The notes below the pieces were generated by a model. That model was not told the origin of the DNA. It did no database searches and was given only the letters and a program-made list of their open reading frames with translations. A stretch of 64,000 nt of DNA, from contig CAMXQV010000004.1 of assembly GCA_947245515.1 (NCBI GenBank), positions 1,167-65,166 on the forward strand. The letters are read 5' to 3'. The translations under genes and the position numbers were made by a program. Below are positions 1-64,000 of the stretch, in pieces; the first letter of the stretch is position 1; every line of letters starts with the position of its first letter. Origin of the DNA: an uncultured Clostridium sp. Lineage in GTDB: Bacteria; Bacillota; Clostridia; TANB77; CAG-508.

Positions 1-105
1 AACGGTAAGGAAAAAGGACAAGTTGTTCCTGAAAGTATTGAGATTAAAGGAGTTTTCTTGAGTACTAGAAATCCTGTTGTTAAATTAGGATTAGTAATTA
101 AATAA
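1..105 (+). CDS. 3' end of an unidentified CDS entering from the left window edge (...VFLSTRNPVVKLGLVIK*)
   Basis: Frame 1 is open from base 1 to TAA at 103-105 and is followed by a hairpin plus T-run. 34 aa is too short to assign a family. Confidence 0.35.
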   Translation, partial: NGKEKGQVVPESIEIKGVFLSTRNPVVKLGLVIK

Positions 106-118
106 ATAATAAAAATGT

Positions 119-156
119 AAGTCTTAAAAGTAAAATTTTAGGGCTTATTTTTTTGC
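119..156 (+). terminator. Rho-independent terminator
   Basis: AAGTCTTAAAA (119-129) pairs with TTTTAGGGCTT (136-146, two G-U pairs), then ATTTTTTTT. Confidence 0.55.
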
Positions 157-240
157 AGTTTTATATTAGAAAAGAGTTTTATTCTTTTAAAAGGTCTTTT
201 TTGGTTGATATATTAGTATTTATAAACATTTTATACACTT

Positions 241-280
241 CACTATGCTTTAGTGTTTACTCCACTATAGTGTAGTGTTT
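241..280 (+). repeat. Tandem ~20-bp direct repeat upstream of repL (iteron/operator-like)
   Basis: CACTATgctTTAGTGTTT followed by CACTATagtGTAGTGTTT. The junction CACTATAGTG is itself palindromic. It sits just 5' of the repL RBS. Confidence 0.45.
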
Positions 281-307
281 TATTTTAAATTTGAGGAGGT
301 TTTAATA

Positions 308-769
308 ATGGGAGTTGAATATATAGAAAAAACAAAAACATTAATTGGTACAAAAAGAAAAGAATTAATAGATAAAGAAACAGGTGAAATTATTGAAGTT
401 GATCAGATTACTAAAAAAGTATATGGTCAAAAGAATTTCTGGAAGTTATATTTAGGAGATTTCTTGCCAGTATTAGGAATTGTAGAAAGTAAACAGGTAG
501 ATATTTTAATATATATATTAGAAAATACACAGCCTAGTACAAATATGTTTGTGGGAACTTATAAAACAATTCAAAAGAATACACATACATCTGAAACTAC
601 TATTGCTAAAGTTATGAAAAAATTACAAAAGCAACAGTTCTTAAAGAAAATACAAAATGGACTTTGGCAAGTTAGTCCTAATATTATAATGAAAGGAAAC
701 GAAAATAAAAAGCAATTATTGCTTAGTTATTTTCGCACCGATGAATCTAATAAAAATAACCATAGATAA
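308..769 (+). CDS. repL: RepL-family plasmid replication initiator (winged-helix)
   Basis: LIDKETGEIIEVDQI...NFWKLYL...VDILIYILEN...TIAKVMKKLQKQQFLKK...PNIIMKG matches the small Firmicute RepL pattern (pSN2-type) as I recall it. A GAGGAGG RBS lies at 292-298 and the ATG at 308. Confidence 0.8.
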   Translation: MGVEYIEKTKTLIGTKRKELIDKETGEIIEVDQITKKVYGQKNFWKLYLGDFLPVLGIVESKQVDILIYILENTQPSTNMFVGTYKTIQKNTHTSETTIAKVMKKLQKQQFLKKIQNGLWQVSPNIIMKGNENKKQLLLSYFRTDESNKNNHR

Positions 770-974
770 TACTGTATATACAAGCTTAAACGGAAGTTTG
801 AAACCGAATGGGTTTCAAGGAGAGTAAGAAATACAATTGCAAGTGCAATTTTTTCTTGCTCTTTTTTTGAAATAAATTGAGAAATTAAATTTATTTCAAA
901 CCTAAAAAATTGTGAGTCACAAATTTTTAGGCAAAGGGGTGTGGGGAAAAAATTTATTTTCCCTGCCACACAGA

Positions 975-1012
975 TAAACTTTGTTTGTCTAGTGTGTTAG
1001 ACAAGTAAACTT
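975..1012 (+). other. Candidate MobV-type origin of transfer (oriT)
   Basis: Hairpin TTGTCTA (985-991) / TAGACAA (998-1004) with loop GTGTGT. TAGTGTGTTA is identical to the pMV158 nick region as recalled. It lies immediately upstream of the relaxase gene. Confidence 0.5.
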
Positions 1013-1038
1013 ATTTTGAGAAAGGAGCGTTGGAGCTT

Positions 1039-2226
1039 ATGAGTTATGCTATAGTAAGAAATGAGAAATTAACACGAGATAGAATAAATGGGAAGTGTAC
1101 CCATAATGATAGAAAAGCCAAAAATCATTCTAATAAAGATATCAATCCAACTAGAACACATTTAAATTATTATATAAAGAAAAATGAATATACCTATACA
1201 AAAGAATTTGATAAATATATAAAAGAAAACAATATAGAAGGACATATTAGAAGTAATAGCATAGTAATGTGCCAAATGATATTTACTTCTGATCAAGGTT
1301 TCTTTGATAGAATTGGAGAAGAAGAAACAAAAAGATATTTTGAAGAATGTTATAAATTTATTTGCAATTATAAAAATCTTGGCGAAAAGAATATAATTGC
1401 AGCAGTAGTACATTTAGATGAAGGAGCACTACATTTGCACTTAATGTTTGTTCCTATTGTTCATACAAAAGATAAAGAAGGGAAAAATATTGATAAAATA
1501 TGTGCAAGAGATTTTTGGAAAGGTCGAGATAGTTATAGAAAACTGCAAGATGCCTATTTCAATCATGTTAAGTCAAAAGGTTTTGATTTAGAAAGAGGAA
1601 TGTTTATTGAAGATACAGGAAGAAAACATTACACTATTGAAGAATATAAAAAGATTACAAATTATGATAATACAAAGAAAATTTTAAGCGAAATGAAATT
1701 AGAATTACCAAGTACACCTGATATTACAGATATTAAACTAAATAGGTTATCCAAAAAAAGAGATGAAAAAATATTAGAAGAAATTATAAATCCTAAAGAT
1801 GATTTGATTAAAGAATTATATAAAGATAACTTATCATTGCATAAAGAATTATCTAAACAATCTAAAATTATTGATGAGGCCCAAAAATACCAAAAAGAAC
1901 GAGATTCTATACTTGCTAATAATATAGCATTACATAATCAAGTTGAAAATATTAAAACAGAATATAAAGAAAAGGAATTTGATATAGAATGGAAATATAA
2001 AAGTAAAATAAAAAGTTTGGAAAAAGAAAATACTCATTTACACAAAGTAGTAGATAAATTTAAAGAAACTATTGGAAAATTCATAAAATGGATTTGTAAA
2101 AAGTTTGATATGGGTGTAGAAGATAACTTAATTAGAGATTTTGAAAAAGAAACTAGAACTTGTTTAGATGCAGAAAAACAAATTAAACATGAAGAAAGAG
2201 AAAAAGAATCGGAAATGGAATTATAA
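1039..2226 (+). CDS. mob: MobV (Mob/Pre, plasmid recombination enzyme) family relaxase
   Basis: N-terminus MSYAIVRNEKLT... and HLDEGALHLHLMFVPI (HxDE...HxH metal motif), with a coiled-coil C-terminal half. An AGGAG RBS lies at 1022-1026. Confidence 0.85.
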   Translation: MSYAIVRNEKLTRDRINGKCTHNDRKAKNHSNKDINPTRTHLNYYIKKNEYTYTKEFDKYIKENNIEGHIRSNSIVMCQMIFTSDQGFFDRIGEEETKRYFEECYKFICNYKNLGEKNIIAAVVHLDEGALHLHLMFVPIVHTKDKEGKNIDKICARDFWKGRDSYRKLQDAYFNHVKSKGFDLERGMFIEDTGRKHYTIEEYKKITNYDNTKKILSEMKLELPSTPDITDIKLNRLSKKRDEKILEEIINPKDDLIKELYKDNLSLHKELSKQSKIIDEAQKYQKERDSILANNIALHNQVENIKTEYKEKEFDIEWKYKSKIKSLEKENTHLHKVVDKFKETIGKFIKWICKKFDMGVEDNLIRDFEKETRTCLDAEKQIKHEEREKESEMEL

Positions 2227-2319
2227 TTAAGATAGTATAAAATTTATTTTGTTTTTATTGTAAAATAATAATGCTCATGCTAGAATAAAGTAGTATTTAT
2301 AAAGGAATGGAGAAATAAA

Positions 2320-3990
2320 ATGCATAAACTAATTTTAAAACAATTAAAAAAATATAAAATTGAATATATAATATTTTTTATATTTTATATGATAAACGTA
2401 ACATTTGCTTTATTAGAACCTGTAATATTTGGAAAAATATTAGATTCAATAATAAATAATGTAGGAAAAATAGATTTTGAAACAAAGAAAAATATAATAT
2501 TTTTGATAAGTGTCTTATTGGTACAATATATTACAAATTATATATATAGAAGAATTTTATTTCCAACTAGTAGAAAAGTAAAACAAGGAATTTTAAATAA
2601 TATATTAGAAAAACTAGAAAAAGCGAAAATAGACTTTTTTGATAAAACTGATAAAGGAAAGTTTGTTACATATATAATAAATGATATTACTTATATTTGG
2701 TCAATAATGAGTCATGGAACAATTGAGTTGATAAGATTGATATCATATACGGTTTTTGGTTTTATTTTTGCTATAAAATATGTTGATTTATCACTTGCAA
2801 TAGCTGTATTTGTAACATTTCCAATGTTTATATATTTTATATTTAAACAAAATGCTAAAGCTCAAAAATTGTTATATGAGAAAAAAGAAGAGGAAGCCAA
2901 ACTTTCGAAACACATAAACGATAGTTTTTGTGGATTTAGTGTAATAAAATCATATGTTACAGAGGAAGAAACATTAAATAAATTTAATGAAATAAATAAT
3001 GACTTAAAAAATAAAAATATTGATTACAATAAAATAACTTCAAGTATCAATTCAATAGTAACTTTTTTTCAAGGACTTGGATTTTCAATTTCTTGTATAT
3101 TTGGGTTATATTTAGTAGTAAATGGAAGTATTACGATAGGTTCATTTATTGCTTTTAATTCAATAATTCAAAAAGTAATGAAAGACTATTTATATGCGGG
3201 ATTTTTGGTAAAAAAAGCAAATATGATAAAAATAATATATAAAAGAATACAATTTTTGTACGATATAGAAACAAATACAGATGGTAATATTAAAATGCCA
3301 GAAAATGCTGATATACAAATAAACAATTTGAATTTTAAATATAACGGTGAAAAAGAAAATATATTAGAAAATATAAATTTAAGTATACCATCAGGTAGTT
3401 TCATAGGAGTATTAGGAAAAACTGGATCTGGAAAGACTACACTAGCAAATATACTTGCAAAGTTTTATGCTATTCCAAATGGAAAAATATTTTTTAATAA
3501 TATAGATACAAATGATATTGAAAGAAAATCATTTTATGAAAAATTTGCTTATGTTATGCAAGACGATTATATATATGATAATACAATACAACATAATATA
3601 GAACTATATAAAAGATATAACAAAAATGATATTAAAGATGCCGTTGAAAAAGCAGAGTTATTTGATACGATTGAAAAATTAGATAAAAAATATAATACTT
3701 TAATAGGTGATAATGGGATTAAACTATCAGGAGGACAAAAGCAAAGATTGATTTTATCTAGAAATATAGTAACAAATCCAAATATACTAATCATAGATAA
3801 TGGATTTACAGGTTTAGATATAGATACACGCAAAAAAGTAGTAGATAATTTGAATAATAGAAATAATAAAACAACTTTAGTTATAATCTCAAGTATGATG
3901 GAAGATATAAAAAATGCAGATAAAATATACAAATTAGAAAATAAAACACTAGTTGAGATGAATATGGAAGAGGAGGTATATGATGCTTAA
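2320..3990 (+). CDS. ABC exporter half-transporter (TMD-NBD), degenerate-site subunit
   Basis: Six predicted TM helices followed by an NBD. Walker A is GKTGSGKTT and the signature is LSGGQKQR. Walker B is ILIIDN (catalytic Glu replaced by Asn) and the H-loop His is replaced (VIISSMM). Confidence 0.85.
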   Translation: MHKLILKQLKKYKIEYIIFFIFYMINVTFALLEPVIFGKILDSIINNVGKIDFETKKNIIFLISVLLVQYITNYIYRRILFPTSRKVKQGILNNILEKLEKAKIDFFDKTDKGKFVTYIINDITYIWSIMSHGTIELIRLISYTVFGFIFAIKYVDLSLAIAVFVTFPMFIYFIFKQNAKAQKLLYEKKEEEAKLSKHINDSFCGFSVIKSYVTEEETLNKFNEINNDLKNKNIDYNKITSSINSIVTFFQGLGFSISCIFGLYLVVNGSITIGSFIAFNSIIQKVMKDYLYAGFLVKKANMIKIIYKRIQFLYDIETNTDGNIKMPENADIQINNLNFKYNGEKENILENINLSIPSGSFIGVLGKTGSGKTTLANILAKFYAIPNGKIFFNNIDTNDIERKSFYEKFAYVMQDDYIYDNTIQHNIELYKRYNKNDIKDAVEKAELFDTIEKLDKKYNTLIGDNGIKLSGGQKQRLILSRNIVTNPNILIIDNGFTGLDIDTRKKVVDNLNNRNNKTTLVIISSMMEDIKNADKIYKLENKTLVEMNMEEEVYDA

Positions 3991-5638
3991 TATAAAAAGT
4001 CTTATAAGCAAGTATAAATATAAATTTTTATTTGTCATCATATTAATGATAATAACATCATTAATTAATACTTTACTGCCATATATAATAAAACATGCAA
4101 TTTCTTTAGCTGAAAATGTAACATCATTTAATGATATATCAAGTAAAATATTAGGAATAGTTATTGCATATATGCTTCTTTCAATAATATGTGCTTTTTT
4201 AGAATATGTAAAATCTGTATTTTTAGCTAAAAATACAGAAGGACTAACATATGAAATCAGGGAAGAAGCTTATAAAAAGGTAATTAGTTTTAATATGGAT
4301 ACTTTTTCGAATATGCATATATCTACATTGATAACAAGAATGACTGCAGATATAAATAATATAGGAGATTTTATAGGTAGAATATTGCCAATGTTTATAA
4401 GTGCTGGAATATTTTTAATAGTGGTGCTTGGAGTAATGTGTTTTATAAATATTTATTTTGCATTGGTAATGGTTATATGTAGTCTAATATTGGTTATGGC
4501 ATTACTTAAATTAGGTAAAAAAATGGAATATTATAACAGAAAAAGTATAGAAAATACTGAAAAACTTAATAATTATTTTGGAGAAACATTTTCAGGAATA
4601 AATACAATAAATCTTTTTACTATTCAAAAAGAAAGAAAAGAAGAATTAGATAAGTATAATAAAGAGGAAACAGATATATCAAGAAATTATTTTACAGTAC
4701 AAAGTGCTTTAAAACCTGTAGAATCAATGACTAAATACTTAATAATTGCGATTATAATATATTTATGCATACAAGGGAAAGTAGCAGGAATTGATGTTGG
4801 GATTATTTATGTTGTTGTAAGCTATATAGATAAATTTTTTGAGCCATTAGGTCATATTTTATATCACTATGAAAATTTACAACAAGGAAGAGTTTCAATA
4901 AAAAGAATAGATGACCTATTACAAAAGAAAGAAAATATAGAGAATATTTATGAAGGAGAAAATACAGAAAAGTTAGAAGGAAATATAAGATTTAAAAGCG
5001 TTAATTTTTCATATATAGAAGGTAAACAAATTTTAAATGATGTAACATTTTCGATTAATAAAGGTGAGAAAGTTGCATTGGTTGGAGAAACAGGAGCAGG
5101 AAAAACAACAATTATAAATTTAATTTTAGGATTTTATAAAATAAATTCTGGAAATATATTATTTGATGGAAAAAATATGGATGATATATCATTGGAAAGT
5201 ATAAGAAAAAATGTATCATTTATACAACAAAGCCCATATATATTTGATGATACAGTAAAAAGAAATATTATAATAAATGATAATAATACTATTTCAGATG
5301 AAAAGATAATTGATATATTAAAGCAAGTTCAATTATATGATAAAATTAAAAGTTTTGAAAATGGTATATATGAAAAAGTAAAAGAAAGTTCTTTTTCAAA
5401 AGGAGAAAAGCAACTACTTGCTTTCGCTCGTGCAATTGCAAAAGAAACAAGTATATATATTTTTGATGAACCTACATCAAATATTGATATTGAAAGTGAG
5501 ATTCAATTAAAGAAAGTTATAGATAATTTATCTAAAGATTCAACAGTAATTATTATTGCACATAGACCTGCAACAATTGAAAATGTTGATAAAGTTTTAA
5601 AGGTTGAAGATGGGAAGATAGTACAACTAAAAGATTAA
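3980..5638 (+). CDS. ABC exporter half-transporter (TMD-NBD), consensus-site subunit
   Basis: Walker A is GETGAGKTT, Walker B is IYIFDEPTS, and the H-loop is IIIAHR. The signature is deviant (FSKGEKQ). It overlaps the upstream gene by 11 nt and has a GGAGG RBS. Confidence 0.85.
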   Translation: MMLNIKSLISKYKYKFLFVIILMIITSLINTLLPYIIKHAISLAENVTSFNDISSKILGIVIAYMLLSIICAFLEYVKSVFLAKNTEGLTYEIREEAYKKVISFNMDTFSNMHISTLITRMTADINNIGDFIGRILPMFISAGIFLIVVLGVMCFINIYFALVMVICSLILVMALLKLGKKMEYYNRKSIENTEKLNNYFGETFSGINTINLFTIQKERKEELDKYNKEETDISRNYFTVQSALKPVESMTKYLIIAIIIYLCIQGKVAGIDVGIIYVVVSYIDKFFEPLGHILYHYENLQQGRVSIKRIDDLLQKKENIENIYEGENTEKLEGNIRFKSVNFSYIEGKQILNDVTFSINKGEKVALVGETGAGKTTIINLILGFYKINSGNILFDGKNMDDISLESIRKNVSFIQQSPYIFDDTVKRNIIINDNNTISDEKIIDILKQVQLYDKIKSFENGIYEKVKESSFSKGEKQLLAFARAIAKETSIYIFDEPTSNIDIESEIQLKKVIDNLSKDSTVIIIAHRPATIENVDKVLKVEDGKIVQLKD

Positions 5639-5693
5639 GATATTAATATGAGAGAAAATCCAGTATCATAAAGTCAATCTTAATAATTCAAAA

Positions 5694-5738
5694 AGTCAAT
5701 GCACAGTATTTTTATAATACAGTGCATTGACTTACTTT
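5694..5738. terminator. Hairpin terminator between convergent genes
   Basis: AGTCAATGCACAGTAT (5694-5709) pairs with ATACAGTGCATTGACT (5717-5732) with one mismatch. Confidence 0.6.
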
Positions 5739-5761
5739 TAATAATAAAATTCTATGTTTAT

Positions 5762-6922
5762 CTATTTCCAATACATACTGCTTAATTCTTTCAATTTTAT
5801 TTTTAAATCTTCTAGTTGATTATCAGAATAATTGTTTCTTAATACTCTAGCTTTTTCAGACCATTCTTTGAACTGCTTTTCTTTAAATTCCTTTGAATGA
5901 TTATAATGTAATCCATGCATTCTTTTATATTCTCTGTTATATTCCTTTAGAATTAAGCTATTTTTGACTTTTTCTTTTTGTTTATTTAATGCTCCAATTT
6001 GTTTACAAGTTTTTCCAGTATTTGAGTACAAGTTATTGCAATATTTTTGATTATTTCTTCCTTTTTGATTTGGATTATTACTAGTAGTGGTGGGTATAAA
6101 TAATCTACCACAATTTTCACATTTGTTTATAGTAAAGTTGTTTTGAATAACTTTAAATAACTCAAACCTAATTTGTTCTTCTGTATTTTGTAATTCATAA
6201 ACTTCTTCTGCTACAATATGTTTTTCTTTCATTATTTCTACAATTCTTTCTACATCTAATCTTCTTTCCTCAAAAGATAATTCTGTATCACAAATATATT
6301 TTGTTTTGAATTTAGTATCAAGAAAAAGAGCGTGAGTAGGTTTTGTATTAACATAGTGTATATCAAATACTCTTTTTGTTTCATATAAGAATAGTTTTTC
6401 AGGCACACTTAAATTTCTAACAAGAGAGTTATTAGAATATTTGCTAATCAATTCTAGTCTTTCTTTTAAATCCATTTTTTTCTCTATTAAATTTTCTATT
6501 AATAAATCTCTCATAGTTTCAAAAAATTTCATATATTCATTATGTTTTTTATCTGATATTTTATCTATTTCTTGAACCCATTTCATAAGTAAAATCTGTG
6601 TAGTATATTCATCTTCTTCTAATTCACGAAATATATCACTAGGATAATATTTTGAGTTTTCTATAAAAACACCAATTTGAGATTTGAACAATAAATCTGA
6701 TCTAAAGATTTTTGTATTATAGGTTTTTATAATTATATCTATTAGTACTTGTGTGTAAAAATGTGTATATGGAGAAAATTTTAGACATGCTCTAACAATT
6801 TGAAACATTTTTAAGAAACAATCTATCTTTTCATCTTCAGAATCAGTTTCTTTAGAATAACATACAAGTTCTATAAGCTGTGTGTACATTGCTTTCAATT
6901 TATCAAAATCTTCATAACTCAT
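5762..6922 (-). CDS. Hypothetical protein with a C-terminal zinc-ribbon-like motif (resembles the clostridial DUF6076 family)
   Basis: CENCGRLFIP...YCNN...GKTCKQIGALNKQKEKVKNSLILKEYNREYKRMHG is a pattern I associate with DUF6076 proteins found next to recombinases. This was not verified. The N-terminus is probably longer (see finding). Confidence 0.55.
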   Translation of the reverse strand: MSYEDFDKLKAMYTQLIELVCYSKETDSEDEKIDCFLKMFQIVRACLKFSPYTHFYTQVLIDIIIKTYNTKIFRSDLLFKSQIGVFIENSKYYPSDIFRELEEDEYTTQILLMKWVQEIDKISDKKHNEYMKFFETMRDLLIENLIEKKMDLKERLELISKYSNNSLVRNLSVPEKLFLYETKRVFDIHYVNTKPTHALFLDTKFKTKYICDTELSFEERRLDVERIVEIMKEKHIVAEEVYELQNTEEQIRFELFKVIQNNFTINKCENCGRLFIPTTTSNNPNQKGRNNQKYCNNLYSNTGKTCKQIGALNKQKEKVKNSLILKEYNREYKRMHGLHYNHSKEFKEKQFKEWSEKARVLRNNYSDNQLEDLKIKLKELSSMYWK

Positions 6923-7121
6923 TATAGCAAATTCATATAATTTATCTCCAATATTATATTCAAAATCACCAATAGCACCAAAATATTCTCCGAGTATTTT
7001 TTATTATAATTTTATTATTGTTAAGCGTGAAATTAGTTATCATATCAATATTTCCTCCATTTTGAAAATAGAATATAGCTATTTCAATTTTTAAGTTATC
7101 TATAGACTTACAAAAATCTAT

Positions 7122-7149
7122 TTACAACACTATTTTAGCATCTTATAAT
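7122..7149 (+). promoter_or_regulatory. Sigma-A-type promoter candidate
   Basis: TTACAA, a 16-nt spacer, then TATAAT (7144-7149). Confidence 0.35.
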
Positions 7150-7384
7150 GATTTTATCAAGATAGAAAATAGCATTTCAAGATATCTATTTTCTATTTGC
7201 ACATAGTACATTGAAAATTGAATAGCAAGTTACAAGCACAGATAATGAAACTTTCGTCTGGCTAACGTGATGTAAAGGGGCGATTCTCTAAAAAGAGTAA
7301 TGAGGGCAAATCTCATATGGGTATAATTTACCACTTGTAACTTTAAAAATTAAAAGTAATATTTTTAAACTTTTAATAATAGTA

Positions 7385-7591
7385 TTGAAAAGAAGGAAGG
7401 TGAGAATTTTGAAAAAGAGTTTGAATATTACATTTATTAATCCTAATACAGAAGAACAGATAGTACAAGCTATGTCTGGAGTTCTTGCATATAATTTAGC
7501 TGAGAATGATGAAAACATAAAATTTTGCTACAACAATTCAAATACTTATCAAAATTCTCACGAGGAAATAGAAGATGAATTAGAATTGTAA
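7385..7591 (+). CDS. Small hypothetical protein (start uncertain)
   Basis: ORF only (non-ATG start in the track). Acidic C-terminus, no recognisable domain. Confidence 0.3.
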   Translation: MKRRKVRILKKSLNITFINPNTEEQIVQAMSGVLAYNLAENDENIKFCYNNSNTYQNSHEEIEDELEL

Positions 7592-7744
7592 AGAATGGAA
7601 AAAATTAAACAATTTTGTTAAAAATATTGATTATAAAATCACAGTATGATACAATACAAATGTTCGTGGCAATATATTAACAAAAAATAGATAACTATTT
7701 AGAAATTTAAAAGCGAATAATTAATTTAAATGGAGGTATGTAAT

Positions 7745-8239
7745 ATGGGAACAAATTATTATTTTACACCAAAAAAATTTGAATTGAATAGAGTGAAAAA
7801 GTTACATGAAGATTATTCTTCTAAGATGGACAAACTTTTAAATGATTATATAAAATCATATAACAAACTATGTAATGAAATGTCAAAAGAAACAAATGAT
7901 TTATTTGATAATGAAGAATTGCCAGGCTATAAAGATTGGTATAACTATATGCATTTAGCAGAAATAGAATATCCTGAATTACATATATGTAAAATAAGTA
8001 TGGGGTGGAAGCCACTATTTCAAGCAACAAAATTTTATAATAGTGTGCAAGAACTGAAAGATTTTTATTATAAAAATAAAGATAGAATAATAATAAAAGA
8101 TGAATATGGAGAAGAACAAGGTATAGATGAATTATTTGAATTTATAGATATTAAATATAAAGATAAAAAAAGTCAATCTCATACAGATGCTTACAAAGAC
8201 CAACAAGGATATGAGTGGGTATCGAATAATTTTTCTTAA
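7745..8239 (+). CDS. Hypothetical protein
   Basis: A GGAGGT RBS at 7733-7738 lies 6 nt before the ATG at 7745 (MGTNYYF...). No family recognised. Confidence 0.5.
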   Translation: MGTNYYFTPKKFELNRVKKLHEDYSSKMDKLLNDYIKSYNKLCNEMSKETNDLFDNEELPGYKDWYNYMHLAEIEYPELHICKISMGWKPLFQATKFYNSVQELKDFYYKNKDRIIIKDEYGEEQGIDELFEFIDIKYKDKKSQSHTDAYKDQQGYEWVSNNFS

Positions 8240-8301
8240 ATTTGTTTTGAAATATAGATAAAATTAGTAAAATGTAGTATAATAGAAAGAGAGGTTGGTT
8301 T

Positions 8302-8743
8302 ATGCTAAAATTACATTTAGATAATTGTTGCTATAATAGACCATTTGATGATTTAAGACAAGAAAAAATCAAGTTAGAAGCTCGGAGCAATAGAAACAAT
8401 TATTGATATGTATTTAAATAAAGAAATAAAGATATATACAAGCAGAGCTATTGACTATGAAATAGATAATATTTCTGCTGGGAATAAAAAGAGACAAATT
8501 GAAGATTTATATGATGGTTTAGAAATAGAGAAGATACCATATTCATATGAAATAAAGGAAAGAGTACAGGAATTAAAAAGATTTAATATTCATTATATGG
8601 ATGCATATCATATAGCTTATGCTGAAAGCAAAAATTTGAATTATTTTATAACAGTTGATAAACAATTAATAAATGCTTGCAAAAGAGCAAATTTAGAATT
8701 AAAGGTAGTAAATCCTATGGAATTTATAATGGAGGTGATATAA
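8302..8743 (+). pseudogene. PIN-domain ribonuclease (type II toxin-like), disrupted by a +1 frameshift near 8378-8386
   Basis: Frame 1 reads MLKLHLDNCCYNRPFDDLRQEKIKLEA... to TGA at 8404-8406. Frame 2 continues ...AIETIIDMYLNKEIKIYTSRAIDYEI...MDAYHIAYAE...FITVDKQLI. Together they make one PIN domain with its conserved acidic residues. Confidence 0.7.
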
Positions 8744-8947
8744 ATGGCAGTAACAGTTAAAGATTTAGAGAAAATTAGACAAGAAGGTCTTAAAGCACTA
8801 AGAGAAAAATTAGGGCCAATAGGTATGATAAAATTTATACAAATGTATAGTGATGGTGAAGGAGACTATACTGAAGAAAGAAGAGAAAAATTAAAAGATT
8901 TAAAAGAAGAAGATTTGGAAGCTTTTTTAAGTGAAGAGTTGAATTAG
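8744..8947 (+). CDS. Small partner protein of the PIN gene (putative antitoxin)
   Basis: The ATG directly abuts the PIN stop. GLKALREKLGPIGMIKFIQMYSDGEGDYTEER matches the small proteins I recall paired with NRPFDD-type PIN proteins. Confidence 0.55.
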   Translation: MAVTVKDLEKIRQEGLKALREKLGPIGMIKFIQMYSDGEGDYTEERREKLKDLKEEDLEAFLSEELN

Positions 8948-8981
8948 CCCAATATTAGACATAGACTCTATTTGCGGAAAA

Positions 8982-9026
8982 GAAAAAACTATTCTCAAAA
9001 AGAGAGTAGTTTTTTCTTGCTTTTTT
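8982..9026 (+). terminator. Rho-independent terminator
   Basis: GAAAAAACTATTCTC pairs with GAGAGTAGTTTTTTC (one G-U pair), then TTGCTTTTTT. Confidence 0.6.
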
Positions 9027-9098
9027 GCAACTGATATGCTAAAATGTAACAGAACGAAAACAAAGTTACAGATAATAAAAACAAGAAAGAGTGATGTT

Positions 9099-10745
9099 AT
9101 GAAAATTGCAGCATATGCAAGAGTTTCAACTGAAAAAGAATCACAAGTTGAATCATTTGAAAAGCAAATAGAATTTTTTAATGAATTTACAAAAAAGAAT
9201 GGTTATGAATTGTACAAGCTATATGCAGATGAAGGAATATCAGGAAAGCAAATAAAACACAGAAAGCAGTTTCAACAAATGATGCAAGATGCTAAGCATA
9301 AGAAATTTGATAAAGTAGTTGTAAAAGATGTAAGCCGTTTTGCAAGAAATACAGTAGATTTATTGCAAAGCATAAGAGAACTTAAATCTTATGGAATTGA
9401 AGTAGATTTCTTAAACAATGGAGAAATAATGGAAGGTGGATCTGAGTTTATACTAACCATTTTAGGGGCAATGGCACAGCAAGAAAGTGCAAATATGTCT
9501 AAAAGGGTTAAATTCGGAAAAGACATCACTGCAAAAAAAGGAAGAGTTCCTAACATTGTATTTGGATATGACAAGATACCAGATGAGAGATACATGTTAA
9601 AAATAAATGAAGAAGAAGCAAAAATTGTAAAAGAAATATTTGAAAGCTATGTATATAAAGGAATTGGAACAACAAAAATTGCTTGGGACTTAAATGATAG
9701 AGGAATAAGAACGAAAAAAACAAAATCAAAATGGGTACAAACCTCTATCGTAAGAATGCTTAAAAATCCAATTTATATCGGAAGAGTAACCAATAAAAAA
9801 TCAGAAGTAACAGACTTTATAACAGGAACAAGAAAAGATTTACCAGAAGAAGAATGGATAACAGTAGAAAGACCAGAAATGAGAATTATATCAGATGAGT
9901 TATTTAATAGAGCACAAGAAATACTAGCTCAAAGGTCAAACGAATTTAAACTAAACAATAAAAGAGAAAAAACAGAATATGTATTTAGTACACTTATCTA
10001 TTGCAAACATTGTGGATATTCATTTAGAAGAATAAGAAGAAAATACACAGAAGACGGCAAAGAATATATAAGATGGGTATGTAGTGGAAGAAATTCAATG
10101 GGTGTAAATCATTGTCCTAATACAACTGTTATTGATGAAGAAGAACTTTTAAATGCTATAAAAGAATATTTAAAAAGCATCATTTCAAATAAAAAGAACT
10201 TTATGAAAGCAGTTGAGAAAGAATTTGAAAAGATTACAAAATTAAGAGAAGCGGGTGAAAGAAGCGAAGAAAGTCTTTTACAAGAGATAGAAAAGGTAAC
10301 AGTAAAAAAACAAAAGTATATGGAGATGTTCCAAAACGAAGTAATCAATATACAAGAATTAAAAAAATACACTAATCCATTAAATGAAGATGTAGCAAGA
10401 TTAGAGCGAGAGCTAAAACTAATCACATCAGAAATAAAAGAAAAAGATGTATTAGAAAAAGAACTATCAAAAACAATTAGCACAGTAGATGATATTTTAA
10501 ACAACAAAACAATTACAAATGCTATGTTAAAAACAATCATAGATGTAATAGAAGTAGATAGTGACTCAAATGTAGAAGTAAGACTAAAATTATTAAATGA
10601 AATAGGAAGTACACCATCAGTTATAACTAATTTTAATGAAATCGAAACCAATGTAGGGGCGAGCATTGCTCGTCCGCAAAACGAAAATAATGACATTAAT
10701 TCAACCGTTACGAAAAGTAACAACAGTACACAAAGATGTTTCTGA
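9099..10745 (+). CDS. Large serine recombinase (resolvase/invertase N-terminal domain plus recombinase and zinc-ribbon domains)
   Basis: MKIAAYARVSTEKESQ...SFEKQ (catalytic Ser motif), VVVKDVSRFARN, and a CKHCGYSF...WVCSG...HCPN zinc ribbon with a coiled-coil tail. The ATG at 9099 is preferred over the 9036 track start. The stop lies inside spoIIID-derived DNA. Confidence 0.9.
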   Translation: MKIAAYARVSTEKESQVESFEKQIEFFNEFTKKNGYELYKLYADEGISGKQIKHRKQFQQMMQDAKHKKFDKVVVKDVSRFARNTVDLLQSIRELKSYGIEVDFLNNGEIMEGGSEFILTILGAMAQQESANMSKRVKFGKDITAKKGRVPNIVFGYDKIPDERYMLKINEEEAKIVKEIFESYVYKGIGTTKIAWDLNDRGIRTKKTKSKWVQTSIVRMLKNPIYIGRVTNKKSEVTDFITGTRKDLPEEEWITVERPEMRIISDELFNRAQEILAQRSNEFKLNNKREKTEYVFSTLIYCKHCGYSFRRIRRKYTEDGKEYIRWVCSGRNSMGVNHCPNTTVIDEEELLNAIKEYLKSIISNKKNFMKAVEKEFEKITKLREAGERSEESLLQEIEKVTVKKQKYMEMFQNEVINIQELKKYTNPLNEDVARLERELKLITSEIKEKDVLEKELSKTISTVDDILNNKTITNAMLKTIIDVIEVDSDSNVEVRLKLLNEIGSTPSVITNFNEIETNVGASIARPQNENNDINSTVTKSNNSTQRCF

Positions 10746-10878
10746 ACGATTAAGAAAAATAAATCCTACTCTAGCAAAAGAAGTAAGAAAAATACTAGAT
10801 GAAAATAAAGCAGAAAGACATATAAGAGGAGGAATGGCGACAAAAATGAAATATAGTAAGTTAATAAAGAATAACTAA
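10714..10878 (+). pseudogene. spoIIID: spoIIID, 3' segment only (split or truncated gene)
   Basis: TVHKDVSERLRKINPTLAKEVRKILDENKAERHIRGGMATKMKY aligns with B. subtilis SpoIIID STVHKDLTERLPEINPDLANEVKEILDYHKSIRHLRGGEATKLKY (recalled). The N-terminal ~35 aa are missing. Confidence 0.8.
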
Positions 10879-10920
10879 TAAAAAAGAGGATTAAAAAATG
10901 GCATATTATTGTAAATTATG

Positions 10921-10974
10921 GCTATAATCGCTAGCCCTTTGAGATTTTCTCTTTATAGTTGAAAACTTAAATCG
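10921..10974 (+). repeat. 54-bp hairpin-containing repeat, copy 1 (copy 2 at 52870-52923)
   Basis: GCTATAATCGCTAGCCCTTTGAGATTTTCTCTTTATAGTTGAAAACTTAAATCG against copy 2 has 6 substitutions, mostly in the loop or giving G-U pairs. Confidence 0.7.
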
Positions 10975-11022
10975 TAGATATCTTAGTTCCATAAACAAAA
11001 TAAAATAAGTTATGTAGAGCAG

Positions 11023-11080
11023 ATGAATATGGCAGAAGCAAGATTTTATAGCAGTTTGCAATGTGTACAAAATCTTGTTT
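11023..11080 (+). terminator. Rho-independent terminator (long loop)
   Basis: CAGAAGCAAGATTTT (11023-11037) pairs with AAAATCTTGTTTCTG (11059-11073), then T7. Confidence 0.55.
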
Positions 11081-11226
11081 CTGTTTTTTTGCAGTATATT
11101 TTTTGAAAGCGGATACAATATAAGTCTAAAGTTAATGTCACCTTAATACAAAATTTGACATAAAATATAATAGCCAAGTGGTAAGTAGGGAAGTTAAAAA
11201 ATACTCCTGAATATTGAGGTGATACA

Positions 11227-12075
11227 ATGAAAAAGGTAAACAAAGGTGACATAGTTGGAAGAAAATCTTATAAAAAGGATGTTATATTCACAGTAAAAAA
11301 TATAATAGAAACAAGAAATGGGAAAATAGCAATATTAAAAGGAATTACAAAAAGAGTAGAAGCAGATTGTCAAATAGAAGACTTAGAATTAATACAAAAA
11401 CAAGAACTAAAAAAGGTAATAAAGGAATTAGATAAGAATATTGAAAAAAGAATTCAACAAAATAAAAGAAAAGAAGAAGATAAAAATTACACAATAGGAC
11501 TATTAACAAAAAACAATAGAAGTAAAGAAAAAATAATAACAGGAAAAATCCTACATTTAGATGGAGACAAGAAATATAGTGAAAAATCCTATAGATATTA
11601 CCAAAAATTAGGCTTAAATGCGATAGTAAAAAACATTCCAGAATATAAACAACCAAAAGTTGTATACAATTTATTAGAAATATATAATCCAGATATACTA
11701 GTAATAACTGGACATGATGGAATGATAAAAAAAGGAAGAGATTATCACAATGTATACAACTACAGGAACTCGAGACATTTTATTAATACAGTAAAAGAAG
11801 CTAGAAGATATGATAGTGAATATAAAAGAAATTTAGTAATATTTGCAGGAGCTTGTCAAAGCTATTTTGAAGCAATAATTTCAGCTGGTGCCAATTTTGC
11901 TTCATCACCAGCAAGAATTCTAATTGATTTTTTAGATCCATTAGTAGTAGCAGAAAAGGTTGCGTTTACAGAAAAATATAAGTACATTACAATTGATGAT
12001 ATAGCAAAAGAAATAAGAGATGGAAAGAGAGGGATTAGTGGCATAGGAGCAAATGGAAAAATGACTATAGAGTAA
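11227..12075 (+). CDS. yabG: Sporulation-specific protease YabG (peptidase U57)
   Basis: N-terminus KGDIVGRKSYKKDVIFTV...GKIAILKGI and C-terminus ITGHDG...VIFAGACQSYFEAIISAGANFASSP are the typical YabG pattern. Confidence 0.85.
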   Translation: MKKVNKGDIVGRKSYKKDVIFTVKNIIETRNGKIAILKGITKRVEADCQIEDLELIQKQELKKVIKELDKNIEKRIQQNKRKEEDKNYTIGLLTKNNRSKEKIITGKILHLDGDKKYSEKSYRYYQKLGLNAIVKNIPEYKQPKVVYNLLEIYNPDILVITGHDGMIKKGRDYHNVYNYRNSRHFINTVKEARRYDSEYKRNLVIFAGACQSYFEAIISAGANFASSPARILIDFLDPLVVAEKVAFTEKYKYITIDDIAKEIRDGKRGISGIGANGKMTIE

Positions 12076-12185
12076 GATGTAATAATTCTGTAATATAATT
12101 GTAAAAAAAATGTAAAGAATAAGAAGAAATCAAAGAATACTTTGAAATTAAAGGGATACATTAATTCGATAATAAGTAACAATTT

Positions 12186-12214
12186 TTGACTTTTACAATT
12201 GATAATGCTATAAT
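12186..12214 (+). promoter_or_regulatory. Strong sigma-A promoter of veg
   Basis: TTGACT (12186-12191), a 17-nt spacer, then TGcTATAAT (extended -10, TATAAT at 12209-12214). Confidence 0.7.
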
Positions 12215-12245
12215 CAAGCTATCTTAAGAGAGTGGGTGATAGCTA

Positions 12246-12542
12246 ATGATTTGTAGAACAGATATTGCAAATTTAAAAACAGACATTTTAGATAAAGTGG
12301 GTCAAAAGATAATAGTAAAGGGATCTTTAGGAAGAAGTAAGATTTTTGAAAAAGAAGCTACCATAGAAAAAGCATATCCAAATATTTTCGTTGTAAAATA
12401 TGAGGAGAATGATAGAAATGTAACATATAGTTATACAGATGTATTAACAAGAACAGTTGAAGTAGAAGTATTTGATGGTGACTCATATTCACCATTAATA
12501 CCACAAGCAGTAGAAAGCAAGAAGAAAAAAGAAATACTATAA
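12246..12542 (+). CDS. veg: Veg protein
   Basis: GQKIIVKGSLGRSKIFEKEATIEKAYPNIFVVKY...VTYSYTDVLTRTVEV matches Veg. Confidence 0.85.
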   Translation: MICRTDIANLKTDILDKVGQKIIVKGSLGRSKIFEKEATIEKAYPNIFVVKYEENDRNVTYSYTDVLTRTVEVEVFDGDSYSPLIPQAVESKKKKEIL

Positions 12543-12545
12543 AAA

Positions 12546-12589
12546 AGAAAACTATTAATAATTATGATTATTAGTAGTTTTCTTTTTTA
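12546..12589 (+). terminator. Rho-independent terminator of veg
   Basis: A 17-bp stem AGAAAACTATTAATAAT / ATTATTAGTAGTTTTCT followed by a T-run. Confidence 0.7.
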
Positions 12590-12813
12590 TATAAATTTAT
12601 AAAATAAATTTGGTATATGGTCAAATAAGGAAGTTAATATAATATCATAAATCTCTGTAGATAACTTAGAATTGCTAACATAAGTGAGATAGAACTAAGT
12701 TATGCAAAAAATATAAATATAGCTGAGTTAAAAAATGTATTTTTATTTTTATGTCATAAAAATACACTATTTTAAATATACATATTATAAAGAAAAAAAA
12801 GGAGGTAAACCAT

Positions 12814-14385
12814 ATGGTTGTAGATACAGTAAAAGAAAATCTATGTGTTAATAAATTGGTAGCAACAAAAAAAGAAATCATACTAGTTGAAGGAGATATA
12901 ATAGTTCCAGATTCAAAACCAGATATTTTAAATACAATTTGTACAAGTGGCAAGGTATGTGTATATAAAAAAGAAGTGTTAGACGAAAAAGTAAGATTAG
13001 ATGGAACTATAAATGCATATATAATGTATTTAGCAGATGATAGTGAAAATAAAATAAGAGGAATAAATACAAGTATAGATTTTTCTGAATCAATACAAAT
13101 TGCAAATTGCCAATCAGGAATGAATTGCAAATTAGAAACAAAATTAAAATCAATAGAATCAAAAATAATAAATGGTAGAAAAATAGGTATAAAAGCAACA
13201 CTAGAAGTTAATATAAAGATATATTCAAGAGAAGATATAGAAATAGTAAATAGTATACAAAACGCAGAAGGTATACAAATGCTAAAGGAAGAATTAAAAG
13301 TAAATTCTTTAGTAGGTATGGGAGAAAACAAAATATTTGCAAAAGATACAGTTACAATAGACAAAACAGATAATTTAGCTGAAATATTAAAAAGTAATGT
13401 AGAAATTTGTGATAAAGACATCAAAGTAAGTTATAATAAAATACTTACAAAAGCAGAGGCAGAAGTAAAAATAATGTACTTAACTGAAGATAACAGAATA
13501 AATTGTGTTACAGCCAAAATACCTGTTGTAGGATTTATTGATATACCAAAGGTTACAGAAGAAAATATATGCGATGTTCAATATGAAATTAGAAATATAA
13601 TAATAAAGCCAAATTCATCAGAAGAACATTCAATTTATATTGAAATAGAAATAGGTGTAACAGCAGTAGTATATGAAGAAAAACAAATAAACCTTATACA
13701 AGATTTGTATAGCCCATGTGAGAATTTAGAATTCAATAAAAAGAAAATAAAAACAATCACAGATAAAAAATGTAATAAAGAATTAAAACAAATTAGAGAG
13801 AAAGTTACTTTAGAAGGAATTAATAATAAAAAAATTATAGATGTAGATGTTATTCCAATTATTGAAAATGAAAATAAACTAAATTCAAGGATTATATATG
13901 AAGGAAAAGTAGAATTAAGATTTGTATTAGCAAATGGAGATTTAGAAGTTGAAACAAAGCAAGCAGAAATACCGTTTGAATATACTATAGAAAATTTGGA
14001 AAAGGGTGAAAATATAAATACTAATATGGATATAGAAATAGCAAATCAAGACTTTATTGTTCAAGATGGAGGTATTGTAACAAGTAATATTGATATGATG
14101 ATGAATATGGATTCTTATCGTGATACAAATTTAAATATTATGGATGAAATACAAACAAATGGTGAACGAGAAGCAGAGGATTATAGTATAATTTTATATA
14201 TAGTAAAAAAAGATGATAGTTTATGGAAAATAGCAAAGAAATTTGGCAGCACGGTAGAAGATATTGTAAGAACAAATGGAATAGAGGATGAAAATAAAAT
14301 TAATGTGGGACAAAAATTATATATACCAAAATATGTAAAAGCTATAAATAAAAGACAAAGTCCTCCTGTTGTAACCTATGCATAA
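12814..14385 (+). CDS. DUF3794-repeat protein with a C-terminal LysM domain (SipL/SpoVID-like spore morphogenetic protein)
   Basis: The C-terminal LysM is YIVKKDDSLWKIAKKFGSTVEDIVRTNGI...INVGQKLYIP. N-terminus VPDSKPDIL is typical of DUF3794. The yabG-veg-sipL synteny is recalled from C. difficile. Confidence 0.6.
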   Translation: MVVDTVKENLCVNKLVATKKEIILVEGDIIVPDSKPDILNTICTSGKVCVYKKEVLDEKVRLDGTINAYIMYLADDSENKIRGINTSIDFSESIQIANCQSGMNCKLETKLKSIESKIINGRKIGIKATLEVNIKIYSREDIEIVNSIQNAEGIQMLKEELKVNSLVGMGENKIFAKDTVTIDKTDNLAEILKSNVEICDKDIKVSYNKILTKAEAEVKIMYLTEDNRINCVTAKIPVVGFIDIPKVTEENICDVQYEIRNIIIKPNSSEEHSIYIEIEIGVTAVVYEEKQINLIQDLYSPCENLEFNKKKIKTITDKKCNKELKQIREKVTLEGINNKKIIDVDVIPIIENENKLNSRIIYEGKVELRFVLANGDLEVETKQAEIPFEYTIENLEKGENINTNMDIEIANQDFIVQDGGIVTSNIDMMMNMDSYRDTNLNIMDEIQTNGEREAEDYSIILYIVKKDDSLWKIAKKFGSTVEDIVRTNGIEDENKINVGQKLYIPKYVKAINKRQSPPVVTYA

Positions 14386-15097
14386 AATATATTCAAGACC
14401 ACGTTTAAGAATACCAAATTTAAATATAGGTAAAGATAGAAATCCAAAAACAGATAAAAAAAGAAAAAGATACACAATTATACTTATCTTAATAATTGCA
14501 TTTAGTACACTCAAATTAGTGCTAGATGCAGTTTTGCCAATTTTTGATACTTTATGTGAAAATAGAGCTAGATCAATTGCTACAATTATATCTAATGAAG
14601 AAGCTACAAAGGTCATGACACAGCATTCCTATGATGATTTATTTACAATAGAAAAGGATAAAAATGGTAATATAACTATGCTAAAATCTAATGTTATTTC
14701 AATTAACGAAATAATTTCAGATGTTGCTATAAAAATTCAAAATCAAATAGATAATAAAGGGAAAGAAAACATCGAAATTGCATTAGGTAGTTTTACTGGA
14801 CTTAAACTACTTGCTGGAAGAGGACCAGGTGTACGAATTCGTATTTCTTCTATTGGTAGTGTTGAAACTGATTTAAAAAGTGAGTTTGTTTCACAAGGTA
14901 TTAACCAAACTCTTCATAGAGTTTATTTGCAAGTAAAATGCAAGGTTAATATTTTGACTCCTTTTGATAGTATTGAAAGGGAAATTACTAATCAGATTCT
15001 ATTGGTTGAAAATGTAATTGTTGGTAATATTCCTAATTCCTATTACAATTTGGAAGGAATTAATGGAACAAGTGATGCTTTAGAAGTAATAGAATAA
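14378..15097 (+). CDS. yunB: Sporulation protein YunB
   Basis: An N-terminal TM segment, then GSFTGLKLLAGRGPGVRIRISSIGSVETDLKSEFVSQGINQTLHRVYLQVKCKVNILTPF. Confidence 0.8.
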   Translation: MHKIYSRPRLRIPNLNIGKDRNPKTDKKRKRYTIILILIIAFSTLKLVLDAVLPIFDTLCENRARSIATIISNEEATKVMTQHSYDDLFTIEKDKNGNITMLKSNVISINEIISDVAIKIQNQIDNKGKENIEIALGSFTGLKLLAGRGPGVRIRISSIGSVETDLKSEFVSQGINQTLHRVYLQVKCKVNILTPFDSIEREITNQILLVENVIVGNIPNSYYNLEGINGTSDALEVIE

Positions 15098-15253
15098 TTT
15101 ATTGACTAATTAAATTTATTAATAAATAATTTAAATTTTAGTTTTTAAGGTTAGTTCTATATTAGAACTAACCTTAAAAAAATAAAATTTCATTTAAAAG
15201 GCTATTGAATAATTTTGTTATATTTATTATAATAAAAATAAATAGGAGGAAAT

Positions 15254-16390
15254 ATGAAAGAAAGTCCAGAATTAAAAGAATTAAATATAAGATTATTAGA
15301 AATAATAAAGGATTGCAAATCAGAAGAAGGAGTAACTAAATTACAAGAAATATATGACAATTTAAATGGAAATCAATCCTTACAAGTAACAGGATTTAAA
15401 GAAAAGGTAAAGAATTTTTTGCATAATTTATCTTCTAAGTATAAAATGCAAAAGATACAAGAGAAAATAGAGCTAGCAAAGGGGGAAACCCTAGATGCAA
15501 TTAAAAAATATATATTTACTACAAACATAATGAAAAAGAGTAATAGTATAATAAAGGACATGCCATCTGACTTAGCAGTATCTATTAATAATGTATTAGA
15601 TTTAGGATTAGGTTTAGAATTTAGTGACAAAACAGTAAAACGATATCCAATTATATTATCACAAGAAATAAAAGAAAAGGGATATGATAAAGCAATAAAT
15701 ATAATGGCAAAAAATTATTTAGATAATTCTACTACTCAAGAGCAAATTATACAAAGATATAGAGCACAATGTAGAAAAAAAGTAAGCGATATAGAAGATA
15801 AAAGTAGAGGTTATGAAATAGAACCATATTATGGAACTAAAGAATTAATGGAATCTAGAATTCAATATATAAAAGAATGTATGGAGAAGATGTTACAAGC
15901 AGAAGAGTTTAAAGGTAGAGAGGATATAAAAGATCATATAAGTAGAACTAGTGAAATATTGTCAGAATATGAGAATGCCTCATTAAGTAGTAAATCTATT
16001 GAAGAACAAAAAGGTACTTATAAAAAGTTAGAAACTTTTTATAAAGAAGTAATAGATCTGGAAGAAAAATTATCTCCAGAAGTAGCAAAAGTTTGGAAAG
16101 AAAAAATATCTTCAGTTGAGCAATATTCTAAAGATAAAGATTTTGCATTCTTAGCACGTACAATTACAAATGGAGAAAAAGATATAAAAGACGTAAAAAA
16201 GATATCTACACAATATATTACATCAAAAACACTAACCTTAAAGGGAGATTATGGAGTTTTATATACACCAAATATAGATAATATAGTTGCAATATCTTCA
16301 GAAGATGTACAAAATTGGAAGATATCAAAAGAAGACTTTATTAATAGCCGGATTTTCAAAAGAATATCAATATGCAACACCTATAGATGA
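15254..16390 (+). CDS. Hypothetical protein, probable 5' part of a frameshifted gene
   Basis: An AGGAGG RBS precedes the ORF. No family recognised. It overlaps the next ORF by 104 nt in another frame. Confidence 0.5.
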   Translation: MKESPELKELNIRLLEIIKDCKSEEGVTKLQEIYDNLNGNQSLQVTGFKEKVKNFLHNLSSKYKMQKIQEKIELAKGETLDAIKKYIFTTNIMKKSNSIIKDMPSDLAVSINNVLDLGLGLEFSDKTVKRYPIILSQEIKEKGYDKAINIMAKNYLDNSTTQEQIIQRYRAQCRKKVSDIEDKSRGYEIEPYYGTKELMESRIQYIKECMEKMLQAEEFKGREDIKDHISRTSEILSEYENASLSSKSIEEQKGTYKKLETFYKEVIDLEEKLSPEVAKVWKEKISSVEQYSKDKDFAFLARTITNGEKDIKDVKKISTQYITSKTLTLKGDYGVLYTPNIDNIVAISSEDVQNWKISKEDFINSRIFKRISICNTYR

Positions 16391-16748
16391 TCAAGGAAAT
16401 AGGATATTTTTTGAATTTCCAGCTACACAATCAACTTTAGCATTACCAGATGATATAGAAAAAGAAACCATTAATAGAACACTAGAAGAAAATGGAGAAA
16501 TGCTAAATTATGATAAAGAAACTCCATGTAACAGAATTGTAATGACGAATAAAAATGAGGACTTAAATCAACTTGCAGTATTTACAATATCGAAGAACCC
16601 AACAACAATAAAAAAAGCAAAAGCTTTGAGTGAAAAATTAGGAATTCCTTTTGTTGAGATTGACAAAGAAATATGTAGAGAAAGATGTGGATTAAATCCT
16701 TTAACAGAAAAAGAAACAAAACAAAAAAGAGAGGGTCAAAGTTTGTAA
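16287..16748 (+). CDS. Hypothetical protein, probable 3' part of the same frameshifted gene
   Basis: There is no RBS of its own, and its frame is open across the overlap with 15254-16390. Confidence 0.4.
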   Translation: MQYLQKMYKIGRYQKKTLLIAGFSKEYQYATPIDDQGNRIFFEFPATQSTLALPDDIEKETINRTLEENGEMLNYDKETPCNRIVMTNKNEDLNQLAVFTISKNPTTIKKAKALSEKLGIPFVEIDKEICRERCGLNPLTEKETKQKREGQSL

Positions 16749-16791
16749 GGTACAAAATTTATTAGTCAAAAATTAAAAGGAGAATTTTAGA

Positions 16792-17109
16792 TTGTACTAT
16801 ATTTATATGTTAAGATGTAAGGATAATTCGATATATACTGGAATAACAAAGGATTTACAGAGAAGAATGAAGGAGCATTTTGAAAAAAGTGAAAAATGTG
16901 CAAAATATACCTTAAGTCATAATGCAATTAAATTGGAAAGAGTTTGGGAAACTACTACAAAATCTTTTGCATCAAAACTAGAATATTATATAAAAAAATT
17001 ATCAAAAGCTAAAAAGGAAAGTTTAGCGAAAGGCAATAGTGAAATTGAAGATGTTTTATTAGATAAAATAGATGAAACTTTATATAGTATATATGTATTT
17101 AAAAAGTGA
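16792..17109 (+). CDS. GIY-YIG nuclease family protein (UPF0213-like)
   Basis: YYIYMLRCKDNSIYTGITKDLQRRMKEH is the GIY-YIG motif. The start is TTG, with a GGAG RBS 9 nt upstream. Confidence 0.8.
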   Translation: MYYIYMLRCKDNSIYTGITKDLQRRMKEHFEKSEKCAKYTLSHNAIKLERVWETTTKSFASKLEYYIKKLSKAKKESLAKGNSEIEDVLLDKIDETLYSIYVFKK

Positions 17110-17156
17110 TTGTGTATATTGCTAATTAGTTTATAAAATAGAGGAGGAAACCCAAT

Positions 17157-17606
17157 ATGATTAATGTAGTAATAGGTATAATTACTTATGGAGATAAAAT
17201 ATTATTAATAAAAAGAGAAAGAGGAGATTTTATAGGTCTTTATGGATTACCAGGAGGAAAAGTTGAAGAGTGTGAACACATAGATGTAGCAATAAAAAGA
17301 GAGATTGAAGAAGAACTAGGCTTGAAATTAAAATTTAATAGTGTATTAGGTATTGCTACAGAAATCATGCATGATAAAAACTCAACTACTATATTATATT
17401 GTTGTGAATTATTAATGGACACAAATCAAGAAATATCAAATCCTGAATTTGAATATAAATGGTTTTCAAAACAAGAATTAATCAATTCCAATTCTATTAT
17501 AGAAAGTGACAAAATAATGATAAAGAGTTTTTATAGTGATAAAGAAACAAATTATATAAAACTAGATTGTTATAAAGATGAAGAGGAAAGATATTTTTGG
17601 AAATAA
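17157..17606 (+). CDS. NUDIX hydrolase
   Basis: Nudix box GLPGGKVEECEHIDVAIKREIEEELGL. Confidence 0.85.
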   Translation: MINVVIGIITYGDKILLIKRERGDFIGLYGLPGGKVEECEHIDVAIKREIEEELGLKLKFNSVLGIATEIMHDKNSTTILYCCELLMDTNQEISNPEFEYKWFSKQELINSNSIIESDKIMIKSFYSDKETNYIKLDCYKDEEERYFWK

Positions 17607-17644
17607 CTATTATAATATATAAAATTGATAATGTCTAATATTAT

Positions 17645-17868
17645 AAGGCAATCGCTTAAAATTTTAATTATTTATTTGTTTATATTCGAGAAATCTACTC
17701 GCTCCCAAAGGATTATAATTATTTATTGTTTTCGTTGCCCCATTCTCAAAATTCTATAGAAAAGTTTTCTAACTTTTCTAAGAATTTTGGAACGGTTACC
17801 CCGGAGTCACTCAAAAATAAATAATTATAATCCTTCTTGTGCTATTCTTAATTAAATAATATGTTTAT
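17645..17868 (+). repeat. Large structured repeat, copy A (right outer arm missing); copy B at 54589-54969
   Basis: A ~145-bp core is identical to 54733-54870. It contains the perfect inverted repeat GGATTATAATTATTTATT / AAATAAATAATTATAATCC and an inner palindrome CAAAATTCT.TAGAAAAGTT-TTCT-AACTTTTCTA.AGAATTTTG. Confidence 0.8.
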
Positions 17869-18097
17869 GATAAGGAAAGTACACCTATTTATTATGTATT
17901 AGAAGGAATGGGATAAAAAACTGAAAAGATATCAAAAATATAAGTTGATTATTGTAAGATTTTAAATTCATTGACAAAATAATTATAGTTAAGTTAAAAA
18001 AATTACAATTTTTTACATAAAATTCACTTAAGGGAATGATAAAAATATATTTTTATGGTAAAATCATAGAAAAAAACTAGTAGATAGGAGAGTAAAT

Positions 18098-21000
18098 ATG
18101 TTAGCACAAGAAGTTATGGTAAAAGAGATAGAGAAATATTTAACTATGTTAATTACATATGCAAAATCAAATTCTAGAATGAATTTAACAGATATAGGGA
18201 TTGTTAGTGAAAATTTCTTTAGTGAATTATTAAATAAGCTATATGGATACAAACTGATTAATGCAAATTCAGAAGAAAAAAATTTTGCTGGAATAGATTT
18301 GATAGATAGAGAAAATAAAATATGCTATCAAGTAACATTAGATAGTGATGCAGATAAAGTACAAAGTACGATAAGCATGTTTATAAAGAAAGAATATTAC
18401 AAGGATTTTCAACATTTGTTTGTATTAGTAATAGATGATCCAAAGAGATATAATAAAAAATTTGATACTGAAGGTAAGTTTGTATTTGACAAGAATAAAG
18501 ATATTATATTTCCATTAAAACAAATCATTGATGATATTAGAAATGTTAGAGATTTAGATAAATTGAATAAGATATATAGCTTTTTTAGAAGCTCATTTTA
18601 TTATGAAAATTTTGATAGAGGGTATGAATGGTATAAAAATCAAAATGAGAAGAACATTTTAAATTTAGGTTGCAGATATAATAAAGAAATTAACATTGAT
18701 ACTACAATTGTAAAAAAAATGGCAGTATTTTTAAAAGAAGAAGAACGAATGAATACAATGGCACATGAATTGAAGGAACTTATTATAAAGTTAGTACAAA
18801 ATTCTGGATTATTTCAAGAGAAAAAAATCATAGAGAAAGCTAAAGAATTATTTAAAAACATTATGTTAGGTAATTATAGTTGGGATAAAGTAAATGAATT
18901 TTTAAAAGAATTAGATGAGGCTTTATATAAGGAGTTTGAAAGACTTAACAATTCATCAATAAATTATGATATATATAATAAAATATCAGATATCAGAAGT
19001 TTAAATGAAGATTTAATTGAAGGGTTATCTTATTTATTTAAAAAAGTAATGATTATAACAGGGGAAATGGGCATTGGAAAATCTCACTTAATAGCTAATT
19101 GGATTGATAAATATTGCATACCAAAACAAATAAATGCAATTTTATTGTTAGGACAGATGATGAATGAAGCTAATTCATTTACATTACAAATGAAAAATGA
19201 ATTAGGTATAGAAGAAAACTTTGAGAAATTTCTAGCAGCACTAGATGCAATAGGAAGAGAGAAAAAAGTCATAGTACCATTTTTTATTGATGCATTAAAT
19301 GAAAGCCAATACTATGAAAAATGGGCAGATAACATAAATGGAATAGTAAATGAATTTTCAAAGTATAAAAATATAAAACTAATTCTAACAATAAAGGAAG
19401 ATTTTAAAGGAAAATGCTTACCTAATAATATGGATCAGGAAAATGTTATAACAGTTTTACATAGGGGATTTGCAGAAAATACATATGAAGCCATGAATGA
19501 GATATTTTCATATTATAAAGTTGAACTACCATTATTTCCAGTCATAAATGAAACATATTCAAATCCTCTATTCTTAATTACAATGTGTAAATGTATAAAT
19601 AAAAATAGAATCAACTTATTACTACAAGATTATTCAGATTTTAACTTGATTTTTGATGAGTATTTAAAAAATATAAATTATGAGATATCTAAAAAACTGA
19701 AATATTCAGAAAAAGAAAATTTAGTGGTACAAATTTTAGATATTGTAGCAAAATATATGGTAGATAATAAAATACAGTATATAACTAAAATTAATTTTTT
19801 AAAAATTATCAAAGATCATTTATCACTATATAATATTGCTCCTATGCATATATTGGAATATTTTATTTCCGAAAACATTTTATATAAATCAATAGATTAT
19901 AAAACAAGAGAGGAGATAGTATATTTTACATATGAAAAATACAATAGTATAATTAAATCTAAGTATATATTAAAAGATTTTCATGACAGAGACAGTATTA
20001 TAGAAAATCAGAAATTAAAAGATATGTTTGATTATGAAAATGAATTATATGATGGAAATATTATAGAAAACTTGCTTATATACATAGGTAATAATTTTGG
20101 AATAGAATTATATGATATATTGGATTATAAATTAGACAAATATAGAAATGTTATAAGAATATATATGAGAAGCTTAATGTGGAGAAAAAAAGATAATTTT
20201 GATATAGAAGGAAAATTTAAAGAATTTTTTGATTATGTAGTAGCTAGAGAACATGACTTTTACTATAATTATGTGGAATTATTATTTACATGTGCAGTAA
20301 TTGGAAGTAGTCCATTTAATATATATAAAATTAATCAAAAATTATTAGATATGTCTTTAATAGAAAGAGATAGTAGTTGGACAATAATGCTAGATGAGCA
20401 TATAGAAGACTCAATACAAAGAATATTAGATTATTGTTTTAGAGCTGATTTAAGTGGAATGCATAAAGATAATAGACTTATGCTATCTATAACTCTATCA
20501 TGGATGTTAAGTAGTTCAAATAGAAAATTAAGAGATTTAGCAACAAAAGCTTTAGTAATTACATTGACAAATAATTTAGAAACAATGGTGGATATCATTC
20601 AAAATTTTAAGGATGTTAATGATATGTACATATTAGAAAGAATATATGGTGCATGTTATGGTGCAATATTAAGGAGTAGTAATTTAGATAAATTAAATGA
20701 ACTAGTTGAAAAGATTTATTCTGAAATATTCAATAAAGAAGAGGTAATAGCTAATGTTGTCATTAGAGATTATGCAAGGCAAATTATACTTTATGCTAAG
20801 TATAAGAAAATAGAAATGTCTTTTAATATTGAAAGAATTAATCCACCATATAAGAGTAAATGGTATGAAGAAATTCCAACTAATGAGCAAATTAAAAAAT
20901 ATGACATTAACTATGATGATGCTAAAGATAAAAAGTATCTATATGCACAATACAGGATAGTAAGCTCAATGATTACTGAATATGGAAGAGGTACAGGAGG

Positions 21001-22189
21001 ATATGGTGATTTTGGAAGATATGTGTTTGAAAGGTTAGTTAGACCGTGGAAATATAAATTTGATAATCCTCAAGATTTAAGTAACATAGTTATAAAAAGA
21101 GTATTTGATATGGGATATGATGCAAAAATATTTGGAAATTATGATATGAATGTTAGCCCACATGACAGACATAATAATTGTACTGAACGAATTGGAAAAA
21201 AATATCAGTGGATAGCTACATATGAATTATTAGCCAAGTTACAAGATAAATATAAGATTTTTACAGAGGTATATCCAGAAGAGGAAGAGCTAGATTTTAA
21301 TAGTAATATTTATTTAAATAGTAAATATGAAAAGACAGAAGTACTCGAAGATATTAGATATAAAGAAGATGTATATCAATTTTTAGATTTTGGTTATTTA
21401 AGAAATATAGATGTTACAAGTACATTAACAAAGCTTGAGAGAAAAGAGTATGAAATTTTAGATATAGTAGATAAAGAATGGATAAATGAAGATATAGATG
21501 TTGAGAAATATATTGAAAACTCAAATGAATATATTTCTTTGTGTGCATGTTATCATTATAGAAGTGATGCCATAGAATTGAAAGATATTACATCAAATTT
21601 TGATAGACATAGAAATAGTATTTCTTTAACAGTAATGTATCATGCATGTTTAGTTAATAAGGAATATAAAATAATACAAAAGGATATGGAAGGATTTATG
21701 GATTATAATATTCATTCTAATTTTGATGTCTTATTAAGAGAATATGTATGGTCTAAGTATTATGATGAAGCAGTTAAATATTTAGAGAAAAAGTCCAAAA
21801 GTTGCAATATATATCCTGTGTTTTCTAACTATTTATTTGAGCCATTATATGATAATTCAATAGAAAATGCAATTTCTATGTTTGTTCCATCAAAAATGTT
21901 GATAGAAGAATTAAAACTTAATCAAAGAGAGGATGGATATTGGTATAATGAAGATGGAATATTAGTATGTTATGATAATAAACTAAAAGGACAAGAAAGT
22001 AATTTTATCTTTAATAAGGATATTTTATATAATTATTTAGAAAAGAAAAACTTTAAATTAATATGGAAAGGCTACATTGATAAAAGTAACAAAAGAGAGT
22101 TTAGAGATTATCACTTTATAATTTTGAAAGAAGATGATAAATACAAAATTAAAAAAGAAAATGAGACAAGAGGGACATTAACTTTATAG
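18098..22189 (+). CDS. 1363-aa protein with an N-terminal SMEK-like domain, a P-loop STAND-type NTPase and a long helical C-terminal region (candidate defence NTPase)
   Basis: aa ~25-115: NLTDIGIVSENFFSELLNKLYGY...NFAGIDLID...ICYQVT. Walker A is GEMGIGKS (nt 19061-19084). Walker B is VPFFIDALNE (nt 19274-19303). About 950 further aa are mostly helical. Confidence 0.75.
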   Translation: MLAQEVMVKEIEKYLTMLITYAKSNSRMNLTDIGIVSENFFSELLNKLYGYKLINANSEEKNFAGIDLIDRENKICYQVTLDSDADKVQSTISMFIKKEYYKDFQHLFVLVIDDPKRYNKKFDTEGKFVFDKNKDIIFPLKQIIDDIRNVRDLDKLNKIYSFFRSSFYYENFDRGYEWYKNQNEKNILNLGCRYNKEINIDTTIVKKMAVFLKEEERMNTMAHELKELIIKLVQNSGLFQEKKIIEKAKELFKNIMLGNYSWDKVNEFLKELDEALYKEFERLNNSSINYDIYNKISDIRSLNEDLIEGLSYLFKKVMIITGEMGIGKSHLIANWIDKYCIPKQINAILLLGQMMNEANSFTLQMKNELGIEENFEKFLAALDAIGREKKVIVPFFIDALNESQYYEKWADNINGIVNEFSKYKNIKLILTIKEDFKGKCLPNNMDQENVITVLHRGFAENTYEAMNEIFSYYKVELPLFPVINETYSNPLFLITMCKCINKNRINLLLQDYSDFNLIFDEYLKNINYEISKKLKYSEKENLVVQILDIVAKYMVDNKIQYITKINFLKIIKDHLSLYNIAPMHILEYFISENILYKSIDYKTREEIVYFTYEKYNSIIKSKYILKDFHDRDSIIENQKLKDMFDYENELYDGNIIENLLIYIGNNFGIELYDILDYKLDKYRNVIRIYMRSLMWRKKDNFDIEGKFKEFFDYVVAREHDFYYNYVELLFTCAVIGSSPFNIYKINQKLLDMSLIERDSSWTIMLDEHIEDSIQRILDYCFRADLSGMHKDNRLMLSITLSWMLSSSNRKLRDLATKALVITLTNNLETMVDIIQNFKDVNDMYILERIYGACYGAILRSSNLDKLNELVEKIYSEIFNKEEVIANVVIRDYARQIILYAKYKKIEMSFNIERINPPYKSKWYEEIPTNEQIKKYDINYDDAKDKKYLYAQYRIVSSMITEYGRGTGGYGDFGRYVFERLVRPWKYKFDNPQDLSNIVIKRVFDMGYDAKIFGNYDMNVSPHDRHNNCTERIGKKYQWIATYELLAKLQDKYKIFTEVYPEEEELDFNSNIYLNSKYEKTEVLEDIRYKEDVYQFLDFGYLRNIDVTSTLTKLERKEYEILDIVDKEWINEDIDVEKYIENSNEYISLCACYHYRSDAIELKDITSNFDRHRNSISLTVMYHACLVNKEYKIIQKDMEGFMDYNIHSNFDVLLREYVWSKYYDEAVKYLEKKSKSCNIYPVFSNYLFEPLYDNSIENAISMFVPSKMLIEELKLNQREDGYWYNEDGILVCYDNKLKGQESNFIFNKDILYNYLEKKNFKLIWKGYIDKSNKREFRDYHFIILKEDDKYKIKKENETRGTLTL

Positions 22190-22204
22190 AAAAATAGGGG
22201 TTGT

Positions 22205-22280
22205 AAAAAAAGTTCCAACAAAAAATGAGATTCAAGTTAAAATTATAACTTAAATCTCATTTTTTGTTGGAACTTTTTTT
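22205..22280. terminator. Long perfect hairpin (bidirectional terminator)
   Basis: AAAAAAGTTCCAACAAAAAATGAGATT pairs with AATCTCATTTTTTGTTGGAACTTTTTT, flanked by A and T runs. Confidence 0.7.
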
Positions 22281-22292
22281 AGAATCCCTACT

Positions 22293-22501
22293 TTAATCTT
22301 CTTTTCTCAATAGCTGAAAATTCGTCACAATACATAAGTCAAATTTCCGTTTAAATGCTATATCATCTTCTATCTCCATAATTTGTTTCATAGATGTGAT
22401 GTGATTTTTTTGGATAAAACATATTCAGAATTTCCAACACCAGTTTGAGTATTGTTTGATTTCCAGAAGTTAAAGCTAATAAAGTAGTAGTATTTTTTCA
22501 T
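22293..22501 (-). pseudogene. Small ORF disrupted by a frameshift (remnant)
   Basis: A GGAGGC RBS precedes the ATG at 22501: MKKYYYFISFNFWKSNNTQTGVGNSEYVLSKKITSHL*. A second frame continues MKQIMEIEDDIAFKRKFDLCIVTNFQLLRKED*. An A7 run lies just upstream of the first-frame stop, near the frame change. Confidence 0.35.
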
Positions 22502-22643
22502 AAAAGCCTCCTATGGGGTGGTGAGTATATAAAATTAAATAGTATTTATAATAAAGATATATTGTAGTAAATGATGCCTTTACAATTTGTATATTGTGTG
22601 TATATTACGCAGTAGTTTTTGACTGCTTTTAATGACTTTTACT

Positions 22644-22683
22644 AAAATAAAAGAAAAGCAGTAATACCAATGATTACCGCTTT
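22644..22683 (-). terminator. Rho-independent terminator of rpsI
   Basis: On the minus strand, AAGCGGTAAT pairs with ATTACTGCTT, followed by TTTTCTTTTATTTT. Confidence 0.55.
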
Positions 22684-22724
22684 GTATATAGGTTTTTGAC
22701 CTTTGCTCCAAAACCCACTTGTTT

Positions 22725-23126
22725 TTATCTCTTACTAAATTGTGGTGCTTTTCTAGCTTTTTTAAGACCGTATTTTTTTCTTTCCTTCATACGAGGATCT
22801 CTTGTTAAGAATCCATTAGATTTTAGTTCAGGTCTATATTCACGATTAGCTTCATTTAATGCTCTAGCAATACCATGTCTAATTGCTCCAGCCTGACCAG
22901 TAAATCCTCCACCTTTTACTGTTACAATAACATCATATTTTGTTGTTGTATTTGTAACTGTTAATGGTTGTCTTACTATAACTTTTAAAGTTTCCATTCC
23001 GAAAAATTCATCAATATCTTTTCCGTTAATAGTTATTTTTCCTGAACCTTCAACTAGTCTAACTCTAGCAATAGCATTTTTTCTTCTACCTGTACCATAA
23101 AAATACATATTTTCTTTTTTAGCCAT
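22725..23126 (-). CDS. rpsI: 30S ribosomal protein S9
   Basis: [24 protein letters not shown]...[19 protein letters not shown]...[12 protein letters not shown]. The ATG overlaps the rplM stop (TAATG). Confidence 0.95.
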
Positions 23127-23566
23127 TATACATTTACCTCCCATATTTCTGGTTTTTGTGCTTGATTTTCATGTTCACTACCTGCATAAACTCTTAATTT
23201 TTTAGCCATTTGTCTTCCTAAAGAATTGTGAGGTAACATTCCTTTAATAGCTAATGTCATAGCTTTTTCAGGATTTTTTTCAAGCATTACTTTTGCAGAA
23301 ACTTCTTTCATTCCTCCAATATATCCTGAATGATGTCTATAAACTTTTTGATTTAGTTTGTTTCCTGTTAAAATTACATCTTTACAATTTAATATAATTA
23401 CATGATCACCTGTATCAATATTAGGTGTATAAGTTGGTTTGTGTTTTCCTCTTAATAATTTAGCAGCTTCTGTTGCAACTCTACCAAGTGGTTTGTTTGC
23501 TGCATCAATTATATACCATTTGCTTTCGATTTCGCCTTTTTTTGCACTATATGTAGTATTATTCAT
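23126..23566 (-). CDS. rplM: 50S ribosomal protein L13
   Basis: [45 protein letters not shown]. Confidence 0.95.
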
Positions 23567-23741
23567 GGTAATAATTACCCTCCTATTTTTTATATTTTAT
23601 TATTTATATATATGATATTTAAATTTAAAACCACCGGGGAGAAGTTTTATATTTAAATCATATTTTAACACAATTACTAAAATAGTATATTATAGAATAG
23701 TGCATTTGTCAATACTTTGAAGGCGATTTTTTTTGAAAAAC

Positions 23742-23770
23742 TTGACAAATTTTCCAAAAAAGAGTATACT
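23742..23770 (+). promoter_or_regulatory. Sigma-A promoter candidate for the cell-wall hydrolase gene
   Basis: TTGACA (23742-23747), a 17-nt spacer, then TATACT (23765-23770). Confidence 0.5.
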
Positions 23771-23821
23771 AATAAAGGTTGGAAATAAAATGCAAAATAA
23801 TTTTTTAAGGAGTAATAGGAA

Positions 23822-25195
23822 ATGAAAAGTAAAAAGAATATAAAAAGCATATTAATAATGGCAGTAATAGGAATTATCAGTTTGTTTTTTATCAATATGA
23901 GTTTAGCTGCTAACATAGCAAAAATTAAAGTGGGAACAGCAAACCTTAGGGAAACAGCAGATGAAAATAGCAAAATACTAGAACAATTTTCTATGAATCA
24001 AGAAGTAGAAATAATAGAAAAACAAGGAAATTGGTATAAAGTAAAAGCAAAAGGAGTAACAGGATATTTAAGACAAGACTTATTACAAATTACTAAAGAA
24101 GAACCAAAAAACGAAGAAAATAAAACAGAAGAGAACAAAACAACAGAACAACCAAAAACAGAAAATTCAGAAGTAACAACTCAAGAAAACAAAGTAGAAG
24201 GAAGTACAAAAAAAGAAGAAAAGAAACTAGAACTAGGAAAACAAAAAATAGCAGAAAACACAAAATTAAAAATAGTACCAGTAATAAATGCAACAGATAT
24301 CATAGAAGTAAAAAAAGATGAAGAAGTAAAAGCAACAGAAATACTAAACGATTGGGTATGTGTAGAAGCACAAAACACAAAAGGATGGATAAGAAAAGAA
24401 AAACTACAAAGTGAAGAAAAACCAGTAGAAGTAACACAACCACCAGTAACCCAAAATACAAATACACCAAATACAACAACACCACCAGTAACAACAACTA
24501 AAACCTTATATACAAATTCCAAAACAGTAAATTTAAGAAAACAAGCAAGTACAAGTTCAGGAATTGTAGTTTCTTTAGCACAAAACACACCAGTAGAAGT
24601 AATTTCAGAAGCAAATGGATGGAGTAAAGTTAAAGTATCTGGAAAAGAAGGATATATATCAAGTGCTTTATTATCAGCACAAAAGAAAGAAACCTCAAGA
24701 AGTATGGAAACAACAAGAAAAGAAACAAGCAAACAACAAACAACACCTAAAACTGAAAGCACAACAAAAGCAACTACTACATCATCAACACCAGCACAAA
24801 CAACTCAAACAACAAAAGCACCAGCTACATCTGGAAAAGGATCATCAATAGTTGCAGAAGCAAGCAAATATATAGGATGTAAATATAGATATGGAGGAAC
24901 AACACCAAGTGGATTTGACTGTTCAGGTTTTACACAATATGTATATAGAAAATTTGGGGTAAATCTAAATAGAACAGCAGCAGGGCAATACAGTAATGGT
25001 GTTTCAGTAACAAAAAGTCAATTACAACCAGGAGACTTAGTAATGTTTGGAAAATCTGGAATATCACATGTTGCAATTTATGCTGGAGGAGGAAGAATAG
25101 TTCATGCTGCAACATCTAAGACAGGAGTAAGAACAGACTCCCTAAACTCTGGATACTATAGCAAAAACTATGTAGGAGCAAGAAGAATACTATAA
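23822..25195 (+). CDS. Secreted SH3b-repeat NlpC/P60 (C40) peptidoglycan endopeptidase
   Basis: A signal peptide, then three SH3_3-like modules (NLRE...GYL, GWIRKEKL, NLRK...GYISSALL). These are separated by E/K- and T/P-rich linkers. The C-terminus is YRYGGTTPSGFDCSGFTQYVY...GDLVMF...HVAIYAGGGRIVHA. Confidence 0.85.
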   Translation: MKSKKNIKSILIMAVIGIISLFFINMSLAANIAKIKVGTANLRETADENSKILEQFSMNQEVEIIEKQGNWYKVKAKGVTGYLRQDLLQITKEEPKNEENKTEENKTTEQPKTENSEVTTQENKVEGSTKKEEKKLELGKQKIAENTKLKIVPVINATDIIEVKKDEEVKATEILNDWVCVEAQNTKGWIRKEKLQSEEKPVEVTQPPVTQNTNTPNTTTPPVTTTKTLYTNSKTVNLRKQASTSSGIVVSLAQNTPVEVISEANGWSKVKVSGKEGYISSALLSAQKKETSRSMETTRKETSKQQTTPKTESTTKATTTSSTPAQTTQTTKAPATSGKGSSIVAEASKYIGCKYRYGGTTPSGFDCSGFTQYVYRKFGVNLNRTAAGQYSNGVSVTKSQLQPGDLVMFGKSGISHVAIYAGGGRIVHAATSKTGVRTDSLNSGYYSKNYVGARRIL

Positions 25196-25222
25196 AAAAA
25201 TCAACTAAAAGAAAGGAAAACA

Positions 25223-27723
25223 ATGACCAAAAGACCAATTTTAGTTGCACTAATAGGATATATAATAGGTATAATAGAGGGGCTATACTTACAAATAAGT
25301 ATAGTCCCTCTATATATTCTAATAGTAGCAATATACTTAATAATAAAGAAATACTACAAAAGAAAAAAGAAGAAATTTAAAATTTTTAGTATTCAAAGAT
25401 ATTCGCGATATTTAAAAATAGTTTTCAATCAAAAAGTAATTATAATAATTTTAATTAGTTCTATAATATCAAATTCTATAATATTAATCCAAAATCAGAA
25501 ATATAAAACACTATATAAAAACATACAAGAAGTCAAATTAGTAGGAACAGTAATTAGCAATAAAAAAGAAAAAGAATATAAAGATATATATAACATAAAA
25601 ATAGAAGAATTGAACAATTCAAAAAGATACAAAAACACAAAATTGTTAATAAAGGTGGATAAAAAAATAAAAAAGTCACTTAAATATGGAACAAGAATAA
25701 CACTTAAAGGACAATTTATAGAGCCAAATGAAAAAAGAAATTATGGAGGTTTTAATTATAAAGAATATTTAAAAACAAAGGAGATATATGGATTAGTTGA
25801 TGTAGAAGAAATATATAAAATAGAAAATGACAAAAATAATAATATAATATATCTTTTTAGAGAAATTTCTTTAAATTTAACAAATACAATAGATGAAATG
25901 TTAAATAAAGAGCAAGCTTCCATCTTGAAAGGATTGATATTAGGAGACACAACTAATATAGAAGAAAACATATACGAAAAATTTCAAATAAGTAACATGT
26001 CACACTTATTAGCAGTATCAGGAATGCATATTTCATATATTATACTAGGTATAAATACTATACTAAAAAAAAGAATAGGAAAAAGAAAAACAAAAGTGAC
26101 AATAATAATACTTCTAATATTTTATATGATGATATGTGGAATAAGTCCATCTATGTTTAGAGCAACAGTAATGGGAATTTTAGTTACCTTATCAGATTTA
26201 TTATATAGAAAAAATGATATATGGACATCTATTTCATTTTCTTTACTTATCCTATTAATATATAATCCGTTTTTAATAAAACATGTAGGTTTGCAATTAT
26301 CATACTTAGGTACAATAGGAATTATTTTATTCTACAAAAATATCTTTGAAGTATTAAAAAATATTAAATCCAAAGATAATAAAGTTAAATTTAATAAAAA
26401 AAGATTATTATTAATTTCAAAAATAAAAGAAATCTTATCAGTCACCTTAGCAGTACAAATTATAATATTACCTATAATTATATATCAATTTAATTTTATA
26501 GGAATTTATTTCATTTTTACTACTCTAATTACAAGTATAATTGTTGCACCAATAATATTTTTAAGTATTATTTCAATTATTTTATATCTTTTAATAAATC
26601 CATTAGGAAGAATAGGTTGTTTATTCTTGCAAGTCTTAATTAATATATTAATTAAAATAACAGACTTCAGTAATTTACCATATTCGAAAATTTACATACC
26701 AACTCCAAAAATATGCATTATAGTATTTTATTATATAACTATTTTTTTATCTAATTATATATATTCAATTTATCGTAAAAGAAAAATTAATCAGACGCAA
26801 CGAAGATTTAGAAATTTAATAGAATTATTTAAATATAAAAAAAGAACTTCTAAAATAAATTATAATTTTATTATTCTTATTATAATAATAATTATTTTTT
26901 TTTATAGATATATTCCTAAGAATTTAGAAATACATTTTGTAGATGTTGGACAAGGTGATTGTACTTTTATAAAAACACCGAAAAATAAAGCCGTTTTAAT
27001 TGATGGTGGAGGCAGTAAATCTAAAGAATTTGATGTTGGCAAAAAAACTTTATTACCGTATATTTTAGATAGAGGATATACAAATATAGATTATGTTATA
27101 ATATCACATTTTGATCAAGATCATGTACGGTTCTATCCTATATATATTAAAAGAAGTAAAAGTAAAAAATGTTATAATAGGAAAGCAATTTGAGATTTCA
27201 GAAAATTACCAAGAATTTGTAAAGATAGTAAAAGAAAAACAGATAAAAGTACATATAGTAGAAGCAGGTCAAAGAATTAAAATAGAAAAAGATTTATATT
27301 TTGATGTATTATGGCCATGTAGTGATAAGATAATGAGTGAAAATAGTATTAATAATAATTCTGTGGTTTGCAAAATGGTATATCAAAATTTTTCTATGCT
27401 ATTTACAGGAGATATTGAAGAAATAGCAGAGAAGGCGATTTTGGAAAAATATAAGGATACAAAAGCTTTAAAAGCTACTATATTAAAAGTAGCTCATCAT
27501 GGCTCGAAGTCTTCCTCAATAGTAGAATTTTTAAATGCTATAAAACCTAAAATATCACTTATTGGAGTGGGAGAAAAAAACACTTTTGGACATCCAAATA
27601 TTGAAATTTTAGAAAGATTACAACGGATGTGGAAGTAAAATATATAGGACAGACTTAAATGGAGAAATTACAATACGAATTAATAAGAAAGGAAAATTTG
27701 AGATAAATAAAAGGCTTAATTAA
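25223..27723 (+). pseudogene. comEC: DNA internalization competence protein ComEC/Rec2 with two frameshifts
   Basis: The polytopic ComEC core (LAVSGMHISYI) and the metallo-beta-lactamase part ...VDVGQGDC...ISHFDQDH are in frame A. ILYILKE...KVAHHGSKSS...GHPNIEILERLQ is in frame B. GCGSKIYRTDLNGEITIRINKKG...* is in frame C, ending at 27723. Confidence 0.75.
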
Positions 27724-27813
27724 ATTTAATATATTATACTTTCCTTTAATTTCAGTATATATTTATTAAAAAAGTAAATAATAGTAGAAAATAAGAAAAA
27801 TGGAGGTTCTATT

Positions 27814-28428
27814 ATGAAGAGAATAATTATAGCAATAAGTTGTGTAATTGTTGTTATAGGAGCAATATGTACAGCAATTGCAATAACTAACAGTAAGAAA
27901 GAAAATAATTATATACAAGAAATTGCAAAAGAAGAAGTTATTGAAGAGAATATTATAGATGATTGCACAGAGGAATATGAAGAAATGGAAAAAGAAAAAA
28001 ACATGGTACAAGCTAATGCAGAAGAGGAAGAAAAGGTTTCTCCAAATTGTTCTTTTACAAAAAAGACATATTATACAAAATGTGGACATACTGTTAGTAA
28101 TTATTTAGAATTACCTAAAGATATAGTAAATTTGACAAAAGAACAAGTAGCAAATAAGTATCAAGATTATAGTATAGAAGAATTTGCTAGTAATAAAATT
28201 GTTTTATTTAAACAAGTTGATGATAATTGTGGAGAACATTATCTTGTAAAAGATAATGAAGGTAAAGTAACAGTATACAAAATTTTAGAGGATGGCTCAC
28301 AAAGTTTATTTGAAGAAACTGATATTTATACAGAGTATTTGACTGATGAAGATAAAGAAAACATGAAAGAAGGAATAAGTATAAATGGTAAACAAGAATT
28401 AAATCAGTTAATTGAAGACTTTGAGTAA
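27814..28428 (+). CDS. Membrane-anchored protein with a BofC C-terminal-like domain
   Basis: An N-terminal TM segment is followed by IEEFASNKIVLFKQVDDNCGEHYLVKDNEGKVTVYKILEDGS...ETDI...L...EGISINGKQELNQLIEDFE. This resembles the BofC C-domain (recalled). Confidence 0.5.
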   Translation: MKRIIIAISCVIVVIGAICTAIAITNSKKENNYIQEIAKEEVIEENIIDDCTEEYEEMEKEKNMVQANAEEEEKVSPNCSFTKKTYYTKCGHTVSNYLELPKDIVNLTKEQVANKYQDYSIEEFASNKIVLFKQVDDNCGEHYLVKDNEGKVTVYKILEDGSQSLFEETDIYTEYLTDEDKENMKEGISINGKQELNQLIEDFE

Positions 28429-28431
28429 TAA

Positions 28432-28879
28432 ACAAATCTTGATTTTTAAGGTAGATGATTAAATATAGGAAAGAAAAATATCTAAAATATTTATTCAAAT
28501 TCTTGGCTACCTTACAAATATTAAGAAATTCTAATCATCTAAAATGAGCCTCTTTATAACGTTCAAAACTACACTATTATCCATTTAGAATAAATTACGA
28601 ATGCGACTGTAGTAGGCATACAAATTCTAAAACAAAAGTCATAAAGGGTCCTGTTTTCGGGTATAGTTGTGACTTTTGTTATAGAATTTGTTGACGTAAC
28701 GAAAGGTAGCCGAGAAATTTATGAGAAATGGATAATAGTGTAGTTTTGCCTTGAACATCCCTCATTTTATATGAAAAGAATTTCTAAATATTTTCCAGTT
28801 GCATTCGAATTTTCATAAATATTTTAGATATTTTCTTCCATTATATAAAATAAATACTCACTAAAAAATCAAGATTTGT
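28432..28879. repeat. ~450-bp imperfect palindrome (very long hairpin/cruciform-capable element)
   Basis: ACAAATCTTGATTTTT (28432-) pairs with AAAAATCAAGATTTGT (-28879). AAAACTACACTATTATCCATTT pairs with AAATGGATAATAGTGTAGTTTT. CAAATTCTAAAACAAAAGTCA pairs with TGACTTTTGTTATAGAATTTG. The centre is near 28655. Confidence 0.85.
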
Positions 28880-28963
28880 AGGACTTAGGCAGCTTAGGTC
28901 AATAGCTATTCCTGAATTATAAATTTCGCTTACAAAAAGTCGAAACTTGAAAACTTAAAAATA

Positions 28964-28992
28964 TTGACAGAAGAATCATTTCATGACATAAT
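28964..28992 (+). promoter_or_regulatory. Sigma-A promoter candidate for scpB
   Basis: TTGACA (28964-28969), a 17-nt spacer, then CATAAT (28987-28992). Confidence 0.5.
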
Positions 28993-29040
28993 ATATGCAT
29001 TGCAATTAATATATTTCAAGCTATTTAAGGAAGGAATAAA

Positions 29041-29652
29041 ATGGAGAACCACAAAATAAAATCAATAATAGAAGCAATACTATTCTCAGCAGGGAGACCA
29101 GTAGAAAAAAAAGAATTATTACTAAGTCTAGAAATATCAGTAGTAGAAATAGAAACAACAATAAAAGAAATGCAAAAAGAATGGCAAGAACAAGAAAGAG
29201 GAATAGAAATAATAGAGGTAGAAGATTCCTATCAACTATGTACAAAAAAAGAATTATATGAATACATATATCCAGTATTAGACAAAAGAAATAAACCTAA
29301 ATTATCAAATGCAGCCTTAGAAACACTGGCAATAATAAGTTACAATCCACGAATAACAAAGGCAGAAATAGAAGCAATACGTGGAGTATCAGCGGATGGA
29401 TGTGTATACAAACTATTAGAATATGGTTTAATAGAAGAAGCGGGAAAAGTAAAAGAACTACCAGGAAATCCAAGGTCATATATAACCACGCAAGACTTCT
29501 TAAAAATGTTTGGTTATAAAACTCTAAACGACTTGCCGAGACTACCAAAATTTAAATTAGATGAAAATAGGCAAATAGTAATAGATGACTTATTTGAGCA
29601 AAAAGAAATGGAAAAACAACAAATAGAACAAGAGAAAGAGGGAGAAATATGA
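29041..29652 (+). CDS. scpB: Segregation and condensation protein B
   Basis: IIEAILFSAGRPV...LSNAALETLAIISYNPRITKAEIEAIRGVSADGCVYKLLEYGLIEEAG...PGNPRSYITT. Confidence 0.9.
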   Translation: MENHKIKSIIEAILFSAGRPVEKKELLLSLEISVVEIETTIKEMQKEWQEQERGIEIIEVEDSYQLCTKKELYEYIYPVLDKRNKPKLSNAALETLAIISYNPRITKAEIEAIRGVSADGCVYKLLEYGLIEEAGKVKELPGNPRSYITTQDFLKMFGYKTLNDLPRLPKFKLDENRQIVIDDLFEQKEMEKQQIEQEKEGEI

Positions 29653-30929
29653 AATTATCACAAACAGGAATGAACACAGTAAAATTAACAAATATTGATG
29701 AAAGGTATCCAGGGCAAAGTATATTATTAAAAACAGGTCAATTGGTACAATATGGTGCAGGATTATTTGCATATAATACAGTTCCACTATTAGTAAGAAG
29801 AAATATAGAAAAAATAATAACAGAAACCTTAAATAAATATGGTTGTATAGAAGTATTATTACCAACACTACAACCAGATACAATATGGAAAAACTCAGGA
29901 AGATATAACCACTATGTAGATGAAGGAACAATGTTAATAACAGAATCAAACAAAGGAACTTTTTGTTTAGCACCAACAGGAGAAGAAGCTATTTTAGAAT
30001 TTGCAAGAGAAAAACTAAAATCTTATAAAAATTTACCAGTTACATATTATCAAATTGGAGAAAAATTTAGAAATGAAATAAGAACAAGAGGATATTTATT
30101 AAGAGGAAAATCTTTTCCAATGTTAGATGCATATAGCTTTGACCTTGATGAAGAAGGAATGGAGAAATCTTATGAAAATGCAAGAAAAGCCTTTTTAGAA
30201 ATTTTTGAAAAAATAGGAATGCCAGTAATACCAATTGTTGCAGATAATGGAGCAATGGGTGGAAAAAAATCAGAAGAATTTATGCTAATATCAGAACAAG
30301 GTGAAGATAAAATATTATATGATGAAGAAGTTGGAGTTGGATTAAATACAGAGATATTAGAAAGAGAAGACTACAAAGAATACTTACAACAAGAATACAA
30401 TATAACAGACATCTCAAAGTTTAAAGAAATAAGAACAATGGAATTGGGACACATATTCCAATTAGGAACTAGATATTCAGAAATTATGAAAGGAAAATAC
30501 ATAAACAAAGAAGGAAAAGAAGAGCTATATTATATGGGATGTTATGGAATAGGTGTTAGTAGAACCTTAGCAGCATTATATGAACAAAATATCATTAAGG
30601 ATGCAAAATGGGGACCTTGTGGATTTGTATTACCAGAAACAATTGCACCATATAAAATACAAATTATACCAAAGGTCGAAGATGACGCTAAAATGGAGCA
30701 AGCAAAAGAAATATATAATATTTTAAATAAGAAAGGAATACAATCAATTTTAGATGATAGAGAAAATATACAAATTGGAGCTAAAATAAGAGACTGTAAA
30801 GTACTTGGAACACCATATATGATTGTCCTAGGAGATAAGACAGATGGAAAAAAATTAGAATTAGAGAACAATAAAACAGGAGAAAAACAAAATATATCAA
30901 TAGAAGAAATAATTAAAAAATTTCAATAA
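29649..30929 (+). CDS. proS: Bacterial-type prolyl-tRNA synthetase lacking the INS editing domain (426 aa)
   Basis: LLKTGQLVQYGAGLFAYNTVPLLV. Motif 2 is FRNEIRTRGYLLRGKSFPMLDAYSF and motif 3 is GCYGIGVSRTLAALYE. There is a class IIa anticodon-binding C-terminus. Only ~125 aa lie between motifs 2 and 3. Confidence 0.75.
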   Translation: MKLSQTGMNTVKLTNIDERYPGQSILLKTGQLVQYGAGLFAYNTVPLLVRRNIEKIITETLNKYGCIEVLLPTLQPDTIWKNSGRYNHYVDEGTMLITESNKGTFCLAPTGEEAILEFAREKLKSYKNLPVTYYQIGEKFRNEIRTRGYLLRGKSFPMLDAYSFDLDEEGMEKSYENARKAFLEIFEKIGMPVIPIVADNGAMGGKKSEEFMLISEQGEDKILYDEEVGVGLNTEILEREDYKEYLQQEYNITDISKFKEIRTMELGHIFQLGTRYSEIMKGKYINKEGKEELYYMGCYGIGVSRTLAALYEQNIIKDAKWGPCGFVLPETIAPYKIQIIPKVEDDAKMEQAKEIYNILNKKGIQSILDDRENIQIGAKIRDCKVLGTPYMIVLGDKTDGKKLELENNKTGEKQNISIEEIIKKFQ

Positions 30930-30933
30930 AAAA

Positions 30934-31039
30934 TTAGAATTAAGATTTACTAAGATATAACTTAGTTACATACTATAAAAAGTTGATACTAAGAAGGATA
31001 CACAGAGCAAATTGTTAAAAAATCTTAATTCTTTTTTTT
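30934..31039 (+). terminator. Terminator-like stem enclosing a ~70-nt insert, followed by T8
   Basis: TTAGAATTAAGATTT (30934-30948) pairs with AAATCTTAATTCT (31019-31031), then T8. An inner hairpin is ACTAAG-ATATAA-CTTAGT. Confidence 0.4.
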
Positions 31040-31185
31040 ATATTCTATATAAAAAAATCATATCACTGTCGTTCTATTAGAATTCACTAAAAAAACACAA
31101 AGTAACAATAATAAGATAACAATATTAATATATGATTTGCATATACTAAGGTAAAGGAATTAATAAAAGAAAGAGATGATTTTGT

Positions 31186-31851
31186 ATGAAAAAAGCAAAA
31201 AAGGAAATAAATACAATCATAAAAATGGAAAACTTTATAGATTTTAATAAAGAAATAATAGAAAGTGACAAAACTTTTGAAAAATTAATGTTCATATATT
31301 CAATAGCAATAAAAGAATTAAAAACAAAAATAGAAATAATACAAGAAGAAGCAAAAATATTTAATAAATATAATTTAATTGACCATATTAATACAAGAAT
31401 AAAAACACATGAAAGTATAATAGAAAAAATGAAGAAGAAAAATTACGAGCTAACCTATCAAGCTATGATTGATAATATTAATGATCTTGCAGGCTTAAGA
31501 ATAATATGTCCAACAGAAAAAGATATCTTTACAATAAAAAATTTGGTTAAAAATATTCCAGGGATAAAAATAATAAAAGAAAAAGACTATGTTACATATC
31601 CTAAGAAAAGTGGATATTCTAGTTATCACTTAATAGTGGAAATACCAATAAATTTATTAGAAAATACAATATATGTTAAAGTAGAGATACAAATAAGAAC
31701 TATAGCAATGGATTTTTGGGCAAATTTAGAACATGAAGCAAAATATAAAACTAAAGTAGAAATTGATAAAAAAACCTCAAAAGAATGGGAAAAATGTGCA
31801 AAAATGATAAAAAAATTAGATAATCAAATGATAATTCTAAATAATTTATAA
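31186..31851 (+). CDS. Small alarmone synthetase (RelA/SpoT-domain GTP pyrophosphokinase, RelP/RelQ type)
   Basis: TRIKTHESIIEKMKKK...DLAGLRIICPTEKDI...KKSGYSSYHLIVEIP...VEIQIRTIAMDFWANLEH. Confidence 0.85.
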   Translation: MKKAKKEINTIIKMENFIDFNKEIIESDKTFEKLMFIYSIAIKELKTKIEIIQEEAKIFNKYNLIDHINTRIKTHESIIEKMKKKNYELTYQAMIDNINDLAGLRIICPTEKDIFTIKNLVKNIPGIKIIKEKDYVTYPKKSGYSSYHLIVEIPINLLENTIYVKVEIQIRTIAMDFWANLEHEAKYKTKVEIDKKTSKEWEKCAKMIKKLDNQMIILNNL

Positions 31852-31918
31852 AATTATATTGAAAAAACAAAATAATTAAAATATAATAAAAAGGTCATCA
31901 AACTAAGGAGGAAAAATA

Positions 31919-33319
31919 ATGGGAAAACAAGAGAAAAAAAAGAGTAAAGCAAAAATTTTTATTATAATATTTTTTATTATTTTAGTACTTATTATTGTAG
32001 GAACTGCTATATGGTATTTTGCAAAGCCCTTAAATCAAATGCAAGAAGAAAAAGAAGAAGCAGAAATAGTTACAGAAAAAAGACAAATAGTAATGAAAGT
32101 ACAAGCGAGATTAGTAAATTTAACAAACAAAGAAGGAAAAATAGATATAGAAAAACTAAATGATAGTTTATCAAAAATTGAAGGTCTTGAAAATTTTAAT
32201 AAAATAGAAGAATTACCAGCTATTATAATGGTAGATGGATATAGAGTAAAAATTGACGAAAATCTACAAGCAGATATAGTTGAAGAAGAAGCTAAGGAAA
32301 GTATTACTATACAAATTAAAGAAGGACAAGTAGCTAAAGAAAATAGCACAATAAATGGAAAGGAAAAAAGTTACAAAAATCCTATAATACCAAAAGGCTT
32401 TAAAGCAGTAAATACCGAAAAGGCTGTGTGGACAGATCCAAATGGATATCAAAATGGATTGGTGATAGAAGATGCAACAGGAGACGAAACAACAAATAAA
32501 AGTCAATTTGTTTGGATTCCAGTAAAAGCTTATGAAGATTTTCACTTAATAGAAGGATATAGTGATAAAAAATTATCTAAAATGTTAGATAATGGATTAA
32601 ATCCATCAAGAGAGTCTGGAAGCAGTGACAAAGAGCTATTGCCAGGAAAGCCAAAGAAAAATAATACAGTAATAGGAACAATAGAAAGTATAGAAATGTA
32701 TGAAAGTGTAAAAGAGAATGGAGGATTTTATATTTCTAGATATGAAGCAGGAATAGATGATGAGAGCAAAAAGAATATTCAAGATGGAAGTGTAAAACCA
32801 GTATCAAAAAAACAAAAGGTATGGAATAATATAGCATGGGGAGGAAGTACAGAAATAGAAGCAACAGATAAATTACAAGGGAAGGATGAAGCTCCAGGGG
32901 CAGTAAAAGTTGCAAGAAGTATGTATAATAACCCAATAATAGGAAATACAAATAAAAAAACGACAGTAAAAAGTACTTTGTGTTATGGAGTACAATGGGA
33001 CGCAGCTTTAAATTTCATAAATAGCTCATATGTAAAAGGTAAAGCAGAAGGATATATAAAAGATAGTACAAATAAAGGAAACTATGGAAATGAACTACAA
33101 GAAACAGGCATTAGTGAAAAATATATGAAAAACAATATATATGATTTAGCTGGAAATGTAAGTGAATGGACTATGGAAGCCTATGAGACAAAATATAGAG
33201 TATTACGTGGTGGAAATTATGAAGGAATAGCCAATATTACACCAGCGAGTACACGTTTTATCGAAGTTCCTTCAAAAAGTGCATCAGAAATAGGATTTAG
33301 AATTGCATTATATTTATAA
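31919..33319 (+). CDS. N-terminally anchored protein with a C-terminal FGE-sulfatase (SUMF1/DUF323) domain
   Basis: A TM anchor, then FVWIPV...ISRYEAG...NIYDLAGNVSEWT...RVLRGGNY...EIGFRIALYL. Confidence 0.7.
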   Translation: MGKQEKKKSKAKIFIIIFFIILVLIIVGTAIWYFAKPLNQMQEEKEEAEIVTEKRQIVMKVQARLVNLTNKEGKIDIEKLNDSLSKIEGLENFNKIEELPAIIMVDGYRVKIDENLQADIVEEEAKESITIQIKEGQVAKENSTINGKEKSYKNPIIPKGFKAVNTEKAVWTDPNGYQNGLVIEDATGDETTNKSQFVWIPVKAYEDFHLIEGYSDKKLSKMLDNGLNPSRESGSSDKELLPGKPKKNNTVIGTIESIEMYESVKENGGFYISRYEAGIDDESKKNIQDGSVKPVSKKQKVWNNIAWGGSTEIEATDKLQGKDEAPGAVKVARSMYNNPIIGNTNKKTTVKSTLCYGVQWDAALNFINSSYVKGKAEGYIKDSTNKGNYGNELQETGISEKYMKNNIYDLAGNVSEWTMEAYETKYRVLRGGNYEGIANITPASTRFIEVPSKSASEIGFRIALYL

Positions 33320-33345
33320 AATTGCAAATTAAGGTATAATTTTAA

Positions 33346-33490
33346 TTGACATAAGCAAGAATATAGAGTATAATAATACCAATAAGTAATGATCGGGATT
33401 TATTATTAAGTTATATATGAGTTAAGAGAATAAAAAAGGCCATATATAAATATCTAATAAAAAATTTGTGCATATAAAGCACAAATTTTT
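33346..33490 (+). ncRNA. Orphan consensus promoter plus terminator unit without an ORF (candidate ~110-nt sRNA)
   Basis: TTGACA (33346-33351), a 17-nt spacer, then TATAAT (33369-33374). The hairpin AAATTTGTGC-ATATAAA-GCACAAATTT (33462-33488) is followed by TT. Only 2-6 codon ORFs lie in between. Confidence 0.35.
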
Positions 33491-33633
33491 AACGTTGAAA
33501 AAAATATAGAAAGAAAAAACTTTAAATAACGATTAATTATAAAAAAACAAATAATAGAAAAACACAACAATTTTAGTAATAAAAATATTTACATTACTGA
33601 AATTATACTAAAAGGAGAGGAAAGAGATTAATT

Positions 33634-35520
33634 ATGAAAGAAGAGTTAGAAAAGCAAGAGGAAAAGAAAGAACAAATAAAAAAAACTAGAAGAAATACAA
33701 CAAGAACAAGAACAGTAAATAATAATAAGCAAAATGAAGAAGTCTCAATAATAAAGAAAGATAACACAGAAGAGAATAAAAAAACGACAAAAAGACCATA
33801 TAGAAGAAGGAACACAAAAACAAATAACAGAAATAACGAAAAAGAGAATACAATATTTAAAAAAACAAAACTAAAAATAATACCCTTAGGTGGCTTACAT
33901 GAAATAGGAAAAAACATTACAGCCTTTGAATATGAAAATGAAATAATAGTAGTTGATTGTGGTTTATCGTTTCCAGAAGACGATATGTTAGGAGTAGATT
34001 TAGTAATACCAGACATAACCTATTTAGAAAGAAATGTAGACAAAATAAAAGGGTTAATTATTACACATGGACACGAAGATCACATAGGAGCAGTGCCATA
34101 TTTATTGAAAAAAATAAATATCCCAATATATGCAACAAGGCTTACAGCTGGCCTAATTAGAAACAAATTAGAAGAACATAAACTACTAAGAAGTACAAAA
34201 TTAAAAGAAGTAATACAAGGTCAAATAATAAAATTAGGTAAAAAATTTGAAGTAGAATTTATAAGAAGTTCACACAGTATTCCAGATTCAGTAATGTTAG
34301 CAATAACAACACCAGTTGGTACAGTATTACACACAGGAGACTTTAAAGTAGACTATACGCCAATTGACGGAAAATTGATGGACTTTGGTAGAATTGCAGA
34401 ACTAGGAAATAAAGGAATATTAGCTTTAATGTCAGATAGTACAAATGCAGAAAGAAAAGGCTTCACAATGTCAGAAAGTTCAGTAGGAGAAGTTTTTGAC
34501 AAACTATTTTTACATTGTACTAAAAGAATTGTAGTAGCAACCTTTGCATCAAATGTGCATAGAGTACAACAAATTGTAAATTCAGCAGTAAAATATGGAA
34601 GAAAAATAGCAGTATGTGGAAGAAGTATGATTAATATGATACAAACTGCTAGAGAATTAGGATATATAGAATGTCCAGAAAACATTTTTATAGATATAGA
34701 TATGATAAAAAATTACACAGATGAACAATTAGTAATTATAACAACAGGAAGCCAAGGAGAAACAATGTCTGCATTAACTAGAATGGCGGCAGGGGACCAC
34801 AGAAAAGTAACAATAACACCAAATGATCTAGTAATAATTTCTGCAACTCCAATTCCAGGAAATGAAAAACTTGTATCTAAAGTAATTGATGACTTAATGC
34901 AAATTGGAGCAGAAGTAGTATATAGTGCCTTAGAAGATATACATGTATCAGGACATGCATGTCAAGAAGAACAAAAATTGATTTTGGCTTTATCTAAACC
35001 AAAGTATTTTATACCAGTTCATGGAGAATACAGACAATTAATTGCTCATAGCGAAACAGCTCAGAGCATGGGAATAGATAAAGATAATGTAATTATGCTT
35101 TCAAATGGTAGAGTTTTGGAAATAAACGAAAATAGTGCAGAATTTACTTATACAGTTCCAAATGGTAGAGTATTAGTTGATGGTTTAGGTGTAGGAGATG
35201 TAGGTAATATCGTATTAAGAGATAGACAACATTTGTCTCAAGATGGTTTAATTGTTATTGTATTAACTATGGATTCATCATCAGGTGAAGTAGTAGCAGG
35301 ACCAGATGTTATTTCAAGAGGTTTTGTTTATGTTAGAGAATCCGAAAATATAATGGATGATGTTAAATCAGTTGTAAGAAACGAAATTAGAAAGTGTGAA
35401 GAAAGAGGAATCCGTGATTGGTCAACGATTAAGTCAACAGTTAGAGAAAATTTAAGAGATTATATTTTCTCTAAGACAAAAAGAAATCCTATGATTATAC
35501 CAATTATAATGGAAATTTAA
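33634..35520 (+). CDS. rnj: Ribonuclease J with a ~70-aa basic N-terminal extension
   Basis: KIIPLGGLHEIGKNITAFEYENEIIVVDCG...ITHGHEDHIGAVPYLL...SHSIPDS...HVSGHA. The extension is K/R/N-rich. Confidence 0.9.
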   Translation: MKEELEKQEEKKEQIKKTRRNTTRTRTVNNNKQNEEVSIIKKDNTEENKKTTKRPYRRRNTKTNNRNNEKENTIFKKTKLKIIPLGGLHEIGKNITAFEYENEIIVVDCGLSFPEDDMLGVDLVIPDITYLERNVDKIKGLIITHGHEDHIGAVPYLLKKINIPIYATRLTAGLIRNKLEEHKLLRSTKLKEVIQGQIIKLGKKFEVEFIRSSHSIPDSVMLAITTPVGTVLHTGDFKVDYTPIDGKLMDFGRIAELGNKGILALMSDSTNAERKGFTMSESSVGEVFDKLFLHCTKRIVVATFASNVHRVQQIVNSAVKYGRKIAVCGRSMINMIQTARELGYIECPENIFIDIDMIKNYTDEQLVIITTGSQGETMSALTRMAAGDHRKVTITPNDLVIISATPIPGNEKLVSKVIDDLMQIGAEVVYSALEDIHVSGHACQEEQKLILALSKPKYFIPVHGEYRQLIAHSETAQSMGIDKDNVIMLSNGRVLEINENSAEFTYTVPNGRVLVDGLGVGDVGNIVLRDRQHLSQDGLIVIVLTMDSSSGEVVAGPDVISRGFVYVRESENIMDDVKSVVRNEIRKCEERGIRDWSTIKSTVRENLRDYIFSKTKRNPMIIPIIMEI

Positions 35521-35521
35521 T

Positions 35522-35572
35522 AAAATGCAGTAATACCAAGCTTTTGATAGCTTGGTATTACTGCATTTTATT
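35522..35572 (+). terminator. Rho-independent terminator of rnj
   Basis: A 20-bp perfect stem AAAATGCAGTAATACCAAGC / GCTTGGTATTACTGCATTTT. Confidence 0.7.
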
Positions 35573-35634
35573 AATTTGTTATTAACGCAGAAAGTTTTAG
35601 AAGGTTTTTTTCTTAAAATTTGTATTTAGAATTA

Positions 35635-35823
35635 CTATTTTTTTTTGGCTTCATTATAAGTAACCAATTTTATAGTTTCATTTTTCTCTTCTATAGATAT
35701 ATGAGTATAAATATCTTGACCCACATTTTCATTACTATGTCCAATTATTGAATTTATGATTACTTGTTTAACATTTTGCCATCGTAAATAAAAATTTATT
35801 ATCATAATTATAATATTTTTCAA
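35635..35823 (-). pseudogene. C-terminal remnant of a tyrosine recombinase/integrase
   Basis: VIINSIIGHSNENVGQDIYTHISIEEK resembles the LGHssi.tT.d.YsH tail that carries the catalytic Tyr. No upstream catalytic core is present. Confidence 0.45.
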
Positions 35824-35893
35824 ATATCTTTTTTATTTTTGTAGGAATTGTATAAAGAAATTAGTAAAAGCAGAAAAAAATATAAACGACATA

Positions 35894-35939
35894 TTGACAT
35901 ATTCCACTTGTGGAAGTATAATATATTCTACAAGTGGAA
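35894..35939 (+). promoter_or_regulatory. Consensus sigma-A promoter overlapped by a 10-bp inverted repeat (probable PadR operator)
   Basis: TTGACA (35894-35899), a 17-nt spacer, then TATAAT (35917-35922). TTCCACTTGT (35902-35911) pairs with ACAAGTGGAA (35930-35939). Confidence 0.6.
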
Positions 35940-35961
35940 TATATTATATGAGGTGATTAAA

Positions 35962-36519
35962 TTGTTAAAACATGGAATATTAGGATTACTTAATTATGAA
36001 GATATGACAGGATATGATATAATGAAGTTTTTTAAAGACTCTTTAAGTTTTTTCTGGACAGCTCAAACTAGTCAGATTTATAGAGAACTCCAAACTTTAA
36101 AAAAGAAAGGATGGGTAATTGATAAAAATGTCACTAAAAAAAATAAATTAAATAAAAAAATTTTTTCGATTACCGAGAAAGGAAAAAACGAATTAAGGAG
36201 ATGGCTTTCGGAAGAAGATACTGGTTTTGAAAAAAGATGTTCCATTTTAATGAAAACTTTTTTTAGAGGAGAAAAATCAATTGAACAAAATATAGAATTT
36301 TTTAAAAATGTGAAAAAAGATAGTAAGGGAATTATTTCAGATAAACAAGTACCTTTAGAAAATGTTGAAAATTATTCCAAGAGGATGAAAGATCCTAAAA
36401 TAGCTATTTATTGGAAAATGACAATTGAATATGGAGTTATGTATATGAATATGCTAAATGAATGGTCAAATAAATGTATATCAGAGTTGGAGGAATTAAA
36501 AAATGAAGAAATGGATTAA
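35962..36519 (+). CDS. PadR-family transcriptional regulator
   Basis: LKHGILGLLNYEDMTGYDIMKFF...SQIYRELQTLKKKGWV. The TTG start at 35962 lies 5 nt after a GAGGTGA RBS. Confidence 0.8.
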   Translation: MLKHGILGLLNYEDMTGYDIMKFFKDSLSFFWTAQTSQIYRELQTLKKKGWVIDKNVTKKNKLNKKIFSITEKGKNELRRWLSEEDTGFEKRCSILMKTFFRGEKSIEQNIEFFKNVKKDSKGIISDKQVPLENVENYSKRMKDPKIAIYWKMTIEYGVMYMNMLNEWSNKCISELEELKNEEMD

Positions 36520-37342
36520 AGAAAATAAAATACCAATAATAATGTGGCTTATATTTGAAACAGTAGCAATATCCTTATTTTTGACAACAAAGAATATCTT
36601 CTATTTATTAAATTTTACATATATTGGTACATGTGTAGCAGTTGGATTTGCTTTAATGATACATAAAGTTAAATATGCTAGAAATGTAGCTCAATTTGGT
36701 GTTGGACTTTATATGCTTATTTATCTAGGAATTTTTTCAAAGGAAAATATGCAAATAGAGGGATTTTGGTATTATCTATTCTTAGGCGTATTTGAAGCTG
36801 CAACTATTCATTATTTTGTAGCTAAAATAGGAGGACCATTATTTTTTGGAAGAGGTTGGTGTGGCTATGCTTGTTGGACTGGAATGATATTAGATCTTCT
36901 TCCATACAAGACACCAAAAGGAGAAAGAAAAAGAATAGGTTGGATTAGGTATATAGTATTTTTATTGTCCTTTTCGTTTGTAGTAGCACTATTTATATTT
37001 AAAGTGAATAATTTAGAAAAAGTTATGTTTTGGTCTTTTATAATTGGAAACTTAATATATTATGCACTTGGCATAGTTTTAGCCTTTATATTTAAAGATA
37101 ATAGAGCCTTTTGTAAGTATATTTGTCCTATTACCTTATTTTTAAAACCTGTAAGTTATTTCTCTTATTTGAGAATAAAATGTGATCATGATAAATGTAT
37201 TGAATGTAAAAAATGCATAAATAGTTGTCCAATGAATGTAGATATGTTAGATGATTCAAGAAAAAGAAAAAATGGAACTGAATGTATATTATGTTTTAAT
37301 TGTGTTAAAGAATGTCCTAAAAATGCATTAAAACTACTATGA
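36503..37342 (+). CDS. Polytopic membrane 4Fe-4S binding protein
   Basis: Several TM helices, plus CIECKKCINSCP and CILCFNCVKECP ferredoxin-type motifs. It overlaps the padR stop. Confidence 0.7.
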   Translation: MKKWIKENKIPIIMWLIFETVAISLFLTTKNIFYLLNFTYIGTCVAVGFALMIHKVKYARNVAQFGVGLYMLIYLGIFSKENMQIEGFWYYLFLGVFEAATIHYFVAKIGGPLFFGRGWCGYACWTGMILDLLPYKTPKGERKRIGWIRYIVFLLSFSFVVALFIFKVNNLEKVMFWSFIIGNLIYYALGIVLAFIFKDNRAFCKYICPITLFLKPVSYFSYLRIKCDHDKCIECKKCINSCPMNVDMLDDSRKRKNGTECILCFNCVKECPKNALKLL

Positions 37343-37595
37343 AATTGAGACTATGAGTTAAGAAGGATATTGTTTAGTAAAAGTTAATATAAAGCCTTAT
37401 CATTTGCATGCAACTATTAACAATTTCATAGTTAAATAAAAGAAGGATATAACTTATGATAAAGATGGGTGTAAGATACTAACACAAAAAAAACAATTGA
37501 AATAAAGAAGATAAAATGATAAAATACAAAAGAAATCAGTATTAGTAATTTAAAGAAATACTTTTATATAAATAAATTATCTAAGGGGGAGGAAG

Positions 37596-39224
37596 ATGAA
37601 AAAAGAAAATGCTGTAACTATAGTGTCATTAATAGTTATAGTTATTATATTATTAATATTAGTAGGAATATCTATATTTATAATAACAGGAGAAAATGGG
37701 CTTATTGAAAAAGCTAGTTGGTCTAACTTCTTAACAGAATTTTCAGCGGTTCAGGAAGCAGTAGATATAAAAATGATGGAAAGGGAAGTAGAAAAAAACT
37801 CGAAAAATACTAAAATAGCAAGTTCAAAAGGAAGAAATTATTTAAAATTAGCAGAAGCTAATACAACTAATAATATAAAAGAAAAAGAATATCCAGTATT
37901 AAAAAACGGAAAAGTTCCAAACGAGGATATTTCACCAACATTAGTAGCAAATATTAAAGTCATAGAAAAAATAGAAGAGATTACAGAAGAAAAAGTTGAA
38001 TTATACAAATTAGACCTTAAAGCTTTGAATTTAGATTTAACAAAGGAATATATAATAAATATAAAAAGTGGTAATATTTATAGAATTAAAGGTCAAAAAT
38101 ACAAAAAAAGAACCTGTCATAGACCAGATTATGGAAATTATGATATTCCATCTAAAATATCCCTAGAAATAAATTCTGTAACTAATAATAAACTAAATTT
38201 ATCTTTAAAAGCTGAAGATTTAATTAATGGAATTAATACAATTCAATTTCCTGATAACACTAAAAAACAAGGTAAAGGTGAAACACAATTAACTATTGAT
38301 TTTCAAATTGATCTATCAAAAAACGATGAATATAATTTTAAACTAATAAATTCAATAGGTGAACAGAAGGAAAAAACAATTATAATTAATGCAAAAGAAG
38401 TTGAAGCTGTGAGAAGCTACCACAAATTTGAAATAGAAGAAAGCGGTTTATATAAAATCGAAGCTTTTGGAGCTTCTGGTGGATATTCAAGAATAAATGG
38501 ATATATTGGAGTATTAGGAGGAAATGGTGGATATACCTCTGGAGAAATTTATCTAAATAAAGGAGAAAACTTATATCTTTATATTGGTGGTCATGGAGCT
38601 GATGCTATTTGTTATCAAGATGCTAAAGGTGGCTATAATGGTGGAGGCTTAGGAACTTGGGACTATAGTGACAATGAAGCAGCAGGTGCAGGAGGAGGAG
38701 CAACAGATATACGTTTAGTAGCTGGGGAGTATAATGATTTTGAAGCTTTAAAAAGTAGAATTATGGTAGCAGGAGGAGGAGGAGGCTCATCATGGTATAC
38801 TAGTGGAGGAGCTGGAGGAGGCTTAGAAGGTTTGACTAATCGAGTTTATGCAACTCCTGGAACTCAAAACTCTGGATATAAATTTGGAATCGGACAAGAT
38901 GGATATGGTGTAGGAGCTTCAGATGGTGTAGGAGGAGCTGGCGGTGGCTATTATGGTGGAAATACAAGTGATGTAGCTGATGCTTGTGAAGCTGGAGCTG
39001 GTGGATCTTCTTTTGTCTCTGGATATGAATTATGTAATGCAATAGATAGTGAATCTTCTGAAACAGATATAATTCATACAAATCAACCTAATCATTATAG
39101 TGGAAAGATATTCAAAAATGCAATAATTAAAAATGGAACTGAATTTAGTCCTATTTCACAAGATGGATTAGTAAGAATAACTAAAGATGATAAAATATTT
39201 TTATTCTTTCCTCAAATAAATTAA
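37596..39224 (+). CDS. N-terminally anchored (pilin-like leader) protein with a glycine-rich domain (ALK/LTK-type Gly_rich)
   Basis: GASGGYS...GGNGGYTSGEIYLNKGENLYLYIGGHGA...GGYNGGGLG...GAGGGATDIRLV...RIMVAGGGGGSS. Confidence 0.65.
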   Translation: MKKENAVTIVSLIVIVIILLILVGISIFIITGENGLIEKASWSNFLTEFSAVQEAVDIKMMEREVEKNSKNTKIASSKGRNYLKLAEANTTNNIKEKEYPVLKNGKVPNEDISPTLVANIKVIEKIEEITEEKVELYKLDLKALNLDLTKEYIINIKSGNIYRIKGQKYKKRTCHRPDYGNYDIPSKISLEINSVTNNKLNLSLKAEDLINGINTIQFPDNTKKQGKGETQLTIDFQIDLSKNDEYNFKLINSIGEQKEKTIIINAKEVEAVRSYHKFEIEESGLYKIEAFGASGGYSRINGYIGVLGGNGGYTSGEIYLNKGENLYLYIGGHGADAICYQDAKGGYNGGGLGTWDYSDNEAAGAGGGATDIRLVAGEYNDFEALKSRIMVAGGGGGSSWYTSGGAGGGLEGLTNRVYATPGTQNSGYKFGIGQDGYGVGASDGVGGAGGGYYGGNTSDVADACEAGAGGSSFVSGYELCNAIDSESSETDIIHTNQPNHYSGKIFKNAIIKNGTEFSPISQDGLVRITKDDKIFLFFPQIN

Positions 39225-39338
39225 GTTTTTTAAATTCAAATAAAACCTACATCACAAATAAATTTCAATTTTGTGTTGCTAATAAAGTAATTTTAATGTA
39301 TAATAATTAAGTAATAAAAAACAAAGGAAGCGATAAAT

Positions 39339-39971
39339 TTGAATACAACTGTAAAAGAAATATTAGAATGGGTATATTGTATAGTAATAGCACTAATATT
39401 AGCAGTACTATTTAGATATTTTATAGGAACGCCAACAATAGTAAAACAAGTATCAATGTATCCTACACTAGTACAAGATCAAAGACTATGGTTAAATAGA
39501 TGGGGAAGGACAACTAAAACACTACCAAAAAGAGGAGAAATAATAACCTTTGAAGAACCTAAAAAAACAAACTACTCATATTCAGAAGTTAACCAAGAAA
39601 ATCCTATAGCAGAATACGAAAATAAAACAGGTTTTAAATGGTTCGTTAACAACTTCTTAGAAATAGGAAAAAGAAGTTATATAAAAAGAGTAATTGCACT
39701 TCCAAAGGAAAAAGTAGAAATAAAAGAAGGTGCAGTATATATAAACGATCAAAAATTAGAAGAGCCATATTTGCAAGAAGGAATAGTAACAGATGTAATA
39801 GGAGCAGGTTTCACAAAATTCACTGTTCCAGAAAATTGTATATTTGCAATGGGAGACAACAGAAACCATAGTACAGATTGTAGAGCCTTTGGATGTATAC
39901 CCTTAGAAAAAATAGAAAGTACAGTAGCAATTAGAATATGGCCATTAGACAAATGGGGAAAGGTAGAATAA
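39339..39971 (+). CDS. lepB: Signal peptidase I
   Basis: VSMYPTL (catalytic Ser), YIKRVIALP (Lys), FAMGDNRNHSTDCR. The start is TTG with an AAAGGAAG RBS. Confidence 0.9.
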   Translation: MNTTVKEILEWVYCIVIALILAVLFRYFIGTPTIVKQVSMYPTLVQDQRLWLNRWGRTTKTLPKRGEIITFEEPKKTNYSYSEVNQENPIAEYENKTGFKWFVNNFLEIGKRSYIKRVIALPKEKVEIKEGAVYINDQKLEEPYLQEGIVTDVIGAGFTKFTVPENCIFAMGDNRNHSTDCRAFGCIPLEKIESTVAIRIWPLDKWGKVE

Positions 39972-39987
39972 ATAAGGAACTACAAAA

Positions 39988-40875
39988 ATGTTTGATAAAA
40001 TTATAGGAAATGAACAAATAATAACAACACTAAAAAAGATGGTAAAGCAAAATAGAACTTCACATAGTTACTTATTTCTAGGAATACAGGGAATAGGAAA
40101 AAAAATAATAGCAAAAGAATTTGCAAAAATGTTATTATGTATAGAAGAAGAAAAATACTGTAACAAATGTAAATCATGTATAGAATTTAATACAAACAAT
40201 AATCCAGACTATATATATATTGAGCCTGAAGAAAATAAAATAAAAATAGAACAAATAAGAAAACTACAAAAAAGCATCCAAGAAAAACCTATAATATCAG
40301 ATAAAAAAATATACATCATAGATAATGCAGATTTAATGACAAAAGAGTCACAAAACTGTTTATTAAAGACCTTAGAAGAACCACCAAAATATGCAATAAT
40401 AATTTTAATTGGTTCAAATGAAATAGCATTTTTACCAACAATAAAATCCAGATGTACGATTATTAAGTTTAATAAAATAGAAGATGAAGAAATTAAAAAA
40501 TATTTGGAATCAAATTATAGAATAAACACAAATGAAAATATGATAAGAATATTTCAAGGTAGTATAGGAAAAGCAATAAAATTAAAAGATAAACAACAAG
40601 ATTATCAAATATTAGAAAAACTAATAGAAGAATTCAATACAAAAACTCTAATTGATATTTTTAATGAAGCAAAAATCCTATATAATTCAAAAGACGAAAT
40701 AGAAGATATGTTAGAATATATAAATATATTACTATTACAAAAGTCAAAACAGAATTATTTATTCACAAATTGTATAAAGATTGTGGAAGATACAAAGAAA
40801 AGATTAAAATTAAATGCAAATTATGATATGGCAGTAGACAATATGCTATTTAACATATGGGAGGAAGTAAATTGA
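39988..40875 (+). CDS. holB: DNA polymerase III subunit delta prime
   Basis: HSYLFLGIQGIGKKIIA...CNKCKSC...NPDYIYIEP...IYIIDNADLMTKESQNCLLKTLEEPP. Confidence 0.85.
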   Translation: MFDKIIGNEQIITTLKKMVKQNRTSHSYLFLGIQGIGKKIIAKEFAKMLLCIEEEKYCNKCKSCIEFNTNNNPDYIYIEPEENKIKIEQIRKLQKSIQEKPIISDKKIYIIDNADLMTKESQNCLLKTLEEPPKYAIIILIGSNEIAFLPTIKSRCTIIKFNKIEDEEIKKYLESNYRINTNENMIRIFQGSIGKAIKLKDKQQDYQILEKLIEEFNTKTLIDIFNEAKILYNSKDEIEDMLEYINILLLQKSKQNYLFTNCIKIVEDTKKRLKLNANYDMAVDNMLFNIWEEVN

Positions 40876-41783
40876 AAAATATAATTGGGGTTAGATTTAA
40901 AAAGCTAGGAAAAATATACTTTTTTAATCCAAAAAATCTAAAAGTAAAAAAAGGTGACAAGGTAATAGTTGAAACTTCTCAAGGAGAAGAATATGGTGAA
41001 GTAATGATTCCTAATAGAAGGATTGAAGACGAAAAAATTATAGAACCATTAAGAAAAGTAGTTAGAATAGCAAATTATAAAGATCAAAAACTATATGAAG
41101 AATGTAGAAAGAAAGAAAAAGAAGCCTATAATGTATGCATAAAAAAAATAAAAGAACATAAATTAGATATGAACTTAACTGATGTAGAATTTAAGTTTGA
41201 TAACAGTAAAATACTATTCTATTTTACAGCAGATGGAAGAATAGACTTTAGAGAACTAGTAAAAGACTTAGCAGCTATATATAAAACAAGAATTGAATTA
41301 AGACAAATAGGAGTTAGAGATGAAGTAAAAAGAATTGGAGGAAATGGTGTTTGTGGTAGAGAACTCTGTTGTTGTTCGTTTTTAAGTGACTTTGAAACAG
41401 TCTCAATAAAAATGGCAAAAGAGCAGAATATATCATTAAATCCTTCGAAGATATCAGGAAATTGTGGAAGACTAATGTGTTGTCTTAAATATGAAAACAA
41501 TGTCTATGAAGAAAAAATAAAGAGTTTACCAAAGGTTGGAGCAATTGTGAAAACTGATGATGGTCAAGGAGAAATTGACAATATTGAAACTCTAAAAGAA
41601 ATAGTAAGAGTTAAAATTAAAGATGGTGATGGATATTTATATAAAAAATATTCTGTTAAGGATATAAAAGTTATTAAAGACGTAGAAACAGAAAAATTAG
41701 ATGAAGAAGAATTAGTACATAAAAAAGAATTAGAAGAATTAGAAAAATTACAAGAAAAGGACAAAGAGTTAGAAAGCAAATAG
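40872..41783 (+). CDS. ricT: PSP1-domain protein RicT/YaaT (stage 0 sporulation protein)
   Basis: IGVRFKKLGKIYFFNP...GDKVIVETSQGEEYGEV...IGGNGVCGRELCCCSFL...CGRLMCCLKYE. A TTG at 40872 follows GGAGGA. The track ATG at 40857 is an alternative start. Confidence 0.85.
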   Translation: MKNIIGVRFKKLGKIYFFNPKNLKVKKGDKVIVETSQGEEYGEVMIPNRRIEDEKIIEPLRKVVRIANYKDQKLYEECRKKEKEAYNVCIKKIKEHKLDMNLTDVEFKFDNSKILFYFTADGRIDFRELVKDLAAIYKTRIELRQIGVRDEVKRIGGNGVCGRELCCCSFLSDFETVSIKMAKEQNISLNPSKISGNCGRLMCCLKYENNVYEEKIKSLPKVGAIVKTDDGQGEIDNIETLKEIVRVKIKDGDGYLYKKYSVKDIKVIKDVETEKLDEEELVHKKELEELEKLQEKDKELESK

Positions 41784-41815
41784 ATAATTTTAAATAGTTT
41801 TAGGAGGTGAAAATA

Positions 41816-41992
41816 ATGGCATATAAAATAACAGATAAATGTATTTCATGTGGAGCATGTGCAGCTGAATGTCCTGTAGGATGTATTTCACAAGGTGAAG
41901 ATAAATTCGAAATAGACGCATCAGCATGTATTTCATGTGGATCATGTGCAGGTGTTTGCCCTGTAGAAGCACCAGTTGAAAGCAAGGATTAA
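41816..41992 (+). CDS. 2x[4Fe-4S] clostridial-type ferredoxin
   Basis: MAYKITDKCISCGACAAECPV...CISCGSCAGVCPV. An AGGAGGTG RBS lies upstream. Confidence 0.9.
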   Translation: MAYKITDKCISCGACAAECPVGCISQGEDKFEIDASACISCGSCAGVCPVEAPVESKD

Positions 41993-42040
41993 TATACTTA
42001 TATAAGTGCATCAGAAGAAGGAAAAAATAAAAAAGATAAG

Positions 42041-42080
42041 AAATCAGTCATAAAATACCTTGTTTTATGACTGATTTTTA
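42041..42080 (+). terminator. Rho-independent terminator of the ferredoxin gene
   Basis: AAATCAGTCATAAAA pairs with TTTTATGACTGATTT, followed by TT. Confidence 0.65.
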
Positions 42081-42145
42081 AAAATATAAATAAGGTGTAA
42101 GCTTTAATAATAAAATATATATTATAGAAAGGAAAGATTATATAT

Positions 42146-43249
42146 ATGCAAGAAGAAAACAAAGAAAATGAAGAAAAAGAAGACTTTCAAATAATAAATA
42201 ATAATGATGTGCAGGAAAATGAGAAAGAAATAAAAACAACAAACAAAAAAAGCATTTTGTTAAATTTTCTATTAATATTCATAATCTGTATAGGATTACT
42301 AGTATATATGATAAAAGTAGATGGAATTGACAACATAATAAAGGTATTAGTCAAAGTAGACTATAGATGGGTAATAGCTGGAATAGTATGTTTAATAATA
42401 CATTGGATATGTGAAGGGTTAAATTTACATATCCCAATAAAGAGAATCTATAAAGATCAAAAGTTTAAAAACTCTTTTAAAGTAGCAATAATAGGCCAAT
42501 TATTTAATAATATAACACCTTTTTCAACAGGTGGCCAACCAATGCAAGCCTATGAATTAAATAAAAAAGGAAGAAGGGTAAGTGATTCCTTATCTTGTAT
42601 GGCAATGAAATTTGCAATTACACAAACGGCATTAGTTACATCAACCTTATTGATAGTACTAATTGAATTTAATTTTTTTAAGCAATTAATGCAAAACTAC
42701 TTATGGGTAGCAATATTAGGATTTGTAATAAATATTATAGCAATAATATTAGTAATCATAGCAGGAATAAAAAAAGAAATAATAATATATATAACAACAC
42801 CAATAATAAAATTATTAGGGAAGATACATGTAATTAAAAATGCTGAAGAAACAACAGAGAAATTAAATAAGAGTATAGAAAACTTTGGAAAACAATTTTT
42901 GATAATGAAGTCAGAAAAGAAAATGGTAATAAAAATGTTTATAATAGCAGTTATACAAAGTTTTGCATATTACTCAATAACTTATATGATATATAGAGCT
43001 TTTGGAAATAGTGGAATAAGTTTCTTTCAAATAATACCAACACAAGCTTTCTTATTATTAATAATGACTTTTATACCAACACCTGGATCTGGATTAGGAG
43101 CAGAGGGAGGCTTTTACCTATTATTTAATTCCATATTCAAAGAAGGAACGATAAATATGTCAATACTATTTTGGAGAATTTACACTTTTTATTTACCAAT
43201 ATTATTTGGATTAATATTTTTAATTCCAGTAAAAAGAAAAGAAGATTAA
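42146..43249 (+). CDS. Flippase-like / lysylphosphatidylglycerol-synthase TM-region family membrane protein (UPF0104)
   Basis: Polytopic, with NNITPFSTGGQPMQAYEL and TPGSGLGAEGGF motifs. Confidence 0.7.
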   Translation: MQEENKENEEKEDFQIINNNDVQENEKEIKTTNKKSILLNFLLIFIICIGLLVYMIKVDGIDNIIKVLVKVDYRWVIAGIVCLIIHWICEGLNLHIPIKRIYKDQKFKNSFKVAIIGQLFNNITPFSTGGQPMQAYELNKKGRRVSDSLSCMAMKFAITQTALVTSTLLIVLIEFNFFKQLMQNYLWVAILGFVINIIAIILVIIAGIKKEIIIYITTPIIKLLGKIHVIKNAEETTEKLNKSIENFGKQFLIMKSEKKMVIKMFIIAVIQSFAYYSITYMIYRAFGNSGISFFQIIPTQAFLLLIMTFIPTPGSGLGAEGGFYLLFNSIFKEGTINMSILFWRIYTFYLPILFGLIFLIPVKRKED

Positions 43250-43259
43250 GGAATATTCC

Positions 43260-44216
43260 TTAATCTTCCTTTAAACTTAAGCTTTCTAAAGCTAATAATT
43301 CTTGCCATCTGTTATCTACTTCTTTTTGGAACTCTTCTATCATCCACTCATTACCAGGTTTAAACATATGTTTAAACCTTTTTTGTGGTTTAAGAAATTC
43401 CTCTATAGGTAATTTTTTTGCTGGTTTATAATTAACTTTATATTTTCCATTTACTACTTCATATAATGGCCAATAACATGTTTCAACTGCTAATTTATTA
43501 ATTTGCATTAACATATCTGTTGGATATCCCCATCCTCTTGGACATGGAGCCAATACATTTAAAAATGCTGGACCTTCTGTATATATAGCTTTTTCAGCTT
43601 TTTCATATAAGTCTTTAAAGTTTAAATATCCTACTGTTTGTGCAACATAAGGAATATGATGCCCTACTAATATTTGACTTAAATCCTTTCTAGATTGCAT
43701 TTTTCCTGGAAGTACTGTTCCAGCAGGAGAGGTTGTTGTGTCTGCAAATTTTGGTGTTGCAGATGAACGTTGGATTCCAGTATTCATATATGCACCATTA
43801 TCATAACATACATAAACCATATCGTGACCACGTTCCATAGCACCTGATAAACTTTGTAGTCCTATATCATAGGTTCCACCATCTCCACCAAAGGCAATAA
43901 ATTTTGTATCACCATCTTGAGGTAGTTTTCCTTGCTTTTTCATAGACTGATATGCAGCTTCTGCACCTGATAAAGTAGCAGCTGCACACTCAAAGGCAGT
44001 ATGTATAAAAGAATCTGTCCAAGCAGTATATGGATATATGAAGGTTGAAACTTCCATACAACCTGTTGCACCTGCAATTACCGCATGATCTTCAGGTTTT
44101 AGGGCTCTCATAATCATTCTTGCAGCAGGTGGAGCTCCACAACCAGCACACATTCTATGACCAGATGTAAATCTAGAAGGTTTATTTCCTACAACTTCTT
44201 TTACATTATAAGGCAT
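43260..44216 (-). CDS. 2-oxoacid:ferredoxin oxidoreductase, beta (TPP-binding) subunit
   Basis: FTSGHRMCAGCGAPPAARMIM...FGGDGGTYDIGLQSLSGAMERGHD. The ATG at 44216 lies 9 nt after GGAAGG. Confidence 0.85.
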   Translation of the reverse strand: MPYNVKEVVGNKPSRFTSGHRMCAGCGAPPAARMIMRALKPEDHAVIAGATGCMEVSTFIYPYTAWTDSFIHTAFECAAATLSGAEAAYQSMKKQGKLPQDGDTKFIAFGGDGGTYDIGLQSLSGAMERGHDMVYVCYDNGAYMNTGIQRSSATPKFADTTTSPAGTVLPGKMQSRKDLSQILVGHHIPYVAQTVGYLNFKDLYEKAEKAIYTEGPAFLNVLAPCPRGWGYPTDMLMQINKLAVETCYWPLYEVVNGKYKVNYKPAKKLPIEEFLKPQKRFKHMFKPGNEWMIEEFQKEVDNRWQELLALESLSLKED

Positions 44217-45408
44217 TATTTTCACCTTCCTTTCTTAAACCAAAATATCTATATGGATTTTCTACTTTTCCATTTTTAGCTATTTCTAATAATTCTATAT
44301 AAACTTTTTCTATATCGTCTGCTTTTGTGTCTCTACCACCAATACCATAAACATAATTTACTGCTGGTACAGTTTTCTTACTTACATACATACTAGAAAC
44401 AACATCTTCAAATAAGGCTCCTCCAGCAGCATTTAAAGAGTCAGCTTTATCAAATATTGCTATAGCTTTTAAATGTCCTAAAGCTTCTGCAATTTCCTCA
44501 GCTGGAAAGGGTCTATAAACACGAACTTTTAATAGACCAGCTTTAATTCCTTGTTCTCTTAATTTATTTACTACATATTTTGTTGTACCTGCTGTAGAGT
44601 TCATACATACAACTGCAACTTCTGCGTCTTCTAATTTATATTCTTCAAAAAATCCATATTTTCGCCCAGTCATTTTTTCAAAATCTTTTGCAACTTCTAA
44701 TATAACTTTTTTAGCATTTTTCATTGCTTGTGCTTGTTGTGCTTTATGTTCAAATAAATAACTTTGGACATCTAGTGGACCAACTGCAATTGGTTCTTTT
44801 TTATTTAATAGAAAATGTTCAGGATGATATTCACCTACAAATTCTTTTACTTTATCGTCTTCTTCAAGTTCAATATTTTCAATAGAGTGTGATGTAATAA
44901 AACCATCTTGACATATCATTAAAGGTAGCATAACATCTTTGTGCTCTGCAATTCTATGTGCCATTAAGGTGTTATCATAGGCTTCTTGGTTGTTTTCAGA
45001 AAATAACATTATCCATCCAGAATCTCTAACACCCATCGCATCTGAATGATCATTATGTATGTTTAATGGACCTGATACAGCTCTATTTACCAAAGATAAT
45101 ACTATTGGTAGTCTTAAACTTGATGCTATATAAATCATTTCCCACATTAATGATAATCCGTTTGCTGATGTTGCTGTCATTGCTCTTGCACCAGCTGCTT
45201 GTGCACCAATACATGCAGACATTGCACTATGTTCACTTTCTACTGCTACGAATTCTGTGTCAACAGTTCCATTGGCAACAAAGGTTGAAAAGTATTGTGG
45301 TATTTCTGTTGATGGTGTTATTGGAAAGGCTGCAACTACATCTGGATTAATTTGTTTCATGGCAGTTGCTGCTGCTTCGTTACCACTTAATCTTTCTCTT
45401 ATACTCAT
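44206..45408 (-). CDS. 2-oxoacid:ferredoxin oxidoreductase, alpha subunit
   Basis: LSGNEAAATAMKQINPDVVAAFPITPSTEI...ESEHSAMSACIGAQAAGARAMTATSANGL. Confidence 0.85.
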   Translation of the reverse strand: MSIRERLSGNEAAATAMKQINPDVVAAFPITPSTEIPQYFSTFVANGTVDTEFVAVESEHSAMSACIGAQAAGARAMTATSANGLSLMWEMIYIASSLRLPIVLSLVNRAVSGPLNIHNDHSDAMGVRDSGWIMLFSENNQEAYDNTLMAHRIAEHKDVMLPLMICQDGFITSHSIENIELEEDDKVKEFVGEYHPEHFLLNKKEPIAVGPLDVQSYLFEHKAQQAQAMKNAKKVILEVAKDFEKMTGRKYGFFEEYKLEDAEVAVVCMNSTAGTTKYVVNKLREQGIKAGLLKVRVYRPFPAEEIAEALGHLKAIAIFDKADSLNAAGGALFEDVVSSMYVSKKTVPAVNYVYGIGGRDTKADDIEKVYIELLEIAKNGKVENPYRYFGLRKEGENNAL

Positions 45409-45456
45409 AATTTTTCTCCTTTTCTTTATTTATTATTTTAAAGTATAAAGTTATTT

Positions 45457-45747
45457 TTATTGTTCTTTCATCTCAATAGCATTAAAAGGACATGTTTTTG
45501 CACAAACGCCACATCCTTTACAATAGTCATAATTGAAGTCTTTTCTTAAGCCTTCTTTAGTTACTGGTATTGCATCATCTGGACAAACAGGGAAACATAA
45601 ACCACATTGTTTACATTTTTCACTTAAAAATACAGGTTTTACACTTCTCCAATCTCCAGTTTTAAATTCTTTCGCATTACCAGCTTGATATATATCACCG
45701 CCAGGAGTTAATTGTTCCATAGGTGTGTTAGGATTTATTGTATTCAT
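45457..45747 (-). CDS. 2-oxoacid:ferredoxin oxidoreductase, delta (2x4Fe-4S) subunit
   Basis: CKQCGLCFPVCPD and CKGCGVCAKTCP. Confidence 0.85.
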   Translation of the reverse strand: MNTINPNTPMEQLTPGGDIYQAGNAKEFKTGDWRSVKPVFLSEKCKQCGLCFPVCPDDAIPVTKEGLRKDFNYDYCKGCGVCAKTCPFNAIEMKEQ

Positions 45748-46322
45748 ATTTTTTTAACCTCCTTTAATGCCATTTCTAATGCTTTCATGTTACCTTCAAT
45801 AACTTCAGGTTTTTTAGCAAATTTATGTTTAAAAGATCCTTTCATGTCTTCAAGTAATGCTTCGTCTGACATAATTCCACTTACTTTTACAATAGATGCA
45901 AGCATTGGTGTGTTTGGAAAATATTTTCCTAGTGTTTGTTCAGATATTTTTCTGGCATCTATTGTGTAAATAGCTCCTTTGTAATCTTTTAATACTTCTT
46001 TTAAATAGTTAGCAGATTTTGTGGTGTTGATTATTATTGCACCAGTTTCTTTTAGACCAGCTGTCACTTTAACAGATTCTAAAAGTGTATCATCAACTAC
46101 AACAACATAGTCTGGTTCATAAATGTTACTATGAATTGTTATTGGTGAACTACTAATTCTGTTATATGCTGTTATAGGTGCACCCATTCTTTCAGGACCA
46201 TATTCAGGAAATCCTTGAATGTATTTTCCTGTGTTAAAGGCTGCATCAGCAAGTAAAAGTGATGCTGTTTTGGCACCTTGACCGCCTCTACCATGCCATC
46301 TTATTTCTATTAAGTTATCCAT
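45744..46322 (-). CDS. 2-oxoacid:ferredoxin oxidoreductase, gamma subunit
   Basis: IEIRWHGRGGQGAKTASLLLADAA...GFPEYGPERMGAP. The stop overlaps the delta subunit start. Confidence 0.85.
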   Translation of the reverse strand: MDNLIEIRWHGRGGQGAKTASLLLADAAFNTGKYIQGFPEYGPERMGAPITAYNRISSSPITIHSNIYEPDYVVVVDDTLLESVKVTAGLKETGAIIINTTKSANYLKEVLKDYKGAIYTIDARKISEQTLGKYFPNTPMLASIVKVSGIMSDEALLEDMKGSFKHKFAKKPEVIEGNMKALEMALKEVKKI

Positions 46323-46525
46323 GTTATTTATTAGCCTCCTTTATTTAATTTTATGGCTTTAGTATATTCCTATTTAAGGCTGATGTCAATAGAAAAGTAG
46401 TGATGCTATTAAGCGATTACCAAAGGTAAAATTTTATAAATTTAAAAGGATTGTCTAACAACACTTTACAAATTCAAAATATTTGTTATAATAGTTTTAT
46501 AAAAAAAAAGAAAGGGGTCAAAAAA

Positions 46526-47239
46526 ATGAAAGGAAAATCAAAAATAGGAAGTATTATAGGAGGAATCATATTAATAATAGCATTAATAGTAGGATATTTC
46601 TACATAAATGATGCAAATCAAAAGACAAAAATAGTAGAAGAATTTACACAAATTGAAAAAATGTCAAAAGCATCAGATTTCAGTATGGAAAAACTAAATG
46701 AAAAAACAAGCAACATAGTAACAAGTGGAAAATATGCAAAAGTAGAAAAAGCAGCAAAAAACTTTGCATCAGACATATTCAGAGTAGCCTTTGAAATTAG
46801 AGACATATTAGGAGACGAAAAAATACAAAAAGTTTTAACAGCAGACAACTACGAAGCAGATGGACCAGAATTTGCAGAAACAAAACAATACTTAAGTGAT
46901 ACAAAAACAAAATTAGAAGACTTAAAAACACAAATGGTAGAATTCCTAAAAGAAGAAAAAATCAATTCATACATAGAAGCAGAAACAAAAGATTCATCTT
47001 CTATTGAATTATACAGAGAATTACTAAAAAAAGACATACAAATGTCAGATTCACAAAAAAATGAATTAGAAACATCTATAGATAAAGTAATATCTATGTT
47101 AAGCACAGAAGAAGAAGTAATAAACTTCCTAGTTGAAAACAAAGGAAAATGGAGAATACAAGGTGGACAAATCTTATTTGATACTAACAGTTTAGTTACA
47201 AAATACAATGGATATATTCAAAAATTAAGAATATTATAG
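46526..47239 (+). CDS. Membrane-anchored hypothetical protein
   Basis: MKGKSKIGSIIGGIILIIALIVGYF TM anchor after an AAAGGGG RBS. The rest is helical and charged. No family recognised. Confidence 0.55.
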   Translation: MKGKSKIGSIIGGIILIIALIVGYFYINDANQKTKIVEEFTQIEKMSKASDFSMEKLNEKTSNIVTSGKYAKVEKAAKNFASDIFRVAFEIRDILGDEKIQKVLTADNYEADGPEFAETKQYLSDTKTKLEDLKTQMVEFLKEEKINSYIEAETKDSSSIELYRELLKKDIQMSDSQKNELETSIDKVISMLSTEEEVINFLVENKGKWRIQGGQILFDTNSLVTKYNGYIQKLRIL

Positions 47240-47276
47240 AAAAAAAAAGGCATAATCCTATAGAGAGGAGAAATAA

Positions 47277-48437
47277 ATGAAGGACACAATTATATCAAAA
47301 GATATCTATTATATAGGAGCAGATGACAAAGATATAAGACTATTCGAATCACAATATCATGTACCAAATGGAATGTCCTATAATTCTTACTTAATAAAAG
47401 ACAATAAAAATGTGGTACTTGACACAATAGATAAAAAAGTCACAAATACATGGTTAGAAAACTTAGAAAGACAATTAACAGGTGAACAAATAGACTATTT
47501 AGTAATATCACATTTAGAACCAGATCATGCATACAACATAGGGTTACTTGCAGAAAAATATCCCAATATGAAACTAATAGGAAATGCAATAACTTTTAAT
47601 ATGTTACCAAACTTTTTCGACCTAGACTTAACAAATAGAACAATAGTAGTAAAAGAAGGAGATACCTTAAATATAGGAGAACACACCTTACAATTTTTCA
47701 TGGCACCAATGGTACATTGGCCAGAAGTAATGGTAACCTATGAGCAAAAAGAAAAAATACTATTTTCAGCAGACGGTTTTGGAAAATTTGGAACCTTAGA
47801 TACAGATGAAGCTTGGGATTGTGAAGCACGTAGGTATTATTTTGGAATTGTTGGTAAATATGGAAAACAAGTACAAGACTTATTAAAAAAAGCATCAACT
47901 TTAGATATAAAAATGATATGTCCTTTACATGGACCAATTTTAAAAGAAAACCTAGAACACTATATAAAGAAATATGACCTTTGGAGTAGTTATAAACCAG
48001 AAAGTGAAGGAATATTTATAGCATGTGCATCTATTCATGGAAATACATTAAAAGCAGCAGAAAAACTAGCACAAATACTAGAAGAAAAAGGAGTTAAAAA
48101 AGTTATATTAACTGATTTAGCAAGAACAGATATGGCAGAAGCAATAGAAGATGCATTTAGATATGGAAAAATAGTATTAGCTGCATCAAGTTATAATGCT
48201 GGTGTATTTACACCAATGGAACAATTTTTATATCATTTAAAAGAAAGAAACTATCAAAATAGAAAAATTGGAATCCTACAAAATGGTTCATGGGCTCCAT
48301 CAGCTGAAAAGGCAATAAAAGAAATTTTAAAAGATATGAAAGATATTGATATAATTGATGAGACAGTTACAATTAAATCAACAATGAAAGAAAAAGATAT
48401 TGCTAATCTTGAAAAATTAGCAAGCCTTATAATATAG
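47277..48437 (+). CDS. Flavodiiron protein (FprA-type; metallo-beta-lactamase-like plus flavodoxin-like domains)
   Basis: LFESQYHVPNGMSYNSYLI...ISHLEPDHA...MICPLHGP, followed by a flavodoxin-like C-terminus. Confidence 0.8.
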   Translation: MKDTIISKDIYYIGADDKDIRLFESQYHVPNGMSYNSYLIKDNKNVVLDTIDKKVTNTWLENLERQLTGEQIDYLVISHLEPDHAYNIGLLAEKYPNMKLIGNAITFNMLPNFFDLDLTNRTIVVKEGDTLNIGEHTLQFFMAPMVHWPEVMVTYEQKEKILFSADGFGKFGTLDTDEAWDCEARRYYFGIVGKYGKQVQDLLKKASTLDIKMICPLHGPILKENLEHYIKKYDLWSSYKPESEGIFIACASIHGNTLKAAEKLAQILEEKGVKKVILTDLARTDMAEAIEDAFRYGKIVLAASSYNAGVFTPMEQFLYHLKERNYQNRKIGILQNGSWAPSAEKAIKEILKDMKDIDIIDETVTIKSTMKEKDIANLEKLASLII

Positions 48438-48449
48438 GAGGTGAACTAC

Positions 48450-48587
48450 ATGAAATATAGATGTACAGTATGTGGATATATATATGATGAAGAACAAGAA
48501 GGAACAAAGTTTTCAGACTTACCAGAAGATTGGACATGTCCTTTATGTGGAGTAAGTAAAGACTTATTTGAGCCAGTAGAAGAATAA
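48450..48587 (+). CDS. Rubredoxin (45 aa, below the ORF-track cutoff)
   Basis: [45 protein letters not shown] with two CxxC pairs. A GGAGGTG RBS lies upstream. Confidence 0.85.
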
Positions 48588-48591
48588 ATTT

Positions 48592-48633
48592 AAAAATAAT
48601 CACTTCAATTTGTATGAAGTGATTATTTTTTTT
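48592..48633. terminator. Bidirectional hairpin terminator
   Basis: ATAATCACTTCA pairs with TGAAGTGATTAT, flanked by A and T runs. Confidence 0.65.
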
Positions 48634-48817
48634 CTTTTTCAGTATTATTTTTATCTTTTTCTTTTTTATCTTTATCCTTTAACTCTTTAGGAACAACAAT
48701 ATTTTTAGGTTTGTTTGTAGATTTAGGTGTACCAGCATTTATATGATCATACACAGGTGATATTTCTAAGTTTGAGCCATCTCCAGAAACTATTTCTATA
48801 TCCTTTTCATCCTTCAT
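48623..48817 (-). CDS. Small lysine-rich hypothetical protein
   Basis: ORF with a GGAGG-like RBS (rc of CCTCC at 48828-48832). Low-complexity tail. Confidence 0.35.
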   Translation of the reverse strand: MKDEKDIEIVSGDGSNLEISPVYDHINAGTPKSTNKPKNIVVPKELKDKDKKEKDKNNTEKEKK

Positions 48818-48849
48818 AAAAATTACCTCCCCTTATTTTTTTATAAGAT

Positions 48850-49443
48850 TTATTTTTTCTTTTTTTCTCGTTTATCAACAGTAACTTCTTTTTTCAAATC
48901 TTGTTTGTCAATAAAACCTTTACTATATAAATCCCTAACATACATAATCAAAGAAAAGGTTGTTGCAATTAAAGCCAAACAGTATAATCCAAAATCTAAG
49001 TTTTTCCATATTCCTGAAGATTCATATTGTTTAAATAATAAAGAGATAACAATTGCTACATAAAATAAAACTGTGGCAAGTTTTCCATACCATTTACTAT
49101 AAACAACAACATCTTTTCCATATAGGAAAGAAGCACCAACAATCATAATAAATTCTTTTAATAAAACAATTAATAAAATCCAAATAGGAATAATTTTATT
49201 TACAACTAAAGATGCAAGAGTAGCAATTTGTGTTAATTTATCTGCTAGTGGATCCATTAATTTACCAAAGTTTGAAATTAAGTTAAACTTTCGAGCAATA
49301 AAACCATCTAAAATATCTGTTATTCCTGATATTGTAAAAAATATAAAAGCTAGAATATAATTTCCAGTAAATATATAAAATACAATAAAAGGAATTAACA
49401 AAAATCTTAAAACAGTTAATGCATTTGGTATATATTTTAACAT
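48850..49443 (-). CDS. pgsA: CDP-diacylglycerol--glycerol-3-phosphate 3-phosphatidyltransferase
   Basis: CDP-alcohol phosphatidyltransferase motif DILDGFIARKFNLISNFGKLMDPLADKL. Confidence 0.85.
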   Translation of the reverse strand: MLKYIPNALTVLRFLLIPFIVFYIFTGNYILAFIFFTISGITDILDGFIARKFNLISNFGKLMDPLADKLTQIATLASLVVNKIIPIWILLIVLLKEFIMIVGASFLYGKDVVVYSKWYGKLATVLFYVAIVISLLFKQYESSGIWKNLDFGLYCLALIATTFSLIMYVRDLYSKGFIDKQDLKKEVTVDKREKKKK

Positions 49444-49454
49444 ATAATATTCAC

Positions 49455-51824
49455 CTATTTTACTTCAAATTTTAATTCTTCATTTTGTAAATCTATTTGT
49501 ACAGTTTGACCATCTAATAGTTCTTTTCTTAATATTTTTTCAGATAACTCATCTTCAACATATTTTTGAATAGCTCTTCTTAAAGGTCGTGCTCCAAATT
49601 TAATATCTGTTCCTTTTTCTAAAATGAAACTTTTGGCTTTATCAGTAATCTCCATTTTTATATCTTTATCCTTTAAAGCTTTTATTGTATCAATTAGCAT
49701 AAGGTCAACAATTTCTAATAATTGTTCATTTGTTAAAGGATCAAAAGCTACAATTTCATCAATTCTATTTAAAAATTCTGGTCTGAATACTTGTTTTAAA
49801 TTGTCAATTACTTTACCTTTATCTAAGGTTTGTTTTCCAAATCCAATTGAATTTGAATTCAAATTTGAACCAGCATTTGATGTCATTATAATAATTGTAT
49901 TAGAAAAGTTAACAGTATTTCCTTGACTATCAGTTAATTTACCATCATCTAATACTTGTAGAAGTATATTAAATACATCAGGGTGTGCTTTTTCAATTTC
50001 ATCTAATAATATTATTGAATATGGTTTTCTTTTTACTTTGTCTGTTAATTGTCCACTATCTTCATATCCAACGTATCCAGGAGGTGCTCCAATTAGTTTA
50101 GAGGTTGAGTGACTTTCCATATATTCTGACATATCTATTCTTATAATAGAATCTTCACTTCCAAACATTTCATAAGCTAAACTTTTTGCTAGTTCTGTTT
50201 TACCAACTCCTGTTGGACCAACAAAAATAAATGAAGGTGGTCTTTTTGTGCTTTTTAAGCCTGCTCTATTTCTTCTAATAGCTCTAGATACACTACTTAC
50301 AGCTTCTTGTTGACCAATTATTCTTTTGTGTAGGTTTGTTTCTAAGTTTAATAGTTTTTGTGTTTCTGCTTCTGTAATTTTTTTGACTGGAATTTTAGTC
50401 CAACTTTCTATGACACTTGCAATATCTTCTATTGTTATTTGCTTTGGCTTTGTTTTCTTAGTTAATTTATCTATTTCTTCTGTTAATTGACATTCTTTTG
50501 TTTTTAGGTCTGCTGCTTTTTGATAGTCTTCTGTTGAGTCTGCTGCAATTACTTCTTCTTTTTCTGTTTGAACTTTTATTAATTCTTGTTTTAATATTTC
50601 TAATTTAAATAAGTCTTTGTTTTCTAAGTTAATTCTTGAACATGCTTCATCTAAAATGTCTATTGCTTTATCAGGTAAAAATCTGTCATGTATATATTTT
50701 TCTGACATTATAACTGCACTACGTATTACATCTGATGAGATTTTTACTTTGTGATATTGTTCATAGTATTTTTTTATTCCATCTAATATTCCAATTGAGT
50801 CATCTATATTTGGTTCTTCTACTAATACTTGTTGAAATCTTCTTTCTAAGGCAGAGTCTTTTTCAATATATTTTCTATATTCTTTTAGAGTAGTTGTTCC
50901 AATAAGTTGTAATTCACCATTAGATAAGGCTGGTTTTAAGATGTTTGCTGCATTCATAGAGTGTTCTCCATCTCCAGCACCTATTATGTTGTGGATTTCA
51001 TCGATTACTAAAATTATATTTCCATATTCTTTGCATTCGTCAATTATGCCTTTCATGCGTGATTCAAATTGTCCTCTGAATTGAGTTCCAGCAATTACTG
51101 AGGTCATATCTAATAAGTATACTTCTTTGTTTAATAGTTTTGCAGGAACGTTTTGATTTGCAATTTTGATTGCTAAACCTTGTGCTATTGCTGTCTTTCC
51201 AACTCCAGGTTCTCCAATTAAACATGGATTATTTTTAGAACGTCTATTTAATATTTGTACTATTCTTTGTATTTCTTTATCTCTTCCAATTACTATATCT
51301 AATTCCTTATTTTTTGCTTTAATTGTAAGGTTCGTTCCAAACGTATCTAAAAACTTTTTCTTTTTGTTGTTGCTTTTTACATTTTTCTTTTTTTCTACTT
51401 TTATTCTTTTTTTGGATGAACCTGCTTCTTCTTGTTGTTCACTTGATTTCTTGCCTGAAAACATATTTGCAAAAATTGAACCTAATGGAATTGCAGCTCC
51501 TGTTATTTTAGGAGAATTTCCATCTTCAAGTTCATCATTATTTTGTGATGCATCAAAGGTTATTGCACCTTCGAAGTCTTCAATATTTTCTAAATTAATG
51601 TTTTCTGCAAAATCTTTAAATATACTTTCAAATTGTTTTGTCATATCTTCTAAATTTACTTTATCTTTTGATAATATTTCGCTTTGTCTAAACAATACTT
51701 CATTTGGGTTTATTCCTTTTTCCTTTGCACAATTGTAACAATATCCTTCTAGAGTTTCTTTTCCGTTTTCTATTTTTTTGTAAAAAAGTATTGCTGGATT
51801 TTTATTACATTCTGAACATAACAT
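49455..51824 (-). CDS. Clp/Hsp100 double-AAA+ ATPase with an N-terminal zinc ribbon (ClpE-like)
   Basis: CSECNKNPA...CYNCAKEKG, two Walker A motifs GEPGVGKT and GPTGVGKT, a UVR-like middle motif, and an IGF ClpP-docking loop (SIGFGK). Confidence 0.8.
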
Positions 51825-51989
51825 ACTTTAAATTCCTCATTTCTTTTTTTTGCATATATATTATAATACCCTAAGATTGTGTTTTAGTCAATAGTTTTAT
51901 TAAAGTGGTATAAGATTTTAAGCTATTGCAATAAGCATATTGACTAAAAAAATGTAGATGATATAATAAAAATCAAAAGGAGATTAAAA

Positions 51990-52856
51990 GTGAATATAGT
52001 TTTACCAGAAAAAATAAAAATAAGAAAAAAGCAATTAATAATATATTTATCGATAATAACAATTTGTATCATGTCATTAATTATTGCAACATATGTTCAA
52101 TTCTATGCAAGAATAGATTTTGCAGAAATTATAGGAATTAGGCAAAGAAAAGAAATTGGAGATAAATCAGAAGAACAAATACAAAGCTTAAAACTAGAAT
52201 TTGGCAATCTATTTAATAATAACTTAATAAATAATAACGAAAATAATAATGACAATAAAAAAGTAGAAAAAGATAAAGAATTAGTATATACAAAATATAG
52301 TAACAAACAAAGTAAAGACAATTTATATGAATTAAACATAAATATACCATATATAAACATAAATAATGAAATAGCAATAAATTATAATAAAGAAATAGAA
52401 GATATATTTCTATCAAAAGTAAGAGAAATTATAGAAGATAAAAACAAAAAAGTAATTTTTACAGTAGAATATGTGGCAAATATACATGATGATATTTTAT
52501 CACTTGCAATACGTTCAAACCTAAAAGAAGGAACAAGTGCACAAAGAGTGATTATACAAACCTATAATTATGATCTTAGAAATAATAAAGAAATAACTTT
52601 AGAAGAAATAATTAGATTAGAAAAACTTGAAACAAGTTTGTTACAAGAAAAAATAAAAGATACAATAAAAGAAGAAGAAAAAAAGGTACAAGCTTTAAAA
52701 CAATTAGGGTATCAAATCTTTGAAAGAGATATAAAAAGTGAGATGTATAATATAGAAAACTCAAAACAATATTATTATACTGGAAAGGAATTATATATTA
52801 TTTATGCATATGGTAAAGATGAAATAACAAGTGAATTAGATTTAGTAATAATTTAA
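51990..52856 (+). CDS. Membrane-anchored hypothetical protein (possibly DUF3298/DUF4163-like)
   Basis: GTG start, one TM segment, an N-rich linker, and a globular C-terminal region. The family guess is weak. Confidence 0.5.
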   Translation: MNIVLPEKIKIRKKQLIIYLSIITICIMSLIIATYVQFYARIDFAEIIGIRQRKEIGDKSEEQIQSLKLEFGNLFNNNLINNNENNNDNKKVEKDKELVYTKYSNKQSKDNLYELNINIPYININNEIAINYNKEIEDIFLSKVREIIEDKNKKVIFTVEYVANIHDDILSLAIRSNLKEGTSAQRVIIQTYNYDLRNNKEITLEEIIRLEKLETSLLQEKIKDTIKEEEKKVQALKQLGYQIFERDIKSEMYNIENSKQYYYTGKELYIIYAYGKDEITSELDLVII

Positions 52857-52869
52857 GAAGAGACAAAAA

Positions 52870-52923
52870 GCTACAATCGCTAGCCATTTGAGATTTTCTC
52901 CTTACAGTCGAAAACTCAAATCG
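52870..52923 (+). repeat. 54-bp hairpin-containing repeat, copy 2
   Basis: GCTACAATCGCTAGCCATTTGAGATTTTCTCCTTACAGTCGAAAACTCAAATCG. The hairpin is ATTTGAG(A)TTTTC / GAAAACTCAAAT. Confidence 0.7.
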
Positions 52924-53042
52924 GGCGAGAACAAATTAAAGAAAATGAAAGATTTTCTTATTTGTTCTATTTTAGGAAAGTTATTATGGTATGATAACTT
53001 TCTGTAGAAGATAAATATAGTATAAGATAGATTTTTTAGATA

Positions 53043-53084
53043 CAAAAAAATGAGACAATTAGGATTATCCTAACTGTCTCATTT
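53043..53084 (-). terminator. Rho-independent terminator of htrA
   Basis: On the minus strand, AATGAGACAGTTAGGA pairs with TCCTAATTGTCTCATT, then T7. Confidence 0.65.
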
Positions 53085-53198
53085 GAAAATAAAAGGGGAT
53101 GTTTTTAATTTTAAATCAGTTTGTTTACTGATTATGATTGTATTTTAACAATTTATTTTGTCCATTGTGTGAACTGGAAGTGAAAAATTAAATATTTT

Positions 53199-54455
53199 TT
53201 AAGGTTGTTCACCTAAAGTTATTGTTAATTCTTTTTCTTGACCATTTCTATTTATTTTTATTTTCATTTCATCACCAATTTTATGGCTATTTTTAATTTC
53301 GTTTAGTTCATCCATTTTTGTAACTTTTTTTCCATCAGCTTCTACTATAACATCACCTATTTTTATTCCAGCTTTTTCTCCTGCTGAAAAATCATCAATT
53401 GATTTTATATATATTCCAATTACTAAATTATAATTTTTTGCAGTTTTTTCATCTAAGTCAATTCCAGAAATTCCTATATATGGTCTTTTGACTTTGCTAT
53501 ATTGAATTAGTTGTGAAGTTATGTCAGTTGTAGAGTTTATTGGAATTGCAAAGCCCATTCCTTCAATTCCTGTTCCTGAAAGTTTTAATGTATTTATACC
53601 AACAACTTTTCCTTCATTGTTTACTAAGGCTCCACCACTATTACCAGAGTTTATTGCTGCATCTGTTTGTATTAAATTATATTTTTTTCCTTCTGAATCT
53701 GTAACCTCTCTATTTATTGCACTTATTACTCCACAAGTAATGCTACTTTGCATTCCTAATGGGTTTCCAACTGCCATTGCAAACTCTCCAACTTTTATGC
53801 TATCTGAATCTGCAAATTCAGCTTTTGCTAAATTGTCTTTGTCTATTTTTATAACTGCTAAGTCAGTTTGTTGATCTGTTCCTATTATTTTTGCTTCATA
53901 TTCTTTTTCTTCATTAAATAGTGTTACTGTTAGTTTGGTTGCTTCTGATACTGAGTAATATGCTTCAGATGAAGATGTTGCTACTATATGGTTATTTGTT
54001 AAAATATATCCATCTTCACTTATTATTATTCCTGATCCTGTTGCTGTAGCTGTTGAGGTTTGCCCTCTATTTCCAAACATAGTTATTAGAGAATTTACAC
54101 TGTATTCTACTTTTATTCCTACTATTGATGGTAGAATTTTATTTGCAGCATATATAGATGTGTCAGAATAGTTTTCTAAGGATGTTTGTGAAACATAACC
54201 ACTATTTTCAAGATTTTTTGTATTTTGTGTTGTAGATGTTATGTTATTATTTATTATTTTTTCTTTTATTGTTGGAATTCCAAAACATGTTCCTAATACT
54301 ACAGAACAACCTAATACACCACTAAAAAACGGTAATAAAATATTTCTCCCAAAACTGAAGCTATTTTTATTTTTTTCTTGTTTGTATACATCTTTGTATG
54401 TATTTTGATTTTTTACTGTTTTGAATCCTTGTGGATTTTCTTTGTTTTCTTCCAT
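53199..54455 (-). CDS. htrA: HtrA/DegP-family serine protease (S1C) with a PDZ domain
   Basis: GSGIIISEDGYILTNNHIV (His), DLAVIKI (Asp), GNSGGALVN (Ser), and a C-terminal PDZ domain. There is an N-terminal TM anchor. Confidence 0.9.
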   Translation of the reverse strand: MEENKENPQGFKTVKNQNTYKDVYKQEKNKNSFSFGRNILLPFFSGVLGCSVVLGTCFGIPTIKEKIINNNITSTTQNTKNLENSGYVSQTSLENYSDTSIYAANKILPSIVGIKVEYSVNSLITMFGNRGQTSTATATGSGIIISEDGYILTNNHIVATSSSEAYYSVSEATKLTVTLFNEEKEYEAKIIGTDQQTDLAVIKIDKDNLAKAEFADSDSIKVGEFAMAVGNPLGMQSSITCGVISAINREVTDSEGKKYNLIQTDAAINSGNSGGALVNNEGKVVGINTLKLSGTGIEGMGFAIPINSTTDITSQLIQYSKVKRPYIGISGIDLDEKTAKNYNLVIGIYIKSIDDFSAGEKAGIKIGDVIVEADGKKVTKMDELNEIKNSHKIGDEMKIKINRNGQEKELTITLGEQP

Positions 54456-54588
54456 TTTTTAACCTCCAAAATTATTTGATTTCTTATATCATATCCTATT
54501 GTAAGAATATAATACAATACCTTTGTGAAATTTTTGTGAAATATTTATAAATTTTTATATTTTTTTAAGAGTTACCTACAGAGATTCT

Positions 54589-54969
54589 TAAGTTAAAGAT
54601 AGATATATGTTTTTTTTTGACTTTTAAACTAAATACAAATTATATCAATTTAAATTAATTATATTTTACAAATTAAAAGTCAATAGAATTAAGGTAATCG
54701 ATTAAAATTTTAATTATTTATTTGTAATTATAAAATCTACTCGCTCCCAAAGGATTATAATTATTTATTGTTTTCGTTGCCCCATTCTCAAAATTCTATA
54801 GAAAAGTTTTCTAACTTTTCTAAGAATTTTGGAACGGTTACCCCGGAGTCACTCAAAAATAAATAATTATAATCCTTCTCGCACTATTCTTAATTAAATA
54901 TAAACAAATAAAAAATTAAAATTATAAACGATTTCCTTACAAAAAAATTATATATCTATCTTTAACTTA
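54589..54969. repeat. Large structured repeat, copy B (complete ~380-bp nested palindrome)
   Basis: Outer arms TAAGTTAAAGATAGATATAT (54589-54608) / ATATATCTATCTTTAACTTA (54950-54969). Middle arms TAAGGTAATCGATTAAAATTTTAATTATTTATTTG / CAAATAAAAAATTAAAATTATAAACGATTTCCTTA. The core is identical to copy A. There is a side hairpin GACTTTTAA...TTAAAAGTC. Confidence 0.85.
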
Positions 54970-55118
54970 TAATTATGTGTAATTATTTTAAGATGGCCTA
55001 GATATGAACAATAACAAAATATTATTAAAATTTCATGCAATTAATAGAAAATAGTTGAAAAAATAAAAAAATAAAATTATAATAAAAAAGTAAAGAAAAA
55101 GCATAAGGAGGAAACATA

Positions 55119-55619
55119 ATGAAAATAAAAAAAAATCAGAAAGGTATAACACAAATAACCTTAATAATAACAATAATTATATTATTAATAATTGCAGGAA
55201 TAGGTATACATACTGGAACAGATAGTTTAAACAAAGTTAAATTAGAAGAAATAAAAACAAACATGTTACTAATAGAAGCAAAAGCAAGAGAATATGTAGA
55301 AGAAGCAAACTTTAAAATTGGAAAAGAAACAGAAGAAGTAAAAATAGAAGAAATAAAAAGAGAAATATATGAAACAAAAGGAAAACTAAAAAAAGCTAGT
55401 AACGAAAACCTAAAAACAGAAACAGAAAATATACCAATTAACAATTGTTACATCATAACAAAAGAAACCTTAGAAAAATGGGGATTAAATAAAATAAAAA
55501 TAGATGAAAATAAACAAGAAAAATACCTAATAGAATTTAATGAAAAAGAAATAAAAGTAGAAATTTATAATACAAAAGGGTATGAAGGAAAATATTCCTT
55601 AACAGATTTAGTAAATTAA
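55119..55619 (+). CDS. Small secreted/anchored protein with a pseudopilin-like N-terminus
   Basis: KKNQKGITQITLIITIIILLIIAGI resembles a prepilin leader (KG|xT...) but lacks Glu+5. The remainder is charged. Confidence 0.5.
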   Translation: MKIKKNQKGITQITLIITIIILLIIAGIGIHTGTDSLNKVKLEEIKTNMLLIEAKAREYVEEANFKIGKETEEVKIEEIKREIYETKGKLKKASNENLKTETENIPINNCYIITKETLEKWGLNKIKIDENKQEKYLIEFNEKEIKVEIYNTKGYEGKYSLTDLVN

Positions 55620-55635
55620 AAAAGAAGGAAAGAAA

Positions 55636-56262
55636 ATGAAAGAAAAAGAAGAAGAAAGACTAAAAATTCTAAAAGAAACGGAAAAAGCTTTACATCAAAA
55701 AGGTTTTAATAATATATGTGGAATAGATGAAGCAGGAAGGGGACCTTTAGCAGGACCAGTAGTAATTGCTGGAGTAATAATGCCAGAGACTTCTATGATA
55801 GAAGGAGTTAATGACTCAAAAAAAATATCAGAAAAGAAGAGAGAAAAATTATATGACATAATTCTTGCAGAAGCAATAAGTTATTCTGTTGCAATAATTG
55901 AGCATCAAATAATAGATGATATTAATATATTAAATGCAACTAAACAAGGACTAACAGAAGTAATAGATGGACTAAAAGTTAAGCCAGATTTAATAATAGT
56001 AGACGCATTAACACATATAAATACAAGAGGAATACCATACGAATCAATTATAAAAGGAGATGCAAAATGTTATAGTATAGCAGCTGCATCAATAATTGCA
56101 AAAGTAACAAGAGATAGAATAATGAGACAATGGGATGAAATATATCCACAATATGGTTTTGTAAATCATAAAGGATATGGAACAGCAAAACATATATCAG
56201 CTATAAAAGAATATGGATTATGTCCTATACATAGAGCAAGTTTTACCAAAAATTTTATATAA
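55636..56262 (+). CDS. rnhB: Ribonuclease HII
   Basis: ICGIDEAGRGPLAGPVV...NDSKKISEKKRE...IVDA...SIAAASIIAKVTRD. Confidence 0.9.
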   Translation: MKEKEEERLKILKETEKALHQKGFNNICGIDEAGRGPLAGPVVIAGVIMPETSMIEGVNDSKKISEKKREKLYDIILAEAISYSVAIIEHQIIDDINILNATKQGLTEVIDGLKVKPDLIIVDALTHINTRGIPYESIIKGDAKCYSIAAASIIAKVTRDRIMRQWDEIYPQYGFVNHKGYGTAKHISAIKEYGLCPIHRASFTKNFI

Positions 56263-56422
56263 TGGAAAGTCATGTAAAATTCCATTAAATAAAATACCTT
56301 ATACATAAATTTATTTCATAAATTTGACACATGAACAAATTAACGAAAAGCCAAAGGGAAAAGTTAAAATTATGCTAAAGTTAAGGCTTTTAGATCTGTT
56401 CTAGAAGAAAGTAGTGAAAAGC

Positions 56423-57730
56423 ATGAATATATTAGATATAATTGAAAAGAAAAGAGACAAAAAGGAATTAGCAAAAGAAGAAATAGAATTTTTTATAAAA
56501 AAATATACAGAAAACAAAATAACAGACTATCAAGCAGCAGCACTTATTATGGCTATATTCATAAATAGTATGACAAAGGAAGAAACAACAAATTTAACCT
56601 TATCAATGGCTCATTCAGGAGAAATACTAGATTTATCAAATCTAAATAGTATTATTGTTGATAAACACTCAACAGGAGGAGTAGGAGATAAAGTATCACT
56701 AATTTTATTACCATTAGTTGCATCAATTGGAGTTCCAGTTGCGAAAATGTCTGGCAGAGGACTAGGATTTACAGGAGGAACAGTTGATAAATTAGAGTCA
56801 ATTCCAGGATATAAAACCTCAATAGGGATGGAGGATTTTATACAAAATATAAAAGAAATCGGAATAAGCATGATATCTCAAACTCTAAACTTAGCACCAG
56901 CAGATAAAAAGATATATGCACTACGTGATAGCATTTCATGTGTAGAAAGTATACCACTAATAGCTTCAAGTATAATGAGTAAGAAAATTGCAAGTGGAGC
57001 TCAAAAAATTGTTTTAGATGTAACAGTTGGGAGTGGTGCTTTTATGAAGAATCTTAGTAATGCAGAACAGTTATCTAAAAAGATGATAGATATAGGAAAA
57101 CTTGCAGATAGGCAGACAGTTTGTGTTTTAACAAATATGGAAGAACCTTTAGGGTTAGCTATTGGAAATTCTTTAGAAGTAATAGAAGCAATTAAATTTT
57201 TAAAAGGAGAAATGCAAGAAGATGTAAAAAAAGTAGTACTAGAACTTGGTTCATATATGATTAAACTTGCAGGATTAGGAGAAAACCTTGATAAAAATAA
57301 AGAGTTATTATTAGAAAATATTTCAAATAGAAAAGCTTATAAAAAATTAGTACAACTTGTAGAAACACAAGGAGGAGATATAAGTTATATAGAAAATACA
57401 GATAAGTTTGAAAAAGCTTCAATTATAGAACCTGTATATTGTAATAAATCTGGCTATATTAGTAAACTTGACGCAAAAGAGATTGGAAAAATAGCTTGTG
57501 GACTAGGTGCTGGAAGAATAAGAAAAGAAGATGAAATAGATAAAAGTGTAGGTATTATTCTAAATAAAAAAGTTGGAAATAAAGTTAAAGAAGGAGAGGT
57601 TATTGCATATATTCATTCAAACAATTATGAAAAAATGTTAAAGGCCAAAAAAGAATTAGAAGAAATTATTGAAATTTCAAAGAACAAAGTAAATTTAATT
57701 CCAACAATATTAAAAGTAATTGAAGCATAA
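56423..57730 (+). CDS. pdp: Pyrimidine-nucleoside (thymidine) phosphorylase
   Basis: MNILDIIEKKRDKKEL...ITDYQAAALIMAIF...DKHSTGGVGDKVSL...SGRGLGFTGGTVDKLESIPG. Confidence 0.9.
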   Translation: MNILDIIEKKRDKKELAKEEIEFFIKKYTENKITDYQAAALIMAIFINSMTKEETTNLTLSMAHSGEILDLSNLNSIIVDKHSTGGVGDKVSLILLPLVASIGVPVAKMSGRGLGFTGGTVDKLESIPGYKTSIGMEDFIQNIKEIGISMISQTLNLAPADKKIYALRDSISCVESIPLIASSIMSKKIASGAQKIVLDVTVGSGAFMKNLSNAEQLSKKMIDIGKLADRQTVCVLTNMEEPLGLAIGNSLEVIEAIKFLKGEMQEDVKKVVLELGSYMIKLAGLGENLDKNKELLLENISNRKAYKKLVQLVETQGGDISYIENTDKFEKASIIEPVYCNKSGYISKLDAKEIGKIACGLGAGRIRKEDEIDKSVGIILNKKVGNKVKEGEVIAYIHSNNYEKMLKAKKELEEIIEISKNKVNLIPTILKVIEA

Positions 57731-57870
57731 TAATTATTTATTATATTGTAAGAAGTAAGAAATTAAGCCTTTTAGAAAGTTATGGAAAAGGTGAAAAAAT
57801 AATTGAAAAAAATCTATTATATGTTATAATTAATTTGATAAAAAATATACTGAAAGGAAGAAGAAATAAA

Positions 57871-58014
57871 ATGGACGAAAAAGAAGTAAAGGAAAAAACA
57901 AATAAAAAACATCATGGAAAAGATCAAATATTTGTAAAAATAATGGCTGGATTCTTAGCTTTATTAATGGTATTAGCAACAGGAGGAACACTAATATTTG
58001 CATTAATGGCATAA
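57871..58014 (+). CDS. 47-aa single-TM peptide upstream of cdaA (below the ORF-track cutoff)
   Basis: MDEKEVKEKTNKKHHGKDQIFVKIMAGFLALLMVLATGGTLIFALMA. An AAAGGAAG RBS lies upstream. It ends 12 nt before cdaA. Confidence 0.45.
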   Translation: MDEKEVKEKTNKKHHGKDQIFVKIMAGFLALLMVLATGGTLIFALMA

Positions 58015-58026
58015 AAGGAGAAAAAT

Positions 58027-58971
58027 ATGGTAATAAATTTAGGTATGAATTGGGAGAATTTTTTCAAAGATAACATACTAGGATATATAAAAACCTTACA
58101 AACAAATCCCTTTGAATTAGTTACTCTAATATTAGACTTAACAATAGTAATATTTTTAGTATACTGTTTTTTTAAAGTTGTTAGAGGATCAAGAGCGTGG
58201 CAACTAATAAAAGGAATAGCACTACTAATAATTGCAACTTGGATAAGTGGATTATTTAATTTAAGAATATTAAATTGGATATTAACTGGAATAATGAACC
58301 TAGGAGTAATAGCAATAATAGTAATATTCCAACCAGAACTAAGAAGAGGATTAGAACAATTAGGGACAAATAAATTAACTAAATTTTTTGGCATAGACAA
58401 AGATTTAGCTACAAAAACAAAAGAAGACATATATAAAATAGTAATTGCGGCAACAGAATTATCAAAAACAAAAACTGGAGCTTTAATAGTAATAGAAAGA
58501 GACATACAAATTCAAGACATAATAGCAACAGGAATACCGATGAATGCAGATGTTTCACCACAATTACTAGTAAATATATTTGAACCCAAAACCCCTTTAC
58601 ATGATGGAGCAGTTATAATATCTGGCAACAAAATAGCATCAGCAGCATGTGTTTTACCCTTAGCAGATGACAAAGATATTGCAAGAGAATTAGGAACTAG
58701 ACATAGAGCAGCAATAGGTATATCTAAAGAATCAGATAGTATAGTAATTATAGTATCAGAAGAAACTGGAAAAATATCAGTAGCTAAAGATGGTACTCTA
58801 ATTGCAGATTTAAGAGAAGATGTACTTAAAAAAATACTAATTAGTAATGTAGTTACAAAGAGATTTACAATAGAAAAAAAAGAACGAAAAGATACGTTAA
58901 AAAAGATTAAAGAAAAACGAAAAGAAACAACACAAGAAATTAAAGAAGAAAATAATGAAGTAAAAAAGTAA
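58027..58971 (+). CDS. cdaA: Diadenylate cyclase CdaA (three TM helices plus a DAC domain) with a Lys-rich C-terminal tail
   Basis: GALIVIERD...PLHDGAVIISGNKIASAACVLPL...LGTRHRAAIGISKESDSIVIIVSEETGKISVA. Confidence 0.9.
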   Translation: MVINLGMNWENFFKDNILGYIKTLQTNPFELVTLILDLTIVIFLVYCFFKVVRGSRAWQLIKGIALLIIATWISGLFNLRILNWILTGIMNLGVIAIIVIFQPELRRGLEQLGTNKLTKFFGIDKDLATKTKEDIYKIVIAATELSKTKTGALIVIERDIQIQDIIATGIPMNADVSPQLLVNIFEPKTPLHDGAVIISGNKIASAACVLPLADDKDIARELGTRHRAAIGISKESDSIVIIVSEETGKISVAKDGTLIADLREDVLKKILISNVVTKRFTIEKKERKDTLKKIKEKRKETTQEIKEENNEVKK

Positions 58972-58996
58972 AAAGTCGCTTAAGTGCGACTTTTAT
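58971..58996 (+). terminator. Rho-independent terminator of cdaA
   Basis: AAAAGTCGC-TTAAGT-GCGACTTTT. Confidence 0.6.
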
Positions 58997-59147
58997 ATTA
59001 TAATAGGAAACTCATGCTGACTTTCCATTATATGAAATACCTTTTACACAAATTTATCTTTTAAATTTGTTCTTAATAAGGGAAAAAATTGAAAAATAAT
59101 TGTAATTTGGTATTGTTAAATGCATTGAGGAAGGAATAAGATTAAGG

Positions 59148-59888
59148 ATGAGAAATATAAAATTAATTATAGAATATGATGGTAAAGATTTTAATGGATG
59201 GCAAAAGCAAAAAGATAAGCTTAATATTCAAGGAACAATAGAAAAAGCAATAGAGCAAATAACGGGAGAAGAAATAGAATTAATGGCTTCAGGAAGAACA
59301 GATAGAGGTGTACATGCAATAGGACAAGTTGCAAATTTTAAAACAAATTCTAAAATTCCAATAGAAAAATTTCCAATTGCAATAAATACAAATTTGAAAA
59401 AATCTATAATAATAAAATCAGCTGAAGAAGTAGACGAGAGATTTCATAGTAGATTAAATTGCAAAAAGAAAACCTATAGATATGTGATAAATAATTCAGA
59501 ATATGGAACTGCTATATATAGGAATTTAGAAACACATATTCCTAAGAAATTAAATATTAAGAAAATGCAAGAAGCAATAAAATATTTTGAAGGAGAGCAT
59601 GACTTTAAAGCTTTTAGAGCTAGTGGTACAAGTAGCAAAAGCAGTATAAGAACAATTTATAAAGCAGAAGTAATGCAAATGCCAGATAATAAAATTTGGA
59701 TACAATTAACAGGGAATGGTTTTTTATATAATATGGTAAGAATAATTGCTGGAACAATAGTAGATGTAGGACTTGAAAAAATATTACCAGAAGATATAGA
59801 AAAAATAATAAAGTCAAAAAATAGAGAAGAAGCGGGAAAAACCTTACCACCTCAGGGACTATATTTGGTAAGTGTAAAATATGATTAG
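59148..59888 (+). CDS. truA: tRNA pseudouridine(38-40) synthase
   Basis: IEYDGKDFNGWQKQ...ASGRTDRGVHAIGQVANF...FLYNMVRIIAGT. Confidence 0.9.
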   Translation: MRNIKLIIEYDGKDFNGWQKQKDKLNIQGTIEKAIEQITGEEIELMASGRTDRGVHAIGQVANFKTNSKIPIEKFPIAINTNLKKSIIIKSAEEVDERFHSRLNCKKKTYRYVINNSEYGTAIYRNLETHIPKKLNIKKMQEAIKYFEGEHDFKAFRASGTSSKSSIRTIYKAEVMQMPDNKIWIQLTGNGFLYNMVRIIAGTIVDVGLEKILPEDIEKIIKSKNREEAGKTLPPQGLYLVSVKYD

Positions 59889-60048
59889 AAATTACTAAAT
59901 AACGTTATAGTCTATTTTGCAAGTAACAATTAAATATGTAAAGCATAAAATATAATAAAATTGATAAAGGAAAACTAAGTTTGAAGAATATCCAGTATTC
60001 AGAAGGATTAATCGAATTTTGTGCCTTGGAAAGGAAGGGTTTGTAAAT

Positions 60049-60621
60049 ATGAATACTTTACTTATATTTTTTGCTCTACCAATAGCAACAATTATTATTT
60101 CTATTGCTTTACAGAAAATATTAAAATGTCCACCATTAGTGGCAGGAATTATATTTGCAATTTTTTTGATTGTTACATTTATAGTAAATAATTTGAACTT
60201 CTTGATTGCAACAATTATATACACAATCATAAGTTTTATTACTGCAATATTAGTTTGTGTATTTTGTAAGCTTTTAAAGAGGTTTGGAAGTTTAGATTGT
60301 TCTAGTTGTAGAATTTGTGATAATAACCAAGAATCACAAGCTTTTAATGATACAATTACTATTGATAGTGCATTTCGAAATAATGATAATAATGGTGTAT
60401 TAACTTTAAATGCTTTCTCAAATGGAAATGGTAATTGCAGTTGTTCTAATAATAATGATAGTTGTAATTGTAATTGCTCTAATAACAATAATAATTGTTG
60501 TGGTAATAGTAATAATAATTGTAGTTCTAATAATTTATTAAATGCTAGAATAAATGTAATACCTAATCAAAATACAAATGGTAGAACAGGTTGTTTATGT
60601 GGAAATTATAGAAGGAGATAA
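60049..60621 (+). CDS. Small polytopic membrane protein (possibly DUF2651-like) with a Cys/Asn-rich C-terminal tail
   Basis: MNTLLIFFALPIATIIISIALQKIL..., then CSSCRICDNN...NGNGNCSCSNNNDSCNCNCSNNNNNCCGNSNNNCSSNN...GCLCGNY. The ATG at 60049 follows GGAAGG. Confidence 0.55.
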   Translation: MNTLLIFFALPIATIIISIALQKILKCPPLVAGIIFAIFLIVTFIVNNLNFLIATIIYTIISFITAILVCVFCKLLKRFGSLDCSSCRICDNNQESQAFNDTITIDSAFRNNDNNGVLTLNAFSNGNGNCSCSNNNDSCNCNCSNNNNNCCGNSNNNCSSNNLLNARINVIPNQNTNGRTGCLCGNYRRR

Positions 60622-60854
60622 AATACATACTAATTAAGAATAATAAAAATATAGCTGAACTATACCCGAAAATAGGATGCTTTCCAGCTATATTTTAATT
60701 ATTTCTAAAGCTATTTCGGTCACTTTCAAAATCTCTTAAATATTGTTAGAGTAGTCTTGATATATATAATTTATTCTAATTTTAAGCAGTAATATAATTG
60801 AAAAAAGTAAAATAATATGTTATTATATAATAACTAACTCGAAAGGAAAAAGAA

Positions 60855-61709
60855 ATGTTAGAAATTATAGAAGAAACTTTAATAGATTCAATAAAACTAA
60901 TACCATTTTTATTTATAACATATTTAATTATGGAATATATTGAACATAAAACAAGTGAGCATTCAAAAGAAACGATAAAAAAATCGGGAAGATTTGGTCC
61001 ACTAATAGGAAGTTTGCTAGGAATATTTCCACAATGTGGTTTTTCTGTATCTGCAACAAACCTATATGCTGCAAGGGTAATAACTTTAGGAACTTTAATT
61101 TCTGTATATTTATCAACATCAGATGAAATGTTACCTATTTTTATATCAGAATCAGTTCCAATTGAAATAATACTAAAAATTTTACTAATTAAATTCATAG
61201 TAGGATTTATAGCAGGTTTTATAATAGATTTCATATTAAGAAAAGTCAAAAAGAATAAAACTGAAGAAGAAAAAATTATGGATTTATGTGAAAAGGAACA
61301 TTGTCATTGCAAAGATAGCATTATAAAATCAGCATTAAAGCATACTTTACATATTTTTATATTTATTATAATAATTTCGTTAATAATTAATATTTTAATT
61401 TATTTTATAGGAGAAGATACTATAAGAGGAGCTTTACAGAATAAGCCTGTAATTGGTCCAATTATATCTGGATTAATAGGACTTATCCCTAATTGTGCAG
61501 CTTCAGTAATTATTACACAAATGTATTTAGAAAAAGTTATAACTTTTTCAACTTTAATTTCTGGTCTTTTAGTTGGAGCAGGGGTGGGACTAGCAGTATT
61601 GTTTAAAACTAATAAAGGAATTAAAGAAAATGTAAAAGTTACTTTATTGTTATATTTTATTGGAGTAACAATAGGAATAATAATGGAAATGTTTAAAATT
61701 ATAATATAA
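60855..61709 (+). CDS. Putative 10-TM metal (Mn/heavy-metal) transporter, ArsP_2-like family
   Basis: EETLIDSIKLIPFLFITYLIMEYIEH...GIFPQCGFSVSATNLY...LSTSDEMLPI is repeated in the second half (GLIPNCAASVIITQMY). The family is recalled and was not verified. Confidence 0.6.
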   Translation: MLEIIEETLIDSIKLIPFLFITYLIMEYIEHKTSEHSKETIKKSGRFGPLIGSLLGIFPQCGFSVSATNLYAARVITLGTLISVYLSTSDEMLPIFISESVPIEIILKILLIKFIVGFIAGFIIDFILRKVKKNKTEEEKIMDLCEKEHCHCKDSIIKSALKHTLHIFIFIIIISLIINILIYFIGEDTIRGALQNKPVIGPIISGLIGLIPNCAASVIITQMYLEKVITFSTLISGLLVGAGVGLAVLFKTNKGIKENVKVTLLLYFIGVTIGIIMEMFKIII

Positions 61710-61877
61710 TGATTTTTTAAAAGATGAAAATAAAAAGAAAATCCTTTAGTGTAAGAGTAATTATACCAATAACTCTCAATAAAGGATTTGTTTTATATTC
61801 TAGGAAAGTTATCATGGAATGATAACTTTCTGCAAGAATACATTGTACACAAATTTATTTAATAAATTTGTTCTATT

Positions 61878-64000
61878 TTAATCTTTCTTTTTTAAATCTA
61901 TAACAATAGCATCTTCGTTATCAAATAAATATTTAGAATCAGTTATATCTGTTTGAATTGGATTATATTCATCCTTTTCATCTTTAAAATTTACATTTTT
62001 AAAATCAAATTTTTCTTTTTTAAATTTAGATAATAAATCACTATTATCTTCAGTTGATGTAGTAACTCCATCAGAGTATTTTCCAAAATCGAAACTTTTT
62101 AATTTATGGAATTCTTTATATTTTGATTCTAAGTAATTTAATTTAGATTGACCAACCATAGGTTTACCATTACTTCCACGAATTTTATAGGCACAGTCTT
62201 TGGCACTAAAGGTTTGCATTTTCCCAGGTTTAAAATATTTTACATATTCCCATTTTACACTTCCCCATTTCTTATCATATTCTAATTTTTCCATATCCAT
62301 ACTATTAGAATATGTCCATTCTCTTCTAGTACCAAATTCATCAGACCACCATTCTAGTTCTTCAATAGATCCTCCACCTGTAAATATTTTATTTGCACAG
62401 TTAGATAAGATTACAGTTTTATAATTTTCTTTCAAATCAGCAGGTTCCAATTGTGAAAGTGTTTGTGATGAAATTGTAGTTGCAATTTTGTATTTTCTAT
62501 ACATTGTAAAAATTGCTTCTGTTTCTTTGCATATGAAGTCTGGAAATTCATCAAGATAAAAGAAGTGAGGGAGTCTCGAATTTTCAGATCCAGGTCTCCT
62601 AAATACAGCATTTTGCATTGAAATTAAGAAAAATAATCCAAAGGCTTTATGTGCAGAAGCACCTAAATCGCCACGTCTAGTACAGATGAAAGTTATTTCT
62701 CCATTTGCAAGCATTTTGTCAAAATCTAAATTTTCGTGTCTATTACATAATACATTTTTTACTCCAGGAATTCTAAGTAAATTGTCTAATTGAGTAACAG
62801 TTAAAAATAAATATTTTTCAATATTACTTTTTCCAGGGGCGTTATGATAAAAGTTCTTTTTAAAATATGTAAGTTGTATTGCATATTTTTCTTTTAATTC
62901 TTCATCTTGTGCCATAATTTCACACATTTTTTCAATCAAATCGAAATTATTAAACATTTTTAACATGTCTTCCATATTAGGTAATAAACCATCATTCATT
63001 TTTGGATACATTTCTTTTAAAAGCATTGCTAAATTTTCAATAGCTTGAATTGTCATATCATCTCTATAAGCTTCTCCGATATCATCATGTGTTATACGAT
63101 ACATTGCTTTTAAGGCAGAAGATATGGTAACAGCAATTTTAGAAGGATCATCATATATAAAAGGATTAAGTCCAATAGATTGAGAATTAGTTGGATCAAT
63201 TATGTTATAATTAAAACTAAAATTGCTACATACATCCATCATGTGGTTTAGTACTTCTGAATCAGGAGACATTAGTGTTAAACCAAGGTCTTTATAAATT
63301 GTTTCATTTCCTAAAGTACCTAAGGTTAATTTCTTCAAGTAGGCTTTAAAGATTTGTTCTTTTCCAGTAGCAGGTGATATCATATTTAATGAAAAATTAT
63401 AATTCATATATTCATTATCATAAGGTGCATTTATATATGCAATTTTTGTTTTTAAGGCTGTAAATCCTAGTTCTTTTGCAGATTCTCTAAAGAAAAACTT
63501 TTTTTCTAAGTCACGTGCTATAAGTGGCTCGAAAACAAGCGAAGTTTTTCCAGTTCCAGATCCTCCACATACAAAGGTTGATTGATATCTTGAAGTTTCA
63601 GGAAAAGATATACTTTTTCCTGTTTCTAAATCCTGACCAAAATATAATTCACAAGTATATGGACCTAAACCATCCTTTGTGGTAGATAGGTCAATTCCAC
63701 CATAATCCCAAATAGAACGTGTTCTATCTTTACTATCGTTAATGTCAAAATATAACCAGTTAAATAATGGATATATTGTAGTTAAAGGCAAATATAAGGA
63801 AATACTTGTAAAGGCACGTGTAACCAAATCTGAAAAGTCTGTAATTAGTTCTGTATAATTTGGTACAGAAAATAGTAATAACCAGGCTCCTCTATTTAGC
63901 CATTGAGTAAACATAGAAATTGCTATTATATATAAACCTATTGCATATAAATAAAATAGAGTAACTTTTTGCTTTTTTGATGTTGAAAATTTTGAAGGTC
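61878..64000 (-). CDS. Type IV secretion coupling protein (TraG/TraD/VirD4-like), N-terminus beyond the window
   Basis: Walker A is VCGGSGTGKTS and Walker B-like is HFFYLDEFPDF. The frame stays open upstream of the track Met through 64000 (…KVTLFYLYAIGLYIIAIS, a TM helix), so the CDS is 5'-partial. Confidence 0.65.
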   Translation of the reverse strand, partial: PSKFSTSKKQKVTLFYLYAIGLYIIAISMFTQWLNRGAWLLLFSVPNYTELITDFSDLVTRAFTSISLYLPLTTIYPLFNWLYFDINDSKDRTRSIWDYGGIDLSTTKDGLGPYTCELYFGQDLETGKSISFPETSRYQSTFVCGGSGTGKTSLVFEPLIARDLEKKFFFRESAKELGFTALKTKIAYINAPYDNEYMNYNFSLNMISPATGKEQIFKAYLKKLTLGTLGNETIYKDLGLTLMSPDSEVLNHMMDVCSNFSFNYNIIDPTNSQSIGLNPFIYDDPSKIAVTISSALKAMYRITHDDIGEAYRDDMTIQAIENLAMLLKEMYPKMNDGLLPNMEDMLKMFNNFDLIEKMCEIMAQDEELKEKYAIQLTYFKKNFYHNAPGKSNIEKYLFLTVTQLDNLLRIPGVKNVLCNRHENLDFDKMLANGEITFICTRRGDLGASAHKAFGLFFLISMQNAVFRRPGSENSRLPHFFYLDEFPDFICKETEAIFTMYRKYKIATTISSQTLSQLEPADLKENYKTVILSNCANKIFTGGGSIEELEWWSDEFGTRREWTYSNSMDMEKLEYDKKWGSVKWEYVKYFKPGKMQTFSAKDCAYKIRGSNGKPMVGQSKLNYLESKYKEFHKLKSFDFGKYSDGVTTSTEDNSDLLSKFKKEKFDFKNVNFKDEKDEYNPIQTDITDSKYLFDNEDAIVIDLKKKD

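Follow-up and report, generated by a model that had tools for sequence, protein, structure and literature searches.

In the 64,000-nucleotide stretch of DNA from an uncultured Clostridium sp. analysed here (the window), the coding sequence of the mother-cell sporulation gene spoIIID was found to be interrupted by an intervening element of approximately 10,749 bp, which carries a large serine recombinase (LSR) gene and holds the two halves of spoIIID 10.75 kb apart. Related elements occupy the same spoIIID codon in more than 100 species. On balance, we lean towards the view that the element was inserted into spoIIID by LSR recombination and that its excision in the mother cell rebuilds the gene. 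To form spores, the carriers, which are uncultured and presumed spore-formers, probably have to remove the element; that this excision takes place during sporulation we infer from the sequence features described below.

The forward-strand codons 10720–10878 translate as TTVHKDVSERLRKINPTLAKEVRKILDENKAERHIRGGMATKMKYSKLIKNN, followed by a stop codon. In a profile search, this 3' half matched positions 34–80 of the 82 positions of the Pfam family SpoIIID (PF12116) with an E-value of 1.1e-22, and compared to B. subtilis SpoIIID it featured 64% identity (E 1.7e-16). The first-pass annotation had located the C-terminal part of SpoIIID at approximately 10723–10878, and the profile match makes this identification unambiguous. 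The N-terminal residues, estimated in that annotation at about 35 and described as absent, are indeed missing from the window because it begins just right of the attL core; the missing piece, however, comprises residues 1–43 (PF12116 positions 3–42) and is located just outside the window. Nine independent contigs, all 100% identical to the window start, run leftwards through attL into this 5' half. A relic lacking any 5' fragment had also been envisaged at first, whereas the fragment was found adjoining attL at the element's other end. Rejoining of both halves yields an in-frame SpoIIID of 88 aa that can be aligned end to end with intact SpoIIIDs (up to 91% identity). Downstream of the 3' half, YabG (Peptidase_U57), Veg, a SipL/LysM protein, and YunB are encoded, which agrees with all four of the gene names initially assigned.

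The coordinates of the features are listed in Table 1. The attL core GTACA is located 19–23 nt before window base 1 by one count and starts 27 nt before it by another (window base 1 corresponds to base 9694 of locus L009, in which the core occupies bases 9670–9674), and window bases 1–7 (AACGGTA) represent the outer end of the P' arm. Alignment of approximately 100 attL and attR junctions revealed GTACA as the only sequence common to both ends in every pair, and this crossover core falls inside the codons of the SpoIIID recognition helix. The element arms around GTACA form an imperfect inverted repeat (ACCGTT..GTAAC / GTAAC..AACGGT). The reconstructed attP, ACCGTTACGAAAAGTAACAACAGTACACAAGGATGTAACACTAAAGAACGGT, is 52 bp long and represents an imperfect dyad with its centre in GTAC|AC, its size and symmetry being as expected of LSR sites (approximately 50 bp). 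Comparison with intact orthologues, as proposed at first, and with an empty site narrowed the crossover down to the 5-bp core. The predicted rejoined attB junction reads ...TCCAAGTCTACAGTACACAAAGATGTTTCTGAACG..., and the predicted attP junction of the excised circle reads ...GAAAAGTAACAACAGTACACAAGGATGTAACACTAAAGAACGG....

The empty site was obtained from a sister species, in which L095 and L096 are 99.9% and 99.4% identical, respectively, to the interrupted locus L023 from the core onward, and homology of the interrupted locus with the empty site L095 stops at the core. The same sister species also yields P0242, a chimera of the SpoIIID N-terminal half and an element-encoded tail (see below), indicating that both intact and interrupted states exist.

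Table 1. Coordinates of the intervening element, its genes and signals, and the adjoining spoIIID sequence within the window.
Feature	Position	Strand	Basis or remark
Right-hand 10,730 bp of the intervening element	1–10730	+	Nine contigs matching the window start, through attL
Chimeric ORF end, last 34 codons and stop	1–105	+	SpoIIID residues 1–43 plus 37-aa tail (TLKNGKEKGQVVPESIEIKGVFLSTRNPVVKLGLVIK, then stop)
Terminator-like hairpin directly after the chimeric ORF	117–156	+	13-bp stem and U run; RNA fold
RepL plasmid replication protein (cargo)	308–769	+	PF05732, E 4e-26
MobV-family relaxase (mobilisation)	1030–2226	+	PF01076, E 1e-42; NCBIfam MobV 143 bits, cut-off 100
Two ABC exporter genes (cargo)	2320–3990 and 3980–5638	+	ABC_membrane and ABC_tran domains
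DUF6076 protein, frequent accessory gene	5762–6922	-	PF19553, E 2e-15
Structured element, multi-stem, upstream of orfX	7228–7342	+	28 predicted pairs, 7 compensatory
orfX, 60 aa	7409–7591	+	TTG start after RBS GGTGAG
169-aa ORF (cargo)	7730–8239	+	No family at threshold (Pfam, PHROG, NCBIfam)
PIN-domain toxin	8408–8743	+	PF01850, E 3.7e-5
67-aa ORF adjoining the PIN toxin	8744–8947	+	Position
Predicted intrinsic terminator before the LSR gene	8980–9018	+	17-pair stem and T run; conserved in approximately 70 loci
Predicted LSR promoter, sigma-A-type	9017–9070	+	TTGCTT 9017–9022, 17-nt spacer, TGc-TAAAAT 9037–9045
LSR, 548 aa, complete	9099–10745	+	Resolvase PF00239, Recombinase PF07508, Zn_ribbon_recom PF13408
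attR	10701–10756	+	P arm ACCGTTACGAAAAGTAACAACA (to 10725), core GTACA 10726–10730, B' arm CAAAGATGTTTCTGAACG...
spoIIID 3' half, V39 to N88 and stop	10726–10878	+	PF12116 positions 34–80

All three LSR domains scored above the Pfam cut-offs, and a PHROG integrase was matched with an E-value of 5e-119. The TGA stop codon (10743–10745) is located 13 nt past the crossover core, the gene thus overlapping attR and, as the first-pass annotation had proposed, ending inside spoIIID-derived DNA. The exact LSR protein of the window was present on 12 contigs. SprA (9dxh) was the nearest full-length solved structure (aligned residues 12–493), with an E-value of only 1.7e-13, and matches to the NCBIfam models CcrB, XisF, and CcrC remained far below the cut-offs; classification as an orthologue of SpoIVCA or SprA was therefore rejected. 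The predicted sigma-A-type promoter of the LSR gene was conserved across 73 distinct upstream regions and is followed by the inverted repeat TGTAAC (9045–9050) N14 GTTACA (9065–9070), and the terminator listed before it appears to insulate the LSR gene from upstream transcription. Such a promoter is in agreement with the idea that excision cannot depend on SpoIIID.

Judged by its gene content, the element appears to be an integrative mobilisable, plasmid-like element, since a relaxase and an integration module are present, and no type IV secretion or coupling-protein genes were found among the element ORFs. Its RepL gene shares 69–72% nucleotide identity with small Bacillus RepL plasmids. Among the 24 complete elements, the MobV relaxase was encoded in 14 and the DUF6076 protein in 10; the PIN toxin region was found in a subset of elements, and the ABC exporter pair was confined to the element of the window species among the loci compared. 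The PIN toxin and its neighboring 67-aa ORF likely represent a toxin–antitoxin pair serving as cargo. When six element proteins were scanned against PHROGs, the integrase was the only one to match phage families, and no phage records resembling the element were found. A prophage or defective prophage was ruled out because phage structural, packaging, and lysis genes were lacking (Pfam, PHROG). Hence, the skin-like architecture initially proposed applies to the split gene, the LSR at the element end, and the in-frame rejoining, but the element itself is of the mobilisable plasmid-like rather than the prophage-like type.

The conserved core of the element family consists of the LSR, the 60-aa orfX, and the 37-aa tail on the SpoIIID N-terminal half. 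orfX was identified in 24 of 24 complete elements, being the only gene besides the recombinase present in every one. Except at one locus, it lies on the LSR strand, between 155 bp and approximately 4 kb upstream, and its own upstream region is conserved. Searches of Pfam, PHROGs, and NCBIfam returned only sub-threshold matches for this family, whose homologues fall into 1078 clusters, all unnamed; orfX represents a candidate recombination directionality factor. The structured element preceding it, in which seven pairs showed compensatory double changes in 15 variants, had no match in Rfam and may be an RNA leader or a single-strand origin. A CATA/AATA-type -10 box similar to that of the host spoIIID promoter also occurs upstream of orfX, a motif that is not discriminating in AT-rich DNA: in a scan for sporulation-sigma motifs, the strict form recovered only its source site, and the relaxed form gave 24 matches compared to 17 expected. 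Assignment of a sporulation sigma promoter to orfX was dropped for this reason.

The chimeric ORF, translated from L009 9556–9798, retained its frame and stop codon in 27 of 29 distinct attL junctions. Its tail is under purifying selection, as deduced from a third-position excess and from the ratio of synonymous to nonsynonymous changes (1067:1295 in frame vs. 368:1986 and 194:2055 off frame), and the hairpin behind it reached -16.8 kcal/mol (z -2.84; none of 200 shuffles as good). Truncated tails were found in approximately 20% of the metagenome attL junctions and in L032. A search for the LSR partner by correlated divergence gave no signal for either orfX or the tail (Spearman 0.19 and 0.14, respectively), the elements being mosaics. 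AlphaFold models of the chimera (pLDDT 60) and orfX (pLDDT 64) were poor.

Relatives of the LSR with identities of 85–95% were detected in 145 species genomes of uncultured gut Clostridia, and at least 120 attL junctions were recovered from metagenome contigs. SRR27313487, SRR17071712, and ERZ14651247 are among the metagenomes in which the element occurs. A spoIIID 3' half was located at the LSR end in 78 of the 80 loci examined, with the 5' halves lying 3.5–11.5 kb upstream and element sizes between 4.7 and 11.5 kb. These data also bear on the view that the split copy is a dead relic, i.e., a pseudogene accompanied by an intact second spoIIID elsewhere in the genome, which we regard as highly improbable. 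The search for a second copy covered the 64-kb window only, and a divergent (52%) spoIIID 3' piece was found behind the LSR in L040. Against a relic, no other SpoIIID-like sequence was detected within the 64-kb window, spoIIID is normally a single-copy gene, the LSR was full-length in all 80 loci, many species retain both spoIIID halves in intact and conserved form, and conservation extends to the host promoter region preceding the 5' half.

Divergence of the LSR is uncoupled from that of the hosts: hosts featuring YabG proteins of only 51–60% identity share LSRs that are 96–97% identical. Vertical inheritance or ancient domestication was ruled out by this lack of correlation, and the element family therefore spreads horizontally. 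The uncoupled phylogenies also favor a selfish insertion, in which spoIIID would be nothing but a landing site, sporulation would be lost permanently or be subject to a rare reversible switch, excision would occur for transfer only, and the carriers would be non-sporulating variants persisting in the gut. We consider this scenario rather unlikely, even though it is in line with the MobV relaxase and RepL carried by the element, with the polymorphic state of the sister species, and with the frameshifts in some 5' halves (6 of 120 metagenome attL junctions). Moreover, given the horizontal spread of the family, the 3' halves may be intact just because the insertions are recent. Excised forms were likewise missing: the attP junction pattern had no match in JGI metagenome contigs or IMG/VR, a search that is uninformative on rare excision, and exact protein look-ups among 15 billion proteins yielded neither an empty site, nor the attP-form LSR, nor the rebuilt SpoIIID of the window species. 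This counter-evidence is weak because assemblies report only the majority state.

Other observations are difficult to reconcile with a selfish insertion. The window species was encountered only in the interrupted state, the exact chimeric protein (P0241) being present on 35 contigs and the rebuilt SpoIIID on none, yet its yabG, sipL, and yunB genes are intact, which argues that spoIIID must still work. The 3' halves, which possess neither a promoter nor a start codon of their own, were nevertheless intact in each of the 71 interrupted alleles, and their ratio of synonymous to nonsynonymous changes was 2.3 in frame vs. 0.10 and 0.03 off frame, a further sign pointing in the same direction. If transcription from the spoIIID promoter played no role, it would be difficult to account for an in-frame tail that is under purifying selection and followed by a terminator. 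Likewise, the presence of the family in no fewer than 145 species would mean that a transmission trait had been lost very often.

The conservation of the chimera could alternatively mean that SpoIIID(1–43) with its tail replaces SpoIIID by means of a substitute C-terminal domain, so that excision would be unneeded. Such chimeras form more than 120 distinct clusters, they retain the entire helix-turn-helix region as far as the recognition helix, and the selection on the tail acts at the protein level. We judge this explanation very unlikely in view of the truncated tails, the native 3' half being intact everywhere, and the low confidence of the structure model; in addition, DNA binding by B. 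subtilis SpoIIID relies in part on its basic C-terminal region.

According to the excision model that we favor, the element would stay integrated in the germ line, that is, in the vegetative cell and the forespore, and the sigma-A-type promoter would drive constitutive synthesis of the LSR. A small directionality factor acting in the mother cell, for which orfX is the best candidate, would switch the LSR to excision by attL x attR recombination, possibly assisted by the chimera, which would be expressed from the native spoIIID promoter of the host. The chromosome in which spoIIID would thereby be rebuilt is discarded in any case, and owing to the highly conserved attB the element would gain a broad host range while the host would still be able to form spores. 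A tentative and, in our opinion, doubtful extension is that the chimera itself acts as the developmental trigger, by serving as the directionality factor or by activating orfX in the manner of SpoIIID. Since the chimeric gene is lost and spoIIID is formed upon excision, such a switch would extinguish itself, and, if true, it would resolve the paradox of an element residing inside the regulator that controls the excision of other elements.

This paradox arises because SpoIIID together with sigma-E switches on skin excision in B. subtilis and C. difficile, and an element inside spoIIID consequently needs a different trigger. With excision at spoIIID, the mother-cell cascade would include a DNA rearrangement one step ahead of those in all cases studied so far. 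The family is small (4.7–11.5 kb), comprises two conserved genes in addition to att sites, and is horizontally mobile, occurring in no fewer than 145 gut species that are uncultured. A mobile element may thus be a prerequisite for sporulation, and hence for transmission, in a considerable group of gut anaerobes. In the carriers, spoIIID will be recorded by genome surveys as absent or as a pseudogene. The LSR, the well-defined attB and attP, and the candidate directionality factor represent a compact and directly testable module.

Among the known systems, the 48-kb skin element of B. subtilis splits sigK, and its recombinase SpoIVCA is transcribed by sigma-E with SpoIIID in the mother cell. Both elements carry the recombinase gene at the end adjoining the 3' gene fragment, and in both a short core permits exact rejoining in frame. 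In contrast, the LSR of the spoIIID element has a housekeeping-type promoter, and the element is 10.7 kb long and devoid of phage genes. SPbeta is an active phage residing in spsM, a polysaccharide gene, and uses SprA and SprB. A constitutive LSR combined with a sporulation-controlled directionality factor, as well as an element that is both mobile and developmental, would be shared with the spoIIID system, whereas phage activity, the target being no regulator, and low sequence similarity set SPbeta apart. To the Bacillus enzymes in general, the LSR described here is only distantly related.

In Clostridioides difficile, skinCd splits sigK and employs the recombinase CD1231 and the directionality factor CD1234 (PMC5025042). 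In both cases, an LSR-bearing element splits the gene of a mother-cell sporulation regulator, the recombinase is apparently constitutive (a sigma-A-type promoter precedes the LSR in the spoIIID element), and directionality as well as cell-type specificity are expected to come from a separate small protein. However, C. difficile SpoIIID with sigma-E is needed to switch on CD1234, a circuit that cannot apply where spoIIID itself is the target. Furthermore, skinCd is a prophage remnant, whereas the spoIIID element is of the MobV/RepL mobilisable type and moves between species, and orfX is only a candidate factor compared to CD1234. The gin element of Bacillus cereus ATCC 10987, located in gerE and relying on GirC and GirX, is 28.6 kb long with three recombinase genes (PMC5595907). 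It is likewise a non-phage element splitting a very small mother-cell transcription-factor gene (gerE, 74 aa), and a small accessory factor assists its serine recombinase. Differences concern the larger size and recombinase number of gin, the position of gerE at the end of the cascade and of spoIIID near its start, and the experimental demonstration of gin excision, that of the spoIIID element being predicted.

The first-pass annotation was not aware of any described spoIIID element, but one had already been listed, without analysis, in Galperin et al. 2022 (Table S3), and spoIIID-interrupting elements are accordingly not wholly undescribed. In Ruminiclostridium cellulolyticum H10, a skin-like element of 64.7 kb resides in spoIIID (Ccel_3110/Ccel_3179) and encodes the recombinase Ccel_3111; its att sites are located at 3,646,124 and 3,710,868 of CP001348.1. 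It shares the target gene and a near-identical break point with the family studied here, the 5' fragment comprising 42 codons compared to 43 (shared core included). Its size by far exceeds the 4.7–11.5 kb of the gut elements, and its recombinase gene occupies the 5' end and runs in the opposite direction, whereas the LSR of the gut elements is located at the 3' end, co-directional with spoIIID and overlapping it.

The spoIIID fragment recognized in the window by the first-pass annotation was borne out by profile searches. Its translation, TTVHKDVSERLRKINPTLAKEVRKILDENKAERHIRGGMATKMKYSKLIKNN followed by a stop codon, matched positions 34–80 of the 82 positions of the Pfam SpoIIID model (E 1.1e-22) and showed 64% identity to B. 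subtilis SpoIIID (E 1.7e-16). The adjacent gene, described in the same annotation as a large serine recombinase (LSR) gene ending in spoIIID-derived DNA, carries three LSR domains and has its stop codon within DNA derived from spoIIID. The sporulation genes expected downstream were identified as those for YabG, Veg, a SipL/LysM protein, and YunB. No second SpoIIID-like sequence was found within the 64-kb window.

The 5' half, which had been predicted to lie beside the left element junction (attL), was recovered by means of RepL, the product of the first element gene, used as an exact look-up query. The contigs matched by RepL contain, 200 bp upstream of it, an ORF of 80 aa that matches the Pfam SpoIIID model (MKQISLIEERAIQLAHYIIDSKDTVRGAATKFGISKSTVHKDV, then TLKNGKEKGQVVPESIEIKGVFLSTRNPVVKLGLVIK and a stop codon). 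Base 9694 of the matched contig corresponds to base 1 of the window, which thus begins 27 nt to the right of the attL core start. Nine independent contigs match the first 0.7–2.0 kb of the window at 100% identity and extend leftwards across attL to the spoIIID 5' half and a CmpB-family gene. The element measures 10,749 bp from core to core, and joining of both halves yields, in frame, an 88-aa protein aligning over its full length with intact SpoIIID proteins (up to 91% identity).

In 6 out of 120 metagenome attL junctions (loci L116, L123, L129, L133, L183, and L207), the 5' half is frameshifted just upstream of the KFGISKST codons, which may reflect faulty assembly or, in some lineages, genuine decay of the split gene. 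Host spoIIID promoter regions (L025, L045, L087, L089, L094, and others) feature a 15-bp inverted repeat (CCCCCATATGAATAC ... GTATTCATATGGGGG), approximately 60–20 nt upstream of the spoIIID start, covering both the ribosome-binding site and a -10-like box (GAATACAAT). This repeat shows compensating changes between species, is degenerate in the window species, and could serve as an operator or keep read-through transcripts from being translated.

Alignment for locating the crossover, likewise suggested beforehand, was carried out on approximately 100 junctions of related loci. The right junction (attR) reads ...ACCGTTACGAAAAGTAACA-[A/T]CN-GTACA-YAARGAYGT, followed by host sequence, and attL reads host ...AARTCN-ACN-GTACA-CA[A/C]NGANGT-AACACTNNNGAACGGTA.... 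GTACA is the sole sequence common to both ends in every attL/attR pair, and pairs such as those of L018, L025, and L045 differ on either side of it, placing the crossover within GTACA. The element arms form an imperfect inverted repeat, and the reconstructed site of the excised element (attP, ~52 bp), centred in GTACAC between GTAC and AC, fits the expectation for an LSR site. The codons containing the core specify S-T-V-H-K-D, residues that correspond, by comparison with B. subtilis SpoIIID, to the recognition helix of the helix-turn-helix.

Features of the element, listed from left to right, and of the adjoining DNA (window positions)
Feature	Position (strand)	Remarks
GGACAAG	16-24	Just inside the element (P') arm; GRACAAGT in most elements, coding G-Q-V of the tail
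RepL	true start 308	First element gene; like that of small Bacillus RepL plasmids
MobV relaxase		Score above the NCBIfam cut-off
Two ABC exporters		
DUF6076 protein		Opposite strand to other element genes
Multi-stem element, ~115 nt	7228-7342 (+)	Conserved; between DUF6076 gene and orfX
orfX		60 aa; candidate recombination directionality factor
169-aa ORF		No protein family matched at threshold
PIN toxin		With small partner ORF
Inverted repeat TGTAAC-N14-GTTACA	9045-9070	Right after the -10 box of the LSR promoter
LSR	9099-10745 (+)	Full-length; Resolvase, Recombinase, Zn_ribbon_recom; immediately 5' of the spoIIID 3' half
GC-rich palindrome GGGCGAGCA-T-TGCTCGTCC	10657-10675	In-frame insertion in the LSR C-terminal part (NVGASIARPQ)
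spoIIID 3' half	10720-10878	
1363-aa ORF	18098-22189 (+)	7 kb 3' of spoIIID; L003 counterpart with SMEK_N Pfam match

Its sequence marks the element as an integrative mobilisable element or an integrated plasmid. A prophage remnant was ruled out, as no phage gene was found in the element and no phage record resembled it as a whole; the same applies to plasmid records. Outside the family, the nearest recombinase (46% identity over 92%) is encoded by MT838016.1, a 6.4-kb human faecal 'Bacteriophage sp.' record, and virus-like-particle preparations may contain such small LSR elements.

Among genomes scanned at one per species, 145 contained LSR relatives; the 80 best of these were full-length and 85–95% identical. 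All hosts are uncultured gut Clostridia (human, mouse, rabbit, chicken, and ruminants), including Clostridium sp. CAG:343 and two complete chromosomes of ~1.6–1.7 Mb. The LSR gene ends in the spoIIID 3' half, with the same starting residue, in 78 of the 80 loci, and the 5' half lies 3.5–11.5 kb upstream wherever the flank is long enough. At least 120 more attL, all with the 5' half upstream, were retrieved from metagenome contigs by the left-junction pattern. The resulting chimera, consisting of SpoIIID residues 1–43 and a 37-aa element-encoded tail, falls into more than 120 distinct 90% clusters. A deviating structure is seen in L032 (1177-12393), which has a second P' arm, an attP-like junction, after the recombinase gene instead of the 3' half, so that two elements apparently lie in tandem, the tails of both being truncated. 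In L040 (5459-5602), a recombinase 92% identical to that of the window precedes a divergent SpoIIID-like 3' piece (52% identity, TTVHLDVTKRLLILSPITARKVQKIL...), perhaps a paralogous target or a relic undergoing decay.

The empty site was found as well. P0001, the closest intact SpoIIID, is encoded on two contigs with yabG and veg directly after it. From the core onward, these contigs share 99.9% and 99.4% identity with L023, an interrupted locus, and a third sample contains a chimera sharing its N-terminal half with P0001. Hence, that species, which is not the window species, occurs in intact and interrupted form. LSR identity is uncorrelated with that of flanking host genes (pairwise Spearman: YabG -0.07, SipL 0.03, and Veg 0.10), LSRs being 96–97% identical between hosts with YabG only 51–60% identical. 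Together with the mosaic cargo among elements, this indicates that the family spreads horizontally. The host range would be accounted for by the host site (attB), which lies where an already conserved gene is most conserved.

Such strong mobility also favours the main rival explanation, a selfish insertion by which sporulation is simply abolished. Recent insertion could account for the intact spoIIID fragments, and, likewise in favour of this rival, searches of assembled sequences and protein records revealed no excision product. Against it, all 71 of 71 alleles have kept an intact 3' half, although this half lacks its own promoter. For the window species (chimera on 35 contigs, integrated-form LSR on 12), exact protein look-up found neither rebuilt SpoIIID nor attP-form LSR, the interrupted state being the only one on record. 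The element is effectively fixed there beside intact sporulation genes, which speaks against the rival explanation.

The tail, being in frame with spoIIID, likewise argues against mere abolition, since its substitution pattern is that of a coding sequence under selection. Frame and stop are kept in 27 of 29 distinct junctions, insertions of 21 and 24 nt remaining in frame, and variation is concentrated in third codon positions (synonymous to non-synonymous 1067:1295 in frame versus 368:1986 and 194:2055 off frame). Just past the stop, where a terminator hairpin is located, conservation collapses; shorter tails occur in ~20% of metagenome attL junctions. The GGACAAG motif fits the B. subtilis SpoIIID-box consensus (WWRRACAR-Y), perhaps by chance. 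Near attL of L036, L021, L025, L044, L084, and L089, GC-rich insertions of 21 or 24 nt that closely resemble the palindrome in the LSR gene lie in frame in the tail ORF; together they may represent a very small palindromic insertion sequence within a genome of 25% GC.

Only LSR and orfX are universal among 24 complete elements. The latter shares the strand of the LSR gene, lies between 155 bp and 4 kb upstream of it, has a conserved upstream region, and matched no known family. In approximately 70 loci, the LSR gene is preceded by an intrinsic terminator, a sigma-A-type promoter (TTGCTT-17-TGcTAAAAT), and the inverted repeat, whose resemblance to the att half-sites (GTAAC...AACGG) suggests that the recombinase may bind its own promoter. 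For orfX, promoter motifs in this AT-rich DNA allowed no sigma-factor assignment, and structure models predicted for the chimera and orfX were too poor for use. The multi-stem element features a closing stem (AAGTTACAAG/CTTGTAACTT), and, of its 28 predicted pairs, 7 show compensatory double changes among 15 element variants. It had no Rfam match even at E<=1; it may act as a novel structured leader of the orfX RNA or as the single-strand origin of the mobilised DNA.

Rather than abolished sporulation, we propose regulated excision: the LSR would be made constitutively, orfX, possibly with the chimera, would trigger excision in the mother cell, and the element would be retained in the forespore. 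This scheme follows from the parallel in layout to skinCd, the sigK element of C. difficile, in which a small factor specific to the mother cell steers a constitutive recombinase towards excision (PMC5025042); here, an LSR, putatively constitutive, is also paired with a small candidate factor. Intervening elements are described in sigK, spsM, spoVFB, spoVR, gerE, cotJC, and yabG (PMC5595907, PMC5025042). The earlier impression that no spoIIID element had been described holds for the present family, for which no published description was found in the literature, but not for the gene: Galperin et al. 2022 list, in one sentence and one table row, a 64.7-kb spoIIID element of R. cellulolyticum H10 with the break after ~42 codons, the only such record found. 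In contrast to the window element, its recombinase is encoded at the other end and on the opposite strand, and the family presented here is much smaller, non-phage, mobilisable, different in layout, and far more widespread. Its chimeric tail, together with the requirement for control independent of SpoIIID, could lift it beyond the known intervening elements.

Follow-up and report, generated by a model that had tools for sequence, protein, structure and literature searches.

The Avs2 locus

The window (the whole stretch of DNA that was analysed, 64,000 nucleotides) comes from an uncultured gut Clostridium. In the gap between yunB and rpsI, its plus strand carries a complete gene that begins with ATG and encodes 1363 amino acids followed by a stop codon (Table 1, from the ORF list). 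The gene stands alone, and we found no conserved partner genes beside its homologues. A preliminary description, made from the sequence, had placed it by itself in a small accessory islet, and an empty-site comparison bears this out: in a blastn alignment of the window with the closest related genome, L012, homology stops at position 17908 and resumes at 22588, with 314 unrelated bp in L012 instead. The two genomes have RpsI and RplM proteins that are 100% identical, yet L012 lacks the Avs2 gene. The L012 stretch matching the cupin remnant (5649-5699) falls inside an intact 118-aa Cupin_2 ORF (L012 5519-5875) that fills the same site. In more distant relatives the yunB-rpsI gap holds a HepT/MNT toxin-antitoxin pair, an HNH-like gene, or nothing. 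The gene thus sits at a variable cargo hotspot where genes are swapped. The neighbourhoods of its homologues also vary and are often defence-linked or plasmid-borne, with no conserved housekeeping operon among them; one homologue (P0004) adjoins a HpaII restriction-modification system, and homologues occur on 113 plasmid records.

Structured elements flank the gene on both sides. The dispersed repeat upstream, which stands where the cupin gene would have its 5' part, folds with a z-score of -8.5 as RNA and matches no Rfam family. It had been described as a truncated structured repeat; the repeat is real, but its second copy covers the same extent, so that nothing marks the upstream copy as truncated. 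Downstream, the perfect hairpin seen earlier is present with a stem of 28 bp rather than 26, inside a longer palindrome. This palindrome has a predicted folding energy of -57 kcal/mol (z = -13.65) and is a probable two-way terminator, which a simple terminator scan did not list. Logan contigs stop about 60 bp past the stop codon, within the palindrome. What had been called a decayed small ORF corresponds to a pair of ORFs on the minus strand (22293-22501; 37 and 32 aa) that overlap and could be one frameshifted gene; the decay is putative.

Is the gene functional? A promoter scan gave nothing above shuffled background, and the possibly frameshifted ORF lies next to the gene, as might be expected of an inactive relic. 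However, the 4.1-kb reading frame is unbroken, although stop codons arise readily at the genome's G+C content of about 25%; it is preceded by a good ribosome-binding site, and the Walker A and B residues and the LGxRY, YGDFGRY and ERIGKKYQW motifs of its product are all intact. A housekeeping role is disfavoured by the variable presence of the gene among close relatives and by the changing neighbours of its homologues. We therefore regard a relic or a non-defence housekeeping gene as very improbable.

Table 1. Features of the Avs2 locus, with positions counted from the first nucleotide of the window
Feature	Position	Strand	Basis
Dispersed structured repeat, ~220 nt	17644..17862		Second copy at ~54686-54904, 93-94% identical
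Cupin gene remnant, 51 bp	17858..17908	+	94% identity to L012 5649-5699
Avs2 cassette, 4.68-kb segment missing from nearest related genome L012	17909..22587		blastn
Ribosome-binding site AGGAGAG, 5 nt upstream of ATG	18086..18092	+	Read from sequence
Complete Avs2-family gene	18098..22189	+	ORF list, PADLOC PDLC02162, PDB 9o4e
N-terminal SMEK effector domain, predicted nuclease, aa 1-166	18098..18595	+	Pfam, 26bh match, conservation, AlphaFold2 model
Helical extension between effector and NTPase, aa 167-315	18596..19042	+	PADLOC Avs2 profile from aa 165
STAND NTPase nucleotide-binding core, aa 316-480	19043..19537	+	Motifs, EcAvs2 ATPase alignment, weak Pfam matches
Rest of NTPase subdomains and alpha-helical TPR-like sensor, aa 481-1053	19538..21256	+	EcAvs2 alignment, partial model
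Beta-strand-rich C-terminal sensor, aa 1054-1363	21257..22186	+	AlphaFold2 model, Foldseek, EcAvs2 alignment
Long palindrome, 52-nt arms, 28-bp perfect core stem between A and T runs	22191..22294		Repeat search, 90% complementary

A SMEK-bearing member of the Avs2 family

By profile and by fold, the protein falls within Avs2 (AVAST type 2), a family of antiviral STAND NTPases. It is matched by six Avs2 models of PADLOC, the best of which (PDLC02162, E = 5.1e-217) aligns aa 165-1330 with profile positions 159-1342 of 1379, and the second of which reaches E = 1e-212. The EcAvs2 structure (PDB 9o4e) matches at E = 9.7e-90 in three blocks reaching the C-terminus (aa 317-934, 996-1062 and 1228-1324). 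Both results supply the subtype that the preliminary description could not assign. NF041813, NCBI's curated Avs2 equivalog model, scores 629 bits over aa 188-979, below its cut-off of 1000 bits. The shortfall concerns strict equivalog naming and leaves family homology intact; in line with it, RefSeq names SMEK-type relatives just 'SMEK domain-containing protein'. The gene is part of a subclade of Avs2 genes with a SMEK domain; NCBI's Avs2 model leaves this subclade unnamed, and our literature search found no reported experiment on it.

The layout proposed earlier, that of an Avs/NLR-like defence protein with effector, STAND and sensor in a single gene, holds in every testable part. The SMEK N-domain and the STAND module both appear in profile searches, and the Walker motifs, the N-terminal strings (aa 29-53 and 62-82) and the ERIGKKYQW segment are as described. 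As the family and its C-terminal sensor are known, the earlier finding is correct and less novel than proposed; the gene is a sound but ordinary defence gene of a known family.

In what follows, residues are called invariant in SMEK-Avs2 when identical across 16 aligned proteins, the present one included. The helical extension contains an LGxRYNKE motif (aa 190-197) that is found in most Avs2 relatives and whose L190, R193 and Y194 are invariant. The equivalent extension of EcAvs2 touches the terminase (bioRxiv 10.64898/2026.04.30.721860). In the NTPase core, to which Pfam gives weak matches (AAA_14, AAA_22 and NPHP3_N), the alignment to the EcAvs2 ATPase begins at aa 317. Walker A (GEMGIGKS, aa 322-329) and Walker B (VPFFIDALNE, aa 393-402) include the invariant residues G322, G325, G327, K328, S329, D398, N401 and E402.

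The SMEK effector domain

Judged by its profile matches, the N-terminal domain is a true SMEK domain: Pfam PF21941 matches aa 10-146 at E = 1.1e-38 (132.7 bits, where the cut-off is 27, over positions 1-138 of the 140-position profile) and the NCBIfam model SMEK_N (NF033859) at E = 5e-29 (99.9 bits against a cut-off of 30). The domain had been credited to Kaur et al. 2020, whose main text and one supplement do not use the word. The family comprises 2865 cluster representatives. Its SMEK domain invariably occupies the N-terminus and occurs in fusions with NACHT/STAND and TPR modules. Six residues that are invariant in 31 diverse SMEK domains (N55, N62, D67, L68, Q78 and K87) are all found here, as are six nearly invariant ones (E38, N46, N57, D70, T80 and T91). 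The sole solved relative is PDB 26bh, the effector domain of an APAZ protein, a short-Argonaute partner from Kordia jejudonensis, which is matched at E = 1e-37 with the SMEK profile and at E = 3.5e-11 with the 1363-aa protein alone. In other Avs2 relatives the same N-terminal position is occupied by canonical nuclease-like (Q-A-K motif), SIR2, transmembrane or EcAvs2-type effectors.

Is this domain a DNase? The AlphaFold2 model (pLDDT 84) shows an alpha-beta-beta-alpha-beta order over aa 31-111 (helix 31-49, strands 68-70 and 75-80, helix 85-97, strand 106-111), a partial fit to the alpha-beta-beta-beta-alpha-beta core of PD-(D/E)xK enzymes, with just two strands resolved before the second helix. 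The canonical D...(D/E/Q)xK motif is not present: the sequence reads D67...Q78-V-T80, with threonine in the position of the catalytic lysine throughout the family, and the invariant K87, seven residues later, might substitute for this lysine. Such a site could belong to a domain that cuts RNA, or to one that is non-catalytic and acts through oligomerisation alone or by recruiting another factor. Foldseek of the N-domain against the PDB returned no significant match, to a nuclease or otherwise (best E = 0.28; EcoT38I with a TM-score of 0.41), hhalign detected no similarity between SMEK and the nuclease-like N-domain of other Avs2 relatives with its conserved Q-A-K, and the nuclease activity of the Kordia KjAgo system with SMEK-APAZ, which is reported to cleave DNA, was called weak. 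We nevertheless hold these alternatives to be quite unlikely. Across the SMEK family, E38, D67, D70, Q78 and K87 vary little or not at all, and the model places four of them (E38, D67, Q78 and K87) within or beside its alpha-beta-beta-alpha elements, which would fit a restriction-endonuclease-type site whose lysine has moved. Restriction-endonuclease folds (EcoT38I, PspGI, Vsr, PA endonuclease, BamHI and NucS) also make up most of the weak Foldseek list. Annotation agrees: the depositors of 26bh named the homologous domain Mrr, the PADLOC model that matches SMEK is labelled REase, and the literature lists SMEK among the nuclease effectors of short Argonaute and short Lamassu systems (PMC12663957 for Lamassu).

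The sensor and its ligand

The stretch from aa 481 to 1053 aligns continuously to EcAvs2 residues 337-962 and 1103-1169. It includes ERIGKKYQWIATYELLAKL (aa 1030-1048), whose ERIGKKYQW motif (aa 1030-1038) directly follows a loop aligned to the bridging-ATP loop of EcAvs2 (T1128-R1132). The C-terminal sensor aligns in sequence to EcAvs2 residues 1342-1440. An AlphaFold2 model of the C-terminal ~430 residues (aa 935-1363, pLDDT 82.7) has a sole significant match in the PDB by Foldseek, SeAvs3 with its terminase (8dgc, E = 7.6e-7, probability 1.0). On this model, the region after the NTPase is the TPR-like sensor of Avs2, followed by a beta-rich C-terminal sensor common to Avs3. The C-terminal domains, previously left unidentified, are thus accounted for, and the earlier view that some 950 residues after the NTPase are largely helical survives for aa 935-1051, which are helical in the model, and fails for the beta-strand-rich part from about aa 1054 to 1363.

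Two ligand contacts of EcAvs2 are kept in the 9o4e alignment (R1132 as R1024 and E1362 as E1248), and the invariant aspartate D971 of the YGDFGRY motif probably corresponds to EcAvs2 D981, by analogy through the homologue P0030. [quoted passage not shown] With just half of these contacts plausibly kept, a sensor that is about 25-30% identical to characterised Avs2 proteins, and a long branch for the protein described here, the natural trigger could be something other than the large terminase, such as a Ksap-like small protein or another ATPase-fold protein. There are precedents: KpAvs2 responds in vivo to Ksap1 and other non-terminase proteins (PMC11564622), and the ATPase-like protein vs.8 activates EcAvs2 (bioRxiv 10.64898/2026.04.30.721860). 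However, the C-terminal fold that binds the terminase ATPase in Avs2 and Avs3 is still present in the model, and the top conserved motifs (YGDFGRY, RHxNxxERIGKKYQW and YxWExxxDxS) surround the ATP-bridging loop. EcAvs2 also recognises terminases that are less than 10% identical to each other, so that a divergent sensor need not mean a new ligand. A trigger other than the large terminase thus seems to us possible, but unlikely.

Proposed mechanism

We propose, with a probability of about 0.78, that the gene encodes a single-gene antiphage pattern-recognition receptor of the Avs2 family with a terminase-type trigger and a SMEK nuclease output. Our analysis itself establishes the order of domains, the family assignment by profile and fold, the conserved motifs and the variable occupancy of the hotspot. 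Homologous systems supply the rest, namely the trigger, the assembly into tetramers, the chemistry of the nuclease and the abortive end of the infection. The resting protein would be an inactive monomer. Upon infection, the helical extension would form a pocket together with the TPR-like domain and the beta-rich C-terminal sensor, and this pocket would bind a conserved phage protein. The likeliest ligand is the large terminase subunit, through its ATPase domain; a bridging ATP might take part, as it does in EcAvs2. Ligand binding would lead the ATP-loaded NTPase domains (Walker A K328, Walker B D398 and E402) to assemble as a tetramer, like the terminase-bound tetramer of EcAvs2 (bioRxiv 10.64898/2026.04.30.721860). 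This assembly would gather four N-terminal SMEK domains and switch on a non-specific nuclease, whose candidate active-site residues are E38, D67, D70, Q78, T80 and K87. DNA would be degraded and the infected cell would die or halt its growth before phage release; non-specific degradation of DNA and abortive infection have been demonstrated for KpAvs2 (Bechon et al., Nat Commun 2024, PMC11564622).

A wider reading, which we advance tentatively as an improbable one, is that SMEK-Avs2 proteins make up a separate branch, found mainly in Firmicutes, whose input and output may both differ from those of characterised Avs2 proteins, and that the yunB-rpsI gap is an integrase-free defence hotspot. A sensor without half of the EcAvs2 bridging-ATP and terminase contacts may recognise a different conserved phage protein, and an effector with a non-canonical site (D...QxT and a relocated invariant lysine) may perform something other than plain dsDNA cleavage. 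If this is true, the yunB-rpsI gap of this lineage of gut Clostridia turns over its cargo by recombination.

Comparison with known systems

The closest structural reference is EcAvs2, solved by cryo-EM with the PhiV-1 terminase (PDB 9o4e; bioRxiv 10.64898/2026.04.30.721860). Both are single-gene systems and have in common the helical extension, the STAND NTPase, the TPR-like and C-terminal sensors, and the Walker A/B and ERIGKKYQW motifs. Overall identity is low, however; about 60 of the EcAvs2 residues between positions 962 and 1103 are absent from our protein, and the effector of EcAvs2 is uncharacterised and non-enzymatic-looking, where ours is a SMEK domain. KpAvs2 from Klebsiella pneumoniae (PMC11564622) likewise joins an Avs2 sensor to an N-terminal endonuclease-type effector. 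This effector is a Mrr-family nuclease with catalytic lysine K71, probably of the Q-A-K motif type, and KpAvs2 belongs to a three-gene operon with Avap1 and Avap2, whereas the gene described here has no conserved partners. SeAvs3 (PDB 8dgc) has the same effector-STAND-sensor layout and binds the terminase ATPase through the same beta-rich fold of the C-terminal sensor. It differs in its TPR domain, its Cap4-type nuclease and its elongated rather than flat tetramer, and has no overall sequence match to our protein.

Two further systems resemble the effector. In the SPARDA-type SMEK-APAZ protein of Kordia jejudonensis (PDB 26bh), equivalents of E38, D67, Q78, T80 and K87 are all kept; there, however, the effector is carried on APAZ and is activated by guide-RNA-directed DNA recognition via Argonaute, whereas in our protein it is fused to a STAND NTPase that, by analogy, would sense a protein. 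Short Lamassu systems with SMEK on LmuA (PNAS 2025, PMC12663957) use the same effector family as a swappable N-terminal module, attached to an SMC-like complex sensing DNA ends instead of a STAND protein.

Family assignment and domain architecture

Rather than being an unclassified STAND system, the 1363-aa protein joins the known Avs2 family as a new member, and we consider its assignment to defence strong. Six PADLOC Avs2 models match it, the best at E=5.1e-217 with aa 165-1330 aligned to profile positions 159-1342 of 1379. The NCBI Avs2 model gives it 629 bits, under the strict 1000-bit equivalog cut-off, and among solved structures it matches the E. coli Avs2 (EcAvs2) chain of 9o4e (E=9.7e-90), in alignment blocks covering aa 317-934, 996-1062 and 1228-1324. 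Everything C-terminal to the effector is therefore Avs2: a helical extension bearing a conserved LGxRYNKE motif, a STAND NTPase, a large helical TPR-like domain and a C-terminal domain. The preliminary description, a reading of the sequence alone that proposed a SMEK plus STAND single-gene defence system, was essentially right, since SMEK and Avs2 profiles match; its view that no described subtype applied gives way to the name Avs2, which the profile libraries supply. The ORF and the motifs lie where it had placed them (ORF list and motif positions), with GEMGIGKS at aa 322-329, VPFFIDALNE at aa 393-402 and ERIGKKYQWIATYELLAKL at aa 1030-1048.

Features of the Avs2 locus and its surroundings (window positions)
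Feature	Position	Strand	Remarks
DUF6076 gene	5762-6922	-	upstream region
PIN-domain gene	8408-8743		upstream region
Large serine recombinase gene	9036-10745		upstream region
yunB-rpsI gap	15098-22724
378-aa protein gene	15254-16390	+	no Pfam or PADLOC family
~100-aa ORF after 378-aa gene	~16440-16748	+	no Pfam or PADLOC family
NUDIX hydrolase gene, directly 5' of Avs2	17157-17606	+	PADLOC candidate family PDC-S07, E=4.6e-19
Dispersed structured repeat, ~220 nt	17644-17862 and 54686-54904		two copies, 93-94% identity, ~37 kb apart
Cupin remnant	17858-17908		51 bp, 94% identity
Inserted cassette	17909-22587		4.68 kb
Ribosome-binding site AGGAGAG	5 nt 5' of Avs2 ATG	+	read from sequence
Avs2-family ORF, uninterrupted	18098-22189	+	1363 aa, ATG start (ORF list)
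Two short overlapping ORFs, 37 and 32 aa	22293-22501	-	good ribosome-binding site 5'; inside inserted cassette

The C-terminal domains, previously left unidentified, have a structural counterpart. An AlphaFold2 model of aa 935-1363, built from a 38-sequence alignment (pLDDT 82.7), retrieved only two chains of 8dgc from the PDB with Foldseek (E=7.6e-7, probability 1.0), the next match being at E=0.05; 8dgc is SeAvs3 bound to phage terminase. The tail of ~950 residues had been described as largely helical, which holds for the modelled part up to ~aa 1051; the last ~310 residues form a beta-rich domain.

The SMEK effector

The N-terminal SMEK call is borne out by Pfam (PF21941, aa 10-146, E=1.1e-38) and, concordantly, by NCBIfam. 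The word SMEK is absent, however, from the main text and one supplement of Kaur et al. 2020, to which the domain had been attributed. With only the N-domain (aa 1-175) as query, a word-indexed search for homologues gave zero matches; an exhaustive representative search with the N-domain gave 2865 cluster representatives at E<=1e-3. Among these relatives SMEK is almost always N-terminal. Of the representatives listed, about half are ~200-420 aa long, many near 320 aa; others are P-loop proteins of ~900 aa, NACHT/STAND proteins and TPR proteins.

A profile of 31 diverse SMEK members matches a single solved structure, 26bh, over the whole domain (E=1e-37). Its depositors call it 'the Mrr domain from Kordia jejudonensis Mrr-APAZ pAgo', while in the literature the protein is named SMEK-APAZ; together with its short Argonaute it is reported to be a DNA nuclease of weak activity. 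SMEK is also listed among short Lamassu effectors (PMC12663957). Across the 31 members N55, N62, D67, L68, Q78 and K87 are invariant and E38, D70 and T80 nearly so, and these residues map to an alpha-beta-beta-alpha-beta run at aa 31-111 of an AlphaFold2 model (pLDDT 83.8). In this model the layout resembles a PD-(D/E)xK restriction-endonuclease-type active site, except that Thr80 occupies the usual lysine position; the invariant K87 is, we infer, a candidate stand-in. Foldseek found no significant PDB match for the N-domain model, 26bh evidently lying outside the searched set, so the fold assignment rests on homology to 26bh and on the order of secondary-structure elements. The weak Foldseek list is mostly of restriction-endonuclease fold (EcoT38I, PspGI, Vsr, PA endonuclease, BamHI, NucS).

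Could the effector be something other than a DNase? The threonine at the lysine position would fit such a reading, but the Kordia SMEK-APAZ protein with its short Argonaute is reported to act on DNA, if weakly, and we regard a non-DNase effector as quite improbable. A DNA nuclease is the preferred reading. We rejected the identification of SMEK with the 'Mrr-like' nuclease of most Avs2 proteins: aligned by hhalign with the Q-A-K-motif N-domains of other Avs2 relatives among the matches listed, it showed no similarity (probability 0.2). Those Q-A-K N-domains, which had no match in a Pfam search, are probably of the Mrr type whose catalytic lysine was mutated in KpAvs2. Judged by sequence, SMEK and the Q-A-K N-domain may be treated as separate effector cassettes.

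Distribution of effectors in the family

The nearest non-identical proteins, at 40-42% identity, are likewise SMEK-Avs2 fusions of ~1350 aa. When the NTPase-plus-sensor part was used for a neighbour-joining tree, the SMEK-bearing proteins fell into one large group that also encloses a clade whose helical N-domain is different; the other N-terminal types (Q-A-K nuclease-like, SIR2, transmembrane and EcAvs2-type) are placed elsewhere. Effector shuffling of this kind is typical of Avs families. Among the SMEK-type members are genes from a Staphylococcus xylosus chromosome and from a plasmid of Staphylococcus equorum, both labelled only 'SMEK domain-containing protein' in the database, while more distant plasmid homologues are labelled avs2 by NCBI's pipeline.

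A hypothetical protein of Staphylococcus phage UPMK_1 (MG543995.1, 102931-104856) is 32% identical to aa 611-1282 of the window protein (E=8e-59). The match covers the sensor region only; the phage may carry a fragment of a sensor, or its protein may act as a decoy.

Insertion site and cargo hotspot

Fourteen loci of related uncultured gut Clostridia were retrieved through the neighbouring sporulation protein SipL. In the nearest, L012, SipL is 94% identical and RpsI and RplM are 100% identical to those of the window. Gene order is the same (sipL-yunB-p378-GIY-YIG-NUDIX ... rpsI-rplM, p378 encoding the 378-aa protein), yet Avs2 is absent, in keeping with the accessory islet of the preliminary description. 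The NUDIX-rpsI gap measures 5119 bp in the window against 974 bp in L012, and by blastn the cassette stands in place of 314 bp of L012. There, L012 has an intact cupin gene of 118 aa, of which the window keeps only a remnant, the position of the cupin 5' part being taken by the dispersed repeat. The cassette therefore arrived at the cost of a resident gene, the cupin gene that it displaced. The insertion-site evidence is clean.

Taken as a whole, the yunB-rpsI gap serves this gut Clostridia lineage as a cargo hotspot, with no integrase within it. It is empty (~70 bp) in L020 and L025, and holds only a GIY-YIG gene in L014 and L015, a HepT/MNT-like toxin-antitoxin pair in L016 and L018, an HNH-like gene in L023 and the cupin gene in L012. 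The order of the p378, GIY-YIG and NUDIX genes varies in other loci. The 378-aa gene was found in L012 and, with the ~100-aa ORF, in L017, where they are split and arranged differently with respect to GIY-YIG; the remaining related genomes gave no match to the 378-aa gene. The NUDIX gene is not an Avs2 partner, because L012 carries it without Avs2, and its PDC-S07 match may reflect generic NUDIX similarity. The genes at 5762-10745 may belong to a separate mobile element or to a sporulation-controlled excision element adjoining yabG and veg.

On the opposite flank of the ribosomal operon, L021 carries a DpnII-like restriction-modification system between rplM and an nlpC-like gene (6829-9374 of that locus), with two methylase genes, one apparently split, and an endonuclease, recognised by sequence motifs alone.

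A multi-gene system as in KpAvs2 was also considered. Of the homologues, P0004 lies next to an HpaII restriction-modification system, P0002 amid helicase, DUF3800 and ABC-F genes, and P0017 next to an arsenic-resistance operon. Neighbours differ in every context examined, with no recurring partner gene, and we therefore rejected this possibility.

Composition gave no foreign-DNA signal (the Avs2 gene has ~23-25% G+C, its flanks alike), and a promoter scan (59 sites against 48 expected) is uninformative in the AT-rich DNA of the window. An ENA metagenome contig carries the same 15.6 kb with one mismatch, a non-synonymous change in codon 102 of Avs2 (18401-18403; K102 in the window, N102 in the contig) at a non-conserved position inside the SMEK domain.

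Structured elements around the gene

The ~220-nt repeat folds into a 20-bp outer stem around a second hairpin (-46.5 kcal/mol, z=-8.5, RNA fold). It had no credible Rfam match, either in the whole window at gathering thresholds or in 17600-18100 at relaxed ones, and an exact 28-mer of it was not in JGI metagenome contigs. It may represent a miniature mobile element, or else encode a small RNA. The upstream repeat noted earlier is thus real, its second copy lying far off, but nothing supports its truncation. Similarly, the hairpin downstream of Avs2 is present, but its perfect stem is of 28 rather than 26 bp and lies inside a palindrome with 52-nt arms (-57 kcal/mol, z=-13.7), and the 'decayed' small ORF corresponds to the two short minus-strand ORFs with a possible frameshift between them: removing it, in an A-run, would fuse them into a ~70-aa ORF. 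Short-read assemblies with the Avs2 gene end inside the ~220-nt repeat or just past it.

Proposed mechanism and comparison with characterised Avs proteins

Bound to terminase, EcAvs2 forms a flat tetramer whose NTPases each hold ATP (bioRxiv 10.64898/2026.04.30.721860), and KpAvs2 causes DNA degradation and abortive infection (PMC11564622). By homology with these proteins and SeAvs3, a phage large terminase would be bound, through its ATPase domain, by the helical extension together with the TPR-like domain and the C-terminal sensor; the ATP-bound NTPase domains would then form a tetramer, the clustered SMEK domains would turn into an active non-specific nuclease, and the infected cell would be sacrificed.

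Is the terminase also the trigger here? EcAvs2 R1132 and E1362 have conserved counterparts in R1024 and E1248, whereas T1128, R1130 and E1364 are not conserved. EcAvs2 D981 probably corresponds to D971, the invariant Asp of YGDFGRY, by an analogy drawn through the EcAvs2-like homologue P0030, as the two proteins do not align directly across an insertion in EcAvs2. With only part of the contact residues conserved, the trigger is the least secure step. The three missing counterparts would suit recognition of a different phage protein, but we hold a non-terminase trigger to be unlikely; terminase recognition is the reading we keep.

The novelty of this Avs2 is modest: it leaves the understanding of Avs proteins unchanged, and it is useful for annotation and as a guide to choosing a Firmicute Avs2 for experiments. 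At a hotspot adjoining the rpsI-rplM operon, it gives a clean example of the presence/absence of a defence gene, here in an uncultured gut Clostridium. The SMEK-effector subclade is experimentally unstudied and unnamed by NCBI's Avs2 equivalog model, which misses it entirely; proteins labelled 'SMEK domain-containing protein' or 'ATP-binding protein' are here placed in a well-studied family. Two literatures are thereby joined, one SMEK effector being common to short Argonaute, short Lamassu and Avs2 systems, a clear example of effector swapping.
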